Source of the DNA: an uncultured archaeon
GTDB taxonomy: Archaea; Asgardarchaeota; Lokiarchaeia; Sigyniarchaeales; SOKP01
Direction of reading: 5' to 3'
DNA length: 64,000 bases
Assembly (NCBI GenBank): GCA_964508365.1
Contig: CAZDTP010000009.1
Coordinates: 20,966-84,965, forward strand
In this document: positions 1 through 64,000 of the stretch, piece by piece
Position numbering within the stretch: the stretch's first letter is position 1
Layout of the letters: each line of letters starts with the position of its first letter
Position numbers and translations under genes: made by a program
Notes under the pieces: model-generated
The model's database searches: none
Told to the model about the DNA's origin: nothing
Seen by the model: only the letters and a program-made list of their open reading frames with translations

Positions 1-5
1 TATTT

Positions 6-350
6 GTGGGTATTCCCGCTGGATTATTTTTTGGTTTAGGAGGATATCTCTGGTGGCGTAGATTACCAGCTGATGAAAAACAGGAATTTAAAGACAGAGA
101 AAAGAAAAACAAACATAGAAAAAGAAATACAGGAGGAGAAGGTGGTTTTAGCTTCTTTATGTTTATTGCATATTGTATTTATATTGCAGTAGACGGAAAT
201 TACTTTACACCATTTGGGGCTTTACCATATACCTATTGGGTTTATGCATGGTTCTTAACAGTTATGTGGATTTTGATTGTATTAGGAATCCCTGCTGGAA
301 TCGTTTTAATTATTGTATACTTTACAGTATGGCGTAAAAAATCAGAATAA
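6..350 (+). CDS. Membrane protein, C-terminal part (probably truncated by window start)
   Basis: Frame is open to the window edge; three hydrophobic segments, GIPAG motif twice, basic loop; followed by a T-rich tract. Confidence 0.6.
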   Translation: MGIPAGLFFGLGGYLWWRRLPADEKQEFKDREKKNKHRKRNTGGEGGFSFFMFIAYCIYIAVDGNYFTPFGALPYTYWVYAWFLTVMWILIVLGIPAGIVLIIVYFTVWRKKSE

Positions 351-359
351 ACTCCTAAT

Positions 360-376
360 TTTTTCTTTTTTTTTTT
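360..376 (+). terminator. Oligo-T archaeal terminator-like tract
   Basis: TTTTTTCTTTTTTTTTT run about 10 nt after the stop at 350. Confidence 0.45.
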
Positions 377-517
377 GAAGCACTCTCTAAATAATACTTA
401 CAATTGTTATTACAATAATATATCGGAAATTTCAATAATTGTTGAAAAATCTATATTTTTAAATTATGAAGTAGAGATAATAAACATTGGAATTTACTAT
501 GGAATGGTTCAAAAATA

Positions 518-1807
518 ATGGGAAAAAAATTATCAGAGGGGATTAAAGAGTGGTTTGGGTGGTTTCCATCATCCACTTTTGAAAATAACACTTGCATTTT
601 TGTCCCAAACATGGCAAATACTTGTGTTTTTGATACAAAAGGAGGCTTAGTAATCTTTGATTTTCCAATAAGGCAATTCGCCCAGAAAACTTTCGACGAA
701 GTAAGGCGCATTACTAATAAGCCCGTTAAATATGTAATCTATTCACATGGACATTTCGATCACGCTTTTGGTTATGGTCCTTTTATAGAAGAAATAAGAA
801 AAAAGGGTTGGGACATGCCTGAAGTAATTGCTCATGAGAACTGCATCAGGCGATTTGAAAAATACAAAATTCTCGATAAATATCACGATTGGATAAATAA
901 GCAACAATTTGTATCTGTAAGTGGTAGGGGACGAGATGCTGTCGTTTCTGCTCACGAAACATTAGAGCCTACTATTATTCTTCAAGGAAACAAATCTTCA
1001 TATTCATTTAAAATAGGTGATTTAAATTTCAAGATTTACCACGATATAGGTGAAACTGACGATTCAATTTGGTTATGGGTCCCTGAAAAGAAGACGATTT
1101 GTACAGGCGACTTAATGGTTTCATCCTTCCCTAATATAGGTAATCCATTTAAAGTCCAGAGATATCCTAAAGATTGGGCAGTAGCAATGGAAAAAATGAG
1201 AGAAAAAAATGCAGAATACTTAGTTCCTGGTCATGGAAGACTTATCGAAGGTAAGGAAAATGTGAGAGATGCATTATCAATTACAGCGGAAGTTATGCAT
1301 TTTGTTCACGATGAAGTGGTGAAAAGATTAAACGAAGGAAAATGGTTCGAACAAATTTACCATGAAATGCTAGAAATTTACCCAGAAAAATTCAAGAAGC
1401 ATAAAATTTTAAGAGGTTATTATGGCTGTTACCGTTTTGCTATACATGCGGCCTATAGACTTTACCATGGGTGGTATAATAGTGGGAATCCTACTGATCT
1501 TTTTCCATCCAAGATGGTTGATATTGCCCGAGAATTTCTAAAATTGAGTAGTGAAATTGTATACCTAGAACACGCAAAAAAGCTGTTTTTTGAAGGTAAA
1601 TTACAGCTTGCACTACACATTCTTGATATAATTATAAAAGGATCTGATGAGCAAAACATAAAGGTGTTAACCGATGCTTTAAATTTAAAAGTGAAAATTT
1701 TAAAAGAAAAAGTAAAGGATGAATCCTCCTTCATAGCAACTAACATATTGGAAAATGGAGCTCATCAGATAAACATGAGGCTAAAGGAATTACAGAAACC
1801 TATATAG
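518..1807 (+). CDS. Metallo-beta-lactamase-fold hydrolase, alkyl/aryl-sulfatase (SdsA/BDS1)-like
   Basis: HGHFDH metal motif, GETDD, GD and PGHG motifs; C-terminal YGC...YxGWY-GNP segment typical of the alkyl-sulfatase dimerisation region. Confidence 0.85.
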   Translation: MGKKLSEGIKEWFGWFPSSTFENNTCIFVPNMANTCVFDTKGGLVIFDFPIRQFAQKTFDEVRRITNKPVKYVIYSHGHFDHAFGYGPFIEEIRKKGWDMPEVIAHENCIRRFEKYKILDKYHDWINKQQFVSVSGRGRDAVVSAHETLEPTIILQGNKSSYSFKIGDLNFKIYHDIGETDDSIWLWVPEKKTICTGDLMVSSFPNIGNPFKVQRYPKDWAVAMEKMREKNAEYLVPGHGRLIEGKENVRDALSITAEVMHFVHDEVVKRLNEGKWFEQIYHEMLEIYPEKFKKHKILRGYYGCYRFAIHAAYRLYHGWYNSGNPTDLFPSKMVDIAREFLKLSSEIVYLEHAKKLFFEGKLQLALHILDIIIKGSDEQNIKVLTDALNLKVKILKEKVKDESSFIATNILENGAHQINMRLKELQKPI

Positions 1808-1843
1808 AGAGAACTTTTTTCTCTAATTCAACATTTTAAAGAT

Positions 1844-2767
1844 TTAAGTTATAAAGTAAAAAGTCAGTGAGAGACTACCTAGGACGAAAATAACAAGTCC
1901 AACAACACGCCCCATTGTTTTAGCAGACAGTTTTTGAATATATGTAGAAGTTATTATTCCGGTTATAATCGAGCCGATTGCTAAATATAATGAAAGCTCG
2001 AAATTAAAAAATACTTCTCCTTTAATAGTAAGACCAAAAATTTGATAAAATAAGAAAGTGCAAGAACTAATAATCATACTTAAAATTAGAGCTGTTCCAA
2101 CTCCTTTTTTGAGAGGGTAGCCATAAATTATTACAAGTGCTAACACAAAAACTAATCCAGAACTTGCTCCAAATAATCCTGAATTGACACCAACAAAAAG
2201 GCCAAATCCAATTGCTAAAATATAGTATATACGCGACCCCCGTGATATGAATCCTTGAATAGAATCTGCTTCAGAGACTAACTGTTCGTCGATTTTTTTA
2301 TTTATTTCTGCTAATTCCTCCTCATTCTTTCCTTTCTTCATAGCTTTGCGCGCAATGTTATGAACCATTTTTTTTACTGAATCATAGGTAGGAAAACCTC
2401 TCTTTAGAAAGAGAAACCCTAAGAACATAATGAAAATTGGAATAAACCACCCATAAATGGAACCTAGAGGGGTTGTCATTAAAATAAAAACACCGAAAAA
2501 TGTGGTAACTATACCAATAATGATTATTATAAAAATATCAATTCTTATTTTAAATTGTTTTCTCCTAAGATATCCTATTGATACAGTGGCTGATGTAATC
2601 AAGTCATTTAGTAAATTTATGGCAATAGCTAAAAACACATCTCCAGTGAATAATAGGATAATAGGAAGTACAATTCCTATACCTGTTTGACCAATGAAAC
2701 TAATACTTATTCCTACAAGCGCACCAATAGAAATTAAGATAATAATTTGATAAATTTGTAATACCAT
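1844..2767 (-). CDS. TauE/SafE-family (sulfite exporter-like) membrane protein
   Basis: About 8 TM helices in two repeats, Gly-rich GxxSGLFGASSG motif, 'YGYPLKKGVGTAL' (cf. TauE ..A.GTS), soluble linker between the repeats. Confidence 0.8.
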   Translation of the reverse strand: MVLQIYQIIILISIGALVGISISFIGQTGIGIVLPIILLFTGDVFLAIAINLLNDLITSATVSIGYLRRKQFKIRIDIFIIIIIGIVTTFFGVFILMTTPLGSIYGWFIPIFIMFLGFLFLKRGFPTYDSVKKMVHNIARKAMKKGKNEEELAEINKKIDEQLVSEADSIQGFISRGSRIYYILAIGFGLFVGVNSGLFGASSGLVFVLALVIIYGYPLKKGVGTALILSMIISSCTFLFYQIFGLTIKGEVFFNFELSLYLAIGSIITGIITSTYIQKLSAKTMGRVVGLVIFVLGSLSLTFYFIT

Positions 2768-2911
2768 AGTTAACTCACTCTATAAGTCTTTATTAACAAT
2801 TATTATTCTATTAGGTCTTATTTATTCCTATAATAATAAGTTAAACGGAAACCTTTAAATTGTTTAAGGATAAATTTTTTATATCAAAATCTCGCTGATG
2901 AAGAAACGAAA

Positions 2912-4198
2912 ATGAACATAGAAATCTCAAAAGAAGATTCGGACTATATGTACAATTTAGTCCAGAGAATCGTCGATGAAGTTGGTCCTAGAATGCCTTG
3001 TAGTCCACAAGAAGCTGAAGGAGCGAATATTATTAAGAAAGAACTTGAAAAAAGTTGCGATAAAGTTGTTTTAGAACCTTTTAAATGCCACCCAAAAGCT
3101 TTTCTGGGATGGATTAAAATGATTGTGACTATGGTCCCTGTTTCTATGATATTTTATTTATTACAACAACTCGCTTCTGAGATGATATGGTTAGTAGTGT
3201 TTTCTAGTATTTCTTTGATTTTAGTTCTCTTATCTTTGGTGATTATGTGGGAGGAATTTTTCAACTACAAAGAATTTATCGATGGGTTTTTTCGTAAAAA
3301 ATCGTCTCAAAACATTGTTGGTAAATTTGAAGCAAAACAAAAAGAACCAAAGAAATTATTAATTTTTTCGAGCCATATCGATTCTGCATTACAATTTAAT
3401 TTATTGAAGGTCTTAAAGTGGGGTTTTCTTCCACTTGCATTTGGAGCTATAATTATACTTTTAATATGGTTGATTCTATCTGCTATAAATCTTACTTTAA
3501 TGGTTATAGGATTTATTGATCTTAAATCTATGTTTTTCACAATAGTTATTTTGTTATTAATCGTTGGTAGTCCTTGTTATGTGAGTTTGTTCTTTTTTGT
3601 ACCATTAGGAGAAAAAGGTAATGTTGTTCCAGGATCAGTAGATAACCTAAGTAGTTGTTCGGTGATAGTAGGGCTTGGTAGATATCTGAATCAACACAGA
3701 GATTTAATTCCAGAAAGCACAGAAATTAGACTAATCAGTTTTGGTTGCGAAGAAAGCGGTTTAAGAGGAGCCTATCGTTATGCTGCGGCTCATCTAGACG
3801 AATTGAAAAAGAAAAACGCCATAGTTTTTAACATGGACGGTTTAGAGACTCCTGACAAATTTTCAGTCATAGAATACGAGCCGACAACTCGAACAAAACA
3901 TTCAGAAGAAGTAGTTGACAAGATATTAAGAGCTGCAGAGATGAGTGATGTAACTGTTAAAAGATTTGGAGCAGGTAAGTTGGAAAAAACAGTTGGTAGA
4001 TTAAGTGGAGGATCCGATGCTGCTGCTTTTTCGAAGGCTGGCATTAAAGCAGGATTTTTGAATTCAGCAGATTGGAAAACAAGGTCGAGCTATTACCATC
4101 AGTCTACAGATACTCCAGATAGAATCAGAAAAGGAACTTTAGAGAATGCATTACGTATCTGTTTAACATTTATTTCAAATGAGAAAAGTAATAGATAG
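2912..4198 (+). CDS. M28-family metallopeptidase with internal transmembrane insertions
   Basis: SSHIDS, GSVDN-SS, CEESGL, NMDG, GGSD and YYHQSTD motifs; two hydrophobic helical hairpins inserted. Confidence 0.85.
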   Translation: MNIEISKEDSDYMYNLVQRIVDEVGPRMPCSPQEAEGANIIKKELEKSCDKVVLEPFKCHPKAFLGWIKMIVTMVPVSMIFYLLQQLASEMIWLVVFSSISLILVLLSLVIMWEEFFNYKEFIDGFFRKKSSQNIVGKFEAKQKEPKKLLIFSSHIDSALQFNLLKVLKWGFLPLAFGAIIILLIWLILSAINLTLMVIGFIDLKSMFFTIVILLLIVGSPCYVSLFFFVPLGEKGNVVPGSVDNLSSCSVIVGLGRYLNQHRDLIPESTEIRLISFGCEESGLRGAYRYAAAHLDELKKKNAIVFNMDGLETPDKFSVIEYEPTTRTKHSEEVVDKILRAAEMSDVTVKRFGAGKLEKTVGRLSGGSDAAAFSKAGIKAGFLNSADWKTRSSYYHQSTDTPDRIRKGTLENALRICLTFISNEKSNR

Positions 4199-4232
4199 AT
4201 ACTAAAATAAATCAGTAATAATTGATTTTAAT

Positions 4233-5135
4233 ATGGAAGAACAATTAATAGGGTTTTTAGAAAATCTTTTCGCTGAAAGCGTACTTAACCGTCTTCCAGA
4301 AAAATATGGTGGAGGAAGAATATTTTCCTCTCCACTGATTGGTGTAGCTTCAGGGAACGATCCGATGTATTTAAAATTTAAAGAAGTGGTAGGACCAGAA
4401 CACCTTACTCCCGTAGAGATGTGGAAGGCTTGTGAGCAAGAAGGAATTACTGGTGATCAGCTACGAGTATTATCGATTGTTTTTCCTTATGTTGCAAAGA
4501 TTCGGAACGAGAGCAAAAATTTTGTCAAATTACGCCACATTACATTACCATCTGATTTTTACTCCTTAGGTCGAAATTATGCTAACGAATTCAAAGCCTA
4601 CATTATGAAACAGTTAGTGAAATATTTCCAGGAAAAAGGTTATATCGCTGTAGCAGGAGTGTTAAGCGAAGCATTTAGCATAATTGCAAAAGGAACATTT
4701 TATTCAACTTGGTCTGAACGACATACTGCTTTTGCGGCAGGATTGGGGACCTTTAGTTTGCACGAAGGCTTTATAACCGAAGTTGGTTGTAATGTGAGGT
4801 TGGCCTCAGTGATTACAAATGCTCCGATTAAGGTTTCCCCTCGTAAATCCGACGATCCATTTTCAAATTGCTTATTCTTCGCGAAAGGAACTTGTAAAGC
4901 ATGTATAGAAAAATGTCCTGCTGGTGCGATTTCAGAAGAAGGGCACGATAAACAACTATGTTATTATTATGGACGGAAAGTAGCTAGAAAAATGGAGCTT
5001 CGCCTTGGCTCCCTACTTAAATCACATGTACGCAGAATTAACGGAAAATTAAGACCTCCAACATTCCCTGTTGGTTGTGGATTTTGCCAATTTGGGGTTC
5101 CTTGCATGGATAAAAATCCCACTGTCTTTGAGTAA
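4233..5135 (+). CDS. Epoxyqueuosine reductase (QueG)/reductive-dehalogenase-like Fe-S protein
   Basis: WSERHTAFAAGLG, GCNVRLASVIT, CxxCxxxCP and distal C...CGxCQxxxPC cluster ligands. Confidence 0.8.
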   Translation: MEEQLIGFLENLFAESVLNRLPEKYGGGRIFSSPLIGVASGNDPMYLKFKEVVGPEHLTPVEMWKACEQEGITGDQLRVLSIVFPYVAKIRNESKNFVKLRHITLPSDFYSLGRNYANEFKAYIMKQLVKYFQEKGYIAVAGVLSEAFSIIAKGTFYSTWSERHTAFAAGLGTFSLHEGFITEVGCNVRLASVITNAPIKVSPRKSDDPFSNCLFFAKGTCKACIEKCPAGAISEEGHDKQLCYYYGRKVARKMELRLGSLLKSHVRRINGKLRPPTFPVGCGFCQFGVPCMDKNPTVFE

Positions 5136-5194
5136 CTCGTAAATAAGGACTATATATTTAAAATAAAAAATTTTTGTTTGTAGTTAAATTTTAG

Positions 5195-6718
5195 TTAGGT
5201 AGCAGCAATTCTTCTTGGAAATTTCGTTTGAGCTCTTAAATTTTCTTGTAAAAGTTTATTTACAAGTTTGAACCTATGATCTCGAAAGTTTTCGTTATTC
5301 CATAGGTTATTTAATTCGTAAGGATCGTTTTTTCGATCGTATATATCACCAAAGTTGTCTAATCCTTCGTAAATTGTTAATTTATAATCCTCAGTAATTA
5401 GATGCCTTAATCGGGCTTCCAAGGGACCTATTTCTTCATCGTTCTCGATTAAAACACTATCTCTGATCTTTCTACTAGGATCTTCTAAAATTTGCGAGAT
5501 ATCAAAACCTTGCATATCTGGTGGGTGATGGTGTTCTTTTATACATAACAAATTAAGCATTGTCTTAGGAAGATCGATGGTACTAATTAAAGCATTTGAT
5601 ACACTGGGCTTAGTTAATCCTGGAACTTTCCATATTAGAGGTATGTTTAATACGCCATTAAAAGGACATGGACCTTTAAAAAGAAGTCCATGGTCGCCCA
5701 TTAAGTCTCCATGATCGCTGGTGAAAATAACCATTGTGTTTTCTGAATATCCTAGTTTTTCTAAATATGCTAATATTTCACCAATACAATAATCAACATA
5801 GCTTATCGCAGCGTACGTTAGAGCAGTGAGCTTTTGAACTTCTTCTTCTGTTGACTCTCTTAAAAAGGCTTTTTTAAATGGAGGTTTTTTTAAGTGATTC
5901 CCTAAATATGTGTGGTTGTATAAATTTTTTATGTCTTGAAAACTTGGAGGGAGATCTATATCTTCTGGTTTATACATTTCTTGAAATCTCTTTGGTGGAA
6001 AAAGAGGATAATGTGGATCTGGAAAAGAACAATGCAAATAAAAAGGTTTTTCTCCATAGTTTCCTTTAGCATATCTCTCAAGGAATGAAATCGTTCGTTC
6101 CTTTACATAGGTAGTATTATACAAGTCGCCGGGAATTTCGTCACAAAATAAACTAAAAAGGTTATCGTAGTTCTGAACTCTTTTTTTCATTTCATTAGCG
6201 ATGTTAGGTGCTTTTTCTTCCAACCAATCTGTATAATGACCAGCGCACACAGTACCATTTCCAGAAATTAATTCTACTTCATCGTAGCCATAGTAAGGGA
6301 GTGGGAAATTTTTTCCTACAGGATCGTTTTTACCTTTATCAACAGCCCAACTAATCAAACTTTCAGCGGATTTTGTTCTGTGTTTAAAAGGTCCTAACCA
6401 AAACTGATGGTGTACTTTTCCAATAGCCGCGGTATGCCAACCTCTTTTATGCAACACTTTCGTAATTGTAGAGAGGTTTTCATTTAAATTTATACCATTA
6501 CTTCTTACACCATGTACGTTTGGATACAAACCCGTAAGTAAAGTTGCTCTATTCGGCATACAAATTGGATTAGTGCAATAATAATTGGAAAAACGTACAC
6601 TCTCTCTTGCTAGATTATCAATGTTAGGAGTTTTTACATTAGGATTTCCTGCACAGCCTAAATGATCGGCCCGTTGAGCGTCAGTAATGATAAATATTAC
6701 ATTCATTTTTTCTTTCAT
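5195..6718 (-). CDS. Formylglycine-dependent sulfatase (choline-sulfatase/arylsulfatase-like)
   Basis: N-terminal ITDAQR, CxPxR signature (CMPNRATLLTG), GKVH, PDPH, SDHGD, YDRKNDPYELNN. Confidence 0.92.
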   Translation of the reverse strand: MKEKMNVIFIITDAQRADHLGCAGNPNVKTPNIDNLARESVRFSNYYCTNPICMPNRATLLTGLYPNVHGVRSNGINLNENLSTITKVLHKRGWHTAAIGKVHHQFWLGPFKHRTKSAESLISWAVDKGKNDPVGKNFPLPYYGYDEVELISGNGTVCAGHYTDWLEEKAPNIANEMKKRVQNYDNLFSLFCDEIPGDLYNTTYVKERTISFLERYAKGNYGEKPFYLHCSFPDPHYPLFPPKRFQEMYKPEDIDLPPSFQDIKNLYNHTYLGNHLKKPPFKKAFLRESTEEEVQKLTALTYAAISYVDYCIGEILAYLEKLGYSENTMVIFTSDHGDLMGDHGLLFKGPCPFNGVLNIPLIWKVPGLTKPSVSNALISTIDLPKTMLNLLCIKEHHHPPDMQGFDISQILEDPSRKIRDSVLIENDEEIGPLEARLRHLITEDYKLTIYEGLDNFGDIYDRKNDPYELNNLWNNENFRDHRFKLVNKLLQENLRAQTKFPRRIAAT

Positions 6719-6924
6719 AATTACTAAAAACTAAAAAAATCTATTATTGCTTGCCGGTTAATATTCTAGTCTTTGATATGATATAATTTTTGATGTTAAG
6801 AAATATAAAGTTATATGTAGATATTAATACTCACACCTTTTACTTTTGGAAAGCTTAAAATAGATATTCTTTTAACACGACGAGTATTATTTTTTCAATA
6901 GGAGAACTGATAATTGTAAGTAAA

Positions 6925-8175
6925 ATGCCAAAACATTCATTAAAAAAACCGGAACTACTTGCTCCAGCACAGAATTGGACTTCTTTAAGAAAATTAGGTG
7001 GTTTAACTGATGCAATTTACTTTGGTGTCAAAGCGTATAATATGAGAGGAAATGCTAAAAATTTCGAAAGAGAGGATCTTAAAGACATTGTAGATTTTTG
7101 TCATCATCAAAAACCACCAATTAAAGCATATTTAACAACTAATATCTTAATCTACGATTCTGAGCTTCAAGATTTAGAAGAATTTATATCAAAAGCTAAA
7201 AAAGCAGGTATCGACGCTTTAATTGCCCATGATGTAGCAGTAATCAAATTCGCTAATCGTGAGAAATTACGTTTTCATATCTCAACTCAGGCAAATGTAT
7301 CTAATGTAGAATCTGCAAAATTCTATGAATCATTAGGAGCAGAAAGGATTATTTTAGCGAGAGAACTATCACTCAATCAAATAAAACTTATTAAACACCA
7401 CCTAAATAACGCACAAATTGAATGTTTTGTTCATGGTTCTATGTGTGCCTCAATTTCTGGTCGATGTTATTTATCTGCGATAATTTGTGATTCTGAAGAA
7501 TTCTCAGCAAATCGAGGTAAATGTGTCCAACCATGTAGGAGAGAATGGAGGGTTATTGATGATGAAAGTAATGAATTTATATACGATGGACAAATGTTCT
7601 TGAACACAAAAGACCTATGTATGATAGAACACACACCAGAATTAATAGATGCAAATATAGACGCTTTTAAAATTGAAGGTAGAATGAAGGATCCGCTTTA
7701 TATTGAAACGGTCACCACTTGTTATCGAGAAGCAATTGATAGTTATCTTAGCGGTACTTTCACAAACGAGAAGGTTCGAGATTGGTTAGAAAGATTAAGT
7801 AAGATCTATAATCGCGGATTTCACACAGGATTTTATTATCATCGTCCAACTATTGAAGACGTTGAATTAGAAAGGAGAGGAAATGTCTCTTCATACAAAA
7901 AAAATTATCTTGGGAAAGTTTTATCTTTTAATACAAACAGTATGACAGCAAATATATTGATTGAAATCAAAGAATTTAACTTAAAAATTGGAGATGAGAT
8001 AATAGTAATAGGGGATGAGACATATCATCATCAAAAAATTAAGCATATGGTCTTTAAAGGGGAAAAAATTCAAAATATATATAAAAAACGATTCGATAAT
8101 CCTTTTAAAGTGAATCTGCGTTTAAGTAATGAGGTTCAGAGAGATGATAAAATTTATATCATATATCAAACATAA
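6925..8175 (+). CDS. Peptidase U32 family protein (RlhA/TrhP-like Fe-S hydroxylase)
   Basis: PELLAPA, ERIILAREL, ECFVHGSMC-SISGRC, NRGKCVQPCRR, FKIEGRMK; C-terminal beta-barrel. Confidence 0.9.
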   Translation: MPKHSLKKPELLAPAQNWTSLRKLGGLTDAIYFGVKAYNMRGNAKNFEREDLKDIVDFCHHQKPPIKAYLTTNILIYDSELQDLEEFISKAKKAGIDALIAHDVAVIKFANREKLRFHISTQANVSNVESAKFYESLGAERIILARELSLNQIKLIKHHLNNAQIECFVHGSMCASISGRCYLSAIICDSEEFSANRGKCVQPCRREWRVIDDESNEFIYDGQMFLNTKDLCMIEHTPELIDANIDAFKIEGRMKDPLYIETVTTCYREAIDSYLSGTFTNEKVRDWLERLSKIYNRGFHTGFYYHRPTIEDVELERRGNVSSYKKNYLGKVLSFNTNSMTANILIEIKEFNLKIGDEIIVIGDETYHHQKIKHMVFKGEKIQNIYKKRFDNPFKVNLRLSNEVQRDDKIYIIYQT

Positions 8176-8233
8176 ATCAAATGGTTTAAATGAAGAATCG
8201 TTTATATTTAGCGCGTGTAGGTTGAAATAATAG

Positions 8234-8908
8234 ATGGATTATGAAGATAAGAGGATTGAATTAGTAGATCGTCTTAAAAAGAGAAACATTTTAACTAAGC
8301 CTAGTGTAATAAAGGCTATGTTAAAAGTTCCAAGGCATAAATTTTTACCAAAAGGCGCTATAGAATCTGCATACATAGATTCTCCACTTTCAATAGGAAT
8401 GGGGCAAACAATTAGTGCCCCACACATGAACGCAATGATGTGTGAACTTTTAGAATTTAGGGAGGGAGAAAAAGTCCTTGAAATTGGTACCGGTTCGGGT
8501 TATCACGCTGCCTTATGTGCTGAGCTTGTAGCACCAAAACATTCTAAAAATCCGGGACATGTGTATACAATAGAAAGGCACCAAGAGTTAGCAAATAAAG
8601 CTGAAGAAAGTTTAATTAATACAGGCTACGGAGAGGTAGTTACGGTTATTCATGGGGACGGTACGTTAGGGTATCCACAAAAAGCTCCTTACGACAAAAT
8701 TTTAGTTACCGCATCCTCACCAAAGAAAGTTCCTCCCCCCCTAAAGCAGCAGTTAAAGGACCGAGGAATTCTTTGTATCCCTGCGGGTTCAAAAGAATTT
8801 GGTCAAGATCTATATATTATATCTAAAATTGGGGAAAGATTCGAACTTAAGAAAATAACGGGAGTTAGATTCGTGCCATTAATAGGAGAATGGGGATTTC
8901 CTGAGTAA
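8234..8908 (+). CDS. pcm: Protein-L-isoaspartate O-methyltransferase
   Basis: VPRH.F, AY.DSPL.IG.GQTISAPHM, VLEIGTGSGY, APYDKI, VRFVPL. Confidence 0.95.
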   Translation: MDYEDKRIELVDRLKKRNILTKPSVIKAMLKVPRHKFLPKGAIESAYIDSPLSIGMGQTISAPHMNAMMCELLEFREGEKVLEIGTGSGYHAALCAELVAPKHSKNPGHVYTIERHQELANKAEESLINTGYGEVVTVIHGDGTLGYPQKAPYDKILVTASSPKKVPPPLKQQLKDRGILCIPAGSKEFGQDLYIISKIGERFELKKITGVRFVPLIGEWGFPE

Positions 8909-8918
8909 AAAGTATAAC

Positions 8919-9062
8919 TTATTTAGAAAAAGTCTTCTTAATGCGTTCTTCTAACAATTTTTTTCGAATTTCTTTAATGAATTCATTATTTTCAATATGT
9001 TGCTTTACAGATTTGGATGTAAATGCGTAGCCATTCTGTCTTTCTTTACTATAATCTTTCAT
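8919..9062 (-). CDS. Small basic protein, 47 aa (not in the ORF track)
   Basis: Read by hand: ATG at 9062 to TAA at 8919 gives MKDYSKERQNGYAFTSKSVKQHIENNEFIKEIRKKLLEERIKKTFSK; fills an otherwise empty gap; TATA-like TTTTATATA upstream on the minus strand near 9118-9126. Confidence 0.5.
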   Translation of the reverse strand: MKDYSKERQNGYAFTSKSVKQHIENNEFIKEIRKKLLEERIKKTFSK

Positions 9063-9190
9063 TATCAGAACGTATTAAAATTTTTTTGATGTTATATATT
9101 CATATACTCCCTTTTTATATATAAAACTATTTAAAAACCGACGAATTCAGCGGTAGATTATACATATTTGTAATTTATTAGTCTAATAAA

Positions 9191-11377
9191 CTAATATATC
9201 TTAATTTCTATTACGATCTCCATTTCTTTTCTAAGTTTAAATTGAGATATAACATTAATACCTTGGTAAATAGTTTTATAACCTTCATCAGTGAATGCGT
9301 ATGCGACAATTGGAAATTTAAGTATTTCTATTAATTCAGTATCTGCCTTTGTTTCTCTTTGTAGTGAATATTCTAGGTTTAAATTATAAGATAAATCTTG
9401 GGCTTTAAATTGGTTCCCTGTGTATTGAAAAGGTTTAATTAGGTCATTTTTTGACTTATTTAAAAAAAGCAATTGGTTGCTTTCCCATTGAAATTTATCA
9501 GGATCACCATTAAAAAAGAAAGGAAGATCAATTCCTAAGAACAAATTATTGATGATTTTTTGGAGTAAATCTTCTTTTTCAGGTATTTTCTCGAACTTAC
9601 TTTTTAGAATTATTTTAATTTGATTTTCCTCAACATTTATTTTCTTAACGATAGAACAAGGATAAGAGTCATTAGAACTTGGGACGATTACATTACCTTT
9701 TTGTTCTAATTCTACAACGGCGGATTTTCCATTTTTTTCATTTTTAGTAACAATAAATTCACCGTCAACAAACGATCCGTATTCTCTATATCGATCTGCT
9801 TCGATAGCTTTGAATTTATCGTTGATGTGATAAAATCTTACCCTTAACATAGATTTCTTAAACCTATCAATCATTACTTTTTCTTTATCGATATCCTCGT
9901 CATCGTGATACGCTTCAGGCCACCGGGTTAAGGTATTTAAAAGATTATAGCATTTTGGTTTATAGTCTATCTCAAAAATGGTACCCCCATCCGATGGATT
10001 AATATAAATATTTAAAAGATCAGATTCAATTATGATATCCATTCTACTATCTTTGTTGAAATCTAAAGGCGTAACTGAGATATATTTATTTTCTAAGGAA
10101 AGGAACTTTGTATTCAAATTGTCAATCATGATTTCAGAGTTGATGAGGTGAGTATAAACGGAAAACCGTAAAAATTGTAAATAAACACCACCAAATAAGC
10201 CATGCCAATAGCAATCGTTGCATTGTGATTTATAAATTTCTGTCCAAGCTTTTTTTATTAATTTGTTGGCTTCATTTCTACTTTTTTGCCACTCCAACTT
10301 ATCTAAATTGTTTTCAACATGAATGAGTTTATCTCTCACATGGAGCATTTTCTTATGCATATTATTTGATTCTGGATATTTCACTAAGTAATATCTCCAG
10401 AAGCCTCCTTTTAAGAATAGATATTCGTCAAGTTTTTTAGGATTATCTTTTAACTTTTCTCTAATTTTTTTAAAAACTTTCCTTTCCTTCGTTGGTAAAA
10501 CCCATTCTTCCATTTTATCGTAACTTGCGGTTGGTAGGTATATTAAACTTTTCGCAGGATATTTTTCCATATATTCCGAAAGTGTAATAGACTTTATCCA
10601 GTTATTTTTGATTATCTGATCGAATAAAGCGGGAATAAATGGTTTCCCATTATCTCCATCTTTATGCCCCTCACCTTCAATATAACAAAATTGATGTGTT
10701 GTAGCCCATGCTCCCATTTTTTCTGCATCTGAGATTAATAAAGCTATCCTATCACCTTTTTCATCAGCAACGCTTTCCAAATATTCAATTGACATATAAG
10801 TAGGTTTCCATGGAGTTAAATATCTTAATTCTTCATTGATAGGAAATATTCTTAGAGATTTTCCTTCATCTTCAGTTATGTAAGAATATAGAGTATCCTC
10901 CTCTGTGATACCTGTCGAGCGAAAATGATTATCATCGACTATAACATATTTTAAGCCAGCATCATTTAGGAAAGAAGGGTAATTCGGCTCCCACACTCTC
11001 TCAGATAACCATGCACCTCTTACATCTAATCCGAATTCTTTTTTAATTAAATCAGATAGCTTTTTCATTTGAGCGATTTTATCGCGATAAGGGATAATTG
11101 CGAAAATAGGTTCATAATAACCCCCCCCAATTATCTCGATTTGTCCTCTTTTTGCCATAACTTTTATTTTGTCAATAAAATCTGGTTTGTTCTCAAGAAA
11201 CCATTCTAATAAATTTCCAGAAAAATGTAGCGTGAATTTAATCTCCTCATATTGGAATATATTGTCGATAAGGGGCATATATGATTTTTGATAAACATCT
11301 TCATAAACCTGAAGGTAGTTTCCTTCAGGTTGGTGAAAGTGAAATACAATGGGAAGGTGAATTTGTTTTTCGGTCAT
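9191..11377 (-). CDS. GH57 alpha-amylase/4-alpha-glucanotransferase with C-terminal beta-sandwich
   Basis: HFHQP, EIIGGGYYEP, WLSERVWEP (nucleophile Glu), SDAEKMG (acid/base Asp), QCNDCYWHGLFGG. Confidence 0.92.
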   Translation of the reverse strand: MTEKQIHLPIVFHFHQPEGNYLQVYEDVYQKSYMPLIDNIFQYEEIKFTLHFSGNLLEWFLENKPDFIDKIKVMAKRGQIEIIGGGYYEPIFAIIPYRDKIAQMKKLSDLIKKEFGLDVRGAWLSERVWEPNYPSFLNDAGLKYVIVDDNHFRSTGITEEDTLYSYITEDEGKSLRIFPINEELRYLTPWKPTYMSIEYLESVADEKGDRIALLISDAEKMGAWATTHQFCYIEGEGHKDGDNGKPFIPALFDQIIKNNWIKSITLSEYMEKYPAKSLIYLPTASYDKMEEWVLPTKERKVFKKIREKLKDNPKKLDEYLFLKGGFWRYYLVKYPESNNMHKKMLHVRDKLIHVENNLDKLEWQKSRNEANKLIKKAWTEIYKSQCNDCYWHGLFGGVYLQFLRFSVYTHLINSEIMIDNLNTKFLSLENKYISVTPLDFNKDSRMDIIIESDLLNIYINPSDGGTIFEIDYKPKCYNLLNTLTRWPEAYHDDEDIDKEKVMIDRFKKSMLRVRFYHINDKFKAIEADRYREYGSFVDGEFIVTKNEKNGKSAVVELEQKGNVIVPSSNDSYPCSIVKKINVEENQIKIILKSKFEKIPEKEDLLQKIINNLFLGIDLPFFFNGDPDKFQWESNQLLFLNKSKNDLIKPFQYTGNQFKAQDLSYNLNLEYSLQRETKADTELIEILKFPIVAYAFTDEGYKTIYQGINVISQFKLRKEMEIVIEIKIY

Positions 11378-11639
11378 AATGTCGATGTTATAATTTTATA
11401 ATATAACAAAATTAAGAAAGAATTACTTTAAATCTATTTGGATTCATTAATTTAATTCAGAAGAAATCCTTTGAAATGTAGTTTTAATTCCCTAGTTATA
11501 ATCCAATCATACTTCACATGTGTATTAAAATAGAAAAACATTTTAAAACTCTAAAAATATTAAACACTTTAAGGATAAACATATTATATAAAAAATATCC
11601 ATGAAAACTTTAGAGAAATGTATCTTTAATTAAAACTAA

Positions 11640-13391
11640 GTGTTATTTATAATTATGAGAGATTTTTTTGATAAAAATTTATTCCAAGAAGTATTTAATT
11701 CTAATGAATTTAAAGGATGGCTTCTTTCGAGAAGATGGTTTGGTGATAAATCGTTATTATCTAATTTACTATTTAAGATAACACTTTACTACTTTAATAT
11801 CATCTCGGAAAATATTTTTTTAACGATAATTGAGGTTAGCTACGATGAATATTCTAAAAAATACTTCCTACCTATCATAATCTACGAAAAAATTCAAGAT
11901 ATACTTGAACCTAACGAAACTACAGGAGAAAATGTTGTTAAACTAACTGTAAACACATTCAGCAAAATACTAGCACTTAGTGTGCATGATAATCAAAAAG
12001 AAAAGATAATTTATCTGAATCTTGTTGAAGCAGAGTATTGCGTTTTATTCTGGAAGAAAATGTTATTTGATAAGACAATTTCTGAAACATTCCCTAACAT
12101 GTCTTTAGAACTTACGCTATATTCTGAACAGTTTGAAGACGATTTTAATATGCTGAAGGTACGCAATTTAATTGAAGCTAGTTTATATCCTGAACGGTAT
12201 GAATATGGCTTACATCAGTTAGGTGGGGGGAATACAACAAATTCTCTATTTTTATTAGAAGTATCAAATAAGAAAAACTCTCATGAAAAACCTATTTCAT
12301 ATGTTTTAAAATCGTATAAAGACTATTCAGGAAGTTTAGAACCAAGGAAATTGTTTGTTTTAGTGAAAAACAATTTTCCCAATGCTCCAAAAATATATGG
12401 TATGATAAAAATTCAAGGTAGAGAAACAATTGGGATACTTGAAGATGTCCCAAACAGTGGAAATTTGGGAGATATCTATTGGAATGAGCTTAATAGCATG
12501 GTGAATTCGATTTTTGAAGTTGTTGATGACGATGATCCCTCCCTAAAAGATAAAGAGAAAATATCTGGATTTATAAAAAACTACTGTGTTAATTCATTAC
12601 AAGTGTCTGAAAAAATAGGACTCCAGATCAAAAAGTTACACGAAGCCTTAATTCTACAGAGTGATCCATTATATTCAAAAGAAACCGTCTCAAGCGTGGA
12701 CTATTTAAAAAATTACACAGAAAATTTACTTGAGATGGTAGAAAGAATGCAAGAAACCATGAGTAGAAGTTCTGAAGGGGCATTTTATTCCTCCCCTAAG
12801 ATATTATCCATTTTAATTGACATCAAGGATATTATTGAGAAATTCCGTTCTGAATTTAACGCTGATACAATTAATATCCAACCAGTTCATCAAGATCTCC
12901 ACTTCCAACAAATTCTTGTTAACAAATCAAACGGCGATTATATGTTCTATTTTATTGATTTTGAGGGAGATCCGCAGCTCGATTTTAAGGAAAAAGAAAA
13001 AAAGTTCCCAATAGAAAAAGATTTGGCAAGTTTTTTAAGATCACTTAGCTATATTAAATTTAATACTCTGCTGAAATTTATTGAGGATAAAATAATAGAC
13101 CAAGATAAGATTGAAGTTCCAGCGGAATTTCTTTTTAATCTCTACTTCAGAAAATCTTCAAAAATCACGAAAAAGCAAAAAATATTGAAAATTGCCTTAA
13201 AAATCCTAAATGTGTGGGAAAATAAATTAATGGGTAAAATTTTTGAGCAAAGTCCAGAACTTCAAATTACTTTACTTAATTATTTTACGATTGAAAGAGT
13301 ATTACACGAATTAGATTACGAACTGCTGTTTAGACCTGATAAAATTCTTATTCCAATTCTTGGTTTAAAGGAAATTATAGATAAATATTAA
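11640..13391 (+). CDS. Maltokinase-like (Mak/Pep2, TreS C-terminal-like) phosphotransferase; start probably ATG at 11655
   Basis: WLxxRRWFG N-terminus, HQDLHFQQIL, IDFEGDP, KDLASFLRS, ELDYEL..RPD match aminoglycoside-phosphotransferase-fold maltokinases. Confidence 0.8.
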   Translation: MLFIIMRDFFDKNLFQEVFNSNEFKGWLLSRRWFGDKSLLSNLLFKITLYYFNIISENIFLTIIEVSYDEYSKKYFLPIIIYEKIQDILEPNETTGENVVKLTVNTFSKILALSVHDNQKEKIIYLNLVEAEYCVLFWKKMLFDKTISETFPNMSLELTLYSEQFEDDFNMLKVRNLIEASLYPERYEYGLHQLGGGNTTNSLFLLEVSNKKNSHEKPISYVLKSYKDYSGSLEPRKLFVLVKNNFPNAPKIYGMIKIQGRETIGILEDVPNSGNLGDIYWNELNSMVNSIFEVVDDDDPSLKDKEKISGFIKNYCVNSLQVSEKIGLQIKKLHEALILQSDPLYSKETVSSVDYLKNYTENLLEMVERMQETMSRSSEGAFYSSPKILSILIDIKDIIEKFRSEFNADTINIQPVHQDLHFQQILVNKSNGDYMFYFIDFEGDPQLDFKEKEKKFPIEKDLASFLRSLSYIKFNTLLKFIEDKIIDQDKIEVPAEFLFNLYFRKSSKITKKQKILKIALKILNVWENKLMGKIFEQSPELQITLLNYFTIERVLHELDYELLFRPDKILIPILGLKEIIDKY

Positions 13392-13407
13392 TTTATTCCT
13401 TTAGTAG

Positions 13408-14016
13408 TTAGCTTTCTTTATCTATTCTCGCGAACTCATAAGAATAATGAGAGGAAGAAATATCTAATTGTTTCATCTGATTTTTATATTTTTGACGTAA
13501 ACTTTTATTCCCTTTCATTTCTTCTTCGACGTAACTAGGATTCAATTCTTTTTGTTCAAATAATCGCCATAAAAAAGCTTCTGCAAATTTAGTAGGTCCA
13601 AATTTCTTTTCTACCAGCACAAAGTTGCTCTCATCCAATAAATTATTAAAAAATCCTAGATTATCGCAAAAATCAATCTTGAATGGTAGATCCTCTTGTT
13701 TTCCATAGATTCTAGCAATATCATTTATGAATATTCCTAGTTTATCTCCAAATTTTGTCTGTTCCGTTTCATCCAACTTTTCAATAAGATTTCGAAAAAA
13801 ACTCCTTTTAATAATAATTAAATCACGATCGTTTAATGATTGAATTGTTGATTTGCGTTTTAAGAAGTATTTACTAAGCTCTAAATAATTTTTTATTAGA
13901 CTATTTTTCGTGATACCCATTCTATCTTTCATTCTATCCAAATTCTCATTCAATTCTTGATCTATCCTTATTGTAATAACTTTGGTGAACTTTTTTGGTT
14001 CAGAATCTTTACTCAA
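13408..14016 (-). CDS. Ribbon-helix-helix regulator with uncharacterised C-terminal domain
   Basis: KVITIRIDQELNENLDRMKDRMGITKNSLIKNYL is a classic RHH pattern; TTG start 6 nt after GAGATGA. Confidence 0.75.
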   Translation of the reverse strand: MSKDSEPKKFTKVITIRIDQELNENLDRMKDRMGITKNSLIKNYLELSKYFLKRKSTIQSLNDRDLIIIKRSFFRNLIEKLDETEQTKFGDKLGIFINDIARIYGKQEDLPFKIDFCDNLGFFNNLLDESNFVLVEKKFGPTKFAEAFLWRLFEQKELNPSYVEEEMKGNKSLRQKYKNQMKQLDISSSHYSYEFARIDKES

Positions 14017-14050
14017 CGGTCATCATCTCAAATTAAATTAGGAGTAATAT

Positions 14051-14079
14051 TTGTATGCATTTATAATCATATGCAACAA
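14051..14079. promoter_or_regulatory. Imperfect inverted repeat flanking a TATA-like box upstream of the RHH gene
   Basis: TTGTATGCAT-ttataatcat-ATGCAACAA, 35-63 nt upstream of the 14016 start. Confidence 0.4.
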
Positions 14080-14642
14080 TTGTAAGTATTGTAACCTAAC
14101 TAATATAATTTTGTGATTTATTAGTGGGATATTTATATAAATTTATCATCTTTAAATTCTCTTACTGAGAATGGTTATAATTATAGTTAAAGACATTTAC
14201 CACTATTAATTAGCTTGTACAGATAAGTAATCCTAGATTACATAGCCATGTTGCCCAATTATTTTTGTATTAATAATAGTATAAAAAAATATGCAATTCG
14301 TTTTAAGGTATATAACTATATTCTATATCAAATAAACAACCTTTTGAATAAAATGAGCGATTAAACATCGAGCGTTCATGAATAAGAAAGGCTATTACTA
14401 GATAAATCAATCAATTTAAGAATCTCTTTGATCAAATTGAGTAAGGTCTTAATGATACCACAATTTTGACAATTTTCAATTTACACTATTTCTTACGCAT
14501 CGATTGTAATTTTTGTAACTATTATAGTAAAATGTTATCAAGTGAATATTGAATTAGACTTATAAGGATATACTAACTTTCTAAATATGTATCCTAAGAT
14601 TAGGGTTCGTCTAAAATTTTAGTTAAGGGTTGAAAAATATCT

Positions 14643-15029
14643 ATGGAGTTAAGTGAACCTAACCTATCGAGTAGTGAAATAACAGAATCAGATATAAATG
14701 AAGTAGAAAACGTAAATATATTAGAATTAGATTTATATACTGATAGTAATAATTCATTGACTAATGAATCGAACTTTAGTATTGAAAAGGTAGTAAAAGC
14801 ACTTTCTTCAGCAACAAGACGCTATATTTTACACCAGATTCAGAACTCGAATGATGGGATGGATGTTTCCAATATTGCTTCGTCATTAGGTATGACCGAA
14901 GCTAACATTTCTGCTCAAATTAAAAAACTTCAAGACGCAGGTCTGATCTTTTGTAAATATTGTTCGGGTAATCATGGAGTGCGTAAAATTAGTAAAGTAA
15001 AATTTAATCAAATAATAATCAATTTTTAA
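14643..15029 (+). CDS. ArsR-type winged-helix regulator with acidic N-terminal extension
   Basis: KALSSATRRYIL..., IASSLGMTEANISAQIKKLQDAGLI. Confidence 0.85.
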   Translation: MELSEPNLSSSEITESDINEVENVNILELDLYTDSNNSLTNESNFSIEKVVKALSSATRRYILHQIQNSNDGMDVSNIASSLGMTEANISAQIKKLQDAGLIFCKYCSGNHGVRKISKVKFNQIIINF

Positions 15030-15071
15030 CTACACATATATTCCTTATCGATAAATAATTTAGGGATAAAG

Positions 15072-16250
15072 TTAATTCTGCTGGAAATTTGAAATTAACA
15101 CATTCTTAATTTTTTCAAAATGTCCTAAGTTAATCAATAGTAAGTCGTTTAAAGCATCCGTTAATCCTGTTATTTCTATTTTTTCAACAATTTTATAGTA
15201 AGGACTTTTCTTAAGATCTTTTGTTAGAGCTTTATTCTCTTCAATTCCATTCAATAAATAGTCTCTACAATTTATTTCCTTGCTTCCCAATATCCTTTGA
15301 ATAATAGCAAGCAACATCGTATCAAAAGTGACTCTTAATATGATTTCTCGGTCAAAATCTTTTTTAATTTTGAATAGATAATCCTTAATTAGTAAAATTG
15401 ATTCTTTAAACAGTTTAATTGAATCGTTTCCAAGTTTTTCTATTTTTTCTTTAAAATCAACATTTCTTAAGGCAGTTAAGCAGATTGCTGAAACCGTTTG
15501 GTATTCAGCAACAAAATGGATGAACCTTGCTTTGGTGTTAAGCATAGTATCTTTAGATTCAGCATCATCAAGCAATTCTTCGAGGTTAGTTAACGATTTT
15601 TGGAAATAAGTAGAAATATTATAAAATTTTTCTGCCGCAGCTTCAAATTCTTTATTTACTATTAAAATTTGAGCCCGTTTTTCTTCCTCTTGATAGAGAT
15701 CGTCAAATTTATTGATTTTCATTACAGCTCTTAATATTAACTGCTTTCCTCTATCTTTTGTAATTTGAGATCGTTCAAACGCTTGTCCCGCTTTTAAAAG
15801 GAGTATTGAAGCCAAATTAGAATATTCTTCAGGATCTGACTCGTATAAATAATCTGATGCACTATTCCAACTTTCACCAGCTGTTTCCCAATCTTTCATT
15901 CGAAATGAGATATTACCCAGCTGAATTAATAATTTTGCCGATATTTCATATAGTTTTAATTCTTCAGTTTTTCGAATTATTGATTTCAAGCGATAAATTG
16001 CTTGAATGTTGCTTTTAAACTGTGATATAATCTGAGTTATTCTAATATAGATTTCATCTAACTTAATATAACTCCCTAAATCAAGGTAAATTTGAGCTGC
16101 TTGTTCGTATTCTTTAATAGAATCATCTCCTTTACCTTTATCGGCTAATTCTTCAGCAATGTCAATTAATCTGATCGCTTCAGCTTCCTTTTCATCTTTT
16201 TCGTCGTTGTTATACATAATCAAATTCTCCAAGATAGTTCGATAAATCAA
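15072..16250 (-). CDS. Alpha-solenoid (TPR/SNAP-like) protein; start probably the internal ATG (MYNND)
   Basis: Repeated helical A-x-x-Y/W-x-x-A-A-x-x-Y/F patterns (YEQAAQIY, WNSASDYL, EAAAEKFY); no catalytic motif. Confidence 0.6.
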   Translation of the reverse strand: MIYRTILENLIMYNNDEKDEKEAEAIRLIDIAEELADKGKGDDSIKEYEQAAQIYLDLGSYIKLDEIYIRITQIISQFKSNIQAIYRLKSIIRKTEELKLYEISAKLLIQLGNISFRMKDWETAGESWNSASDYLYESDPEEYSNLASILLLKAGQAFERSQITKDRGKQLILRAVMKINKFDDLYQEEEKRAQILIVNKEFEAAAEKFYNISTYFQKSLTNLEELLDDAESKDTMLNTKARFIHFVAEYQTVSAICLTALRNVDFKEKIEKLGNDSIKLFKESILLIKDYLFKIKKDFDREIILRVTFDTMLLAIIQRILGSKEINCRDYLLNGIEENKALTKDLKKSPYYKIVEKIEITGLTDALNDLLLINLGHFEKIKNVLISNFQQN

Positions 16251-16365
16251 TATAGATTAAATTTGTAATTCTATTCAGTAATCCAAATGCGATAGTTCTT
16301 TAGTTATTGAATGAAATTAAGCTTATTTAAATTTTGACCATAAAAAATAGAATTCTATTTATGCT

Positions 16366-17265
16366 CTAAAAATTATCAAATAGTCTGATATTATCTTTTT
16401 TCATTACTTTTTTAAGCTCAATAGCCTGATAGACAGACGCAAAGCATTCAAAGCAGTCTTCAATTGCTCCATAAAAAATAAAATTAGAATACCAAGAAGC
16501 AATAAACATTACACTCGCTTTTCGAGCTTTTGTGTGGAATTTTTTGTTTAATCTTGGTGAAGAATATCTAAAGAGAAAAAGAGTTGGTGCTGTACCTACG
16601 GGAAGTTTGAGAGCGCTACTAACAATTTGTTGAGTCTCAAGGATGTGTGAGAAACTTTCAATATCGATTACTCCGCCATCAATCCAAATTTTTTCAATCC
16701 CAATTTTCTTTAATCCATCTATGATATTTACATTTCCAGGTTGGCTATTCTCTGTAATGTAAGCGTATCTCTGAGTCGATCTCATGTTATTAGAGCCAAG
16801 TATTAAAACTACAACCGATTTTATTCGATATTTCTTGATTAACTCAGTTTCTTTTGCATTTCTGAGATTTGATACGGAATTGTAAATATAATCCTCTGGT
16901 TTTATCCCTCGTTCGTTCAAATGTTCAATTCCAGCAATTCTTGCTTCAAAACTACCACCTAAAACGAAGGGAGGGTTATAATGGTCCAAATAAAAATCTA
17001 AGTATTTCACCATTGCATTTGGCGTTGTAGCAGAGATTTCGACCAAATCTGAAAGTTTATATTGAGAAGCTAGACTCTTTTGAGCATCAATTCTTTTTCT
17101 TGCTTTAGTTTCATCAAATTGGTGCTCATATTTTCTATCAACTAATGTTTGACCTTGATAGAACATTGTGCCGATTAATACTGGAGGGTAAAAAAAATTA
17201 CCATATCCTAACTTAACATTGCCGTATAAATAATAGTCCTCATTCATGGTTGTTTTAAAGCACAA
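16366..17265 (-). CDS. MtrH/MtgA-family pterin-binding methyltransferase-like protein
   Basis: PVLIGTMFYQGQTLV-D...FDE.KA, IYNS, LPVGTAP, FIFYGAIE correspond to MtrH-family motifs (VLIGSIFY..., IYNS, LP.G..P, F.LYGPIE). Confidence 0.75.
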   Translation of the reverse strand: MCFKTTMNEDYYLYGNVKLGYGNFFYPPVLIGTMFYQGQTLVDRKYEHQFDETKARKRIDAQKSLASQYKLSDLVEISATTPNAMVKYLDFYLDHYNPPFVLGGSFEARIAGIEHLNERGIKPEDYIYNSVSNLRNAKETELIKKYRIKSVVVLILGSNNMRSTQRYAYITENSQPGNVNIIDGLKKIGIEKIWIDGGVIDIESFSHILETQQIVSSALKLPVGTAPTLFLFRYSSPRLNKKFHTKARKASVMFIASWYSNFIFYGAIEDCFECFASVYQAIELKKVMKKDNIRLFDNF

Positions 17266-17345
17266 ATAAGTATTTAAGAAATTATATTTTACATCAATTA
17301 TAATTTATCTTATTTAATTGGATTGATACTTCGACGCTGTTGAGG

Positions 17346-18545
17346 CTAGAATTTATGCAATTTTACTCCACAGTTTTTACAGCGACTTTCTGTTAAATCT
17401 TTAAAATGAGATTCATGAAATAATGATTTGCAATTATCACACCTTAAGATATCTTGCCCTTCCTCAAATATTAAATTACAAACAGGGCAAGACTTAAACA
17501 TATCATCAGAATCTAAATCGCCAAATTTTATTGACTCAACATGAGAAAGTTCCGGCGTTTTAGGCTCTTTTTTAGCTTTTATCCTTGGTTTGGAAAGAGA
17601 TGTGAGCTTTTGAACTTGAGACACTTCAGTTGGAATCTTTAATAAATAGAAGCAATGAGGGCATCGAACTGTTCCCGCTTGTATCATTTTTCTGTCTTTT
17701 TGGGAATTAGCCCAAGAAGATAAACAGTGAATATGATATGGTGTTTGGCAATTAGGGCAATAACGACCGCTAACATAAAAGGAACTTTTAGTGTAGGGAT
17801 TTATATCTGAAAAGCAGATCGAACATTTTTTATAATCTGCTAAGCCTCTTATCTGTAACAATCTTTGTTCTTGATCTTTTGTCAGATCATGGACTCTTAA
17901 AAGATCAGCTGCTATTTTTCTAAGAAAAGCGGGATTTTCAATAATTGAAGTTTTCCCGTCGCCGTAAGTTTTAATATTAGATCCTGCTAAATCATGAGCC
18001 GCTTGTAGTAAAGATTGAGCGTCATTATTGTAATAATAGTTTCCCCCTGTGAGGTCGCTCATCCTTTTTAAAATATTGAGAGGAGAAAGTTCACCCAATC
18101 GAAATGTATCTATTTTTACATTTAATCCTTGAGCTAAACGTGCCATTTTCAATGGATCAATAGAAGTAGTAGTAAAATTGCCATCCGAAATAACAAGAAT
18201 TCGAGGAACTTTAGCTGATATCTTTCGTAATTCAGAAATAATTAATTTAATAGAAAGTCCTAGGGCTTCTCCCAGAGCTGATTTTCCAGAAACCTCTAAA
18301 TCATCTAACACTTCAAAAAGTATTTTATTATCATTTGTAAAATCCATTATTTTTTTTGGTTTATTCGAAAATTGTACAATTGCGAACGCACTTGAAGTAT
18401 CTTGAGCTAATCTCTCACTTATTAATTTTTTCAAAGCATCTATACTACAATTTAACCGATTTGGGGTATAATCTGCTCGATACATTGATCTAGAGGTGTC
18501 GATGCAAATAACAATATTTTCTGAGTGCCATTCAGCCAAATTCAA
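17346..18545 (-). CDS. vWA domain (Rpn10/Ssl1-p44-like) plus two RING-like zinc fingers
   Basis: IDTSRSMYRADYTPNRL, ILVISDG, TGGNYY; then CxxC-x18-CxxC-x4-HxxC-x20-CxxC and CxxC-x12-CxxC-x4-HxxH-x8-CxxC. Confidence 0.85.
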   Translation of the reverse strand: MNLAEWHSENIVICIDTSRSMYRADYTPNRLNCSIDALKKLISERLAQDTSSAFAIVQFSNKPKKIMDFTNDNKILFEVLDDLEVSGKSALGEALGLSIKLIISELRKISAKVPRILVISDGNFTTTSIDPLKMARLAQGLNVKIDTFRLGELSPLNILKRMSDLTGGNYYYNNDAQSLLQAAHDLAGSNIKTYGDGKTSIIENPAFLRKIAADLLRVHDLTKDQEQRLLQIRGLADYKKCSICFSDINPYTKSSFYVSGRYCPNCQTPYHIHCLSSWANSQKDRKMIQAGTVRCPHCFYLLKIPTEVSQVQKLTSLSKPRIKAKKEPKTPELSHVESIKFGDLDSDDMFKSCPVCNLIFEEGQDILRCDNCKSLFHESHFKDLTESRCKNCGVKLHKF

Positions 18546-18722
18546 ATCCCATTTACGCTTTTAAAAGAACCCGTAAGTTTCTCTAATAGAATAATCTAAC
18601 AAATAGAATAAAAAATTATGTTTTTTCAGAAAACTAAAATTTTATTAATTAGATATTTTACTATAAAATAAAGTTACACTATAAATTAAAGTATAATTGA
18701 TTTTAAATCCGATGAGTCATTC

Positions 18723-19931
18723 ATGTCTGAAGAGGAGACAAAAAGCGTTGTGATTAAAGACTTCTTCAAAAGTTCTATAATTATTAACGAAATAGATGAA
18801 GCATTAAAATTCAAGCCAGATTCGCTAATTGGAATTGATCAAATTTCCTCAGACAAACTAATAGAAAATAACATAAAAAATATTGAGGATCTAGCGAAAT
18901 TATCGCTCGAGAGTCTTCCAATTATTGAAGAAATTCCTACTAGAGTTCTTCAGAAATGGGTAAGAATCGCACAAGTACTTGAAAAAGCAATCAGAGAGAA
19001 AATAAAAACACATAAGAAAATCTTAATGATAGGTTTGGATAATGGGGGAAAAACTAGCATTTTAGCAGTTCTTCAAGAGAAATTCTCTATAATTAAATCT
19101 CTTCTACCGACACGAGGGGTACAACGCGAGAAATTAGATTTCTTTGGCTACCCCATACTTTCATGGGACCTAGGCGGTCAGGTGCAATACAGAGAGAAGT
19201 TATATTTTAACAGGCCTGAATTATTCTTTACTGAAGCTGATTTGGTACTTTATGTTATTGACACACAAGATACTGATAGATTTGCAGAAGCTGCAAATTA
19301 CTTCCGTCAAGTATTAAAAGCATTGGTTGAATTAAATGAATTCCCTCCAATCATGGTAGTACTCTCAAAAAGTGATAAAGATATTCGTACTTCTATCAAA
19401 TGGCAAAACAATGTATCTGCGATAAAAAATAAATTCGATCATATTATTGTCGAATATAAAGAATTATCAATCAACTATGGTGATACGACAATATATCAAA
19501 AAGAAACTATCATGCAAATGTTCAGCGAAGCTTTGAAATTAGTTTCTGGAACTTCAGAGATAATTGAGAATATCATAGAGGACTTTACTCATTCTATTGA
19601 TGGTAAAGCAACGAGCTTAATTTCGATGGATGGTTTAATTTTTGGAAGTTTCACGAGCTCAGATATTGATGAGGCTTTACTAAATAATACAGCTCTAATT
19701 ATGCAAACACTTTCGAACTTTCATAATTCGATAGGATTAACTAGAGAACCTTCAATCACGCTTGATTTTCCCTTAAATGGATTTGCAATTCGAGGAGAAA
19801 AACTTTTTGAATATTCTGAGCTAAAAATACCAGTATATTTGTGGATACTTAGTGATAATTTCGATTTACTTAATGAGAAAATCGATTACTTTAAACAACA
19901 GCTTTTACCATTGATAAATTTATTTCTCTAA
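18723..19931 (+). CDS. HhH domain + Arf-like small GTPase + roadblock/LC7-like domain fusion
   Basis: G1 GLDNGGKTS, G2 PTRG, G3 WDLGGQ, G4 SKSD; N-terminal LIGIDQISSDKL..NNIKNIEDLA; C-terminal ATSLISMDGLIFGS...ALIMQT. Confidence 0.85.
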   Translation: MSEEETKSVVIKDFFKSSIIINEIDEALKFKPDSLIGIDQISSDKLIENNIKNIEDLAKLSLESLPIIEEIPTRVLQKWVRIAQVLEKAIREKIKTHKKILMIGLDNGGKTSILAVLQEKFSIIKSLLPTRGVQREKLDFFGYPILSWDLGGQVQYREKLYFNRPELFFTEADLVLYVIDTQDTDRFAEAANYFRQVLKALVELNEFPPIMVVLSKSDKDIRTSIKWQNNVSAIKNKFDHIIVEYKELSINYGDTTIYQKETIMQMFSEALKLVSGTSEIIENIIEDFTHSIDGKATSLISMDGLIFGSFTSSDIDEALLNNTALIMQTLSNFHNSIGLTREPSITLDFPLNGFAIRGEKLFEYSELKIPVYLWILSDNFDLLNEKIDYFKQQLLPLINLFL

Positions 19932-19963
19932 TTTTACTTTTTTTCAACGCATAAAAAACTTAT

Positions 19964-20173
19964 TTATTCGCTTATATCAGCTTTTGCTAAAATTAGATAT
20001 TCAGTACTCTTATCCATCATTTCAATAGCTTTATTTAGTTTTTCTACGACTGAGGTTAATTCCTTCTCTTTTGCGATATCTCTCCATTTTATGTAGCTTT
20101 CTTTATGGGCTTCGTTATGATTCGCCCAATGTTCGCATAATTTGGACAGTTTTAATATTTGTTTATCTACCAT
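19964..20173 (-). CDS. Small helical protein with HWxxHNxxH motif (69 aa; start revised to ATG at 20173)
   Basis: MVDKQILKLSKLCEHWANHNEAHKESYIKW...; the track's 22-aa upstream extension is low-complexity and AT-rich. Confidence 0.7.
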   Translation of the reverse strand: MVDKQILKLSKLCEHWANHNEAHKESYIKWRDIAKEKELTSVVEKLNKAIEMMDKSTEYLILAKADISE

Positions 20174-20322
20174 AATTATGTCCTTATAGTTAATTGTGCA
20201 AATAAATAAAAAGTAATTATTATAGTTGTTATACTTCACTATAATAAAATGTCTTTATATCTCAAAAATTAATTGATTTTATAGAATTGATTTTATCTAG
20301 AATTAATTATGTTTATCGAAAT

Positions 20323-20919
20323 TTAAAGCGAAGCTAAAAATTCAGATACTGCGGCATCAGAAAGCTGTTCATCTATTAATTTATCATCAATTTCTTCTGA
20401 GAGGAGATCAAATTTGTATGAACATTTCTCGCCTCCTGTTAAAACGCACTCTACTTCACTACCATCAACATCGATCCCAAGTACTTCAAAAAGACTGTTA
20501 AAAATTCCAAGGTATAGTAAACATAAGTTTTTAGCCGATATATTGCCTACTTCTTGGGTTGCTAAAGAATCGTACACATTTATGATAATATGGTCTTTTT
20601 TAAACATCCCTGTGAGCCCACCGTACCCCATAAGCATTAAGACCTCGATAGTTCCAAAGACAACTTCCTTTTTAATCTCCATTGTTTCTTTACTCCAATC
20701 CTTGTTAGCAAAAAACTTCTCCAAAAATATCTTGCCTAGAGATTTCCCTACCCATATCAGGATATCTTCAGCATTTGTTCCAGCAAATTCGCAAAATTCC
20801 ATTATCTCATTTGGACGTAGCATGACAAGCCTCATGTCTTTTTTTTTTTCACCTAGAAATAGTTGTCCTTCTTTTTCCTCAATATTTATCTGTAATTCTT
20901 TTTTGAGACGTTTAATCAT
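20323..20919 (-). CDS. V4R (4-vinyl reductase)-domain protein
   Basis: C...GIFNSLF...EVECVLTGGEKCSYKF is the V4R signature; N-terminal RLVML...ILIWVGKSLGK helices. Confidence 0.85.
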   Translation of the reverse strand: MIKRLKKELQINIEEKEGQLFLGEKKKDMRLVMLRPNEIMEFCEFAGTNAEDILIWVGKSLGKIFLEKFFANKDWSKETMEIKKEVVFGTIEVLMLMGYGGLTGMFKKDHIIINVYDSLATQEVGNISAKNLCLLYLGIFNSLFEVLGIDVDGSEVECVLTGGEKCSYKFDLLSEEIDDKLIDEQLSDAAVSEFLASL

Positions 20920-21044
20920 GATTAAATCCTTTTATTATTGTTATATCTCTTAACTAGCAATATCTTTAAACTTATTTAATATAATAGAAATTTAATCGGC
21001 TAGGCTTATAAATTTATTGTTAAACTAAAATTTTTATAGATTTT

Positions 21045-22082
21045 CTAAGCTGAGACTAAGGTAAAAATCGTGTTTAATACTTTTTCAATATTATAGCTAG
21101 TTTTAACGGATGTAAAAACAAATGTCCAATTGTTATGCTGCAAACTATCAAATTCAAAAAAGTCAATAATTTCTTTTTCTGTTCTTTTTATTTGATCATC
21201 ATTATTACTATTGTTATGATTAATTAAATCAATCTTATTACCAAGGATTATAAGAGGAATATCTTTTAGATCATTTTCGTTATATATTTTCCAAAACTCA
21301 GTTTTTGATTCGTTAAAGCGTAATTGGTTAGCAACATCGATAATATAAATAATTATATTTGAATCTTGAAGGCCTAATAACCACTTTTCCCTAAAGGTGC
21401 TTTGCCCTGGGCTATCCCATATTGAGAGAAGACCATCTTGTCTCTGGATATACTCAATGTTGAATCTTTTACTCGGTGTAAAAAAATTGTCGTTAAACTT
21501 ACCTGTTTTGATTCTCCTTGTAAAGGAGCTCTTCCCGGTTTCATCCAACCCAAAAAGAAAGACCTTTGTAAACAATCCAGAGGGATGAAATGAAACTTCA
21601 GGAGCTTTTTCAAGTGTTTCATCCCCAAATCTTTTTATATCAATAAATAATGTGATTAAGAAGTTTTCTATTTCGGTATCGTCTTTAAAAGAGCAACATC
21701 TTTCAATATTTAATAATTCATTTGACATATCAACAAAAATTTCTCGGTAATCGTATGGATTATCGTCTTTTTCAAATACTAATCCGATAAGCATTTCAAT
21801 ATTAATGCATATAGTATAGAGGTTTTGGTTCCCAATCAATTGAGAAACGGGATTGCCAATTACAAACGGATTAGAGGTATTCTGCGTAGAATTTGTTTTA
21901 CTTTTGGATATGATTTTTTCACAACAATTATCTTCTAGGGATCCATGATCGTGTCCTTGGATGATTTTTAATACTATTTCTTTATTATCCTTTTTGTCTA
22001 TATCTTCGGGATAACTATAGATATCAAGAGTGTCTAAATCAAGAGTATTTTTACGCTTTAATAAAAATATTTTAGATAACAC
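21045..22082 (-). CDS. Arf/Rag-like small GTPase with N-terminal longin-like domain
   Basis: G1 GLDETGKSS, G3 WDSPGQ, G4 NKID, G5 TSVK; about 170-aa N-terminal alpha/beta domain with LIGLVFEKDDNPYDY. The longin call is inference. Confidence 0.8.
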   Translation of the reverse strand: MLSKIFLLKRKNTLDLDTLDIYSYPEDIDKKDNKEIVLKIIQGHDHGSLEDNCCEKIISKSKTNSTQNTSNPFVIGNPVSQLIGNQNLYTICINIEMLIGLVFEKDDNPYDYREIFVDMSNELLNIERCCSFKDDTEIENFLITLFIDIKRFGDETLEKAPEVSFHPSGLFTKVFLFGLDETGKSSFTRRIKTGKFNDNFFTPSKRFNIEYIQRQDGLLSIWDSPGQSTFREKWLLGLQDSNIIIYIIDVANQLRFNESKTEFWKIYNENDLKDIPLIILGNKIDLINHNNSNNDDQIKRTEKEIIDFFEFDSLQHNNWTFVFTSVKTSYNIEKVLNTIFTLVSA

Positions 22083-22248
22083 AGAATTTTCCTTATCAAT
22101 TATTCCCTTAAGGATGTAAATAAAAAATGCTTAAAAAAAGTTTGGAATTGGTAGATGTTCTTTCTTATAAACTTTATGCTATTGATTCGTTAATAAACAA
22201 ACAGAAAAATAATAAAACGTGCTAAATTAAGAATTTTAAGGAAACACT

Positions 22249-23640
22249 TTATGTATTTGTGTCTTCTTCACTATCCGCTTCTTCTTCCAAGATTTCATCT
22301 TGATCTTCTTCAGAGAGTTCTTTTGGTTCTTCTTTTTCTTCTTTAGAAGGTTTCTCTCCAACAGGAGTGTCACACACAGGACATTTTCTCCATCCGGGTC
22401 TTAAACTATATCCACAGTTAGAACATTCAGGCATCTCTTGATCAGGTTGCCATTCAGGAATATTTAATCCCCCTCTTCTTCTTTTTTCAGCTAATTCCTG
22501 TAAATCTTCTTCTTTCCATACCTCCATACCTTCAGGGATTCCCGAACCGCGCTCTTCAGCGAATTTAAGTAAATCTTCTTCCTCCCAAGTAGGAAGGTTT
22601 GGTTGGGTAGTTAACCTCTTTTGAGCTTCGTTAGCGAGCTCTTCAGCGGTCCAAGCTTTTAACTCTTGACCTCCTGGCGTTCTAATCCCTCCTTCTGAAG
22701 GTCCAGAAACCTGTCCTTCGGAGATAGATTGTTGTGGCCCTGGTAAAGGTATTTGACAACATGAAGCAGACAATTTTAAAAAAGCTTCAAAACAATTTCC
22801 AAAACGAGACTGTTCTTGACCTTCATCGGTAATAAGGATGATACTTTTTTTGTCAGAAGGAAGAGGAACTATAATACTACAAACAGCTGTGTCTGATTTA
22901 ACTCTCTCGGATTCTATAGCAGTCATAATTTTTTCCATGGAGTTGTTTAAATCAGAATCTTTCATCAAAAAATCACAAATTGGGTCGCCATGTCTTTGAA
23001 ATTCCTCGTGATATTTTGATAACTGATTTTTAGTAATAATAGAATCTAGTGAATTAATGATGGCGCTCATATAGGGAAAAATATGAGATTTAGGTTCTTT
23101 TTGTGAATCATCAAGTTTGTATCCTCCTAGATCAATGTTTCCCGTAAAAGGAGCGAACAATGGTTCTTGACCTTTAATTTTCCCATATAATGTTGTTCTA
23201 CCAACAAAACATTTTATCTCCCCATAATACGCAATAGTATTATCTATTAGTTGGATTTTGTCAGTATAAGAAATTCGAGGAATAGTACGAAAAATGACAT
23301 CAACCCAAGGAAGTTCTTTTACAGGTATTATAACAACGCAAGTCTTAATAATTAATTCTGATAATTTTTTAAGATATTCCTTTAGATTTTTTTTAATTTC
23401 TTTATATTTGTCTTTTTCTAATTCAGTCTCAGCATTCTTCATAAACTCATTGAATTTTTCTTCGTTTTTTTTAACAGAACCTCCATACGACTTTACATCT
23501 CCTACAATATTATCTTTTAAAATGAAAGTAGCATCGTTTATGATTTTACTTTGTAGTTCTGTAAGTTCTTCTACTAAATAATCACTTACATCAAAATCCA
23601 AACTGTTTATAAAGATTTCAAACAATTTTGCTTCAGACAA
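22249..23640 (-). CDS. Hypothetical protein with triple W-x-E-E-(D/E)-L repeat, zinc ribbon and acidic tail
   Basis: WTAEEL/WEEEDL/WKEEDL repeats, CSNC-x10-CPVC, E/D-rich C-terminus; TTG start with AGGAAGGT RBS. Confidence 0.75.
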   Translation of the reverse strand: MSEAKLFEIFINSLDFDVSDYLVEELTELQSKIINDATFILKDNIVGDVKSYGGSVKKNEEKFNEFMKNAETELEKDKYKEIKKNLKEYLKKLSELIIKTCVVIIPVKELPWVDVIFRTIPRISYTDKIQLIDNTIAYYGEIKCFVGRTTLYGKIKGQEPLFAPFTGNIDLGGYKLDDSQKEPKSHIFPYMSAIINSLDSIITKNQLSKYHEEFQRHGDPICDFLMKDSDLNNSMEKIMTAIESERVKSDTAVCSIIVPLPSDKKSIILITDEGQEQSRFGNCFEAFLKLSASCCQIPLPGPQQSISEGQVSGPSEGGIRTPGGQELKAWTAEELANEAQKRLTTQPNLPTWEEEDLLKFAEERGSGIPEGMEVWKEEDLQELAEKRRRGGLNIPEWQPDQEMPECSNCGYSLRPGWRKCPVCDTPVGEKPSKEEKEEPKELSEEDQDEILEEEADSEEDTNT

Positions 23641-23782
23641 TTTTAATACCTTCCTATTTAGATTTAATAATCTTATATTTATATTTATAGCAACGAATTG
23701 AATATAAAAATTTATTTAAAACACAATCAATTCACTATTAGATATTGATGTGTAATATTTTTAAGAGAGATGTAATGAAAAA

Positions 23783-24808
23783 GTGAACGGCAAGAAAATT
23801 ATAGTCTGTTTTAGCTCTAAAGTTTCTATTGAGGTCCAAAATTATTTAAAGGAACATTTAAAACCACTTTCAAATGTAAGAATTATCTTTCCAGAAGATA
23901 CATCGGATGAAAATCTAAAAAACATAGTTCCGGAGGTGGATGTTCTAATCGGTTGGAGACCGTCTAAAAGTTTATTAGAATCCGGGAAGAATTTAAAGGT
24001 ATTCATTAATCCTGGAGCGGGCATTAAGCACCTATTAGAATTATTTATTGAATTAAATAACTATAGGAAGGTTACCCTAATTAATGGTCATGGAAATTCC
24101 TACTTTGTGGCTCAACATGCTGTAGCATTGCTCCTAACTCTTACGAACAAAACTATACCACATCACATTTGGATGAAAGAAGGAAAATGGAGGACTGGAG
24201 ATCAAGATGCTGCTTCGATTCCATTGCGTTTTCGTGAAGTAGGGCTGTTAGGTTATGGTGCAATTAACAAAAAAGTTCATCAATTTCTTGCTGGTTTCGA
24301 TATAAAGTTCCATATTCTCAGAAAAAATTGGAATAAACAAAAAGAAAAATTACCTACAGAAGCTAAGAAATATGGTTTTGCAGAGTTAGATGATTTTTTA
24401 ACAGAAATAGATGTTTTAATAATAGCTGTCCCGCACACTTCACTGACTTCGGGGTTGATTAAAGCACGAGAACATAAGTTATTAGGTCCGAAAGGATTGA
24501 TTATCAATGTTGCAAGAGGAGACATAATAAACCAAGAAGATTTATACAATGCTTTAAAAAATAAGACAATTCTGGGGGCCGCTATAGATGTTTGGTATAA
24601 TTATCACCCAAAAGCTGATAAAGAAGATTTAAAATATCCATATGAATTTCCTTTTCATAATCTCGATAACATTGTTCTATCTCCGCATAGAGGTTATTCC
24701 CCTTTTAATGATCTCTTAAGATGGGATGAAGTTATCGAAAATATTAATCGAATAAGTCAAGGTCGAAGTGATTTAATCAATGTTGTTAATCTGAAAGAAG
24801 AATACTAA
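23783..24808 (+). CDS. D-isomer-specific 2-hydroxyacid dehydrogenase family protein
   Basis: GLLGYGAIN, INVARG, AAIDVW, VLSPHRG. Confidence 0.92.
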   Translation: MNGKKIIVCFSSKVSIEVQNYLKEHLKPLSNVRIIFPEDTSDENLKNIVPEVDVLIGWRPSKSLLESGKNLKVFINPGAGIKHLLELFIELNNYRKVTLINGHGNSYFVAQHAVALLLTLTNKTIPHHIWMKEGKWRTGDQDAASIPLRFREVGLLGYGAINKKVHQFLAGFDIKFHILRKNWNKQKEKLPTEAKKYGFAELDDFLTEIDVLIIAVPHTSLTSGLIKAREHKLLGPKGLIINVARGDIINQEDLYNALKNKTILGAAIDVWYNYHPKADKEDLKYPYEFPFHNLDNIVLSPHRGYSPFNDLLRWDEVIENINRISQGRSDLINVVNLKEEY

Positions 24809-25356
24809 AATATAATTAAATATATACCAAAAGTAGCTAACTTTTTTTATATCTTATTAAAAAATCAAAAATCGATAATATTTCTAATCTATAAATAACA
24901 AGGGAGATATTAGGGGGGAATAATTAATAATAAGCAATCAATTAAAAAATTATGTGCAAATTTAATACCGATTTGTAATTTAATTTATATAATTTCAAGT
25001 TCTGCTTATTTCAGAATTTTCTTGCGAAAAAGTGGATATATAATTTTTTTTTACGAATTTAAAAGTTCGACATTAATTATTTTTTAATTTTAATAGATTT
25101 TTAAAAAAATTTTAGATACTATAAAAAAATTTCAAAAATATTTTCAAATATTACTTTAGAATGATAATTTTTAACTTTAGCGTAAGGTTTAGAACCAGAA
25201 TGAGTTAATGGGATGGGGTTTAGCCTAAATTATAAATTCGGTAAAAAAAATTTTATAAAAATATATTAACCCACTAAAAAAAAATCTTTATATAGTATTT
25301 TATAATAACTAATCATATAAAGAATAATCAAAAAAAAATATGGTTAAGGCGATTTC

Positions 25357-25647
25357 ATGAAAATTGTTACTGTTAATGTACCTGAAAGCTATATAGATGC
25401 AATAAAAAAATTAATTGGGCGAGAAGGATTGTACCCCAGTCGATCAGAATTGATAAGATGTGCTGTTAGAGAATTTCTAATAAAAGAACTTAAGCTTGCT
25501 AATAATATGGCAAATTATAGTGAAGTAGAAATTGATGATTTTGACGATGAGAATTTTGTAAGAGTTCCAATAGAAAGTGTAAATGAAAAATCTGAACCGG
25601 TACGGGAATTTAGAACTTATAAAATTTTAAAGAGGTTGGAACACTAA
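25357..25647 (+). CDS. Ribbon-helix-helix (CopG/NikR-like) regulator
   Basis: MKIVTVNVPESYIDAIKKL...YPSRSELIRCAVREFL. Confidence 0.9.
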   Translation: MKIVTVNVPESYIDAIKKLIGREGLYPSRSELIRCAVREFLIKELKLANNMANYSEVEIDDFDDENFVRVPIESVNEKSEPVREFRTYKILKRLEH

Positions 25648-25986
25648 AAAGCGAAATGTATTTATTAACATACAGCTTTTCTCGCAAATAATGGCAAACT
25701 TTAGTTTTTCTCTATTCTTCTTTTTTTTATTTTAATAGAAGTACGCGTAAATTCATTATATTGTATCCACTACATATTTGTATAAATGAACAAAATTTTG
25801 TTTTTTTACTTAATCCTAGAAAAAATTTTCAGTTTAACTAGAAGAAGAACTAAGTAATGCAAATTCTTCAATCTTATTTATATAAAATCATTTTTTAACA
25901 TTGTGTAAGTTAAATATTTAAGAGAAGTAAATTCTAAATATGATATTACTAAAATTAAAGGGTGTAATAATATTTCGAGCAAAAAA

Positions 25987-27240
25987 ATGATCCCAAAATT
26001 TATGGAGTGGGGTATTATAAACAAGGACAATTTTACTGGAAAAACAAGCTATGATGTTCCTATTAAAAGGTGGGATCCCTTATCAACAGTAATCATAAGA
26101 TCGGAAGATTTTGGTCTAAGAAAAGAGCGTAAAAGATATTATGGTCACTTTGCTTACATATCCCCAATCAGAAGTGCAAGACCAAAGGGTTTTACAGGTA
26201 TTGAAGAAGAAAATCAATTTTACGATTGCTCAAAGAAAATTACTATCAAGCATAAAGATGTGTTTACATCGGTTACAGAAGGAAAGCCTATTTATGATAA
26301 CTTGGGAAACCAATTAGGAGATGGTTTTACGATTATTATTACCGAAGATGAGAAAAGGAGAGACAATCCATTTTTGGAAATGCCACATCAAGCCCAGAGA
26401 ATACCAAGGGATTGTAAAGCACTAACAGTAATTAATAGATATCCTTCGATGGCTCGGATTGTTGATCCTGATATTCAAAAATTAATTACTGATAAATTAC
26501 CTTTGCATTTAAAATTCTCAAGAGGAATTAATTTAGTTACGATTTCTAGAGATTTCTATCCCTCTTTGTGTTTTAAACTAATACCTGAAGATGTATTAGC
26601 AGGGATTTTTCTTTCAATGAAAGCAGCAATTCTTTATTGCGTGGAAGAAGCTATTGAAAGGGATTTCTATGATATTCCCGTTACTCCATTTTTCAATATA
26701 GGCATTAAAGTTGGTGGTTCACAGCCTCGCATACATAGTCAAGTTTATATTGATTTAAATATGGATGGTCATGGAAACCGGTTGGAGGGTCATCTTGAAG
26801 CATTTAAAGAAATGGGAGATAATTGTCATTTGTGTCAATCATCTCATGGAAATAGTGATCGTGTAATATTAAAAACTGAATATTGGACTTTTTACACCGC
26901 GGGGAGTCCAGTGAGGAACTACCATATTCGTTTTCATCCAAATGAACACTTACGGAGGTTTTCTCAATTAAAACTTAACCAAATAAATGATTTAGCAAAA
27001 GTCCTTAAGATCATCTTTCAAGGTTTAGATGATATTTCAATTGATCAAAACCGAAATATTCTATTTAATTGTTGTCCCTTCCACTATGACGCAAATTTCC
27101 ATCTTTTTGGTGATATTATCCCGCATGAAATTATTGGGGGCGCGGAAATGGTAGATGATATGAGAGTTGCAAGAAAATTACCTCACATAGCCGCTGCTGA
27201 AATTAGAGAATCTTTAGAAAAATATTTATCAGCAAACTAA
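25987..27240 (+). CDS. GalT-like (HIT-superfamily) sugar-1-phosphate nucleotidyltransferase
   Basis: VINRYP, FNIG..VGGSQPRIHSQ (variant of GAS..HPHSQ, nucleophilic His kept), CHLC, GGAEM. Confidence 0.8.
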   Translation: MIPKFMEWGIINKDNFTGKTSYDVPIKRWDPLSTVIIRSEDFGLRKERKRYYGHFAYISPIRSARPKGFTGIEEENQFYDCSKKITIKHKDVFTSVTEGKPIYDNLGNQLGDGFTIIITEDEKRRDNPFLEMPHQAQRIPRDCKALTVINRYPSMARIVDPDIQKLITDKLPLHLKFSRGINLVTISRDFYPSLCFKLIPEDVLAGIFLSMKAAILYCVEEAIERDFYDIPVTPFFNIGIKVGGSQPRIHSQVYIDLNMDGHGNRLEGHLEAFKEMGDNCHLCQSSHGNSDRVILKTEYWTFYTAGSPVRNYHIRFHPNEHLRRFSQLKLNQINDLAKVLKIIFQGLDDISIDQNRNILFNCCPFHYDANFHLFGDIIPHEIIGGAEMVDDMRVARKLPHIAAAEIRESLEKYLSAN

Positions 27241-27374
27241 TTGAAGGGTTTCTGAATAAAACTAAAAATCGCTTATTTCTCAACTTTTATTCTAAAATTA
27301 AAATTATATTAAAATTATATTTAAATCTGATTTAAAATAATATAAATAGTAAAAGTTCTTTTGAGGATTCCATA

Positions 27375-28523
27375 TTGAGAGAATGGTCTGCTATAATTTT
27401 AGCTGGTGGAAAGGGCAATAGGCTGATGCCGCTAACATCAGAGCTCCCCAAACCACTGGTAAAGGTAACTAATAAACCAATGGTGGATTATTCTATCGCT
27501 CATTTAATATTTGCTGATATAAAGCATATTATCCTTGCTTTAGCCTATAAAGGGGAAGAGTTAAAGAAATATATAGAAAAAACTTGGACTTCGGATAAAT
27601 TAGGTGATGTTGAGCTTGAATGTATGATTCAAGAAAGTAAGGGAACTGCTGATGCATATCGATTACTAACTGACAAAATTGATTCTGAAAAAATAGTAGT
27701 AAGCATGGCAGATATAGTAACTAATCTTCCTATGAAAGATTTCATGAGTTTTCATACTGAAAAAGGAGGGATTGCTACAATTTCAATGAAAACTAGCGAA
27801 GGCTATACAAGTCAATATGGCGTAATATTATTAGATAATAATCGCAAAATTTACCTATTTTTAGAAAAACCTGCTCCTATGGAGTTATATTTAAGTAGTA
27901 TGGCTCAAAGAACGGATTTGTTTCTACATACAAATATAATTAATACAGGAATCTATTGTTTCAGAAAGGAAATTGATCAAACACTTCAAGAAACAGGTTT
28001 GATGGATTTTGGAGGAGAAGTTTTTCCATATCTCCTAGAAAATAATTATGACCTCTATGGTTTTGTACAAAATTATTACTGGCTTGATTGCGGAAACGCT
28101 CAAACATATTTGTGGGCTAATTGGGATTTATTAAGGAAATATACCTGGCCAATTACCCCTAATGGTGAAGAATACGACGGTGTTTTTGTAATGGGTATTA
28201 TTAATTCTGGGCAAAATACGATGATCGAAAAACCTTCGTGTTTTGGAGAACACGTAGAACTTCTTAATAGAGTAATAATTAAACCCTTGACTTCAATAGG
28301 AAATCGAGTTAAAATAGGAGAAGATACAATTATAGAGAAAAGTGTAATATGGGATGATGTAAACATTGGTGCAGGGTGCCGAATAGACGAGTCCATTATA
28401 TGTAATAACTGCGACATAGGTGATAATGTAGTTCTACATAATGCAATTATAGCACCAAATAGCCGAATTAGTAATGACACCCAAATAAGAGATAAAACTC
28501 TTAATTTAGGTACTGATATCTAA
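27375..28523 (+). CDS. NDP-sugar pyrophosphorylase (mannose-1-P guanylyltransferase-like) with left-handed beta-helix
   Basis: ILAGGKGNRLMPLT..LPKPL, FLEKP, INTGIY, DFGGEVFP, YWLDCG, hexapeptide repeats; TTG start after GAGGAT. Confidence 0.9.
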   Translation: MREWSAIILAGGKGNRLMPLTSELPKPLVKVTNKPMVDYSIAHLIFADIKHIILALAYKGEELKKYIEKTWTSDKLGDVELECMIQESKGTADAYRLLTDKIDSEKIVVSMADIVTNLPMKDFMSFHTEKGGIATISMKTSEGYTSQYGVILLDNNRKIYLFLEKPAPMELYLSSMAQRTDLFLHTNIINTGIYCFRKEIDQTLQETGLMDFGGEVFPYLLENNYDLYGFVQNYYWLDCGNAQTYLWANWDLLRKYTWPITPNGEEYDGVFVMGIINSGQNTMIEKPSCFGEHVELLNRVIIKPLTSIGNRVKIGEDTIIEKSVIWDDVNIGAGCRIDESIICNNCDIGDNVVLHNAIIAPNSRISNDTQIRDKTLNLGTDI

Positions 28524-28539
28524 ACTCTAAAAAAACGCC

Positions 28540-31500
28540 TTAGGTTTGAGGATAATTATGCAAATCATCTAATAACTTAATAACCTGGAAGTTAGTAGTT
28601 TTTGAAACTTTTTTGATTATTAAATAATAATCTAATAACTTCTTTAATTCCTCATCTGCATCCTCCATTGATTTAACAAGCAATTCAATAATAGCAGTTA
28701 ACCACATCCATTTAATAAAATTATCAAATAATTCAGCATTATACCATAGAAGCTGTTGATATCGGTTAACCTTTAAATATTGCTGTATTTCGGGATCGCT
28801 AAAAAACAGTTGGAAAACTGAATACAAATCTTTTTTGTCATTTATAACTAAATTAGACCAATCATGTAAACCTATCATTAACTTAATAATCGAACCTGCT
28901 TCTAATCTCTTCTCCCCTTTATCTTTGCTCAAACCATTCAGTGTATTGTTAATATACTTAGAAAGTCTCCATTCATCGAATAGACTTCGACTTAGGAGCT
29001 TATAATTATCATTTGATTCGAATCTCCCCAATTGGTGAACAATAAGATATGAAAAAACAATACCCCATTCAACTTCAGATAATGGGAGCAAGTTTATAAA
29101 AATATCTTTATATTCCTCTGGAATTCTCAATTCTCCTACTTTGTGTTTTAGTTTTAGTAATACTTCAATTTTCAACACGATATCATGTTTAATTTCCGTA
29201 TAATCCTTTTGACTTGTTGAATAGTTTTTCACTTCAAGCAAAAACTCATCTAGATTATTGTAAATCAATTCAGCTTCTTTTCTTGCTTTTTCTGGATTTA
29301 ATAGATTTTTTAATGAGTTAGTATTGATTAAAATCTTAAAAGATTTATGCAAGGGTTGATATACAAGTTCATGTAAAGTTTCACTAATGTTAGGGACCCC
29401 CTTACCATTTAAAAGATCATGGAGCTGGGCATAATGGAAAAATTCATTATCGTTGATAATTTGAAAGTCCATAAACGAGAACATTTGATATGCATGTAGT
29501 TCTATATATAAACCATGATCATGGAGTTCCTTATTTCTTCTTATGTATTCCATTCCAGTAAGATAATCTTTAAAGATACAATATCCCTCTACTGGTAATT
29601 TTAAACCCTCTGCTAAAGTTCTCTGGACTATATCTTTATTATCGTTCACTTTTTGAACAAATCCAACTGAATTTTTGATAAAACCGCTTACCTCAGCGTA
29701 CCTATTATGATAAATTATTAATGCACACTCATTTTTAACCCGGTTAGAATACGCAAACACATCTTCGTTGACCACATTACCGGTCCAAAAGTCATACAGT
29801 AAAAAATTATCAACATTAGCAAAAAGATAGCGCTTCTTCATTATCGGGAAGATTATTCTTTTATGATGCTCAAGTAAGCCTATATTGATTTCTTCATCCC
29901 AGTAAGCCCGTCTATATTCCATACCATACTTTTCGTGATATCCCTCGATTTGACCGTGGCCAAACATTGGAAGCCCAGGCATAGTTACCATCATTAAGCA
30001 AACACCAAAGTATTTATCACCATCACCAAATTGCTTGATAGCAGTTTCTTCATCGGGATTATTCATAAAATTTACAAATCTTTTAAGAATTTCCGGATCA
30101 AATTGGAGTGTATTTTTTATTACTAAACGATACATAGCGTTATCCTCATCTCTAAGCATATTCATAAATGCAGAATTATATACACGATGCATCCCTAATG
30201 TTCTCACAAAAAATCCTTCAAGCAACCAGAATGCTTCTGCTAGTAATAATGTATCTGGATTTTCCTTATTGATCCTATCAACAACTTCTCGCCAAAACTC
30301 TGATGGCATCGCTTTATAAAACTCATCTTTAGAGATTCCATGCTCCGCTCTTGAAGGTATAGCGCCCCCAGTTCCAGGTTCTGGAAACCATAATCTTTGG
30401 TAATGTTTTCTCGTAAGAGTCATGGCAGCATCAAATCGAATAATAGGGAACATCTTGGAAATGTGTAAAATAGTTTGAATAGCGGTTTCTCGAACATCAG
30501 GGTTTAAAAAATCTAATTGAGCTGTATCGTTCCATGGAAAACTAGTACCATCATTTCCATGATAAATATACTTGACTTCACCAGTTCGAAAATTTTCATA
30601 TTTAAATGTAACTGCAGCATCTGTTCTTGTAAAATATTTATCTTCCAGATATATACCTATATTCGGATCTCCTGATAAATTATCACCTGAAAAACCATAA
30701 GAGGGAAAAGGAGAGTATGGCAAAGATATATACCAATCGGGATGTTCTAACACCCATTTTGAAACAATTCCCGTGTGATTAGGCACCACATCACAAGCGA
30801 GACGAATTCCTCTCTCTATAGCCCTATTTTTTAAATTTTCATAAGAATCATAACCGCCTAAATCATGCGCGATAACATAGTCATAAGTTGAATAAGCACT
30901 TGCTTCTGCTTCGGGATTACCACACCATCTCTTAATTGTTTTAGACGCTTGACTTCTTTCCCATAATCCAATGAGCCAAAGACCAGTAAACCCCCATTCT
31001 TTCAGTTGATTTAATTCTTCATTGGGGATATCATGTAATTTTGTAATTGTTCTATCATACTTTTTCGAAAGCTGGTCCATCCAAACATAAATATTTTTAG
31101 CGATCATGACTACCTTTGGCATCCAATCTTTATCGATAGTATAATTTTCTATTTCCATAGAATCATATTCATAAACTTCTGACTCTCCAGGACCTAATCC
31201 CCTTAACATCTCTTCTTCCCTTATAATATCAAGAGCAATTAAGATTTGGAATATGTGCTTTCCTAATATCGATCCCCAGTTGTCATGAATGTACACTAAT
31301 TGATCTCTAATTGAATGTGGATATTTTTCTACCGGTTCTGTCAACATTTTAATTAAATTCTGATTATTAGGTCCAAATTTAGCTTTTTCTTCAAAAAAGG
31401 TAGTGATATCATCGATGATTTCCCTATAAGCTGTCTGCTTTTCAAGTAATTCATCGTCAAATAGTTCGATAAAAGGAGAATAGGAGGGATTCATATTTCC

Positions 31501-31962
31501 GAGCCAAAGATTTACAAATTCATCAACAAAATGGATTTCATTATCAACTCCCCCTCCTTCATCTTTTAAAAACTCTTCAATTTTTAATTCCTCTTGGTAT
31601 ACAATATCTGGAGGAAATTCCTCTATTAAGGAATAGATTGCCTCTTCTAATTTAGAACTACCAATTTTATTTTCTAAAAATTCATACAGTTCATTATTTA
31701 ACCGTATATTCTGGGTTTCTTCTTTGTACAAATTGAATATGAATTTATTAATTTCGTACATTAATACCATTCCATTGAATTCGCCAATTCGAATAGCCAT
31801 TTCCGGATAGTTAATTAAATCTCTTTTTTGATTTAATTTTTGAACGAACATCCTAACTAAATGGATATCTCCGTTAAATTCAATATTACCCTTTTCGGAA
31901 AATTTAAACTCAGCAAATTCGTACTTATTTCTTGCATCTCTCGAGATTTTCATGAGAATCAC
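28540..31962 (-). CDS. Large GH13 alpha-amylase-family protein
   Basis: DVVPNH (region I), RFDAAM (nucleophile Asp), LLAEAFW (acid/base Glu), NNPDEE (region IV), long N- and C-terminal extensions. Confidence 0.9.
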   Translation of the reverse strand: MILMKISRDARNKYEFAEFKFSEKGNIEFNGDIHLVRMFVQKLNQKRDLINYPEMAIRIGEFNGMVLMYEINKFIFNLYKEETQNIRLNNELYEFLENKIGSSKLEEAIYSLIEEFPPDIVYQEELKIEEFLKDEGGGVDNEIHFVDEFVNLWLGNMNPSYSPFIELFDDELLEKQTAYREIIDDITTFFEEKAKFGPNNQNLIKMLTEPVEKYPHSIRDQLVYIHDNWGSILGKHIFQILIALDIIREEEMLRGLGPGESEVYEYDSMEIENYTIDKDWMPKVVMIAKNIYVWMDQLSKKYDRTITKLHDIPNEELNQLKEWGFTGLWLIGLWERSQASKTIKRWCGNPEAEASAYSTYDYVIAHDLGGYDSYENLKNRAIERGIRLACDVVPNHTGIVSKWVLEHPDWYISLPYSPFPSYGFSGDNLSGDPNIGIYLEDKYFTRTDAAVTFKYENFRTGEVKYIYHGNDGTSFPWNDTAQLDFLNPDVRETAIQTILHISKMFPIIRFDAAMTLTRKHYQRLWFPEPGTGGAIPSRAEHGISKDEFYKAMPSEFWREVVDRINKENPDTLLLAEAFWLLEGFFVRTLGMHRVYNSAFMNMLRDEDNAMYRLVIKNTLQFDPEILKRFVNFMNNPDEETAIKQFGDGDKYFGVCLMMVTMPGLPMFGHGQIEGYHEKYGMEYRRAYWDEEINIGLLEHHKRIIFPIMKKRYLFANVDNFLLYDFWTGNVVNEDVFAYSNRVKNECALIIYHNRYAEVSGFIKNSVGFVQKVNDNKDIVQRTLAEGLKLPVEGYCIFKDYLTGMEYIRRNKELHDHGLYIELHAYQMFSFMDFQIINDNEFFHYAQLHDLLNGKGVPNISETLHELVYQPLHKSFKILINTNSLKNLLNPEKARKEAELIYNNLDEFLLEVKNYSTSQKDYTEIKHDIVLKIEVLLKLKHKVGELRIPEEYKDIFINLLPLSEVEWGIVFSYLIVHQLGRFESNDNYKLLSRSLFDEWRLSKYINNTLNGLSKDKGEKRLEAGSIIKLMIGLHDWSNLVINDKKDLYSVFQLFFSDPEIQQYLKVNRYQQLLWYNAELFDNFIKWMWLTAIIELLVKSMEDADEELKKLLDYYLIIKKVSKTTNFQVIKLLDDLHNYPQT

Positions 31963-32091
31963 GACTTATTACTTTATAATTTTATTAATTGTGCCCTAAC
32001 ATTAATTAACAAATGTATTTTTAAACGAAAGTTATTATTTTAAAGCAAGCTATACTAATTATAGTTTACAATTCGATAATTCAAAATTTGA

Positions 32092-33486
32092 ATGGTTAAA
32101 ATGACTTCACGCGTACAAACCTTAGATGAACTTAATAAAAATGGTCGAATTGTGGGAAGGGCTAATTATATATTTACACCCGAGATATCGAGTTCTATTG
32201 GTTCTATTCATGGGAGTTCTTTTAAGGAAGACGAGACGATTGTTATTGGACGAGATTATCATAACGATAGCCGCATGTTAAAGAGAGCATATACTGCCGG
32301 TGTAATGAGCACTGGAGTAAATGTATTGAATCTATCAGAATCTACATTTCCATTATTAGAATTCACCATAAGGCGATTTGGAGCAAGCGGAGGAACCTAT
32401 TTTTCAGGAGGTCATCTTTATAGTGAAGATGTCGGAGTAAGATTTGCAGATGCAGGAGGAATAGAATTAGCTCCTCTGGAAATAAAAAAAATCATTGAAT
32501 CATACAATACGTACCCAACTCAAATTAGACGTGTTGAACCTAGGAAGATTGGACGTATTATTGAAATCCCTCAGACTCAAGATGTGTATATTAAATCGTT
32601 AGAACAATTTGTCAACAAAAAACTAATCAAAAAGGCTAATTTAAAAATAGTTGTAGATTGTTCATTCAGTCCAACTGGAAAAATAACTCCTCTCTTAATC
32701 AATGAAGTAGGGGTTGAAGTAATTGCGCTAAATACTCATTATCGTGAGAGATCACTAGTTCCTGTTCCAAGCATAAATACAATTAAGAATACTGCGGATA
32801 TCGTAAAAGCATCAAATAGTCATTTAGGAGTATGTTTTGATGTTGATGGATCACGATTATTAGCAATAGATGAAAATGGCTCAGAAATTAGTTTCGAAGA
32901 TATGTTGATGTTGTTCGTTGCTTATGATGAAGGAATCCAAAAGGCTAAAAATAGTACGATAGTTATGACACCTTCAATCTCTCGCGTTGTTAAAGATTTT
33001 ATAAAGGCGAGTGGACATCCAATCAAATTCGTAGAAAATTACCCAGGTGAGCTTTCGCGTCAAATTAGACAAGAACGAGCTTGTTTTGCAGCAGCAGATT
33101 CCTTGAAATTTTATTTTCCGCATTATTCTCCTATAAGCGATGGTAACTATATTTTACTCAAAATTTTAGAAATAATGGCTATTCAAAAGGATTTAATAAG
33201 TTCTCTTACGAAAGGGTTTCCCAAGGGTATAAAAGTCAATAAAACAATACCAGTTTCATCAGAGGTATTGGAAACAATACATAACAGATTAATCGAGTTT
33301 GCAGATGAACACAACTTAACGTATCAAGATATAATAAATGAAATAAAAATAATTGATGATGATATATACATAATTATTAGAGCAGCTCTTAATAGAAATG
33401 CGGTATTACTCTCTGCAGAGTCAGATAACAAAATTAAATCAGAAAAAATGATTTCGGAGCTTTCAGAAATAATTTCCAAATTTTAA
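32092..33486 (+). CDS. Alpha-D-phosphohexomutase (PGM/PMM)-fold protein with degenerate active site
   Basis: TPE...G, IGRD...SRMLKRA, VVDC..S.TG, DG...L.KILE; the TASHNP position reads FSGGHL and the DGDGDR loop reads DVDGSR. Confidence 0.85.
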   Translation: MVKMTSRVQTLDELNKNGRIVGRANYIFTPEISSSIGSIHGSSFKEDETIVIGRDYHNDSRMLKRAYTAGVMSTGVNVLNLSESTFPLLEFTIRRFGASGGTYFSGGHLYSEDVGVRFADAGGIELAPLEIKKIIESYNTYPTQIRRVEPRKIGRIIEIPQTQDVYIKSLEQFVNKKLIKKANLKIVVDCSFSPTGKITPLLINEVGVEVIALNTHYRERSLVPVPSINTIKNTADIVKASNSHLGVCFDVDGSRLLAIDENGSEISFEDMLMLFVAYDEGIQKAKNSTIVMTPSISRVVKDFIKASGHPIKFVENYPGELSRQIRQERACFAAADSLKFYFPHYSPISDGNYILLKILEIMAIQKDLISSLTKGFPKGIKVNKTIPVSSEVLETIHNRLIEFADEHNLTYQDIINEIKIIDDDIYIIIRAALNRNAVLLSAESDNKIKSEKMISELSEIISKF

Positions 33487-33668
33487 TCACCAAAAACACT
33501 AAAATTTAATTACATGAAAAGTTAAATTATTACTAATTTCATAATATTATTTTTAATACCATGAAGCGAAATCAAAAATGGTCTGGTATTAATTTAAAAT
33601 AATATGTTGTTATAATATATATAATTGATAACTAAATTAAAAATAATAATAAGAAGGGAGTATTAATT

Positions 33669-34361
33669 GTGGCTGGATTTGATATAAATTCTATAATTAT
33701 CACAGGAACTTTATTCGTTATATTTGGAGTCTTTTTATTTTTTGATCTGTTCAAGAGAAACGAAAGATATGGTTATTTAGCGTATATTGTTGCTCTAGTA
33801 CCTATAAATTTCCTTTGGTTTCTTCAGTTTGATGTTCTTGGGGTGTACTTAATATTATTTATCCTATGGAATTTATGCTTATTAAGGGACCTGTTTGGAG
33901 TAGCACGTACAAAGGATCCAAAAGAAATCAACGACATAGTATTGTACTTGGTATTAGGAGTAATCATCCAAATCATTATAACAGCGATTTTACCAGTGTC
34001 AATAATAAGTATGCAAACTAATACTATTCCATATGGATTTTTCTATTTTCCTGATATTTATACTGAGGCATTTGGTATTGAACTTTGGGTGAATCCTACA
34101 ATATTGTTGGCCTTCCGAATTACTGCTTCTGTGTTAATAGGATTAGTCATCGTTCCTTTGCTTGTTGATCTTAGAGATGAAGAGGTACCTCTTCCAGTAT
34201 TCATAATTATAATTGGTTTGTTTATCCTACCTTTTCTATATCTAAGTTATATATGGCTACCCGAAGCAATGGGAGTATTAACTTTTCTTATGAGCGTAAT
34301 CTTGTTTATCGTGCTATTACTTATCACTCGTAGTGGGAAGGAAGTCCAGAAAAAGAAATAA
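33669..34361 (+). CDS. Hypothetical polytopic membrane protein
   Basis: About 7 hydrophobic helices; GTG start after GGGAG. Confidence 0.75.
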   Translation: MAGFDINSIIITGTLFVIFGVFLFFDLFKRNERYGYLAYIVALVPINFLWFLQFDVLGVYLILFILWNLCLLRDLFGVARTKDPKEINDIVLYLVLGVIIQIIITAILPVSIISMQTNTIPYGFFYFPDIYTEAFGIELWVNPTILLAFRITASVLIGLVIVPLLVDLRDEEVPLPVFIIIIGLFILPFLYLSYIWLPEAMGVLTFLMSVILFIVLLLITRSGKEVQKKK

Positions 34362-34390
34362 ACTATAATTTTTATTTTTTTGTTATTATT

Positions 34391-34398
34391 TTTATATA
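34391..34398 (+). promoter_or_regulatory. TATA-box candidate for radA
   Basis: TTTATATA about 64-71 nt upstream of the radA ATG. Confidence 0.4.
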
Positions 34399-34461
34399 TA
34401 TAGAATTAAACATTATCGAAATCAGTAAAAATAATATAAAACCTTAAGTGGTGCTAAGGCA

Positions 34462-35460
34462 ATGGCTAAGAAAAATGCAGAATCTAAAGAAGATGAACAA
34501 AATGGTACAATTAAAACTGAAGTAGTTTACAATCTTAAGGACCTACCCGGAGTAGGAGATACTACTGTAAAAAAGTTACAAGACTCGGGCATTGTTTCAA
34601 TTAGGACTTTAGCTATTTATCCCATTACTAAATTGATGGAAGATGCGGGGATAGGAGAAAAAACTGCTCAAAAGATAATTAAAGCTGCTCAAGATATTGA
34701 AAATATGGGCTTTAAAAGTGCTGATATAATCTGGGAAAAGAGAAAACAAATGAATAGGTTAACAACAAGCAGTTCTACATTAGACGAAATATTAGCAGGA
34801 GGTGTGGAACCAGGGTCTGTAACTGAATTTTATGGTGAATATAGAACAGGAAAAACTCAAATAGCTCATCAACTTTGTGTTAATGTCCAACTACCATATG
34901 ACGAAGGAGGACTTGAAGGTAATGCACTTTATATCGATACTGAAGCAACCTTTAGACCTGAAAGAATAATTCAGATGGCTGAAGCTAAAGACTTGGATTA
35001 TCATAAGATACTACAAAATATCACTGTTGGTAGAGCATATAATTCGGATCATCAAGTACTCCTAATCCAAGAAGCAGCAAAGATCGTTAAAGAAAAAAAT
35101 ATTAAACTGGTTGTTGTAGATTCAATAATAGGACATTTTCGTAGCGAATATGTTGGAAGAGGCACATTAGCTAATCGTCAACAAACTTTGAATGTCCATA
35201 TTCATGATTTATTGCGATTAACGGAAATCTTTGACGAATTAGCTGTCATTTTTACAAATCAAGTTTCGTCGAAACCTGATGTATTTTATGGAAATCCCAC
35301 AGTCGCTACTGGAGGAAATATTTTAGCTCACGGGGCTACTGTAAGAATTTATTTAAGAAAAGGGAAGGGAGAACAGAGAGTAGCAAAAATGATTGACGCG
35401 CCTCATTTACCCGAAGCAGAGGCAGTTTTCTCAATTACTGATGGTGGGATAAAAGATTAA
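34462..35460 (+). CDS. radA: DNA repair and recombination protein RadA
   Basis: N-terminal HhH domain, GEYRTGKTQ Walker A, YIDTEATFRPERI, LVVVDS, YLRKGKGEQRVAKMIDAPHLPE. Confidence 0.97.
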   Translation: MAKKNAESKEDEQNGTIKTEVVYNLKDLPGVGDTTVKKLQDSGIVSIRTLAIYPITKLMEDAGIGEKTAQKIIKAAQDIENMGFKSADIIWEKRKQMNRLTTSSSTLDEILAGGVEPGSVTEFYGEYRTGKTQIAHQLCVNVQLPYDEGGLEGNALYIDTEATFRPERIIQMAEAKDLDYHKILQNITVGRAYNSDHQVLLIQEAAKIVKEKNIKLVVVDSIIGHFRSEYVGRGTLANRQQTLNVHIHDLLRLTEIFDELAVIFTNQVSSKPDVFYGNPTVATGGNILAHGATVRIYLRKGKGEQRVAKMIDAPHLPEAEAVFSITDGGIKD

Positions 35461-35636
35461 CGAAGTGCGTTAACTAAATTAAAAGAAATAATAATAATTA
35501 ATAGTTGAGATTTAGTTCAATATCAATGCCTTCTCTTACGGCTGGAGTAACAATGTAATATTTCTCGAACATCTTTTACATTATTTTATTTTATCAATTA
35601 CAATTTAGAATACATAATAGAATTTTTTTATAATTT

Positions 35637-36998
35637 TTAAAGGCATTTTTTCCTCGCTACATTCGCGGCTATAAGAATAGAATCCCAAACTGGAGCAAAG
35701 GGAGGTGCATAAGAAAGATCAAGCTTTTGAATATCTTCTATTGTCATTTTCGCTGCTAATGCTGTTGCTAGAACATCTATTTTCTTTCCACCTAACGGAG
35801 AAGGCGCCGTAATCTCTGCTCCTAACAGATGATGAGTTTTCACGTCAAATAATAAATATGTAGTCATTTTGAGTTCGAACTGATTTCCTCTATTTGGATA
35901 ATAATGAGCGATTTCGTTGCTTTCTACTAAAACTGAATCCGTTTCATATCCTAATTCTTTAGCTTCTGTTTCTGTAATCCCAGTTTTTCCACAATATAAA
36001 TCAAATACTTTCCAAACAGAAGTTCCAAGTACCCCAGGAAATGGATCTACTTTTTTACCTGCAATTACATTTCCAGCAATTCTTCCTTGTTTATTCGCAG
36101 CGGGGGCAAGAGGGATATATGCTTTTCTTTTTAAAATTTGATGGTAAACTGTTGTGCAATCACCAGCTGCAAAAACATTTTCAATATTAGTTCTCATGTA
36201 CTCATCTACAATTATTGCGCCATTTATCATTTTCAGTTTTGTACCTTTAAAAATATCCGTATTCGGCACTACTCCTATAGAAATCTGTATAAAATCTGCT
36301 TCTAAAGACTCTCCATCCTCAAAATTAATCCTTAATCGTTTGTCTGAAATAGCTTCTAGGTTTTTAGCATATTTTCCGAGAATCACTTTGATTCCGTTTT
36401 TTTTAAGTTCTTTTTTAATATATTCTTGGCTTTTTGTCCTAAAAATCAGCCGGGGTCCAACTATAGTTAAATCATCAATACCTTGTGCTTTATAGGCTTC
36501 GACCAGTTCCAGATTGATATAACCAGCTCCAAGAAGAATTCCAGATTTGAGTCCTTTTCCGTTTAGAAAATTTTTTACTTTATCAGCATCCTCGATAGTA
36601 TGTACATGAAAGATATGATTATGTTCAAGAATTAGTTCCGGACGCATTTTGGGTTTACCACCAGTCGCAATTACCAAGTAGTCATAGTCTCTCTCGAAGA
36701 TTTCATTAGTCTTAATATCTTTAACTTTAATTATTTTTGCATTAAAATTTACAGATAATACCTCTTGATATATGTGAACTGGAATATTTCTTGTTTCTAG
36801 AAATTCTTCTTTGGTAATAGTAATTAACTTATCTCGATCTTCAACGATTCCACTTATATAATAAGGAAGACCACATGAACCATATGAAATATAAGGCCCT
36901 TTTTCGTAAACATCAATTATCCAATCGGGATGTGCTCTTCTTACTGCACTCGCAGCACTCAAACCAGCTGGATTTCCTCCTATTACAACTAATTTCAT
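35637..36998 (-). CDS. CoA-disulfide reductase/NADH oxidase-family flavoprotein
   Basis: IGGNPAGLSAA, SYGSCGLPY (redox Cys), FAAGDC, PLAPAANKQGR, LDLSYAPPF. Confidence 0.92.
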   Translation of the reverse strand: MKLVVIGGNPAGLSAASAVRRAHPDWIIDVYEKGPYISYGSCGLPYYISGIVEDRDKLITITKEEFLETRNIPVHIYQEVLSVNFNAKIIKVKDIKTNEIFERDYDYLVIATGGKPKMRPELILEHNHIFHVHTIEDADKVKNFLNGKGLKSGILLGAGYINLELVEAYKAQGIDDLTIVGPRLIFRTKSQEYIKKELKKNGIKVILGKYAKNLEAISDKRLRINFEDGESLEADFIQISIGVVPNTDIFKGTKLKMINGAIIVDEYMRTNIENVFAAGDCTTVYHQILKRKAYIPLAPAANKQGRIAGNVIAGKKVDPFPGVLGTSVWKVFDLYCGKTGITETEAKELGYETDSVLVESNEIAHYYPNRGNQFELKMTTYLLFDVKTHHLLGAEITAPSPLGGKKIDVLATALAAKMTIEDIQKLDLSYAPPFAPVWDSILIAANVARKKCL

Positions 36999-37209
36999 CT
37001 TTTTTTAACTTTTTTAATGTTTTAAAAATATAAAAAACAAATGATTGATTTTATTAAAACATAAATGAATATTTTATTTTCTTATTAATCGTTTAAGATT
37101 ATCCAAATGTTATACTATTTATAATTTTTTAAGATAAAACCAATTGTTTTAAATCTAATTCGAGAATTTCTTATTTTAGAAGTTGTAAATAAAGGAGAAT
37201 AGCTAAAAA

Positions 37210-37806
37210 TCATACTTCCTTGTTTTCTATGCTTTTCAATTTAAAATGTCGAGTTAAATGAAAAAATAATCCTATAAAATAAAGAATTATGATAAAAATA
37301 AATTGAATGGCAAATATGATAGTAAATACCAACATAAGGATAAATAATATTGCTTCAATTCCCAAACTTACCTTGCTACTATAATATTTTGAATCGAAAA
37401 AAGATTCTGCTTTTTTGAATTTTGACAAGTATTTAGATAGATTTTCAAATTCCTCCTTTGATATTAATAATTTCAAACCAATTTGCTTTTTTTGAAAATA
37501 GAATAAATTAGTACCCCAATCAAAAGTGTCTATAATAACATGGATAGAATACGCTACACCGCTAAAAGCTAATATTGACCAATTAATAATTATTCCAAAC
37601 AATAGCATAAGAAAACCAGGAATTATTGAATGAGAAATAAGCATCCTATGATTGTGATCTATTGCATATTTAGTAAAAAATACATCAAGATCGCAAATAA
37701 AAGAAAACAAAACGATGAAAACGAATTCAAATAAAGAAAAGCTGTAGAAATAGTTTAAAATTGAAGCAAATATTACACCTACGGCAAAATGACTGTTTAT
37801 ATGCAA
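37210..37806 (-). CDS. Membrane-bound metal-dependent hydrolase (YdjM-like)
   Basis: N-terminal SH, CDLD, HR.LISHS, HVIIDTF metal-ligand pattern with TM helices. Confidence 0.75.
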   Translation of the reverse strand: MHINSHFAVGVIFASILNYFYSFSLFEFVFIVLFSFICDLDVFFTKYAIDHNHRMLISHSIIPGFLMLLFGIIINWSILAFSGVAYSIHVIIDTFDWGTNLFYFQKKQIGLKLLISKEEFENLSKYLSKFKKAESFFDSKYYSSKVSLGIEAILFILMLVFTIIFAIQFIFIIILYFIGLFFHLTRHFKLKSIENKEV

Positions 37807-37826
37807 TTTTTTTACCTAAAAAAGAT

Positions 37827-38807
37827 TTAATTAATATAATTTTTGCTTGCTACTCTTTTTAAAATTCTTTTTCTTGTTTCAAATCCCTTTGGACCCTTTT
37901 TTTCCACTAAAAAAGAAGCTGCTGCTGAAGCTAGGTGAGCGTTTTTTTCAATCTCCTCCCAAGTCATATCAGAATTCAATAATTCATATAAAAATATTGT
38001 TAAATAAACATCTCCTGCTCCAGTTTCATCTAAAACTCTCTTTGGTGTATAAGCAGGTATTTTTAAAAGATTTTGACCATTTTTTAATATCAATGATCCT
38101 GCTTCTCCCATTGTCATAATATATATTGCTTTATTCTCAAATTTCTTGAAATAATCCATTACTTTTTGAGGTTCTGTATGATTTGATAATAATTTCATCT
38201 CAACTTCAGATCCCTTAAGAATTAGTCTATCTCCAATTAAATTAATTATCTCTATCATATTTGAGATAATAGCTTCATCTCTAACATACGATACTCCTCC
38301 ATCGCCATTAATATATCTAATAAATCCCTGCAAGTCAATTCCAAGATAGGTATTTGGAAACGTACTTACTACTTTTGATACATATTCTAAAGAAATTTCG
38401 TTACACAGAGGTGCTAGTACAAGAATGCTAGGAGGAGTAGACAGGATTTTTTCGGGAATATCTTCAAATATTAGTTTAGGACTGCAGGATTTAAGAGTTA
38501 ATCTCCTCGAATGATTTGAATAATTTAATTCAAAATCAGTGTTATCAGTTTCGAATGTTTTTACACCGCTGAAATCAATATTCTTATCGCTAAAATGTTT
38601 TAATAAAGATTTATTAAAATTTTGAATTCCTAAATTAGAGATAATGCTAATTTTTATTGAATTTGTATACTTTTTAAGAGCAAGGGACCCGAAAGTCACA
38701 GATCCACCTAAGGACGGTTTTCTTTTTTGTTTAAACCGAATGATTGTATCAATTGCATAATGTCCAATGAGTAAAAATGATACTGATTCTTTCTTTCGAA
38801 TAACCAT
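37827..38807 (-). CDS. PfkB/ribokinase-family carbohydrate kinase
   Basis: GGSVTF, IDLQGF.R, TMGEAGS, DETGAGDVY. Confidence 0.9.
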   Translation of the reverse strand: MVIRKKESVSFLLIGHYAIDTIIRFKQKRKPSLGGSVTFGSLALKKYTNSIKISIISNLGIQNFNKSLLKHFSDKNIDFSGVKTFETDNTDFELNYSNHSRRLTLKSCSPKLIFEDIPEKILSTPPSILVLAPLCNEISLEYVSKVVSTFPNTYLGIDLQGFIRYINGDGGVSYVRDEAIISNMIEIINLIGDRLILKGSEVEMKLLSNHTEPQKVMDYFKKFENKAIYIMTMGEAGSLILKNGQNLLKIPAYTPKRVLDETGAGDVYLTIFLYELLNSDMTWEEIEKNAHLASAAASFLVEKKGPKGFETRKRILKRVASKNYIN

Positions 38808-38921
38808 CTATTCTTCATTAAATATCTTATTATTCATAAAATTTACTTAATAAAAAGTGAGTGAGAGAATTCAATAGTCATTTCACGAAAAAGCTTTTCA
38901 AATTTGTAAAAGGAGGTTTAA

Positions 38922-40013
38922 CTACTTTTTTAGAATCTTTTGATTCAAATCAGCAATTTCTTTTTCCTTTTCAGATAGCGTGGCTTTTAACTTGTTTATG
39001 TTTTTCTGCAAATTTTCAACTAATTCAGCCATAGGATTGCTCGGATCTGAAGTAGGAGAAATTGTTGATAATTTTAAATCGGCTATTATGCTTTCTTTCT
39101 CCCTAACTTTGTTTTCAAGATTCTGGATTTTCTGTTCGAATTCCTCAGAAGTAATTAAAGGTGCTTCTGTTTTACTACTTTTAAGAGAATTTTGTAATTC
39201 TGCAAGTTTTTTTTTTAGTAATTCGTTTTCTTTTTCTAAAGGTTCGAATTCATTATCAGAAAGATTAATATCCTTTCCTTCTAACGCGTTTGTTAGTACG
39301 TTCTTTTCTTTCTTTAATTTTTCGACAATGCGTTTGTATTTAGTCAAATCTGATTGAAGATCTTTGCACAAGGCTTCAAGAGGTTTAGCTGAAGTCTCAG
39401 GAGGCATAGGTTTAATCACCTTTTGTTCAGGAACACTCGCTTGGACTACAATATCGACGGGTTTGCTTTTTAATTCTTCTTCGTAGTCTTGGTTTAGTCG
39501 TTCTACTTCATTTGATAATTCTGTTGTTTTACGCTCTAAATTTTGTATGATCATATCCTTTTTCGATATCTCAGATTTCAATTCCTCAATAATTATATGT
39601 TCTGTTGTAGAATCTGTTCCAATTTGTGTGTTTGCTTGAGTTTGTAAATGTACTATCACTGTATCCTTTGATTTAATTTCTTCATCCTTCTCTAATAATA
39701 ATTTTACCATACTTTTAACTTTATTTCCCAATTCTGAGTTATCTTGCTTTAAACCATCTAATTTCATAGCTATTTCTGTTACAGCTTCATCTTTTTCAAT
39801 TCTAAGTCTCTCTTTTTCTTTAACTGCTTTTTTAAGTATTTCTTCAGATTTGGTTATCAATTCAATGTTCGCAGCAATTTTGTTTCGTAATTGTTCGTTC
39901 TCTTTTTGTATATCTCCAATTAAAGAGGGCGTGTTCTCTGTTGCTAATTTCTTTTTCCAAAGGGAAATAAAATCTTCGACTTTCTCCTCGTTTTCCTCCG
40001 GCATATTTCTCAA
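38922..40013 (-). CDS. Long coiled-coil hypothetical protein
   Basis: Heptad-rich E/K/L sequence interrupted by Pro/Ser/Thr linkers; no catalytic motif. Confidence 0.75.
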   Translation of the reverse strand: MRNMPEENEEKVEDFISLWKKKLATENTPSLIGDIQKENEQLRNKIAANIELITKSEEILKKAVKEKERLRIEKDEAVTEIAMKLDGLKQDNSELGNKVKSMVKLLLEKDEEIKSKDTVIVHLQTQANTQIGTDSTTEHIIIEELKSEISKKDMIIQNLERKTTELSNEVERLNQDYEEELKSKPVDIVVQASVPEQKVIKPMPPETSAKPLEALCKDLQSDLTKYKRIVEKLKKEKNVLTNALEGKDINLSDNEFEPLEKENELLKKKLAELQNSLKSSKTEAPLITSEEFEQKIQNLENKVREKESIIADLKLSTISPTSDPSNPMAELVENLQKNINKLKATLSEKEKEIADLNQKILKK

Positions 40014-40048
40014 AATTTTTTCTTTAATTTTAGGTTTTTTATTTTATA

Positions 40049-40939
40049 TCATTTTATTAATATTCCTGAAAAGTATCCAACACAATATCCGTACTCACCC
40101 CGAATATCACTACTAGTGTAATACTTTAACAGTTCTCCCTTGGTAGCGTCTAATTTCATACAAGTTAACATCAGAGTTGTAATTGTTTGTGCACCACATA
40201 CCGTCGTTTTCAGTGCATTTAAAAGCGTTTTTTCAGGATCTAGCGCTACAAACGCATCAATAACATCTTGATCAACTTTTTTAAAATCAATTAATTGTTG
40301 TTTACTTGTAATATTTTTGTGCGACATATCAGATGAAGCCACAATCACGATATCTTTATTCGATGATTTTATTACTGAAGAAATATCTGTAGATATTTGC
40401 TCATATACTTCATAGTCCTTTCTTCCTCCAATTTTTATCGTTAAGATCTTTACATCTTTACTCTTAGAGCAATATTTTATGAAAGGAAGCTGAATTTCTA
40501 TATTGTGTTCTTGTTCCATAAAACCAGTAAAAGCGGAACGGTCTTCGACGATTGTATTGCTTATGTCTAAGATTCCATTAGCAATATCACTATCAATTTG
40601 TAAATTCCCAAGTGGAGTTTCCCATTGACCATCTGCAAGCAGAGCCACCTTACCATAGCCAACATGGTCAGTTCCCAAAACAATAATCGTATCTGGGATT
40701 TTTTCTTTAAAGAGATTTAAATAAGTATGAGCTGCACATCTTCCAGAAAAGGCGTATCCTGCGTGAGGAGAAACTCCGCCTATTATTGTTCTTGTATCTT
40801 GATTTAATGTTTCAGGTAACGAACCAGGTCCAAATTCACTTTCAGAAAAACAATATTCTAATTCTCTATTTAAATCTTCACGATTTTTAGGGTACCAACT
40901 TCCCGCGTGTGATGCCTTTCTTATTACCAATTTTTTCAC
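40049..40939 (-). CDS. MEMO1 family protein (AmmeMemoRadiSam protein B); start probably TTG at 40930
   Basis: R.ASHAGSWYP, SPHAGYAFSG, WETPLG, EHNIEIQLPF, ASSDMSH, TVCG, VGY. Confidence 0.93.
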   Translation of the reverse strand: MKKLVIRKASHAGSWYPKNREDLNRELEYCFSESEFGPGSLPETLNQDTRTIIGGVSPHAGYAFSGRCAAHTYLNLFKEKIPDTIIVLGTDHVGYGKVALLADGQWETPLGNLQIDSDIANGILDISNTIVEDRSAFTGFMEQEHNIEIQLPFIKYCSKSKDVKILTIKIGGRKDYEVYEQISTDISSVIKSSNKDIVIVASSDMSHKNITSKQQLIDFKKVDQDVIDAFVALDPEKTLLNALKTTVCGAQTITTLMLTCMKLDATKGELLKYYTSSDIRGEYGYCVGYFSGILIK

Positions 40940-41037
40940 CTTGTTATAAATAACATTTGTTTAAAAATATATATACTTTCATTTGTTGGAAACTAAATTG
41001 AAAGAATTATTAAACAATTCTAAATAAATCTTATTAG

Positions 41038-41640
41038 ATGACTGATGATAAAGAAACCCCTATTTCACTGGAAGACATAGACGAAAAAGACATCCCAGAA
41101 AGAATCCCAACTAAATATTTAAACAACCGTGTGATTGTTTTTAACCCCCTCTTTGCATCATATTTATATGTTAAAATGAATTTTTTTGGGTCTCCTCTGG
41201 GGATAAGTAAGCCCCGTTTAGAGTATTTTTCTAAACCCTCAGAATTATCATTAATCGAAGCACTATTTTTGCTGAAAAATGATAAAATTACAATCTTTGA
41301 CCCAAAATTAGATAAATATTACTCTCATGATGAATTTTATGATATCTGTAAAAAAATTCACCATAAATTTGAAGAAAAATTCATAATTTACCAAGATTTA
41401 CGGCAAAAAGGCTATGTTCCTCGTCCAGGACTTAAGTTTGGAGCCGATTTTGTAGTATATAAAAAAGGTCCGGGATTAGAGCATTCACCCTTTATCGCAC
41501 ATGTTTTACCGCATGACGCAAAAATAACTGCTATTGATATGGTTCGAGCTGGAAGATTAGCTACATCAGTTCGAAAGAAGTTTGTAATTGCTAATCCGCT
41601 AACCATGAGTTATTACTTTTTTGAGTGGTTTAAACCTTAA
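41038..41640 (+). CDS. endA: tRNA-splicing endonuclease
   Basis: LSLIEALFL, IYQDLRQKGY, GLKFGADFVVY..GP..EHS, VRKKFVIA (catalytic Tyr/His/Lys pattern). Confidence 0.93.
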   Translation: MTDDKETPISLEDIDEKDIPERIPTKYLNNRVIVFNPLFASYLYVKMNFFGSPLGISKPRLEYFSKPSELSLIEALFLLKNDKITIFDPKLDKYYSHDEFYDICKKIHHKFEEKFIIYQDLRQKGYVPRPGLKFGADFVVYKKGPGLEHSPFIAHVLPHDAKITAIDMVRAGRLATSVRKKFVIANPLTMSYYFFEWFKP

Positions 41641-41674
41641 TTTAAGAGTTAGAAAAACCGAAATTGGATATTCT

Positions 41675-43504
41675 TTACTTTCGATGAATATTATAGACCA
41701 AACTTATTGTGTTATTTAATATTTCATCCTTAAATTTTTCGAGTGGTTTAAGATCATTATTAGGAACATAGTGGCTAATTTTCATAACCTCGTTAAGGAT
41801 TTCATCGCATTTTTTCTCATTTATTAGAAAGCCTTGCTTTACTAGTGGTATGCTACTATTATATAAGAGAATTATAATCTTGATAAGTCCTAACATTTTC
41901 CTGCTACTCGTAAAATTATCGACTTCATTAAAAGCATTCTGTATAAAAAAAGCATTTCTTATTAGATTGGCAATATAGAGTTCTAATTTTTGATCTTCAG
42001 CTAAATTTTTTAATCCTAGAAGCTGAGTTATGTATTTTAGGTCGTTTTCTTTTGCTAGTATCTCATTTACTTGCTTTCTACACTCAAACCAATCTAGCTT
42101 TACATCTGGCCAATCTACATCTATCTTCTCCCACCAATCTGTTAAATACACAGGGTAATTTGAATAAGAATTTATCCAACTAATAGCGGGATAATGTTTC
42201 AGATATGCTAATTTAGTATCTAAAGCCCATATTCCTTGAACAACGCGTTTTGTGGCGGATGTAACAGGCTCATTAAAATCTCCTGCGGGAGGAGATATTG
42301 ACCCTATAATAGTTATAGACCCTTTTCTACTTTTCCCGTCAGGATCGTTCCCTAAAGTCGTAAAGACACCAGCTCGTTCATAGAAACTTGATATTTTCGA
42401 GGGTAAATAAGCAGGGTAACCTTCTTCGGCAGGCATTTCCTCTAATAATCCCGAGATTTCTCTTAAAGATTCTGCCCATCGTGATATACTATCTGCTATA
42501 ACGGCAACATTGTATCCCATGTCTCTATAATATTCTGCGATTGTTATACCTGAGAAAAGGCTTGCTTCTCGAGCAGACACAGGCATATTTGAAGTATTTA
42601 CAATAAGAGCAATTCTTTCTAATAATGGGCGTCCAGTATTAGGATCAACAGTTTCTCTAAATTGTTTTAGAGCATTAGCAATTTCATTCCCTGGTTCCCC
42701 ACAACCTATGAATACAATCAAATCCGCGTCACAATACTTGGTTATGTTTTGCTGGATAACCGTCTTTCCAGTTCCAAATCCTCCTGGGACGGCAAAAGTA
42801 CCACCTTTTGCTACAGGAAATAATAAATCAATTATACGTAAACCAGTTATTAAGGGCTCATCAGGTTGCTTTTTTTCACAAAACGGTTTTCTCTTTGTTA
42901 CTGGCCATTTTTGCAACATGCAATAAGATTTTTCATCGTTATCATTCTGCAGGGTATAAATTTTATCAATAATTGTATAGTCTCCTTCTTCAGCTATAGA
43001 AGATAGGATTCCAGAATTTCTGGGGGGCACCATTATTATGTGTTTTAGAAACGATGTTTCTTGAACGATTCCAATTTCATCTCCACTAAGAATAAAATCA
43101 TTTACTTTCCTTGTTGGAATAAAATGCCACTTTTTAGTCCTTGAGAGAGGAGGAAATTCAAGTCCTCTATTTAATCTCCCTTCTTGAAAGTATTCAAATG
43201 TTATACCTAACGGCCTTTGAATTCCATCAAATACGTTTGCTAATAAACCTGGTGCTAATTCCATTGATAAAGGTTCATGGAGATTAACTACTTTTTCATT
43301 TAATTTTATACTAAACGTGTTTTCGAAAGACTGGGCTATGATATGGTCAGAATAAATTTGAATTACTTCACCCAAAAAATCGTGATTGCTAATTTTTATT
43401 AAATCTTTTAGTCGTACATTATTTTCCAACCCTTTAATCTCTACTAATGAGCCGTAAACAGCAGATATAAAGCCTCCCTTTGAATTTTTTTTTTCCACGA
43501 CCAT
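41675..43504 (-). CDS. Second A/V-type ATPase subunit A paralog with GER->GEP substitution (start revised to ATG 43504, 609 aa)
   Basis: GGFGTGKT P-loop, [34 protein letters not shown]; GCGEPGNE instead of GCGERGNE. Confidence 0.9.
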   Translation of the reverse strand: MVVEKKNSKGGFISAVYGSLVEIKGLENNVRLKDLIKISNHDFLGEVIQIYSDHIIAQSFENTFSIKLNEKVVNLHEPLSMELAPGLLANVFDGIQRPLGITFEYFQEGRLNRGLEFPPLSRTKKWHFIPTRKVNDFILSGDEIGIVQETSFLKHIIMVPPRNSGILSSIAEEGDYTIIDKIYTLQNDNDEKSYCMLQKWPVTKRKPFCEKKQPDEPLITGLRIIDLLFPVAKGGTFAVPGGFGTGKTVIQQNITKYCDADLIVFIGCGEPGNEIANALKQFRETVDPNTGRPLLERIALIVNTSNMPVSAREASLFSGITIAEYYRDMGYNVAVIADSISRWAESLREISGLLEEMPAEEGYPAYLPSKISSFYERAGVFTTLGNDPDGKSRKGSITIIGSISPPAGDFNEPVTSATKRVVQGIWALDTKLAYLKHYPAISWINSYSNYPVYLTDWWEKIDVDWPDVKLDWFECRKQVNEILAKENDLKYITQLLGLKNLAEDQKLELYIANLIRNAFFIQNAFNEVDNFTSSRKMLGLIKIIILLYNSSIPLVKQGFLINEKKCDEILNEVMKISHYVPNNDLKPLEKFKDEILNNTISLVYNIHRK

Positions 43505-43545
43505 TTTTACTAGATCCCCCTTATTTTTCTGTATTCTAGTATTTA

Positions 43546-44070
43546 TTAAGTTATACGCGTTCCACAAACAGGACATTTTTTCACTGATTTTGGAATTGTC
43601 ATTCCACAATTATTGCATTTCTTGATAATTCCTTTAAGTTCAATAGCTTTACCGCATATAGGGCATTTTTTTTTATAACTTGTTATGATCATCCCGCAAT
43701 TTTCACATTTGTTGATAAGAGGTTTGCGATATTTAAAATTTAAGTCTACTTCTCTAAATTTTTTTTCTACTGGTTCCTCTCGTTCTTCTTTTATAGTCAA
43801 TTCCAACTTTCTTGATGGCCGTTGAATCATATTCTGTTTTTTATCGGGATATAATTTTGAATACAGTGATTTCTGTTTCCTGTGCTTAAAAATCGATCCT
43901 AAAATTATCAAAGATATAAAAGCTAGTAATATAATAATTATAAACGGATTTACTCCAAAAATAAATAATACAATATATAAAAATACCATTATAATGATAA
44001 CAAGGACTATTATAAGAAAGATTTTTTTTTGGGATGAATTTTCTATGTTATCTTCATTTGTCATATTCAT
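43546..44070 (-). CDS. Membrane-anchored double zinc-ribbon protein
   Basis: Two N-terminal TM helices, then CENC-x10-CPIC and CNNC-x10-CPVC. Confidence 0.85.
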   Translation of the reverse strand: MNMTNEDNIENSSQKKIFLIIVLVIIIMVFLYIVLFIFGVNPFIIIILLAFISLIILGSIFKHRKQKSLYSKLYPDKKQNMIQRPSRKLELTIKEEREEPVEKKFREVDLNFKYRKPLINKCENCGMIITSYKKKCPICGKAIELKGIIKKCNNCGMTIPKSVKKCPVCGTRIT

Positions 44071-44103
44071 CTATCTATAAAACAAAGTTTCATAAAATCT
44101 AGT

Positions 44104-46383
44104 TTATAAATATTTTCTAGAAATATATTTTTCTGCTTTTTCAATATCTTGATAGAAGTTCTTTGATTCAATTTCTTTATCGATTTCTTCGGATATAACA
44201 TCTTTAATACTGCTAATTTCAAATGTAACTTCTGAATATTTATCGTTTAAATAAAAAGGAATATAAATTACTCCGCTTCCTTGATAAAATTTGAAGAAAA
44301 ATTCATAAAAATGCAGCCTCATAGCATTGATAAACACAAGTAATCCTTCAAGCAAAATAACGATCATGTTTCCAAAAACCAAACCTATATAACTAATTAT
44401 CTCGTTGACAATACCCCCTCCCTGAATTAAATTTACCATTGCAGTGATTGCTATCATCAATGATACGTGTGCTAAAGCTAATGCTAACAACCTAATATAA
44501 GATGATACGTTACTCATAATTGAGAGGAATGTTTCAAAAGTTTCCATTGTACCTTCCCCGATTAGACCACCTACTGATTCTTTTTTTAGATAAGAGATAT
44601 GCAATATTTTACCAATGGGCTTTAGTATAATTAACAAAATTGCGGGAATTATTGTTAATAAAATTGGAAAGGGCGGTTCTAACCAACTATATATATCAAA
44701 TCCATATATGAATATTAAAATCGTTCCTCCAGTTAATAAAAGTATTTTAACCATAGAATCTGTAAAACCTAAATATTTCCTCTTTTGTTTCCAATAATTC
44801 ATAAATTGAATAAACCAACCTAAATTAAGGTGAAAAACCCCAATCAGAACAGCAAATTTCAAAACTGTCATTATATTATCTAACGGATTATGCAGAGAAA
44901 TATTCAATATCGGAATGGTAATTGATTCTAAATGTAGGAAAACGGTATTGAATAATTTAATTTCAGGCATTCCAAAAAATTCACTGTATAAAAATCCAAA
45001 TATAATTGCACCTATTCCACAATATAAAATGATCCAACAAAAATTCAAGAAATCTCTACTTTTTTTACTTCTATATATAATAAAACCTAACAAACCAGAT
45101 AAAATTAAGACGATACCATGCCCGATATCTCCAAACATTATCCCAAACAAAAGTGGAAATGTTATTGCTATTATTGGGGTTGGATCAATCTCTGAATAAG
45201 CAGGGATTCCATACATTCTTGTTATTGTTTCAAATGGCCTAAATAAAACAAAATTCTTCATTATTGTGGGGGCAGAAGTTCTTAAGTCATCTTTTTCAAT
45301 TTTTCTATTTGCAATCTCCTCATTTAATTTAGATTTCTTTGCGCTTTTTGACTTCTCTGAATATTTTGATATTTTATCTGATGCTAATTTTACTTGCTTA
45401 TTTTTTACAATCTCAACAGATTCAATCGTAAGTTTATCTTGAAATTTATCTATTAGCCCTTGATAGATTTCTTTCTTTTTTTCTTTAGGTAAATAAAAAC
45501 TCAAACTTAATTGATCTGAAGATAATTCTTCAAATTGATAGGAGACCCAATTATATTCTTCTAGGTTTTGAATGATTTCATGAGCTGCTGCAAATAAGAG
45601 GAGATTATCGTCTCTTATTCGTTCTAATTCTCTCTGATTCTTATTTAGAGAGGTTATAATAAACTTAATTTCCTTCGCAATACGCGGAAAATTTATTCCG
45701 TCTGAAAGCAAATATTTCTTTAATATCGGTACCTCTTCAGCATGTATTATACGAATCCTCTCTCTAAATTCCGCTTCTTGTTCCTTTGGGTATATTATAA
45801 AAAATGCTATTCTATCATCACTTAAAAAATCATAGTGCAAAAAATTAGGAAAATGAGAGAAATCAAAGACTACTTCAATATTCTCCAAGTTCTTTGAAAA
45901 AGAAGTGAATGCTTTAAATTCTAAATGTTTAAATTTTAATAATTTATCTCGAGTTACTTTATATTTCTCTAAAAATAAGTAGCTTGCATGGATGTTGCTT
46001 ATTTTATCTAGTTCAATCTCAATTGAAGTCAAATATTTTTTCAATTCATTTATTCGGTTTGAAAAATAATTAATTTCATTAGATAACTGATTAAGGAGAT
46101 CATCAATATCTTTGCCTTTAAATTTTGGTCTATCGCTCTCTTCAAATGATAGTTTTTGGAAGTCAGATTCTGTGATGTTAAGATCCTTGAATAGCGTTTC
46201 TAAATTTTGGCTTAAGGTTTTGATTCTATCAAATAGTTCTTTATCCATCTCATAGCTACCACTTTTTTCAGATTTCGGTTTAATGTGAACTTGCTTGAGT
46301 TGGGAGAGGTGTTGTAAAAGAAGATTTTTATAATTGCGATTTAAATTTACTTTAAATAATACCATAACATTTTTTTTTGCCAT
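44104..46383 (-). CDS. atpI: A/V-type ATP synthase subunit I (a)
   Basis: EIDPTP, FGIMFGDIGHG, SNVSSYIRLLALALAH (essential Arg), RLHFYEFF.KFY.G. Confidence 0.95.
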   Translation of the reverse strand: MAKKNVMVLFKVNLNRNYKNLLLQHLSQLKQVHIKPKSEKSGSYEMDKELFDRIKTLSQNLETLFKDLNITESDFQKLSFEESDRPKFKGKDIDDLLNQLSNEINYFSNRINELKKYLTSIEIELDKISNIHASYLFLEKYKVTRDKLLKFKHLEFKAFTSFSKNLENIEVVFDFSHFPNFLHYDFLSDDRIAFFIIYPKEQEAEFRERIRIIHAEEVPILKKYLLSDGINFPRIAKEIKFIITSLNKNQRELERIRDDNLLLFAAAHEIIQNLEEYNWVSYQFEELSSDQLSLSFYLPKEKKKEIYQGLIDKFQDKLTIESVEIVKNKQVKLASDKISKYSEKSKSAKKSKLNEEIANRKIEKDDLRTSAPTIMKNFVLFRPFETITRMYGIPAYSEIDPTPIIAITFPLLFGIMFGDIGHGIVLILSGLLGFIIYRSKKSRDFLNFCWIILYCGIGAIIFGFLYSEFFGMPEIKLFNTVFLHLESITIPILNISLHNPLDNIMTVLKFAVLIGVFHLNLGWFIQFMNYWKQKRKYLGFTDSMVKILLLTGGTILIFIYGFDIYSWLEPPFPILLTIIPAILLIILKPIGKILHISYLKKESVGGLIGEGTMETFETFLSIMSNVSSYIRLLALALAHVSLMIAITAMVNLIQGGGIVNEIISYIGLVFGNMIVILLEGLLVFINAMRLHFYEFFFKFYQGSGVIYIPFYLNDKYSEVTFEISSIKDVISEEIDKEIESKNFYQDIEKAEKYISRKYL

Positions 46384-46404
46384 TCACAATCACTATCAAT
46401 TAAT

Positions 46405-47037
46405 TTATCTAGTAATCAAATCTTTTGTATTTTTTAACCGAACATAATTTTCTCTTTCATTTTCCTCTAAAATATCTTTTATTTTTTTTATGTCATGTAC
46501 TAATTCGGGAATTATTATATTCTTTAATCCATTTATCCTACGATTGATCTTTTTAAAATTTTTAGCTAAATTTAACATTATATCTTCATCTTTTGCCAAG
46601 ATTATAAGTTTTTCAAAAAATTTAACTAGGATAATTATTAAATCATCTAGATAATGACTAGTATTTTCAAAAGAATAAGCAGGAAGTAACTCCTCCCTTA
46701 TCAATTCATATTCTAGTATTGGAATTAATGATCCAATTTTTTTTATATACTGTATATTGATTTTTGGCTTATATTGAATTTTACTTAACTTACTTATTAA
46801 ATTGAAATTTCTTTTTCCCATTTCTTTATATGTATGATTAAGTGTGATCATAGTTTCCTTATATAATTCTATAAAGATTTCACGATTCGTAATATAATTA
46901 TTCCAATTTTCTTTAACTTCAATCATTATTTGCTCTAATTTGAATTTTAAAAAGTTTTCACCTTTTACAGCAAAATTTAACCTTTTATTTAAATTCATTA
47001 AATTCGTCTTTGTAGGTTTAAACTCTCTAAAACTAAT
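46405..47037 (-). CDS. atpD: A/V-type ATP synthase subunit D (start extended to ATT 47037, 210 aa)
   Basis: KINRRINGLKNIIIP...LEENERENYVRLK; in-frame upstream KPTKTNL (cf. conserved .PTR.EL) lies before the first ATG at 46998. Confidence 0.9.
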   Translation of the reverse strand: MSFREFKPTKTNLMNLNKRLNFAVKGENFLKFKLEQIMIEVKENWNNYITNREIFIELYKETMITLNHTYKEMGKRNFNLISKLSKIQYKPKINIQYIKKIGSLIPILEYELIREELLPAYSFENTSHYLDDLIIILVKFFEKLIILAKDEDIMLNLAKNFKKINRRINGLKNIIIPELVHDIKKIKDILEENERENYVRLKNTKDLITR

Positions 47038-47043
47038 CGGTAC

Positions 47044-48435
47044 TTACACCCCTCCAACATAATATTTATCAATAAATTCATGATGGATTCTAAATAATTG
47101 ATTTCGTGGGATATGAGATAACGCTTTCCAAGCGATATTCAAAGTTGTGTTGATATCTCTTTCTTCATTTTGACCTTGATTTAAAAAAGTTTGTTCGAAT
47201 GCATTTCCAAATTTTATTAACGCTTTTTGGTTATAGTTTAAACCATCTTCTCCTACAATAGATATAAGATCTCTAACTTCAAGAGCCGCAGAGTAGGAAG
47301 ATAATAATTGCGAACTGACATCAGCATGATCTTCCCTTGTAGTTTCTTTACCTATAGCGTCCTTCATAAGTCGTGAAATTGAAGCTAAAACTTCAAAAGG
47401 CGGATAGATTCCGGTTTTATCCAAGTTTCTATTCAGGACCAATTGCCCTTCGGTGATATAGCCCGTAGTATCGGGGATTGGATGAGATATATCATCGTTT
47501 GGCATTGTAAGAATTGGTAATTGCGTAATCGTTCCTTTTTTACCTTTAATTTTGCCAGTTCTTTCATAGATCGACGCAAAATCGGAGTATAAGTAACCCG
47601 GGTAGCCTTTCCTACTTGGGATCTCCTCCTTAGCAGAGCTTAATTCTCTTAAAGCTTCCGCATAATTTGTCATATCAATTAGAATAACGAGAACATGCAT
47701 ATCCTTTTCAAAAGCGAAATATTCAGCTGTTGTAAGAGCTACTCGTGGAATGATTAATCTTTCCATAATTGGATCGTCAGCAAAATTGATAAAGGATATG
47801 ATATTCTGTATATTTCCGCTTTCTTGAAATTTGTTCATGAAAAAAATAGCTTCATCTTGAATAATACCAATCCCACAAAAAATGATCAAAAAAGGTTCTT
47901 TAGTTAAAACTTTTGCTTGAGTTACAATTTGAGCAGCTAATTGATTATGAGGCATTCCTTGACCACTAAAAATAGGAAGTTTCTGACCTCTTATTATCGT
48001 AAAAAGACCATCAATTACGGATATTCCAGTTTGGATTACTTCTGACGGATATTCTCTAGCAAATGGGTTAATAGGCAACCCATTTACATCCCTTTCTATT
48101 TCTGTTAATATTTCAGAATCTAATTCCTGTTTAGTATTAATATCGATTGGCTTTCCCAAAGAATTGAAGACTCTCCCAAACATATCACTAGAAATTTTGA
48201 TTTTAAACGAATCTTCGGTAAAAGTAATGGTAGAATTTTCAGATGATAATCCAGATGTATCTTCAAATACTTCAATTGTTATTGTATCTTCATCCATCTT
48301 TACAACTTGACCCGTGCGTTCATTGCCACCATTAGGACGGATTTTGACGATTTCACCATATTGTACGTCATGTTTATTATCTAAAAATAGTAAAGGTCCA
48401 ATAATTTGTTTAATTTTTCTATAAATTACACTCAT
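47044..48435 (-). CDS. atpB: A/V-type ATP synthase subunit B
   Basis: [60 protein letters not shown] (arginine finger). Confidence 0.97.
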
Positions 48436-50267
48436 TTTTTCTTTAAAACACCACGCATTAACTTTAAAGATTCTATTTCATCAATTAACTTTTTCTTTAA
48501 TTTTTCTATTTGTTTAAATCCATCATTAGGAACTGAGTTCCCAATTCTTAGAATATCATTTATTACGTTTAATTCTTTTAGATCATCAATTAAATACCCT
48601 TGATTTATAAGCTGTTGTCCCTCGTTATATAATAAGAGAATGATTTTTGTAAACCCTATTAATTTTGTAATATCCGTAAAACAATCAATGGGATCAAAAG
48701 CACTTTGGATTAAGAAACCATTTCTAGTTAATTTTGAGATAAAAATGATAAATTGTTGGTCTTCGGGTAAGTTTTCTTCTCCGATTAATTGGGTAACATT
48801 TTTTAACTCATTTTCTTGAGATAGAATGTTATTTAATTGTCTTCTACATTCATACCAATCAATATCTATCTCAGGCCAATAGATATCCCTTTCATACCAC
48901 CAATCTGAGATGAACTCAGGATATTTAGAGTATGATTTTAACCAATTTATAGCGGGATAGTGCTTTGAATAAGCTAAATTCGCATCTAATGCCCAAAAAG
49001 CTTGAACAAAACGTTTCGTAGTTGAAGTAACAGGTTCGCTGAAATCCCCAGAGGGAGGTGAAACCGATCCAATAATTGTTAAAGAGCCAAAGTTGTTAGT
49101 ATTTGAATCATCTTCACCATAGATATTGACAACTCCGGCCCTCTCATAAAAGCTAGAAATCTTTGAAGGTAAATAAGCCGGATATCCTTCTTCTGCGGGC
49201 ATTTCTTCTAACAATCCAGAGATTTCTCTTAAGGATTCAGCCCATCTTGATGTGCTATCAGCTAAGACTGCAACATCATATCCCATATCTCTATAATATT
49301 CTCCTATGGTAACTCCTGAAAAAATACTAGCTTCTCGTGCAGATACAGGCATGTTAGATGTGTTTGCTATTATAACAATTCGCTCCAATAACGGGCGACC
49401 ACTTTTGGGATCAACGATCTCAGAAAATTGCTTTAAGACATCCGCTATCTCATTTCCTCGCTCCCCACATCCAACAAAAACGATTATATCGGCATTACAC
49501 CATTTTGCTAAAGACTGTTGTATAACAGTCTTGCCAGTTCCAAAACCTCCAGGAACAGCTACAGTTCCTCCCTTTACAATAGGAAATAATAAATCAATTA
49601 CTCTCATTCCTGTTATTAATGGCTCTTGCGGATGACCCCGCTTTTTATAAGGTCGATTTTTGGTAATTGGCCATTTTTGAATCATATTAAACGAATTTTC
49701 TTTTAAACCTTCCTTCAAGCGATAAATCTCATCAATTACTGTATATTCCCCTTCCTCTGCGATATAAGTTAGTTTTCCGGAAATTCCTAATGGAACAATA
49801 ATTTTATGGTTAATCAGTTGAGTTTCTTGAACGGTTCCAACGACATACCCCGTATTTACATAGTCATTTACTTTTTTTAATGGTTTAAACATCCATTTTT
49901 TCTCTCGTGATAAGGATGGAAGGTCCACACCTCTCTCTAAAAAACCACCCGTTTTAGAATTTAAAAGTGTTGCTTCTAAGGGTCTTTGAATTCCATCAAA
50001 AATTTTTCCCAGTAATCCCGGTCCAAGCTCCATAGATAAAGGTTCCTTTAAACTAAAAACTTTTTCATTTAATTTTAAATTAGTTGTATTCTCAAAACAT
50101 TGAGCAATTACATGATTAGAATAAATTTGGATGACTTGACCTAATATTTTGTTCACCCTAATGAGATCATTAAGTCGTATTTGATTCTCTAATCCTTTTA
50201 TCTTTATTAGTGAACCATTGATAGCTGAAACGTATCCAAACTGTATTCCTTCTTGAGTTTCATTCAT
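48432..50267 (-). CDS. atpA: A/V-type ATP synthase subunit A (catalytic)
   Basis: [37 protein letters not shown]; stop overlaps the atpB start (ATGA). Confidence 0.97.
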
Positions 50268-50982
50268 AATCCTTCAAGTAATCATCTACAGCGAATTTTT
50301 GATTTTGAATAAATTGAATATAATTATTTTCAAGATTTTTTACATCTGGTTCAAAATCCGAAAAGATCTTTGAAAATTCAATTTCTATATTTGAGATATG
50401 TTTTTTTAATTGATTTTCAATAGTATAATTATAAGAAATATTTCCTGCGGTTACACCACATATAAAACCCCCAGTAAACTCATTTTCTGATTTAATTAAC
50501 TTTACCTTATTATTAATAATTTTATCGATCTTATTCATATTTCCACTAAAGAAGTTAAAATCTTTTGAATTTAATGTAATTATAATTTCTGGTGGTTTAT
50601 CGATAATATATTTAATACTCTTAAGAATTGTAAGTAGAAAGTCTATATAGCGTGAGTAGTTATTTTCAATTTTATCTTTTATTAAGTCTGTTAACATTGA
50701 AATCAGATCTAACACTAATTTATTCTTAGATCTTAATATTTCTTCTTTAATTTTCAAAAGAGAGGAAGAAAGAAAATTATTTAATAATTTATTATATGTT
50801 TCATTAAAATGCTCCCTCATTTTTTGAGAACTTTCTAAAATTCTCCCTAAATTTTTTTTTTTAATCTCCGCCAATTGAAAAAGAGTTTGCTGATTGATGC
50901 TCTTTATCTCACTATCAGCGCGCTTAATTAAATACAGACCTAAATGTCCAAATCTCTCTTTAATTTCTTTTCCTTCACTAAT
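50260..50982 (-). CDS. atpE: A/V-type ATP synthase subunit E (start extended to ATT 50982, 240 aa)
   Basis: C-terminal GGFIC...ISYNYTIENQL; helical N-terminus continues in frame 36 codons upstream of the track's TTG; position between F and A. Confidence 0.85.
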   Translation of the reverse strand: MSEGKEIKERFGHLGLYLIKRADSEIKSINQQTLFQLAEIKKKNLGRILESSQKMREHFNETYNKLLNNFLSSSLLKIKEEILRSKNKLVLDLISMLTDLIKDKIENNYSRYIDFLLTILKSIKYIIDKPPEIIITLNSKDFNFFSGNMNKIDKIINNKVKLIKSENEFTGGFICGVTAGNISYNYTIENQLKKHISNIEIEFSKIFSDFEPDVKNLENNYIQFIQNQKFAVDDYLKDYE

Positions 50983-50998
50983 AACTTATCATCTCATT

Positions 50999-51316
50999 TT
51001 ATATGAGTTCTTGTATTAATTCATATATCATATCAAAAATTTTATCGTGATTTGTAATATCTTCTTGAAAAATATCTGGTAATAAATAGACAAATGGTAT
51101 CCTATTATTTGCCTTAAAATCTAATAAATGTTCAAAAAGATCATCTGGTAAATCCATATTTACAATGATCATTGCGATTGATGGTTTTTTTGTTATATCT
51201 TCGAATGTTTTTAAAAAATCTTCTTCATGATTCACTACAGTCCCTTCAATTCCTAAAAGCCCAAATAAAGAAACTATCTCTGCGTGCCCAATAACATGTA
51301 TTTTTTCTTCAACCAT
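50999..51316 (-). CDS. atpF: A/V-type ATP synthase subunit F
   Basis: KIHVIG..E.VSLFGLLGIEG; 105 aa; operon position. Confidence 0.9.
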   Translation of the reverse strand: MVEEKIHVIGHAEIVSLFGLLGIEGTVVNHEEDFLKTFEDITKKPSIAMIIVNMDLPDDLFEHLLDFKANNRIPFVYLLPDIFQEDITNHDKIFDMIYELIQELI

Positions 51317-51627
51317 TAAAAATCAAAACCTAATTTCTCAAATATAGAAATAGTTAAATCTTCTTTATGTTCATCATAATATTTTTCTATTTTACTACAT
51401 AAATTCATTAATAATTCTTCAAAATTATCCGATTTTTCAGTCATTTTTTTTGAAACTGTTGCTAATGCATTATTAATAATTTCTTGGTTCTTACGAGTTG
51501 TTTTTTCTAGTATTTTTTCTTGAGCAATTCTTTCCTTTCGTATTCCTTCTAAACTTTCTTGTTTAGCTTTTTCAATTAAATCTTCATAAATATTTTCTAT
51601 CTCTTCAACCCATTCAAAAATTTTCAT
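51316..51627 (-). CDS. atpH: A/V-type ATP synthase subunit H/G (peripheral stalk)
   Basis: 103-aa charged coiled coil (EEIE...LIEKAKQE), translationally coupled to F. Confidence 0.7.
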   Translation of the reverse strand: MKIFEWVEEIENIYEDLIEKAKQESLEGIRKERIAQEKILEKTTRKNQEIINNALATVSKKMTEKSDNFEELLMNLCSKIEKYYDEHKEDLTISIFEKLGFDF

Positions 51628-51664
51628 TATTACAGCTCCAACATGTTATCTTTAATCTTATTAA

Positions 51665-52705
51665 TTATCTAAACCTTTTATGATTGATTTTTATAACTTT
51701 TGGCAAAATTTCAAATCTCATTTCTTTTTCTTTTATGATTAAAACTTCCAGTATTTTAAAAATGGTGAAATAAGCAATATTATCGATTTTAATTTTAAAT
51801 TTTTTAAAATAATACGAAATATAAAATTCCTCAATTGATCTTATTAAGTGCTTCTGATCACTTTTAAATACTATGAAAAATGACTTTATTTCCGCAGTGG
51901 TCCTGAAATATATTTCGATGGTTGATACAAAATCATTAAGATCAGTTAAATTTAACAAATACTCAAGTTTACCTTCATCTAAGAATAAATAATTGTGAAC
52001 TAAAAATTGCTTTAATAATGATCTCTCAACATTATTTGTAATTCCCCTATATATTAAATTTAAATTATAAATCTCCGTTTTATATTTCACAAATAATGAA
52101 ATTATTGTTTTCTCATCTTTATTCAAATTTTGGAGTTGTAATTGAAGGTGTTTATAATATAATTGATCCAAAAAGGCTTCTAAGACAAAAATTTCCTTGT
52201 TTTTTTTTAAGTAGAGAACTCCTTCTCTAATCGCTATGTTGTATAGTGTTCTTTTCAACAGGATTTGTATCTCATCTAATGTTGTAACTTTAAGCAATTC
52301 TTCAATTAAATTTGTGTTGTCTAGATATTCTTCAGCCAAAAAATTAATATCTCTTCTCACTTCTTCTTGAGTCCTTCCTATAATTAAGCTAATTATTATT
52401 TGCTTAAGATTTTGAATTTCAAACTTCATCAGATACTTTTTCAAGAAATTTCTCATGTTCAATGGGGAAAAATGCATTATTTTCCCAACTAGCATAATAT
52501 AATTATTAATAAGAGCTCCTTCTATATTCTCTGTTGTATAATCTTCAATTTCTATATTTGGATAATATCGTTTTATGGATTCCATAAAGATTTCGATATC
52601 ATTGATAGTTTTAATTTTTTTTAATGTATCATCATCAATAATTAAATTTTTGATATAATCAATTTTAATGTATGTATAGGCATAAGATGGGATAATGATA
52701 CTCGT
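51665..52705 (-). CDS. atpC: A/V-type ATP synthase subunit C/d (start extended to ACG 52705, 346 aa)
   Basis: KFEIQNLKQII, EAFLDQLYY, EIYNLNLIYRG; in-frame upstream PSYAYTYIKID (cf. conserved .Y.Y..ARI) lies 40 codons before the first ATG. Confidence 0.85.
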   Translation of the reverse strand, partial: TSIIIPSYAYTYIKIDYIKNLIIDDDTLKKIKTINDIEIFMESIKRYYPNIEIEDYTTENIEGALINNYIMLVGKIMHFSPLNMRNFLKKYLMKFEIQNLKQIIISLIIGRTQEEVRRDINFLAEEYLDNTNLIEELLKVTTLDEIQILLKRTLYNIAIREGVLYLKKNKEIFVLEAFLDQLYYKHLQLQLQNLNKDEKTIISLFVKYKTEIYNLNLIYRGITNNVERSLLKQFLVHNYLFLDEGKLEYLLNLTDLNDFVSTIEIYFRTTAEIKSFFIVFKSDQKHLIRSIEEFYISYYFKKFKIKIDNIAYFTIFKILEVLIIKEKEMRFEILPKVIKINHKRFR

Positions 52706-52747
52706 GCAAAAATCACCTTCAGATAGAATTTACTTACTTAAAGAAAA

Positions 52748-53122
52748 TTAAATCGGAGGAGTTGGGATTTTTGTCCAAAGTAGGACTGCTACAATTAAAC
52801 CATATATTGCTAAAGCTTCACAGAAAGCAACGATTAAAAATGCTTTAAAAAAAGTCTCTTCTCTTTCGGATAAAGACGATATTGCTGCTGTCCCGACTGT
52901 CCTTAAAGCCACTGCACTTCCTAATACCGATGCAGAAAGGGTTATAGCAGCCGAAATCGCTAGAGCTGCTGCGGTTACAGAATTATAATAATCATAGCTC
53001 GTTACCTGAGCAGCTACCATAGTAATAACACCATCTACCGTTAGAAATACAGTTAGCACCAGAACTAATTGAAACAATCCAAGTAAGACATAAAATTTTC
53101 TTTTTCCATTCAAATTTTTCAC
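52748..53122 (-). CDS. atpK: A/V-type ATP synthase proteolipid subunit K (c); start GTG 53122 or TTG 53113
   Basis: Single hairpin with FCEALAIYGLIVAVLL (ion-binding Glu), SEREE.F loop, extra N-terminal hydrophobic segment. Confidence 0.93.
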   Translation of the reverse strand: MKNLNGKRKFYVLLGLFQLVLVLTVFLTVDGVITMVAAQVTSYDYYNSVTAAALAISAAITLSASVLGSAVALRTVGTAAISSLSEREETFFKAFLIVAFCEALAIYGLIVAVLLWTKIPTPPI

Positions 53123-53390
53123 TACTTTAATTTGTATGATCTATTGTTTTATTAATATTTTTTTATAAACAATAATAAAAATATACGTATAAACTTTACT
53201 GTTTAAAAGTATAACCTTCACGATTTACTAAACAGTATCAAAGGATTTTGAACTCTGAATCCTAATGAACTGTGACTTATTCTATTTATTTTTATAACTT
53301 AATTGATATTGTGAAACATTATTTTTATAATTTATAAATATTAGATTACTTACCGCTAAATTTATTAGAAAGAAGTGATTATATTTATGT

Positions 53391-54698
53391 ATGCAAGTAC
53401 AAAATATAGTTCTAAAACCCTTTATGGATTTGGGAACCGAATCACTTCTTTCCAACCATTATATGCTCGCATTTTATAAAAAGTTTTGTGATGTAATTGT
53501 TTCTCGCACGTGGAAGTTCAAAAGAGCTAAAAACGCAAGATATGAGGATCGAGACTTCTTGAAGGTGTTCTTCTTTTCTGAAATCTTAGGTAGGTCGCTC
53601 CATGATACCAGTGAAATGCTGAACGAGCACCTATTAAGGAATAAAAAAGGAAGACGCAAAACCTTCGCTGACGGGAGGAGAAGACGCGTCATTCCGCATC
53701 AGACCGAGGTAAACAAGTACCTTCGCAAAATTGGATTGAATAAAGCGCGTAATATTCTGCGAATTTGCCTGGATTCCCAATTAATGGAAGCCTTGAGACT
53801 TAGGCTTATCTCAAAAAAGGTTAATGTAATCATTGACTTCACTGAACATCCATATTACGGTCAACGTAAAGATATAATGATAAAAGGTACCAGTCGGCAA
53901 AAAGGCACTAAGAAAATGCGGCATTACCTCGGTTTCTCGATTTTGTCGAAGAATGTCCATCTTTATGCGGGATTGGAACATGTGGCTAACGGACAATCTA
54001 AAATACCCATAATCCTAAAATTCCTTGATCACTTGCTCGATCTCGGATTTGAGCTGAGATATGTATTAATGGATCGAGAATTTTATAGAGCGGTGCTCTT
54101 ACATGAGATAAAAGTCAAGAATGGCAATGTCTTAATTCCAACCAAAGAATACAAAAAGGTTAGGGGGATGATCGAAGCTTACATAAAGGGAGAAGGAAAT
54201 CGGGTGCGGAGATACATGTTTTCCAGTGCCACCGAAGCAAAACACCGATTTTTTCAACATGTTTACCTGATAATAAAAGCAAAACGCGGATTCACTCTTC
54301 AGGGCGTGAAACGAGACTATCGAATGAGTAAAATATCTTTAGACGATGCCCGGAAGCGGGTGTTTGCCATCATGACTACCGAGAAACCTAAAGGAAAGAC
54401 GAGTTCATGGGCGTCCCGCACTTCATTATTTTATCGACGACGATGGTTGATCGAAACGGGATTCAGCGACTTAAATCGAATTAATCGTCGATGGAAATCG
54501 AATCACGATAATGTGCGATATCTTGACATGCTGGCAAGATTGCTGCTTTATAATTCGTGGAAAATGAATAAGAGATTGATTAAAAATGCAAGAACTCAGG
54601 AGGGAAGAACGAGAAAATGGAGCTTGAATCAAAATCAGGATTACTTGAAGCAGCTATTTCTAACATCGGAGAAAAAATCACGGGGGGTGATTGGTTAA
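53391..54698 (+). mobile_element. IS4-superfamily (ISH3-like) DDE transposase; element ends not defined
   Basis: IIDFTEHPYYG, LMDREFY, YRRRWLIETGF (Y-R-x-R-W-x-I-E signature); visibly higher GC than the flanks. Confidence 0.88.
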
Positions 54699-54847
54699 AT
54701 TTAAAATAATGTCGGCTCTCCGAACACGGAAAATAATATTAAAAAAAATAAATACTTGAATACTATACTAAAAAAAAAGATATTTGTTTAAAAATCTTCG
54801 AATAAATTCAATTTCAAGGAAATGATTCTCTTGGAAAAAAGATCGAA

Positions 54848-55504
54848 TTACTGATATAAAAGAACTCTTAATGTATCAGCTATATCGTGCACTCTATCTG
54901 CCATTTGTTCTAATAAAACAATACTATCTCTAACCCTTAATAGTGTTCTAAAGTCTTCAACATTGGTATATATAAATTCAAGAAATTGTCTGTATGTTTT
55001 ATCTATCTCTGATTCAAGAGCGTGAATGGAGGTAGTGTTATCAAATACTATATCTGGCGCATCTCTCAAATTTTTTATAGTAGTTTTTAAAATATCAACC
55101 ATCTCTATTATCTGGTTCAATAGTTTATGGTATTTCTTCTTAATTTCTTTTTCTTTTTTTTCTTTTAAGTTGATATTGCCTAACATTTCAACAAATTCGA
55201 GGGGGTAATTTATTATATTATCCATCCTCAAAACTAAATTTACGTAGGCTCCCATCTTAAATGCTTGTGCTTCGGAAAAATTTTGAATGAGACGAATTTT
55301 TAATTCGTCACCTTCTTCTTCAGATAACTGCATTTTAGTCTTCTTCTTTTCTAAGTTTTTTCTATTATTCTCGAAATCTTCTGCCCAAGCAGAGTAATAT
55401 ACCCCCATATCACTAGTAACGCTATATATTATTCTTGAATGTTCTATGAGTAATGTTATTATCTCTTCTTTAACTTTCCTATTGGATGACATTTTGAAAA
55501 TCAC
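54848..55504 (-). CDS. DUF47/PhoU-like helical-bundle protein (copy 1)
   Basis: EEEGDELK..L, LRMDNII, IHALESEIDKTYR, LEQMADRVHDIAD.LRVL. Confidence 0.85.
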   Translation of the reverse strand: MIFKMSSNRKVKEEIITLLIEHSRIIYSVTSDMGVYYSAWAEDFENNRKNLEKKKTKMQLSEEEGDELKIRLIQNFSEAQAFKMGAYVNLVLRMDNIINYPLEFVEMLGNINLKEKKEKEIKKKYHKLLNQIIEMVDILKTTIKNLRDAPDIVFDNTTSIHALESEIDKTYRQFLEFIYTNVEDFRTLLRVRDSIVLLEQMADRVHDIADTLRVLLYQ

Positions 55505-55622
55505 TAATTTTTATATACTTAAGAATATAATATGATAAAATAAATAAAAGTCATCAGTTTTTAACTATAAAATAATATTCAAAAAAAAAAAATGAAATTT
55601 TTATAAAGAGGCTGATTCTTAA

Positions 55623-56282
55623 GTGTCTTATGTTTATATGAAAACATTGGAAAAGAAAGCAGAAAAATACGACAAAGGAATAAAGAATTTAACATTAGGG
55701 CGCTTACCAAAAATTAAAAAATATATTTCAGATAATTTAGTTAATAAGGATGAGACAGTTTTAGATATCGGGATGGGTACAGGAACTTTCGCCATTCTAT
55801 GTGCCAAGAAAGGGGCAAAAGTTACTGGTATTGACTATTCTGAAAAAATGCTTGAAGTTGCAAAAAAAAATATTGAAGTGGAAGGATTAACTGAGAGCCT
55901 TCAAATTACTAAAATGGCTGTAATTGAGTTAGATGAAAAGTTTTCTGATAAGTTTTTTGATAAAATAACCGCTATTTTATCATTTAGCGAATTTTATCGG
56001 GATGAGCAAGATTTTTGCTTAAAACAAATCAATAGAATATTGAAAGATGACGGAGAATTCATTTTGGTTGATGAGGTCAAACCTAAAAAAGTTTGGAAAA
56101 AAATTGTTTATTTCTTCATAAGAATTCCCTTAGTAATTATTACATATTTTAAGTCACAATTAACCACTAAATCTTTAAAAGATATAGAAGAAAGACTTGA
56201 AAGGTTTGAATTTTTTTTAATTGAAGAAAAATATTATTTATTAGATACTTTAAAGTTATTTAGGTTGAAAAAACGCCTATAA
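55623..56282 (+). CDS. Class I SAM-dependent methyltransferase (UbiE-like), adjacent to the corrinoid protein
   Basis: VLDIGMGTG, GIDYSEKML, FDKIT, LKDDGEFILVDE. Confidence 0.9.
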   Translation: MSYVYMKTLEKKAEKYDKGIKNLTLGRLPKIKKYISDNLVNKDETVLDIGMGTGTFAILCAKKGAKVTGIDYSEKMLEVAKKNIEVEGLTESLQITKMAVIELDEKFSDKFFDKITAILSFSEFYRDEQDFCLKQINRILKDDGEFILVDEVKPKKVWKKIVYFFIRIPLVIITYFKSQLTTKSLKDIEERLERFEFFLIEEKYYLLDTLKLFRLKKRL

Positions 56283-56328
56283 ATATAATAAGGTATTATA
56301 GATAATAGCATTATTAGATGTGAGAAAA

Positions 56329-57420
56329 ATGAGTGTAATAGAGTCAATAAAATTATTCCTCGGTTATTTTCTAAGATGGACTGGTTTTCCTGTAGAACCA
56401 ACCCTCATTAAAATTGGAAACCCTACGAGTGAAAGCCCTGTATTACTGACTTGTAATTTTAATTTAACAGTAAAACGAGTTTTAAAGGCAATAAAAAATC
56501 TCGATTGTTATCTATTAGTTGCTCCATCTAGAGGAATTAATGTATGGTGTGGAGCGTGCGGAGATGATTTTAATACGGATTCTGTCTTATCAATTATAAA
56601 AACCAGTGGAATTAATGATCTTGTTTCTCATAGAACTTTAATTTTACCTCAATTAGGTGCTCCTGGAATAGATCCAATCGTTATTAAAAAAAAGACGGGG
56701 TGGGGTGTAAAGTTCGGACCTGTATATGCTAAAGATATTCCATCTTTTATAAAACAAAAATTCCCTAAATCAGAGGCACAGAGAATAGTAAGATTTCCTA
56801 TCTCTCATAGAGCAGAAATGGCTACACTATATTTCTTTATTTTAATTCTTCTTGTTTCAGCTATCTATTGGATTGTTGCTATTTTTTTACTAATTTTGAA
56901 TCTATTACTTTATTTAGACACACTTTTGATTTTTGTCATCATAATTTATGGACCTATGATACTATTACCTAGCATTCCCACAAAAACAGGAAAAATAAAA
57001 GTATGGGTTTATGAAGGGATTCTAATCTTAATAATTACGCTCTTTAATTTATTTATCATTTTTGATCTTTTCTATCTAATATGGAATATTATATTTTCTC
57101 TGCTAATTACAATGATTATGACAGAAGATTTTAATGGCTTAACACCTATTTATAAAAGTGAATTAGGCGAAAAGAAGTGGGGGAAGGGTGATAAGAAAAT
57201 GAAATTTCTGTTTGGTGAATATAAATTACAACCGTATGGACAAATAAGTATTGAGAGAGAAAAATGTATTGGATGCAATGTGTGTATAGAAGTATGTCCA
57301 AGGAATTTATACTTTTTTAATGATAAGGATAATAAGGTTGATATTAAAAATCCCGAAAAATGTATAAATTGCAATGCGTGTGTTAAAAGATGTTTAGTGA
57401 AATGTTTGGAAATTATTTAA
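56329..57420 (+). CDS. HgcAB-like fusion: corrinoid-binding domain + TM helices + 2x[4Fe-4S] ferredoxin (start ATG 56329)
   Basis: IGNP..ESPVLLTCNF.LT, GINVWCGACG cap helix, LILPQLGAPG, FGPVYAKDIP; about 4 TM helices; CIGCNVCIEVCP and CINCNACVKRC. Confidence 0.9.
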   Translation: MSVIESIKLFLGYFLRWTGFPVEPTLIKIGNPTSESPVLLTCNFNLTVKRVLKAIKNLDCYLLVAPSRGINVWCGACGDDFNTDSVLSIIKTSGINDLVSHRTLILPQLGAPGIDPIVIKKKTGWGVKFGPVYAKDIPSFIKQKFPKSEAQRIVRFPISHRAEMATLYFFILILLVSAIYWIVAIFLLILNLLLYLDTLLIFVIIIYGPMILLPSIPTKTGKIKVWVYEGILILIITLFNLFIIFDLFYLIWNIIFSLLITMIMTEDFNGLTPIYKSELGEKKWGKGDKKMKFLFGEYKLQPYGQISIEREKCIGCNVCIEVCPRNLYFFNDKDNKVDIKNPEKCINCNACVKRCLVKCLEII

Positions 57421-57613
57421 AAAATTATATTTTAAGAAACATTATATTAATAGAGAAGAATCATCAAATCTTAACTTAATATTCTTAAAGGTAATTTATT
57501 TTGGTAAAGAACGATATAACTTTTGATTTTGTTGAAAGTTCATTTATCAATAAATAAAGATATTTTTTGATGAATATGAAGAAAAAAAGCTGTAGAGTCT
57601 TTTAAAAGTATAA

Positions 57614-58771
57614 TTAATGGTTAGAATTATTCCTACCTGATAATATAATTGAGAAGATAATCGGAATAATTAAAGTAAATATCATACTTGACGCAATTAT
57701 AATAGAAAAAAACTCAAGCGTAATTAACTGGAATTTATATAGTATTGTTACAAGAACTAAGCTAGTACTAAATCTTATTGACATCCCAATACCTAAAATC
57801 AAGGAATCTCGTGTACCTAGCTTTTTTACTCCACAAATATAACTACCTAATAGCTTTGATCCAAATGACAATCCTACAACTAAGAGTATCAGTAAAGGAA
57901 AAAGAATTAGATATTTTATATTCATTGATAAACCCACATATAGGAAAAATATTGGCGCAAAAAAACCATAACAAATAAGTTTCACCTCCGATTCAATTAA
58001 TTTTAGACGTTCTTGAGGGAGAAATGTTTTCAGACCAATACCGGCTAACAAGGCCCCAAGAGCTCCTGCTTCTGCGTACATTCCAATGCCTATGAATAGA
58101 AAAAGAGTAAATATAACAAAGAAAAATAGTGTTTCAATATTCATAAACTTGAATTTTTTCCCCTTTTTTTTTAATTTAACAAAAAATGCCGTTAGAATGA
58201 ATAAAATAAATAGTGAAATAATAATAATAGCTACATTGAAGTTTCCAGCGGAACTTTCACCAACAAGAAATATGATAAAGATTAGCGTAGAAATCTCTAT
58301 TATATCATCTAATGTTCCAATTCCTATTATAGTTTGACCTAAAGGAGTATTTACCTCTTTAAACTCGTCTAAAATGGGTATCAAGATAGCTTCTCCTACA
58401 GTTGAGAATGATAAACCTATTATAATTGAGAGTATTAAATCTAAATGAAATAAAAAATAAAAAAGGGGTATCAAAAAGAGTGCTCCGATAATTGTAATAA
58501 TGAAAGAAGAAGCAACTATGAATTTACTATTGGATTTCATTTCTTTCATATCCAATTCAAATCCGATCATAAAAAGCAATAAGTACATTCCAAGATCAGC
58601 AAGAAAATTAAATGTAAAGGATGATGTGATCTCTTCAAATGGATTATATAGAGCAAGCATAAACCCTATAATCAATGCCGCAAAAATCCATGGTATATGA
58701 AGTTTTTTTAGGAGCGTTCCCACCAAAAAAATCAGTAAAAAAACTATACTTAAAAACAAAAATATATTCAT
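57614..58771 (-). CDS. Cation:proton antiporter (CPA2, NapA/KefB-like), no regulatory domain
   Basis: About 12 TM helices, LFMIGFELD, IGTLDD motif, GFFAPIFF..VG. Confidence 0.9.
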   Translation of the reverse strand: MNIFLFLSIVFLLIFLVGTLLKKLHIPWIFAALIIGFMLALYNPFEEITSSFTFNFLADLGMYLLLFMIGFELDMKEMKSNSKFIVASSFIITIIGALFLIPLFYFLFHLDLILSIIIGLSFSTVGEAILIPILDEFKEVNTPLGQTIIGIGTLDDIIEISTLIFIIFLVGESSAGNFNVAIIIISLFILFILTAFFVKLKKKGKKFKFMNIETLFFFVIFTLFLFIGIGMYAEAGALGALLAGIGLKTFLPQERLKLIESEVKLICYGFFAPIFFLYVGLSMNIKYLILFPLLILLVVGLSFGSKLLGSYICGVKKLGTRDSLILGIGMSIRFSTSLVLVTILYKFQLITLEFFSIIIASSMIFTLIIPIIFSIILSGRNNSNH

Positions 58772-59135
58772 TTTTTATTCATCTCTTTAAAATTTATAAA
58801 ATCTAATGTACTGAAAATTATTACCAAAGGCGTGTTTTATGTACTCGTTTTCCTCTAACTTTTTTACAGATCTTCTAATCATAGGATGGATGAAAGCAAG
58901 ATTTCTTTCAATATCTCTTACAATTAACAGGATTAAAGCACATTATAGGGGTTTAAAGGTTTTAAATTCTAAATCTTTCATTTTCTTTATTTATTTGATT
59001 TAAAGAATGGTTGAAAATTTTACTTTTGTTTAAATTCTAATGGTGATGACCGCCAAACATTAAGATTAAGACTAAAATGTGACCAAGCATAACGACTTAC
59101 CATATTTTTTTTGCTTTTAATTTTATTATTTTTGA

Positions 59136-59810
59136 TTATTGATAACGTAAAATTCCAATTAAATTGACCAAATCAAGAATTTGGTAAATGAGCTTTTCTA
59201 ATATTATAATGCTATCACGGATTTTTAGAAGTTTTCTAATAGCTAAATCTTCATCGTTATATAAAAAATTTAAAAATGATCTAAGTAGTAAATCAATGCT
59301 ATTTCTAAGCTCATGAATAGCAGTAATATTGAAAAAAACATGTTCTGGCTTATCTCGCAAATCTCTAATTGTGTCTTTTAAAAGACTTGCCATTTTTAAC
59401 ACATTTTCCATTAGTTTATAATACTTCTTTTTTATTTCTTCGCCAAGTTTAGAATTAATGAAACTCAAGATAGTTGTAAATTCTAAAGCGGTATTAATCA
59501 CATTTTCCATATTTAAAATAAAAGTGATATATCCTTCAATTCCAAGATCCTGAGCACCAGCTTCAGAAAAATCTTGGATAAATTGTTTTTGTATTATCTC
59601 CGCTTCTTCTTCCTCAAATTGCATTTTCACTTTTTTTCTATCCAATTTTTCCTTATTAACCTCAAAATCTTGCGACCATTCGGTATAAAAAACAGCCATA
59701 TCACTAAGAATTGAATATACTATTCTAGAATGCTCAATTAGCGTTGTATGAATTTGGCTTTTTACTTGATTCTTATTATCCATAACACTCATCTTAATTG
59801 TATTTTTCAA
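59136..59810 (-). CDS. DUF47/PhoU-like helical-bundle protein (copy 2)
   Basis: Clear paralog of 54848-55504 (shared LIEHSRI.YS..SDM.V.Y..W..DFE.N...L..KK and QxFSEA). Confidence 0.82.
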   Translation of the reverse strand: MKNTIKMSVMDNKNQVKSQIHTTLIEHSRIVYSILSDMAVFYTEWSQDFEVNKEKLDRKKVKMQFEEEEAEIIQKQFIQDFSEAGAQDLGIEGYITFILNMENVINTALEFTTILSFINSKLGEEIKKKYYKLMENVLKMASLLKDTIRDLRDKPEHVFFNITAIHELRNSIDLLLRSFLNFLYNDEDLAIRKLLKIRDSIIILEKLIYQILDLVNLIGILRYQ

Positions 59811-59814
59811 AATA

Positions 59815-60219
59815 TTATTTTTTATCTATAACACGATTAATTTCAGTTATTAATTGTTCAAATGTAAATGATTTTGTCAAGAAACTTTCTGCTCCAACGA
59901 TATAGGCTTCTTCCTCAACCGATTCTTCCCCACTAATAAAAATTATTTTTGTATTTTTGTCAAATTCTAGAATCTCTTTTGCGGTTTGAATTCCATTTTT
60001 TAATGGCATATGATAATCCAAAATAATAACATCTGGCTTCTCTAAAAAGTTGTTAAATTTAGTGATTCCTTCCGCACCATTCTTGGCACAACCAATTACA
60101 TTGAACCCCCTATCAATTAAAATTTTTGCATAAAGAATTCTTAAATCTTGGTCATCTTCAACAATAAAAACAGTAGGGATATTATTTTTCTTCATTTTGA
60201 GATATTTGCTTGAAAACAA
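59815..60219 (-). CDS. Stand-alone CheY-like response regulator receiver
   Basis: IVEDD, IILDYHMP..NG (phospho-Asp), ISG, FLTKSF. Confidence 0.92.
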   Translation of the reverse strand: MFSSKYLKMKKNNIPTVFIVEDDQDLRILYAKILIDRGFNVIGCAKNGAEGITKFNNFLEKPDVIILDYHMPLKNGIQTAKEILEFDKNTKIIFISGEESVEEEAYIVGAESFLTKSFTFEQLITEINRVIDKK

Positions 60220-60274
60220 AACTGTTTTTCACCTATCAATTTTTTTATTGTTAACTTTATTGACAATAGTCATC

Positions 60275-60292
60275 ATAACATATAAATGTTAT
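60275..60292. promoter_or_regulatory. Perfect 7-bp inverted repeat centred on a TATA-like element in a divergent intergenic region
   Basis: ATAACAT-ATAA-ATGTTAT between the receiver gene and the RHH gene. Confidence 0.5.
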
Positions 60293-60364
60293 CATTATAT
60301 ACATTAATTAATACCGATAACTTAATACTTAACAAAGATAAATAAAAAATAAGGGAAGAAAATT

Positions 60365-60910
60365 ATGGCTAATAAACTTATAGGATTAAGATTATCTAAA
60401 GAAATCATTAAAAAATTGGAAACCATTGCTCACAATAACAATCAAACTATAAATTTCGTTGCTAGAAATGCTATTCTTGAATGGCTTGAAATTTATTTCA
60501 GAGCCAGGCAGCAAAGAATGATGATTTTAGGAAAGCCATTAATTAAAGACTTGTTAGAGCTTATTGATATTGAAAAGCTTAAATCATTGGCAGAAGCAAC
60601 CGCTAAAAGGAAAGTAGATTTCTATCAATTTGTTTTAGGAAAACATTTGAGTAAAGAGACACTAAGGGATTTTATTAAATATACTCCAAAATTATTAGGA
60701 AATACGGGATTAATGTGGTTTGAATATATTGAAGCCATGAGAGAAGAAGAATCTGTTCATTTCAAGTGCCTTCATAATATGGGAGAAAAATGGTCAAGAT
60801 TTTTAATGTTTTTTTTTAATTATTTGATGGAACAATACTTTAACTTGGAATTAATTGAAGACAATGTTAAGTATACAAAAAATTCTCTCTATTTAGAATA
60901 TAAACTTTGA
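60365..60910 (+). CDS. Ribbon-helix-helix regulator with C-terminal alpha/beta domain
   Basis: KLIGLRLSKEIIKKLETIA...TINFVARNAILEWLE RHH; C-terminal CLHNMGEKWSRFL. Confidence 0.75.
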   Translation: MANKLIGLRLSKEIIKKLETIAHNNNQTINFVARNAILEWLEIYFRARQQRMMILGKPLIKDLLELIDIEKLKSLAEATAKRKVDFYQFVLGKHLSKETLRDFIKYTPKLLGNTGLMWFEYIEAMREEESVHFKCLHNMGEKWSRFLMFFFNYLMEQYFNLELIEDNVKYTKNSLYLEYKL

Positions 60911-60997
60911 ATAAGACTTGCTTGAGGGCATAAAGTTTCATTCTATAAGAATAATAAAAATGCAATAGATTACAAATAAAAAGAAAATCGAGTAATT

Positions 60998-61750
60998 ATG
61001 AAATTTAATCTTTGTCTCTCGATTCCTATATCGGATAATATTTCTGAAAACCAAAGAAATATTAAGGCTGCATTAAAATCAGGAGCTAATATTTTCGAAT
61101 TACAATTTGATTACTTTAATAATATCCGAATAATAACGGAGGATTTTTTAAAAAAATTATTGGGATTCATTCAACCGAACTTTCCTGTTATTTTTTCCCT
61201 TAGAGAACCCCTTGACGGAGGAAAAATCAAAACTACTGAAAAGGAAAGATTAAAAATCATAAAAGTTCTGATTGAAGCTCAACCAGAGTATTTTGAAGTA
61301 GAAATGAATGCTGCTAATAATATTTTGAGTGAGGCTGCTTTTTTAGGAGAAACAAAAGATGTTAATTTAATATTTTCATATTATGATTTTGAAAAAACAC
61401 CAAGTTTAAATGAAAGCTTTGTATTTCTTGAAAAATTTATATATAAATTAGAAGATAAATTATTCATTAATGCAAAGACAATCAATAGAAGTATCTATAA
61501 AGTAATATTTAACGCCAAAAAATTCGAAGATAACTTAATACCTATACAATTAATAAATAAATTTTCGAGAGCAGGGCGTAGGATGGTTGCTTTTTGTTCT
61601 AACGAGTTGGGACTCTTCTCAAGAATAACATGCGTTAAAGTCGGCTCTTTCTTTACTAATGTTTCGTTAGAAGATGAATCGAAAGTTGGACAGATTAATA
61701 TAGGAACAATGATAAAAATTCATAAATTATTATTTGATGAAAAACACTGA
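60998..61750 (+). CDS. aroD: Type I 3-dehydroquinate dehydratase-like protein, apparently degenerate
   Basis: IFELQFDY, IFSLREP.DGG, SYYDFEKTP, YKV, G..SRI...K.GSFFT, GQI; catalytic His position reads Tyr. Confidence 0.75.
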   Translation: MKFNLCLSIPISDNISENQRNIKAALKSGANIFELQFDYFNNIRIITEDFLKKLLGFIQPNFPVIFSLREPLDGGKIKTTEKERLKIIKVLIEAQPEYFEVEMNAANNILSEAAFLGETKDVNLIFSYYDFEKTPSLNESFVFLEKFIYKLEDKLFINAKTINRSIYKVIFNAKKFEDNLIPIQLINKFSRAGRRMVAFCSNELGLFSRITCVKVGSFFTNVSLEDESKVGQINIGTMIKIHKLLFDEKH

Positions 61751-61755
61751 ACATC

Positions 61756-62046
61756 TTATTTTTCTTCAAGTTCATCAATAAATTCTTTGTAAATAATTTT
61801 TTTAATGGTTTTACTGATGTTTTTAATGGTTCCTGGAGATAAATCTAAATCTTCAGGTTTAAATTTTTTCTTTGATCTCTCTATTTCAAATTTTATTATT
61901 ATTTCATCTTCGAGTTCGTATTGCTCTATAGCTTTATCGATCGCACTGAAAAGATCTAATCCATTTTTTATGTTTTTACGAATGCTGTTTGAAATGGCAT
62001 TCACACAATTTATAATAACTAAATCTACTATTTTTCCTAATGACAT
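61756..62046 (-). CDS. Hypothetical protein, 96 aa
   Basis: ATG-started helical ORF with normal composition, convergent with the aroD-like gene. Confidence 0.6.
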   Translation of the reverse strand: MSLGKIVDLVIINCVNAISNSIRKNIKNGLDLFSAIDKAIEQYELEDEIIIKFEIERSKKKFKPEDLDLSPGTIKNISKTIKKIIYKEFIDELEEK

Positions 62047-62334
62047 TTTAACTTAAATAATTGGTAATTAACAATTTTAAATTTATTGAACATCAATAAA
62101 AATTTTTATCAATTGAGAAAAAAAATGAAATTTAATTAAAGGTTTTTCAACAGGAACTTTAATATTATTATATTTCGCAGTAATCTGTTTTTATATTAAT
62201 TATTTAACTTTTTTTTATATTGAAAGAAATCTCGTTAGTACTATATTGTTGAAGTCGAACTTTAGCTTCTGTAGAAGCTATGTCATTTGTGGTTGTTGAT
62301 ACATTTTTTTTTCCTTAATTACTATCTATTAAAT

Positions 62335-62790
62335 TCACCGAACAATTAGAACATCACAATCTACATTATTCACTACATGCGAAGATATCGTTCCTAACAA
62401 TGTATGACTTTTTGAATGGTGTCCTTTACTTCCCAAAATGACTAGATCAAAATTTTCTTCCTTAACCTTATCAATTATATATTTTTCCGGTTCAACATCT
62501 TCTACCAATCTCGTTTTGATAGGAATTTCCTCTTTTTTAAAAATCTTTTTTGTCTCTTCCAAAATTTTGTTGCCAACTTTTATGAATTCTGTGCTAATTT
62601 GTGAATATGGTACTGCGGCCATCGAAGAGCTTAAGCCAAAGATAGGAGTAACAATTGGAATCATATGATGCTTGATTGAATGAAATGTAACGATTTCACA
62701 ATTCCATTTTTGATAAAAATCTATCACCTTGTTAAGGGCTTTATGTGCATCTTCAGATCCATCTACACCAATTAAAATTTTTTTGTACAT
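62335..62790 (-). CDS. Universal stress protein (UspA family)
   Basis: MYKKILIGVDGSE.A.KA, DLVILGSKG, LLGTISSHVV...CDVLIVR. Confidence 0.95.
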   Translation of the reverse strand: MYKKILIGVDGSEDAHKALNKVIDFYQKWNCEIVTFHSIKHHMIPIVTPIFGLSSSMAAVPYSQISTEFIKVGNKILEETKKIFKKEEIPIKTRLVEDVEPEKYIIDKVKEENFDLVILGSKGHHSKSHTLLGTISSHVVNNVDCDVLIVR

Positions 62791-63632
62791 TTTACTAAAC
62801 CTCCTCTAATAGTTTACTTTTTTTTATTAATTTTTTTAATGTTAATTATGTTAACAGAAGGTGATATTATATATAAATATTATCGTTTGTTAATAATAGT
62901 CACTACTAATAATAGAGATAAAAAAGTTTTTATCAAAAAAGTGATTAGTAGTTAAAAAACATATTAAGAATCAAGGTGTAAAATTGGTGGCTTTTATTAA
63001 TACATCTAGTAGATTACAACATAATTATTATAAAAAGTGCAAAAAAATAAACGCTAATAAAATCATAAACAATTTAAAAGATCTTATAAATAGACAATGG
63101 AACCCTTCTAATGAATTATATTAAGTAGCATTTTCTTTTATCTTAGTTATTCCTTTTTTATGGCTCGCTATTAAAATTATAACCATGGGTAATGCCACTC
63201 CAAGTTTTATTATCTTTGAACCGTCTTATTGTTAGGTTTTAGAATTATTTTTTCGATAATATGGATATTGAAAGTAAATTAGTAAATTTTTATAACAAAA
63301 TTAATAAAAAGGGTATCAGAAAAAAGTGGTCAGCCCCCTGTGACTCTCTTACAAATAGGAGAAAAAAAATGGATTTAATAACTAAAATTTAACATTGAAA
63401 TGACCAAATATTCAAAAATTCCTTAAATTTATTATTGCCAATTTCCGACATTCATTTATTAATTTTTTTTAGAGATTAGGATCACTTAATCAAAAACAGG
63501 ATCATAATTTGGAAATCTCATTTTGATTTCATCATAGATTAATGGAGATTAAGCATTTTTTATAAATACCCCCCAGACTTAATATTATAATTATACAATT
63601 AAAAGCTTTAAAAAATTAAAAAAGTGATATTT

Positions 63633-63890
63633 TTGAATGTTAATGAGAAAAAAAAATTTCAATAGAATTCGATACAGTACTCAACAAAATCTATTCTAAA
63701 TATGAACAAGACTATCGGGATATGGGGGGAAGGCTAAGAAGGAAAAAAGAGATTTAAAAGGGAGAATCTCCGAATTAAAATATATTCTAAAAATATTTAA
63801 TAAAGAGATTTTAATTTTAACAAAGAATAAAAAGAAAGTATTGAAACAGAAATTAAGAGAATCAAAAAAGGTAAAGGTGAGATAATATAA
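63633..63890 (+). pseudogene. Possible frameshifted short coiled-coil gene
   Basis: AGTGA-5nt-TTG start; protein-like segments (ISIEFDTVLNKIYSKYEQDY / KEKRDLKGRISELKYILK / KESIETEIKRIKK) join only through frame changes at the A9 (63648-63656), G6 and A5 runs. Confidence 0.25.
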
Positions 63891-64000
63891 TTATATTTTC
63901 TTGAGAGGTTTCTGTATATATAAATAAATTATTACTAGAAATAAATAAAAAAGATTATTAGCTTCAAGTATTTATAAATATTATAAGGGATTATTCCTTA

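What the first reader, a model, noticed from the sequence alone, without database searches (positions are those of the whole stretch)
41675..43504. Second ATPase A subunit with the catalytic GER arginine replaced by proline
Seen: the operon ends with a full-length A paralog (609 aa) that keeps the P-loop and catalytic Glu but has codon CCA (Pro, 42692-42694) where atpA has CGA (GCGEPGNE versus GCGERGNE), plus DSIS for DSTS. Both copies share lineage-specific quirks ([14 protein letters not shown], Trp-rich DWW/Y..D..WP insert), so this is a lineage-internal duplication. It has diverged widely elsewhere without disabling stops. Established: the GER arginine contacts the ATP phosphates in F1-beta and V/A-type A subunits and is needed for catalysis. 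Inference: a retained, catalytically impaired A' subunit that could enter A3B3 heads to throttle ATP hydrolysis or act as an assembly factor. This would be an undescribed regulatory mode for rotary ATPases.
Basis: partly seen in the sequence, partly recalled or inferred. Interest (0 to 1): 0.8.

Follow-up and report, generated by a model that had tools for sequence, protein, structure and literature searches.

The report
Arginine-less second ATPase catalytic subunit
One family of Lokiarchaeia (Asgard archaea) keeps, at the end of its only rotary ATP synthase operon, a well-conserved second copy of the catalytic head subunit in which the arginine that grips ATP's last phosphate is always proline, so it is probably a built-in non-working head subunit that I found described nowhere.

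Summary
Window 41675-43504 (-) encodes a 609-aa A-subunit paralog, A'. It is 61% identical to atpA, has an intact P-loop and catalytic Glu, and has CCA (Pro) where atpA has Arg.

- **Distribution:** the Pro is neither an error nor private. 80 of 135 genomes of one Lokiarchaeial family carry one such copy each. None was found in 265 other Asgard genomes, and none in ATPase context elsewhere among 185,579 species genomes. All four Pro codons are used.
- **Origin:** A' has a single origin. Its subtree mirrors the atpA subtree, and it almost always sits last in the operon (K-C-H?-F-E-A-B-D-I-Zn-ribbon-A'). Several species have cleanly lost it.
- **Selection:** dN/dS is about 0.09-0.21, like atpA. 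Synonymous sites are saturated, so there is no gene conversion.
- **Differences from A:** only two sites are fixed differences, R270P and I315L. DSIS is seen only in part of the clade.

The genome has one B gene, so A' must share B. Most likely it is a nucleotide-binding, catalysis-deficient subunit that enters A3B3-type heads. Its effect (hydrolysis brake, altered coupling or assembly role) is untested. This scan flagged the same family before on two other genomes. I found no paper describing it.

The parts
41675..43504 (-). A' gene: 609-aa paralog of the A/V-ATPase catalytic subunit A and last gene of the operon
   Evidence: The closest solved relative is the P. horikoshii A subunit (E about 1e-163).
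42692..42694 (-). Pro271 codon (CCA) at the position of the GER arginine (atpA Arg270; E. hirae A Arg262)
   Evidence: Pro in 31 of 31 A', Arg in 37 of 37 family A.
42761..42784 (-). Walker A P-loop GGFGTGKT (residues 241-248), intact
   Evidence: Invariant across the 43 A' cluster representatives.
42557..42559 (-). Leu316 codon, the second fixed A/A' difference (atpA Ile315), in the SAREAS(I/L)F segment
   Evidence: Ile in 37 of 37 A, Leu in 31 of 31 A'.
42485..42487 (-). Ile340 codon (DSIS), beside the Walker B Asp. This site is relaxed in A' and is not a family signature.
   Evidence: Thr in all 42 A; Ile 16 and Thr 15 in A'.
43515..43520 (-). Shine-Dalgarno-like GGGGGA, 10 nt upstream of the A' ATG. 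No T-run lies in the 41-nt spacer.
   Evidence: sequence read directly.
41653..41657 (-). T5 run 17 nt after the A' stop codon, an archaeal terminator-like signal
   Evidence: sequence read directly; suggestive only.
43546..44070 (-). 174-aa membrane-anchored double zinc-ribbon gene between atpI and A'. It is also present in operons that lack A'.
44104..46383 (-). atpI (subunit I/a)
   Evidence: PF01496.
46405..46998 (-). atpD (central stalk)
   Evidence: PF01813.
47044..48435 (-). atpB, the only B gene in the genome and so the only available partner for both A and A'
48432..50267 (-). canonical atpA with GCGERGNE
50260..53122 (-). Upstream operon genes: E-like (50260-50874), F (50999-51316), a 103-aa gene (51316-51627; H-like is a guess from size and position, no family match), C/d (51665-52585) and K/c proteolipid (52748-53122)
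   Evidence: PF00137 hit at window about 52778-52957.

Best explanation
A' is a functional paralog of the A-ATPase catalytic subunit, kept by selection. It keeps the A fold, the nucleotide pocket (P-loop, catalytic Glu, Walker B Asp) and the conservation pattern of a head subunit, but lacks the arginine that binds the gamma-phosphate/Pi and stabilises the transition state. The genome has one B gene, and in an A3B3 ring A subunits touch only B, the central stalk and the peripheral stalks. A' therefore most likely pairs with the shared B and takes one or more A positions in the A1 head. Such a site could bind nucleotide (ADP better than ATP or Pi) but could not carry out chemistry. A head with one dead site should stall ATP-driven rotation while still allowing ion-driven rotation, so the likeliest role is to limit wasteful ATP hydrolysis or to tune coupling in energy-starved cells. 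Shown: the sequence facts, conservation, selection, single origin, operon position and losses. Inferred: catalytic deficiency (from homologues), incorporation into the head, and the physiological effect.
For: The Pro is universal and Pro codons vary: 16 of 16 second copies in the genus, 31 of 31 across seven genera, 94 of the 120 best 90%-identity clusters, and 80 of 135 family genomes with one copy each. There is a single origin with co-divergence: the free tree puts A' in one clade, and holding A' as one clade raises lnL by 17.5 with p-AU 0.71. Purifying selection is like that on A: dN/dS 0.09-0.21 against 0.06-0.15. There is no gene conversion: the identical-codon fraction is 0.47 against 0.45 expected. 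The constraint profile is A-like: site entropies correlate at Spearman 0.76, 129 columns are invariant in both and 127 of them carry the same residue, and only R270P and I315L are fixed differences. Sites invariant in all 42 A but relaxed in A' include several next to catalytic motifs: V248 and Q250 after the P-loop, D276 in the arm helix, T339 beside Walker B, and S410. Operon position is conserved, with an SD-like site and no T-run before A'. There is one B gene, and no B site distinguishes genomes with and without A'. Role of the Arg: Eh-A Arg262 contacts the gamma-phosphate (PMC5095293; mapping). E. coli beta-R182Q/K lack ATP synthesis, have low ATPase and no Pi binding, while MgADP binding does not involve this residue (PMC3268026).
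Against: There is no direct evidence of expression, of assembly with B, or of stoichiometry. A' was cleanly lost in several species (G001, G003, G006, G020; genera g15 and g22), so it is not essential. In genus g16 it sits away from the operon among unrelated genes, on a long branch, which fits an operon-independent role as well. The C-terminal domain is more variable in A' than in A. Pro501 of the NLPEDQ turn, invariant in A, is free in A'. The AF2 monomer model is only moderate (pLDDT 67.8), and no complex could be modelled.
Confidence: 0.6

Rival explanations
1. A' works outside the rotary ATPase. It would be a stand-alone nucleotide-binding protein or sensor, or part of another complex, and its operon position would only reflect its origin by tandem duplication.
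For: In genus g16 the A' copy lies far from the operon among hydrolase and phosphatase genes. A' is dispensable in several species whose operon is otherwise unchanged. The C-terminal domain is relaxed.
Against: A' is the last gene of the operon in the five other genera whose operons were read (g1, g11, g18, g20, g21), although neighbouring genes were rearranged in some of them. The N-terminal crown and the nucleotide-binding domain are as constrained as in A. No dedicated partner gene travels with it; the Zn-ribbon gene also occurs without A'. It keeps the full A architecture.
Confidence: 0.15
2. A' is an assembly factor or placeholder. It would bind B or the stalk transiently during A1 assembly, or cap idle Ao, and would be absent from the mature working enzyme.
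For: The same A-like surfaces, together with loss of chemistry, fit a non-working binder. It is dispensable in some lineages.
Against: Nothing distinguishes this from stable incorporation. Full-length conservation at dN/dS about 0.1, including the whole nucleotide pocket, is more than a simple placeholder would seem to need.
Confidence: 0.15
3. A' is a fully active alternative catalytic isoform. Pro would be tolerated because another residue takes over the arginine's role.
For: The P-loop, catalytic Glu, Walker B and the SAREAS Arg are all retained.
Against: No basic residue is gained at any fixed A'-specific site; the only other fixed change is I315L. Even the conservative beta-R182K change abolishes ATP synthesis in E. 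coli F1. Motif-adjacent sites that are invariant in A are relaxed in A'.
Confidence: 0.05
4. The Pro codon is an artefact, or the gene is a decaying pseudogene.
For: None found.
Against: Independent assemblies from many studies carry it, with CCA, CCT, CCG and CCC. All copies have intact frames and dN/dS is about 0.1.
Confidence: 0.01

Closest known systems
Canonical A/V-type ATPase catalytic subunit A (AtpA/NtpA; e.g. P. horikoshii 1VDZ/3I4L, E. hirae 3VR2, T. thermophilus 3A5C)
   Same: Same four-domain architecture, P-loop, catalytic Glu and Walker B. E is 1e-146 to 1e-163 against solved A subunits. A' is 61% identical to the genome's own atpA.
   Different: The GER arginine (Eh-A Arg262) is proline in every member. 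A' is a second, unpaired copy that shares one B gene, and some species have lost it.
Non-catalytic head subunits B (A/V-type) and alpha (F-type)
   Same: They descend from a duplicated catalytic subunit, sit in the head, and bind but do not turn over nucleotide. This is the likely functional analogy.
   Different: That duplication is ancient (pre-LUCA according to PMC10656485), and B has lost its P-loop. A' is a recent, family-level duplicate of A itself. It is only 32% identical to B and keeps the P-loop and Glu.
E. coli F1 beta-Arg182 mutants (R182Q, R182K)
   Same: The same residue of the GER motif is removed. These mutants give the expected phenotype: no ATP synthesis, low ATPase, no Pi binding, MgADP binding unaffected (PMC3268026).
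   Different: They are laboratory mutants in all three beta subunits of an F-type enzyme. A' is a natural, selected variant present alongside a wild-type A.
Bacterial A-like proteins with a degenerate GER motif, seen among the 50%-identity representatives (e.g. P0191 'CGARGNE', P0262 'CGGRGNE')
   Same: They are A-family proteins that have lost a catalytic residue.
   Different: They have lost the Glu, not the Arg. Each has its own adjacent B-like gene in a separate bacterial operon. They are not an extra copy within one operon.

Membership tests
A/V-type ATPase subunit A (catalytic) | Domain architecture: N-terminal beta-barrel, A-specific bulge (Xtn), nucleotide-binding domain, V/A C-terminal domain | tested here: met
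   PF02874, PF16886, PF00006 and PF22919, all above their cut-offs.
A/V-type ATPase subunit A (catalytic) | Walker A P-loop G-x-x-x-x-G-K-T | tested here: met
   GGFGTGKT at residues 241-248, invariant in 43 A' representatives.
A/V-type ATPase subunit A (catalytic) | Catalytic Glu of the GER motif | tested here: met
   Glu270 is invariant.
A/V-type ATPase subunit A (catalytic) | Arg of the GER motif that contacts the gamma-phosphate (Eh-A Arg262; E. coli beta-Arg182) | tested here: not met
   Pro271 in all A'. Mapped to Eh-A Arg262; its role is taken.
A/V-type ATPase subunit A (catalytic) | ATP hydrolysis or synthesis activity in an A3B3 head | not testable with these tools
   Needs biochemistry.
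A/V-type ATPase subunit A (catalytic) | Encoded in a rotary ATPase operon with a B partner | tested here: met
   A' is the last gene of the K-C-x-F-E-A-B-D-I-Zn-A' operon. The single B gene is shared with atpA.
A/V-type ATPase subunit B (non-catalytic) | Degenerate P-loop and no A-specific bulge; orthology to B | tested here: not met
   A' has an intact P-loop and the bulge, is 61% identical to A and 32% to B, and branches inside the A clade.

The most novel reading that the evidence does not exclude
A' forms hybrid heads such as A2A'B3. One of the three sites then cycles without chemistry, and the enzyme becomes a one-way machine. ATP-driven rotation stalls at the dead site. Ion-driven rotation still makes ATP, but two per turn instead of three. 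That raises the ion-to-ATP ratio from n/3 to n/2 and would let these energy-starved sediment archaea make ATP at a lower ion-motive force. The head composition would act as a heritable or adjustable gear ratio.
Probability: 0.12. Interest if true: 0.9.

Novelty: new variant of a known kind. Interest (0 to 1): 0.7.

Why it matters
Prokaryotic rotary ATPase heads are described as three identical catalytic subunits plus three non-catalytic ones. A third head-subunit type, conserved and under selection, with exactly one catalytic ligand removed, would be a natural counterpart of the hybrid-motor experiments done on F1. It would also add a new way to regulate or re-gear an ATP synthase, in the archaeal lineage used as a model for the eukaryotic host. 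The question is directly testable by co-expressing A, A', B, D and F. In addition, the paralog can mislead annotation. One survey reports both an A-type and a eukaryote-like V-type ATPase in 'Loki' (PMC7997004), and the LCGC14 metagenome does hold a GEP copy (P0102). Whether the two are connected was not checked.

Tried and rejected
- **Assembly or read error, or a private substitution:** rejected, because the Pro is found in 80 of 135 family genomes with all four Pro codons.
- **Pseudogene:** rejected, because frames are intact and dN/dS is about 0.1.
- **Identity to A kept up by gene conversion:** rejected, because synonymous sites are at the level expected by chance.
- **Several independent origins of GEP:** rejected; the tree with A' held as one clade is the better tree.
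- **GEP-type A subunits in other lineages:** none in 265 other Asgard genomes. Of the 81 hits among 185,579 species genomes, the 8 bacterial records are HypB N-termini or out-of-frame chance matches. The 5 'uncultured archaeon' records I translated are A'. The other hits are Asgard-labelled MAGs counted by record title only.
- **A compensating basic residue in A':** none is fixed.
- **The Zn-ribbon gene as an A'-specific partner or tether:** rejected, because it also ends operons that lack A' and occurs in another family.
- **Co-adaptation of B to A':** no discriminating site in 24 against 8 B sequences.
- **DSIS as a signature:** rejected.
- **Structure prediction:** added little; monomer only, pLDDT 67.8, so no fold search was run.
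- **Literature:** seven full-text searches found no description. One look-up of a degenerate bacterial A-like protein (P0181) was not sent because the service was busy.

Full report
**What is in the window**

On the minus strand, 53122 to 41675, lies the only rotary ATPase operon of this genome. Its gene order is:
- K/c proteolipid (52748-53122; PF00137)
- C/d (51665-52585)
- a 103-aa gene (51316-51627)
- F (50999-51316)
- an E-like 204-aa gene (50260-50874)
- A (48432-50267)
- B (47044-48435)
- D (46405-46998)
- I (44104-46383)
- a 174-aa membrane-anchored double zinc-ribbon gene (43546-44070)
- the finding, A' (41675-43504), last

A' has the full A-subunit domain set and is 61% identical to A. 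It has GGFGTGKT, Glu270 and the Walker B Asp. Its codon 271 is CCA at 42694-42692, where A has Arg. The genome holds no other A gene and only one B gene. A GGGGGA Shine-Dalgarno-like site lies 10 nt before the ATG. There is no T-run in the 41-nt spacer, and a T5 run follows the stop codon. This fits co-transcription as the last cistron, but it is only suggestive.

**Is the proline real and conserved?**

Yes.
- In 16 genomes of the same genus with a second A copy about 6.7 kb downstream of A, every second copy reads GCGEPGNE and every first copy GCGERGNE.
- 94 of the 120 best 90%-identity clusters in the 5.8-billion-protein collection carry GEP. One of them, P0102, comes from the LCGC14 marine sediment metagenome.
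- A degenerate DNA pattern for GCGEPGNE hit 75 of 399 Asgard genomes. All hits were in one family (code f1). There were 0 hits in 265 other genomes and 0 with the reversed control pattern.
- A looser pattern raised this to 80 of 135 family genomes, never more than one copy per genome, in seven genera.
- CCA, CCT, CCG and CCC all occur, so selection acts on the amino acid.
- A scan of 185,579 species genomes gave 81 hits. The 8 bacterial records are HypB N-termini or out-of-frame chance matches. The 5 'uncultured archaeon' records I translated are A'. The remaining hits are MAGs labelled Promethearchaeota or another Asgard group; I counted those by record title and did not translate them.

**History**

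The operon order, with A' last and a convergent tRNA-splicing endonuclease gene after it, is kept in five genera whose operons were read: g1, g11, g18, g20 and g21.
- In a 43-row tree A' is one clade (SH-aLRT 98), and its internal branching repeats that of A.
- In a 73-row tree the free search left two g11 A rows unresolved at the base of A'. The tree with A' held as one clade has a log-likelihood 17.5 higher, with p-AU 0.71.
- So there was one duplication inside this family, followed by vertical co-descent.
- A' is cleanly absent in G001, G003, G006 and G020, where the zinc-ribbon gene is followed directly by the endonuclease gene. G020 is the sister of G018, which has A'.
- It is also absent after the zinc-ribbon gene in the g15 and g22 operons I read.
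- In g16 the operon lacks it, but a long-branch copy reading CCGEPGNE sits elsewhere among unrelated genes.
- A' is therefore accessory, not essential.

**Selection and what changed**

Pairwise Nei-Gojobori dN/dS for A' is 0.09-0.21, against 0.06-0.15 for A in the same genome pairs. Between A and A' of this genome, codons for shared residues are identical in 47% of cases against 45% expected from codon usage. The identical protein stretches are therefore held by selection, not by gene conversion.

Site entropies of A' and A correlate at Spearman 0.76. Of 129 columns invariant in both, 127 hold the same residue. A' is somewhat more variable overall (mean entropy 0.98 against 0.79), mainly just after the P-loop/GER region and in the C-terminal domain.

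Only two sites are fixed differences across 37 A and 31 A' sequences: R270P and I315L. Twelve sites invariant in all 42 A, outgroups included, are relaxed in A'. Another is Pro501 of the NLPEDQ turn in the C-terminal domain. No B site distinguishes operons with and without A'.

**What the arginine does**

Alignment to E. hirae NtpA places A' Pro271 at Eh-A Arg262, after allowing for the 7-residue tag offset. In the V1 structures the gamma-phosphate is held by Lys238, by Arg262 of the 'arm' (residues 261-275) and by the B Arg-finger (PMC5095293). In E. coli F1 the same GER arginine is beta-Arg182. The R182Q and R182K mutants lack ATP synthesis, have low ATPase and no Pi binding. The residue takes part in MgATP binding but not in MgADP binding (PMC3268026). 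The AF2 model places Pro271 between strand 262-269 and helix 273-284, as expected for the arm N-terminus, but the model is only moderate at pLDDT 67.8.

**Most likely mechanism**

This part is inference. A' is an A-shaped subunit that binds nucleotide and cannot carry out chemistry. In the ring, A contacts only B and the stalks, and there is one B gene. A' can therefore replace A at any position without any change to B. A site that cannot hydrolyse should stall ATP-driven rotation, whereas ion-driven rotation could pass through it. That makes a hydrolysis brake or a change of coupling the most attractive roles. An assembly or placeholder role, or a role outside the enzyme, cannot be excluded.

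**Comparison and novelty**

A' belongs structurally to the A family but fails one defining catalytic feature. Functionally it resembles the ancient non-catalytic B and alpha subunits, yet it is a recent duplicate of A itself.

Other A-like proteins with degenerate GER motifs exist in bacteria. They have lost the Glu rather than the Arg, and each has its own B-like partner.

Seven full-text searches found no description of this paralog.

The same family was flagged and followed up twice before in this scan on other genomes, with the same reading. I treat those notes as leads; every claim above was re-derived here.

Noticed in passing
window 43546-44070 (-); also L053-L056, L079, L080, L082, L084, L062: The 174-aa gene (membrane segment plus two CxxC zinc ribbons) follows atpI in operons with and without A', and also in another family of the order. 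It is a conserved operon member of unknown role and not an A'-specific partner.
   Followed up: partly
L166 9001-10842; L167 9001-10662; proteins P0181, P0184, P0191, P0204, P0217, P0233, P0240, P0262: Among the 50%-identity representatives are A-like proteins whose GER Glu is replaced (for example CGARGNE, CGGRGNE, CGLSGNE). The two I looked up sit in bacterial contigs next to their own B-like gene. One has I and c genes; the other has no membrane-sector genes nearby.
   Followed up: partly
G034:C65 18543-21923 and L084 12098-15556: atpA is interrupted by an intein-sized insert in two relatives (open frames of 1137 and 1153 aa). Many of the representative hits of 900-1130 aa look the same.
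   Followed up: no
L057 (G008:C24 182000-198000): One 100%-complete genome of the same genus code has only a distant A/B pair (48-50% identity), in a different arrangement and without the usual operon. This suggests replacement or a binning problem.
   Followed up: no
L052 and L060 (G031 contigs C121 and C112): A genome of a sister family carries two different ATPase operons, both with GER. One is close to this family's operon and the other is distant.
   Followed up: no
L039, L049, L051, L068: In some species the endonuclease and MEMO-like genes that normally follow A' lie upstream of the K gene instead. The flanks were rearranged while A' stayed last in the operon.
   Followed up: no
PMC7997004; P0102: A transporter survey reports that only 'Loki' has both an A-type and a eukaryote-like V-type ATPase. 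The LCGC14 metagenome holds a GEP-type A' (P0102), so that report may partly reflect the A/A' pair. I did not check this.
   Followed up: no
window 41038-41640 (+): A tRNA-splicing endonuclease gene (PF01974, PF02778) is convergent with A' and only about 34 nt from its stop codon. This pairing is kept in most relatives.
   Followed up: partly
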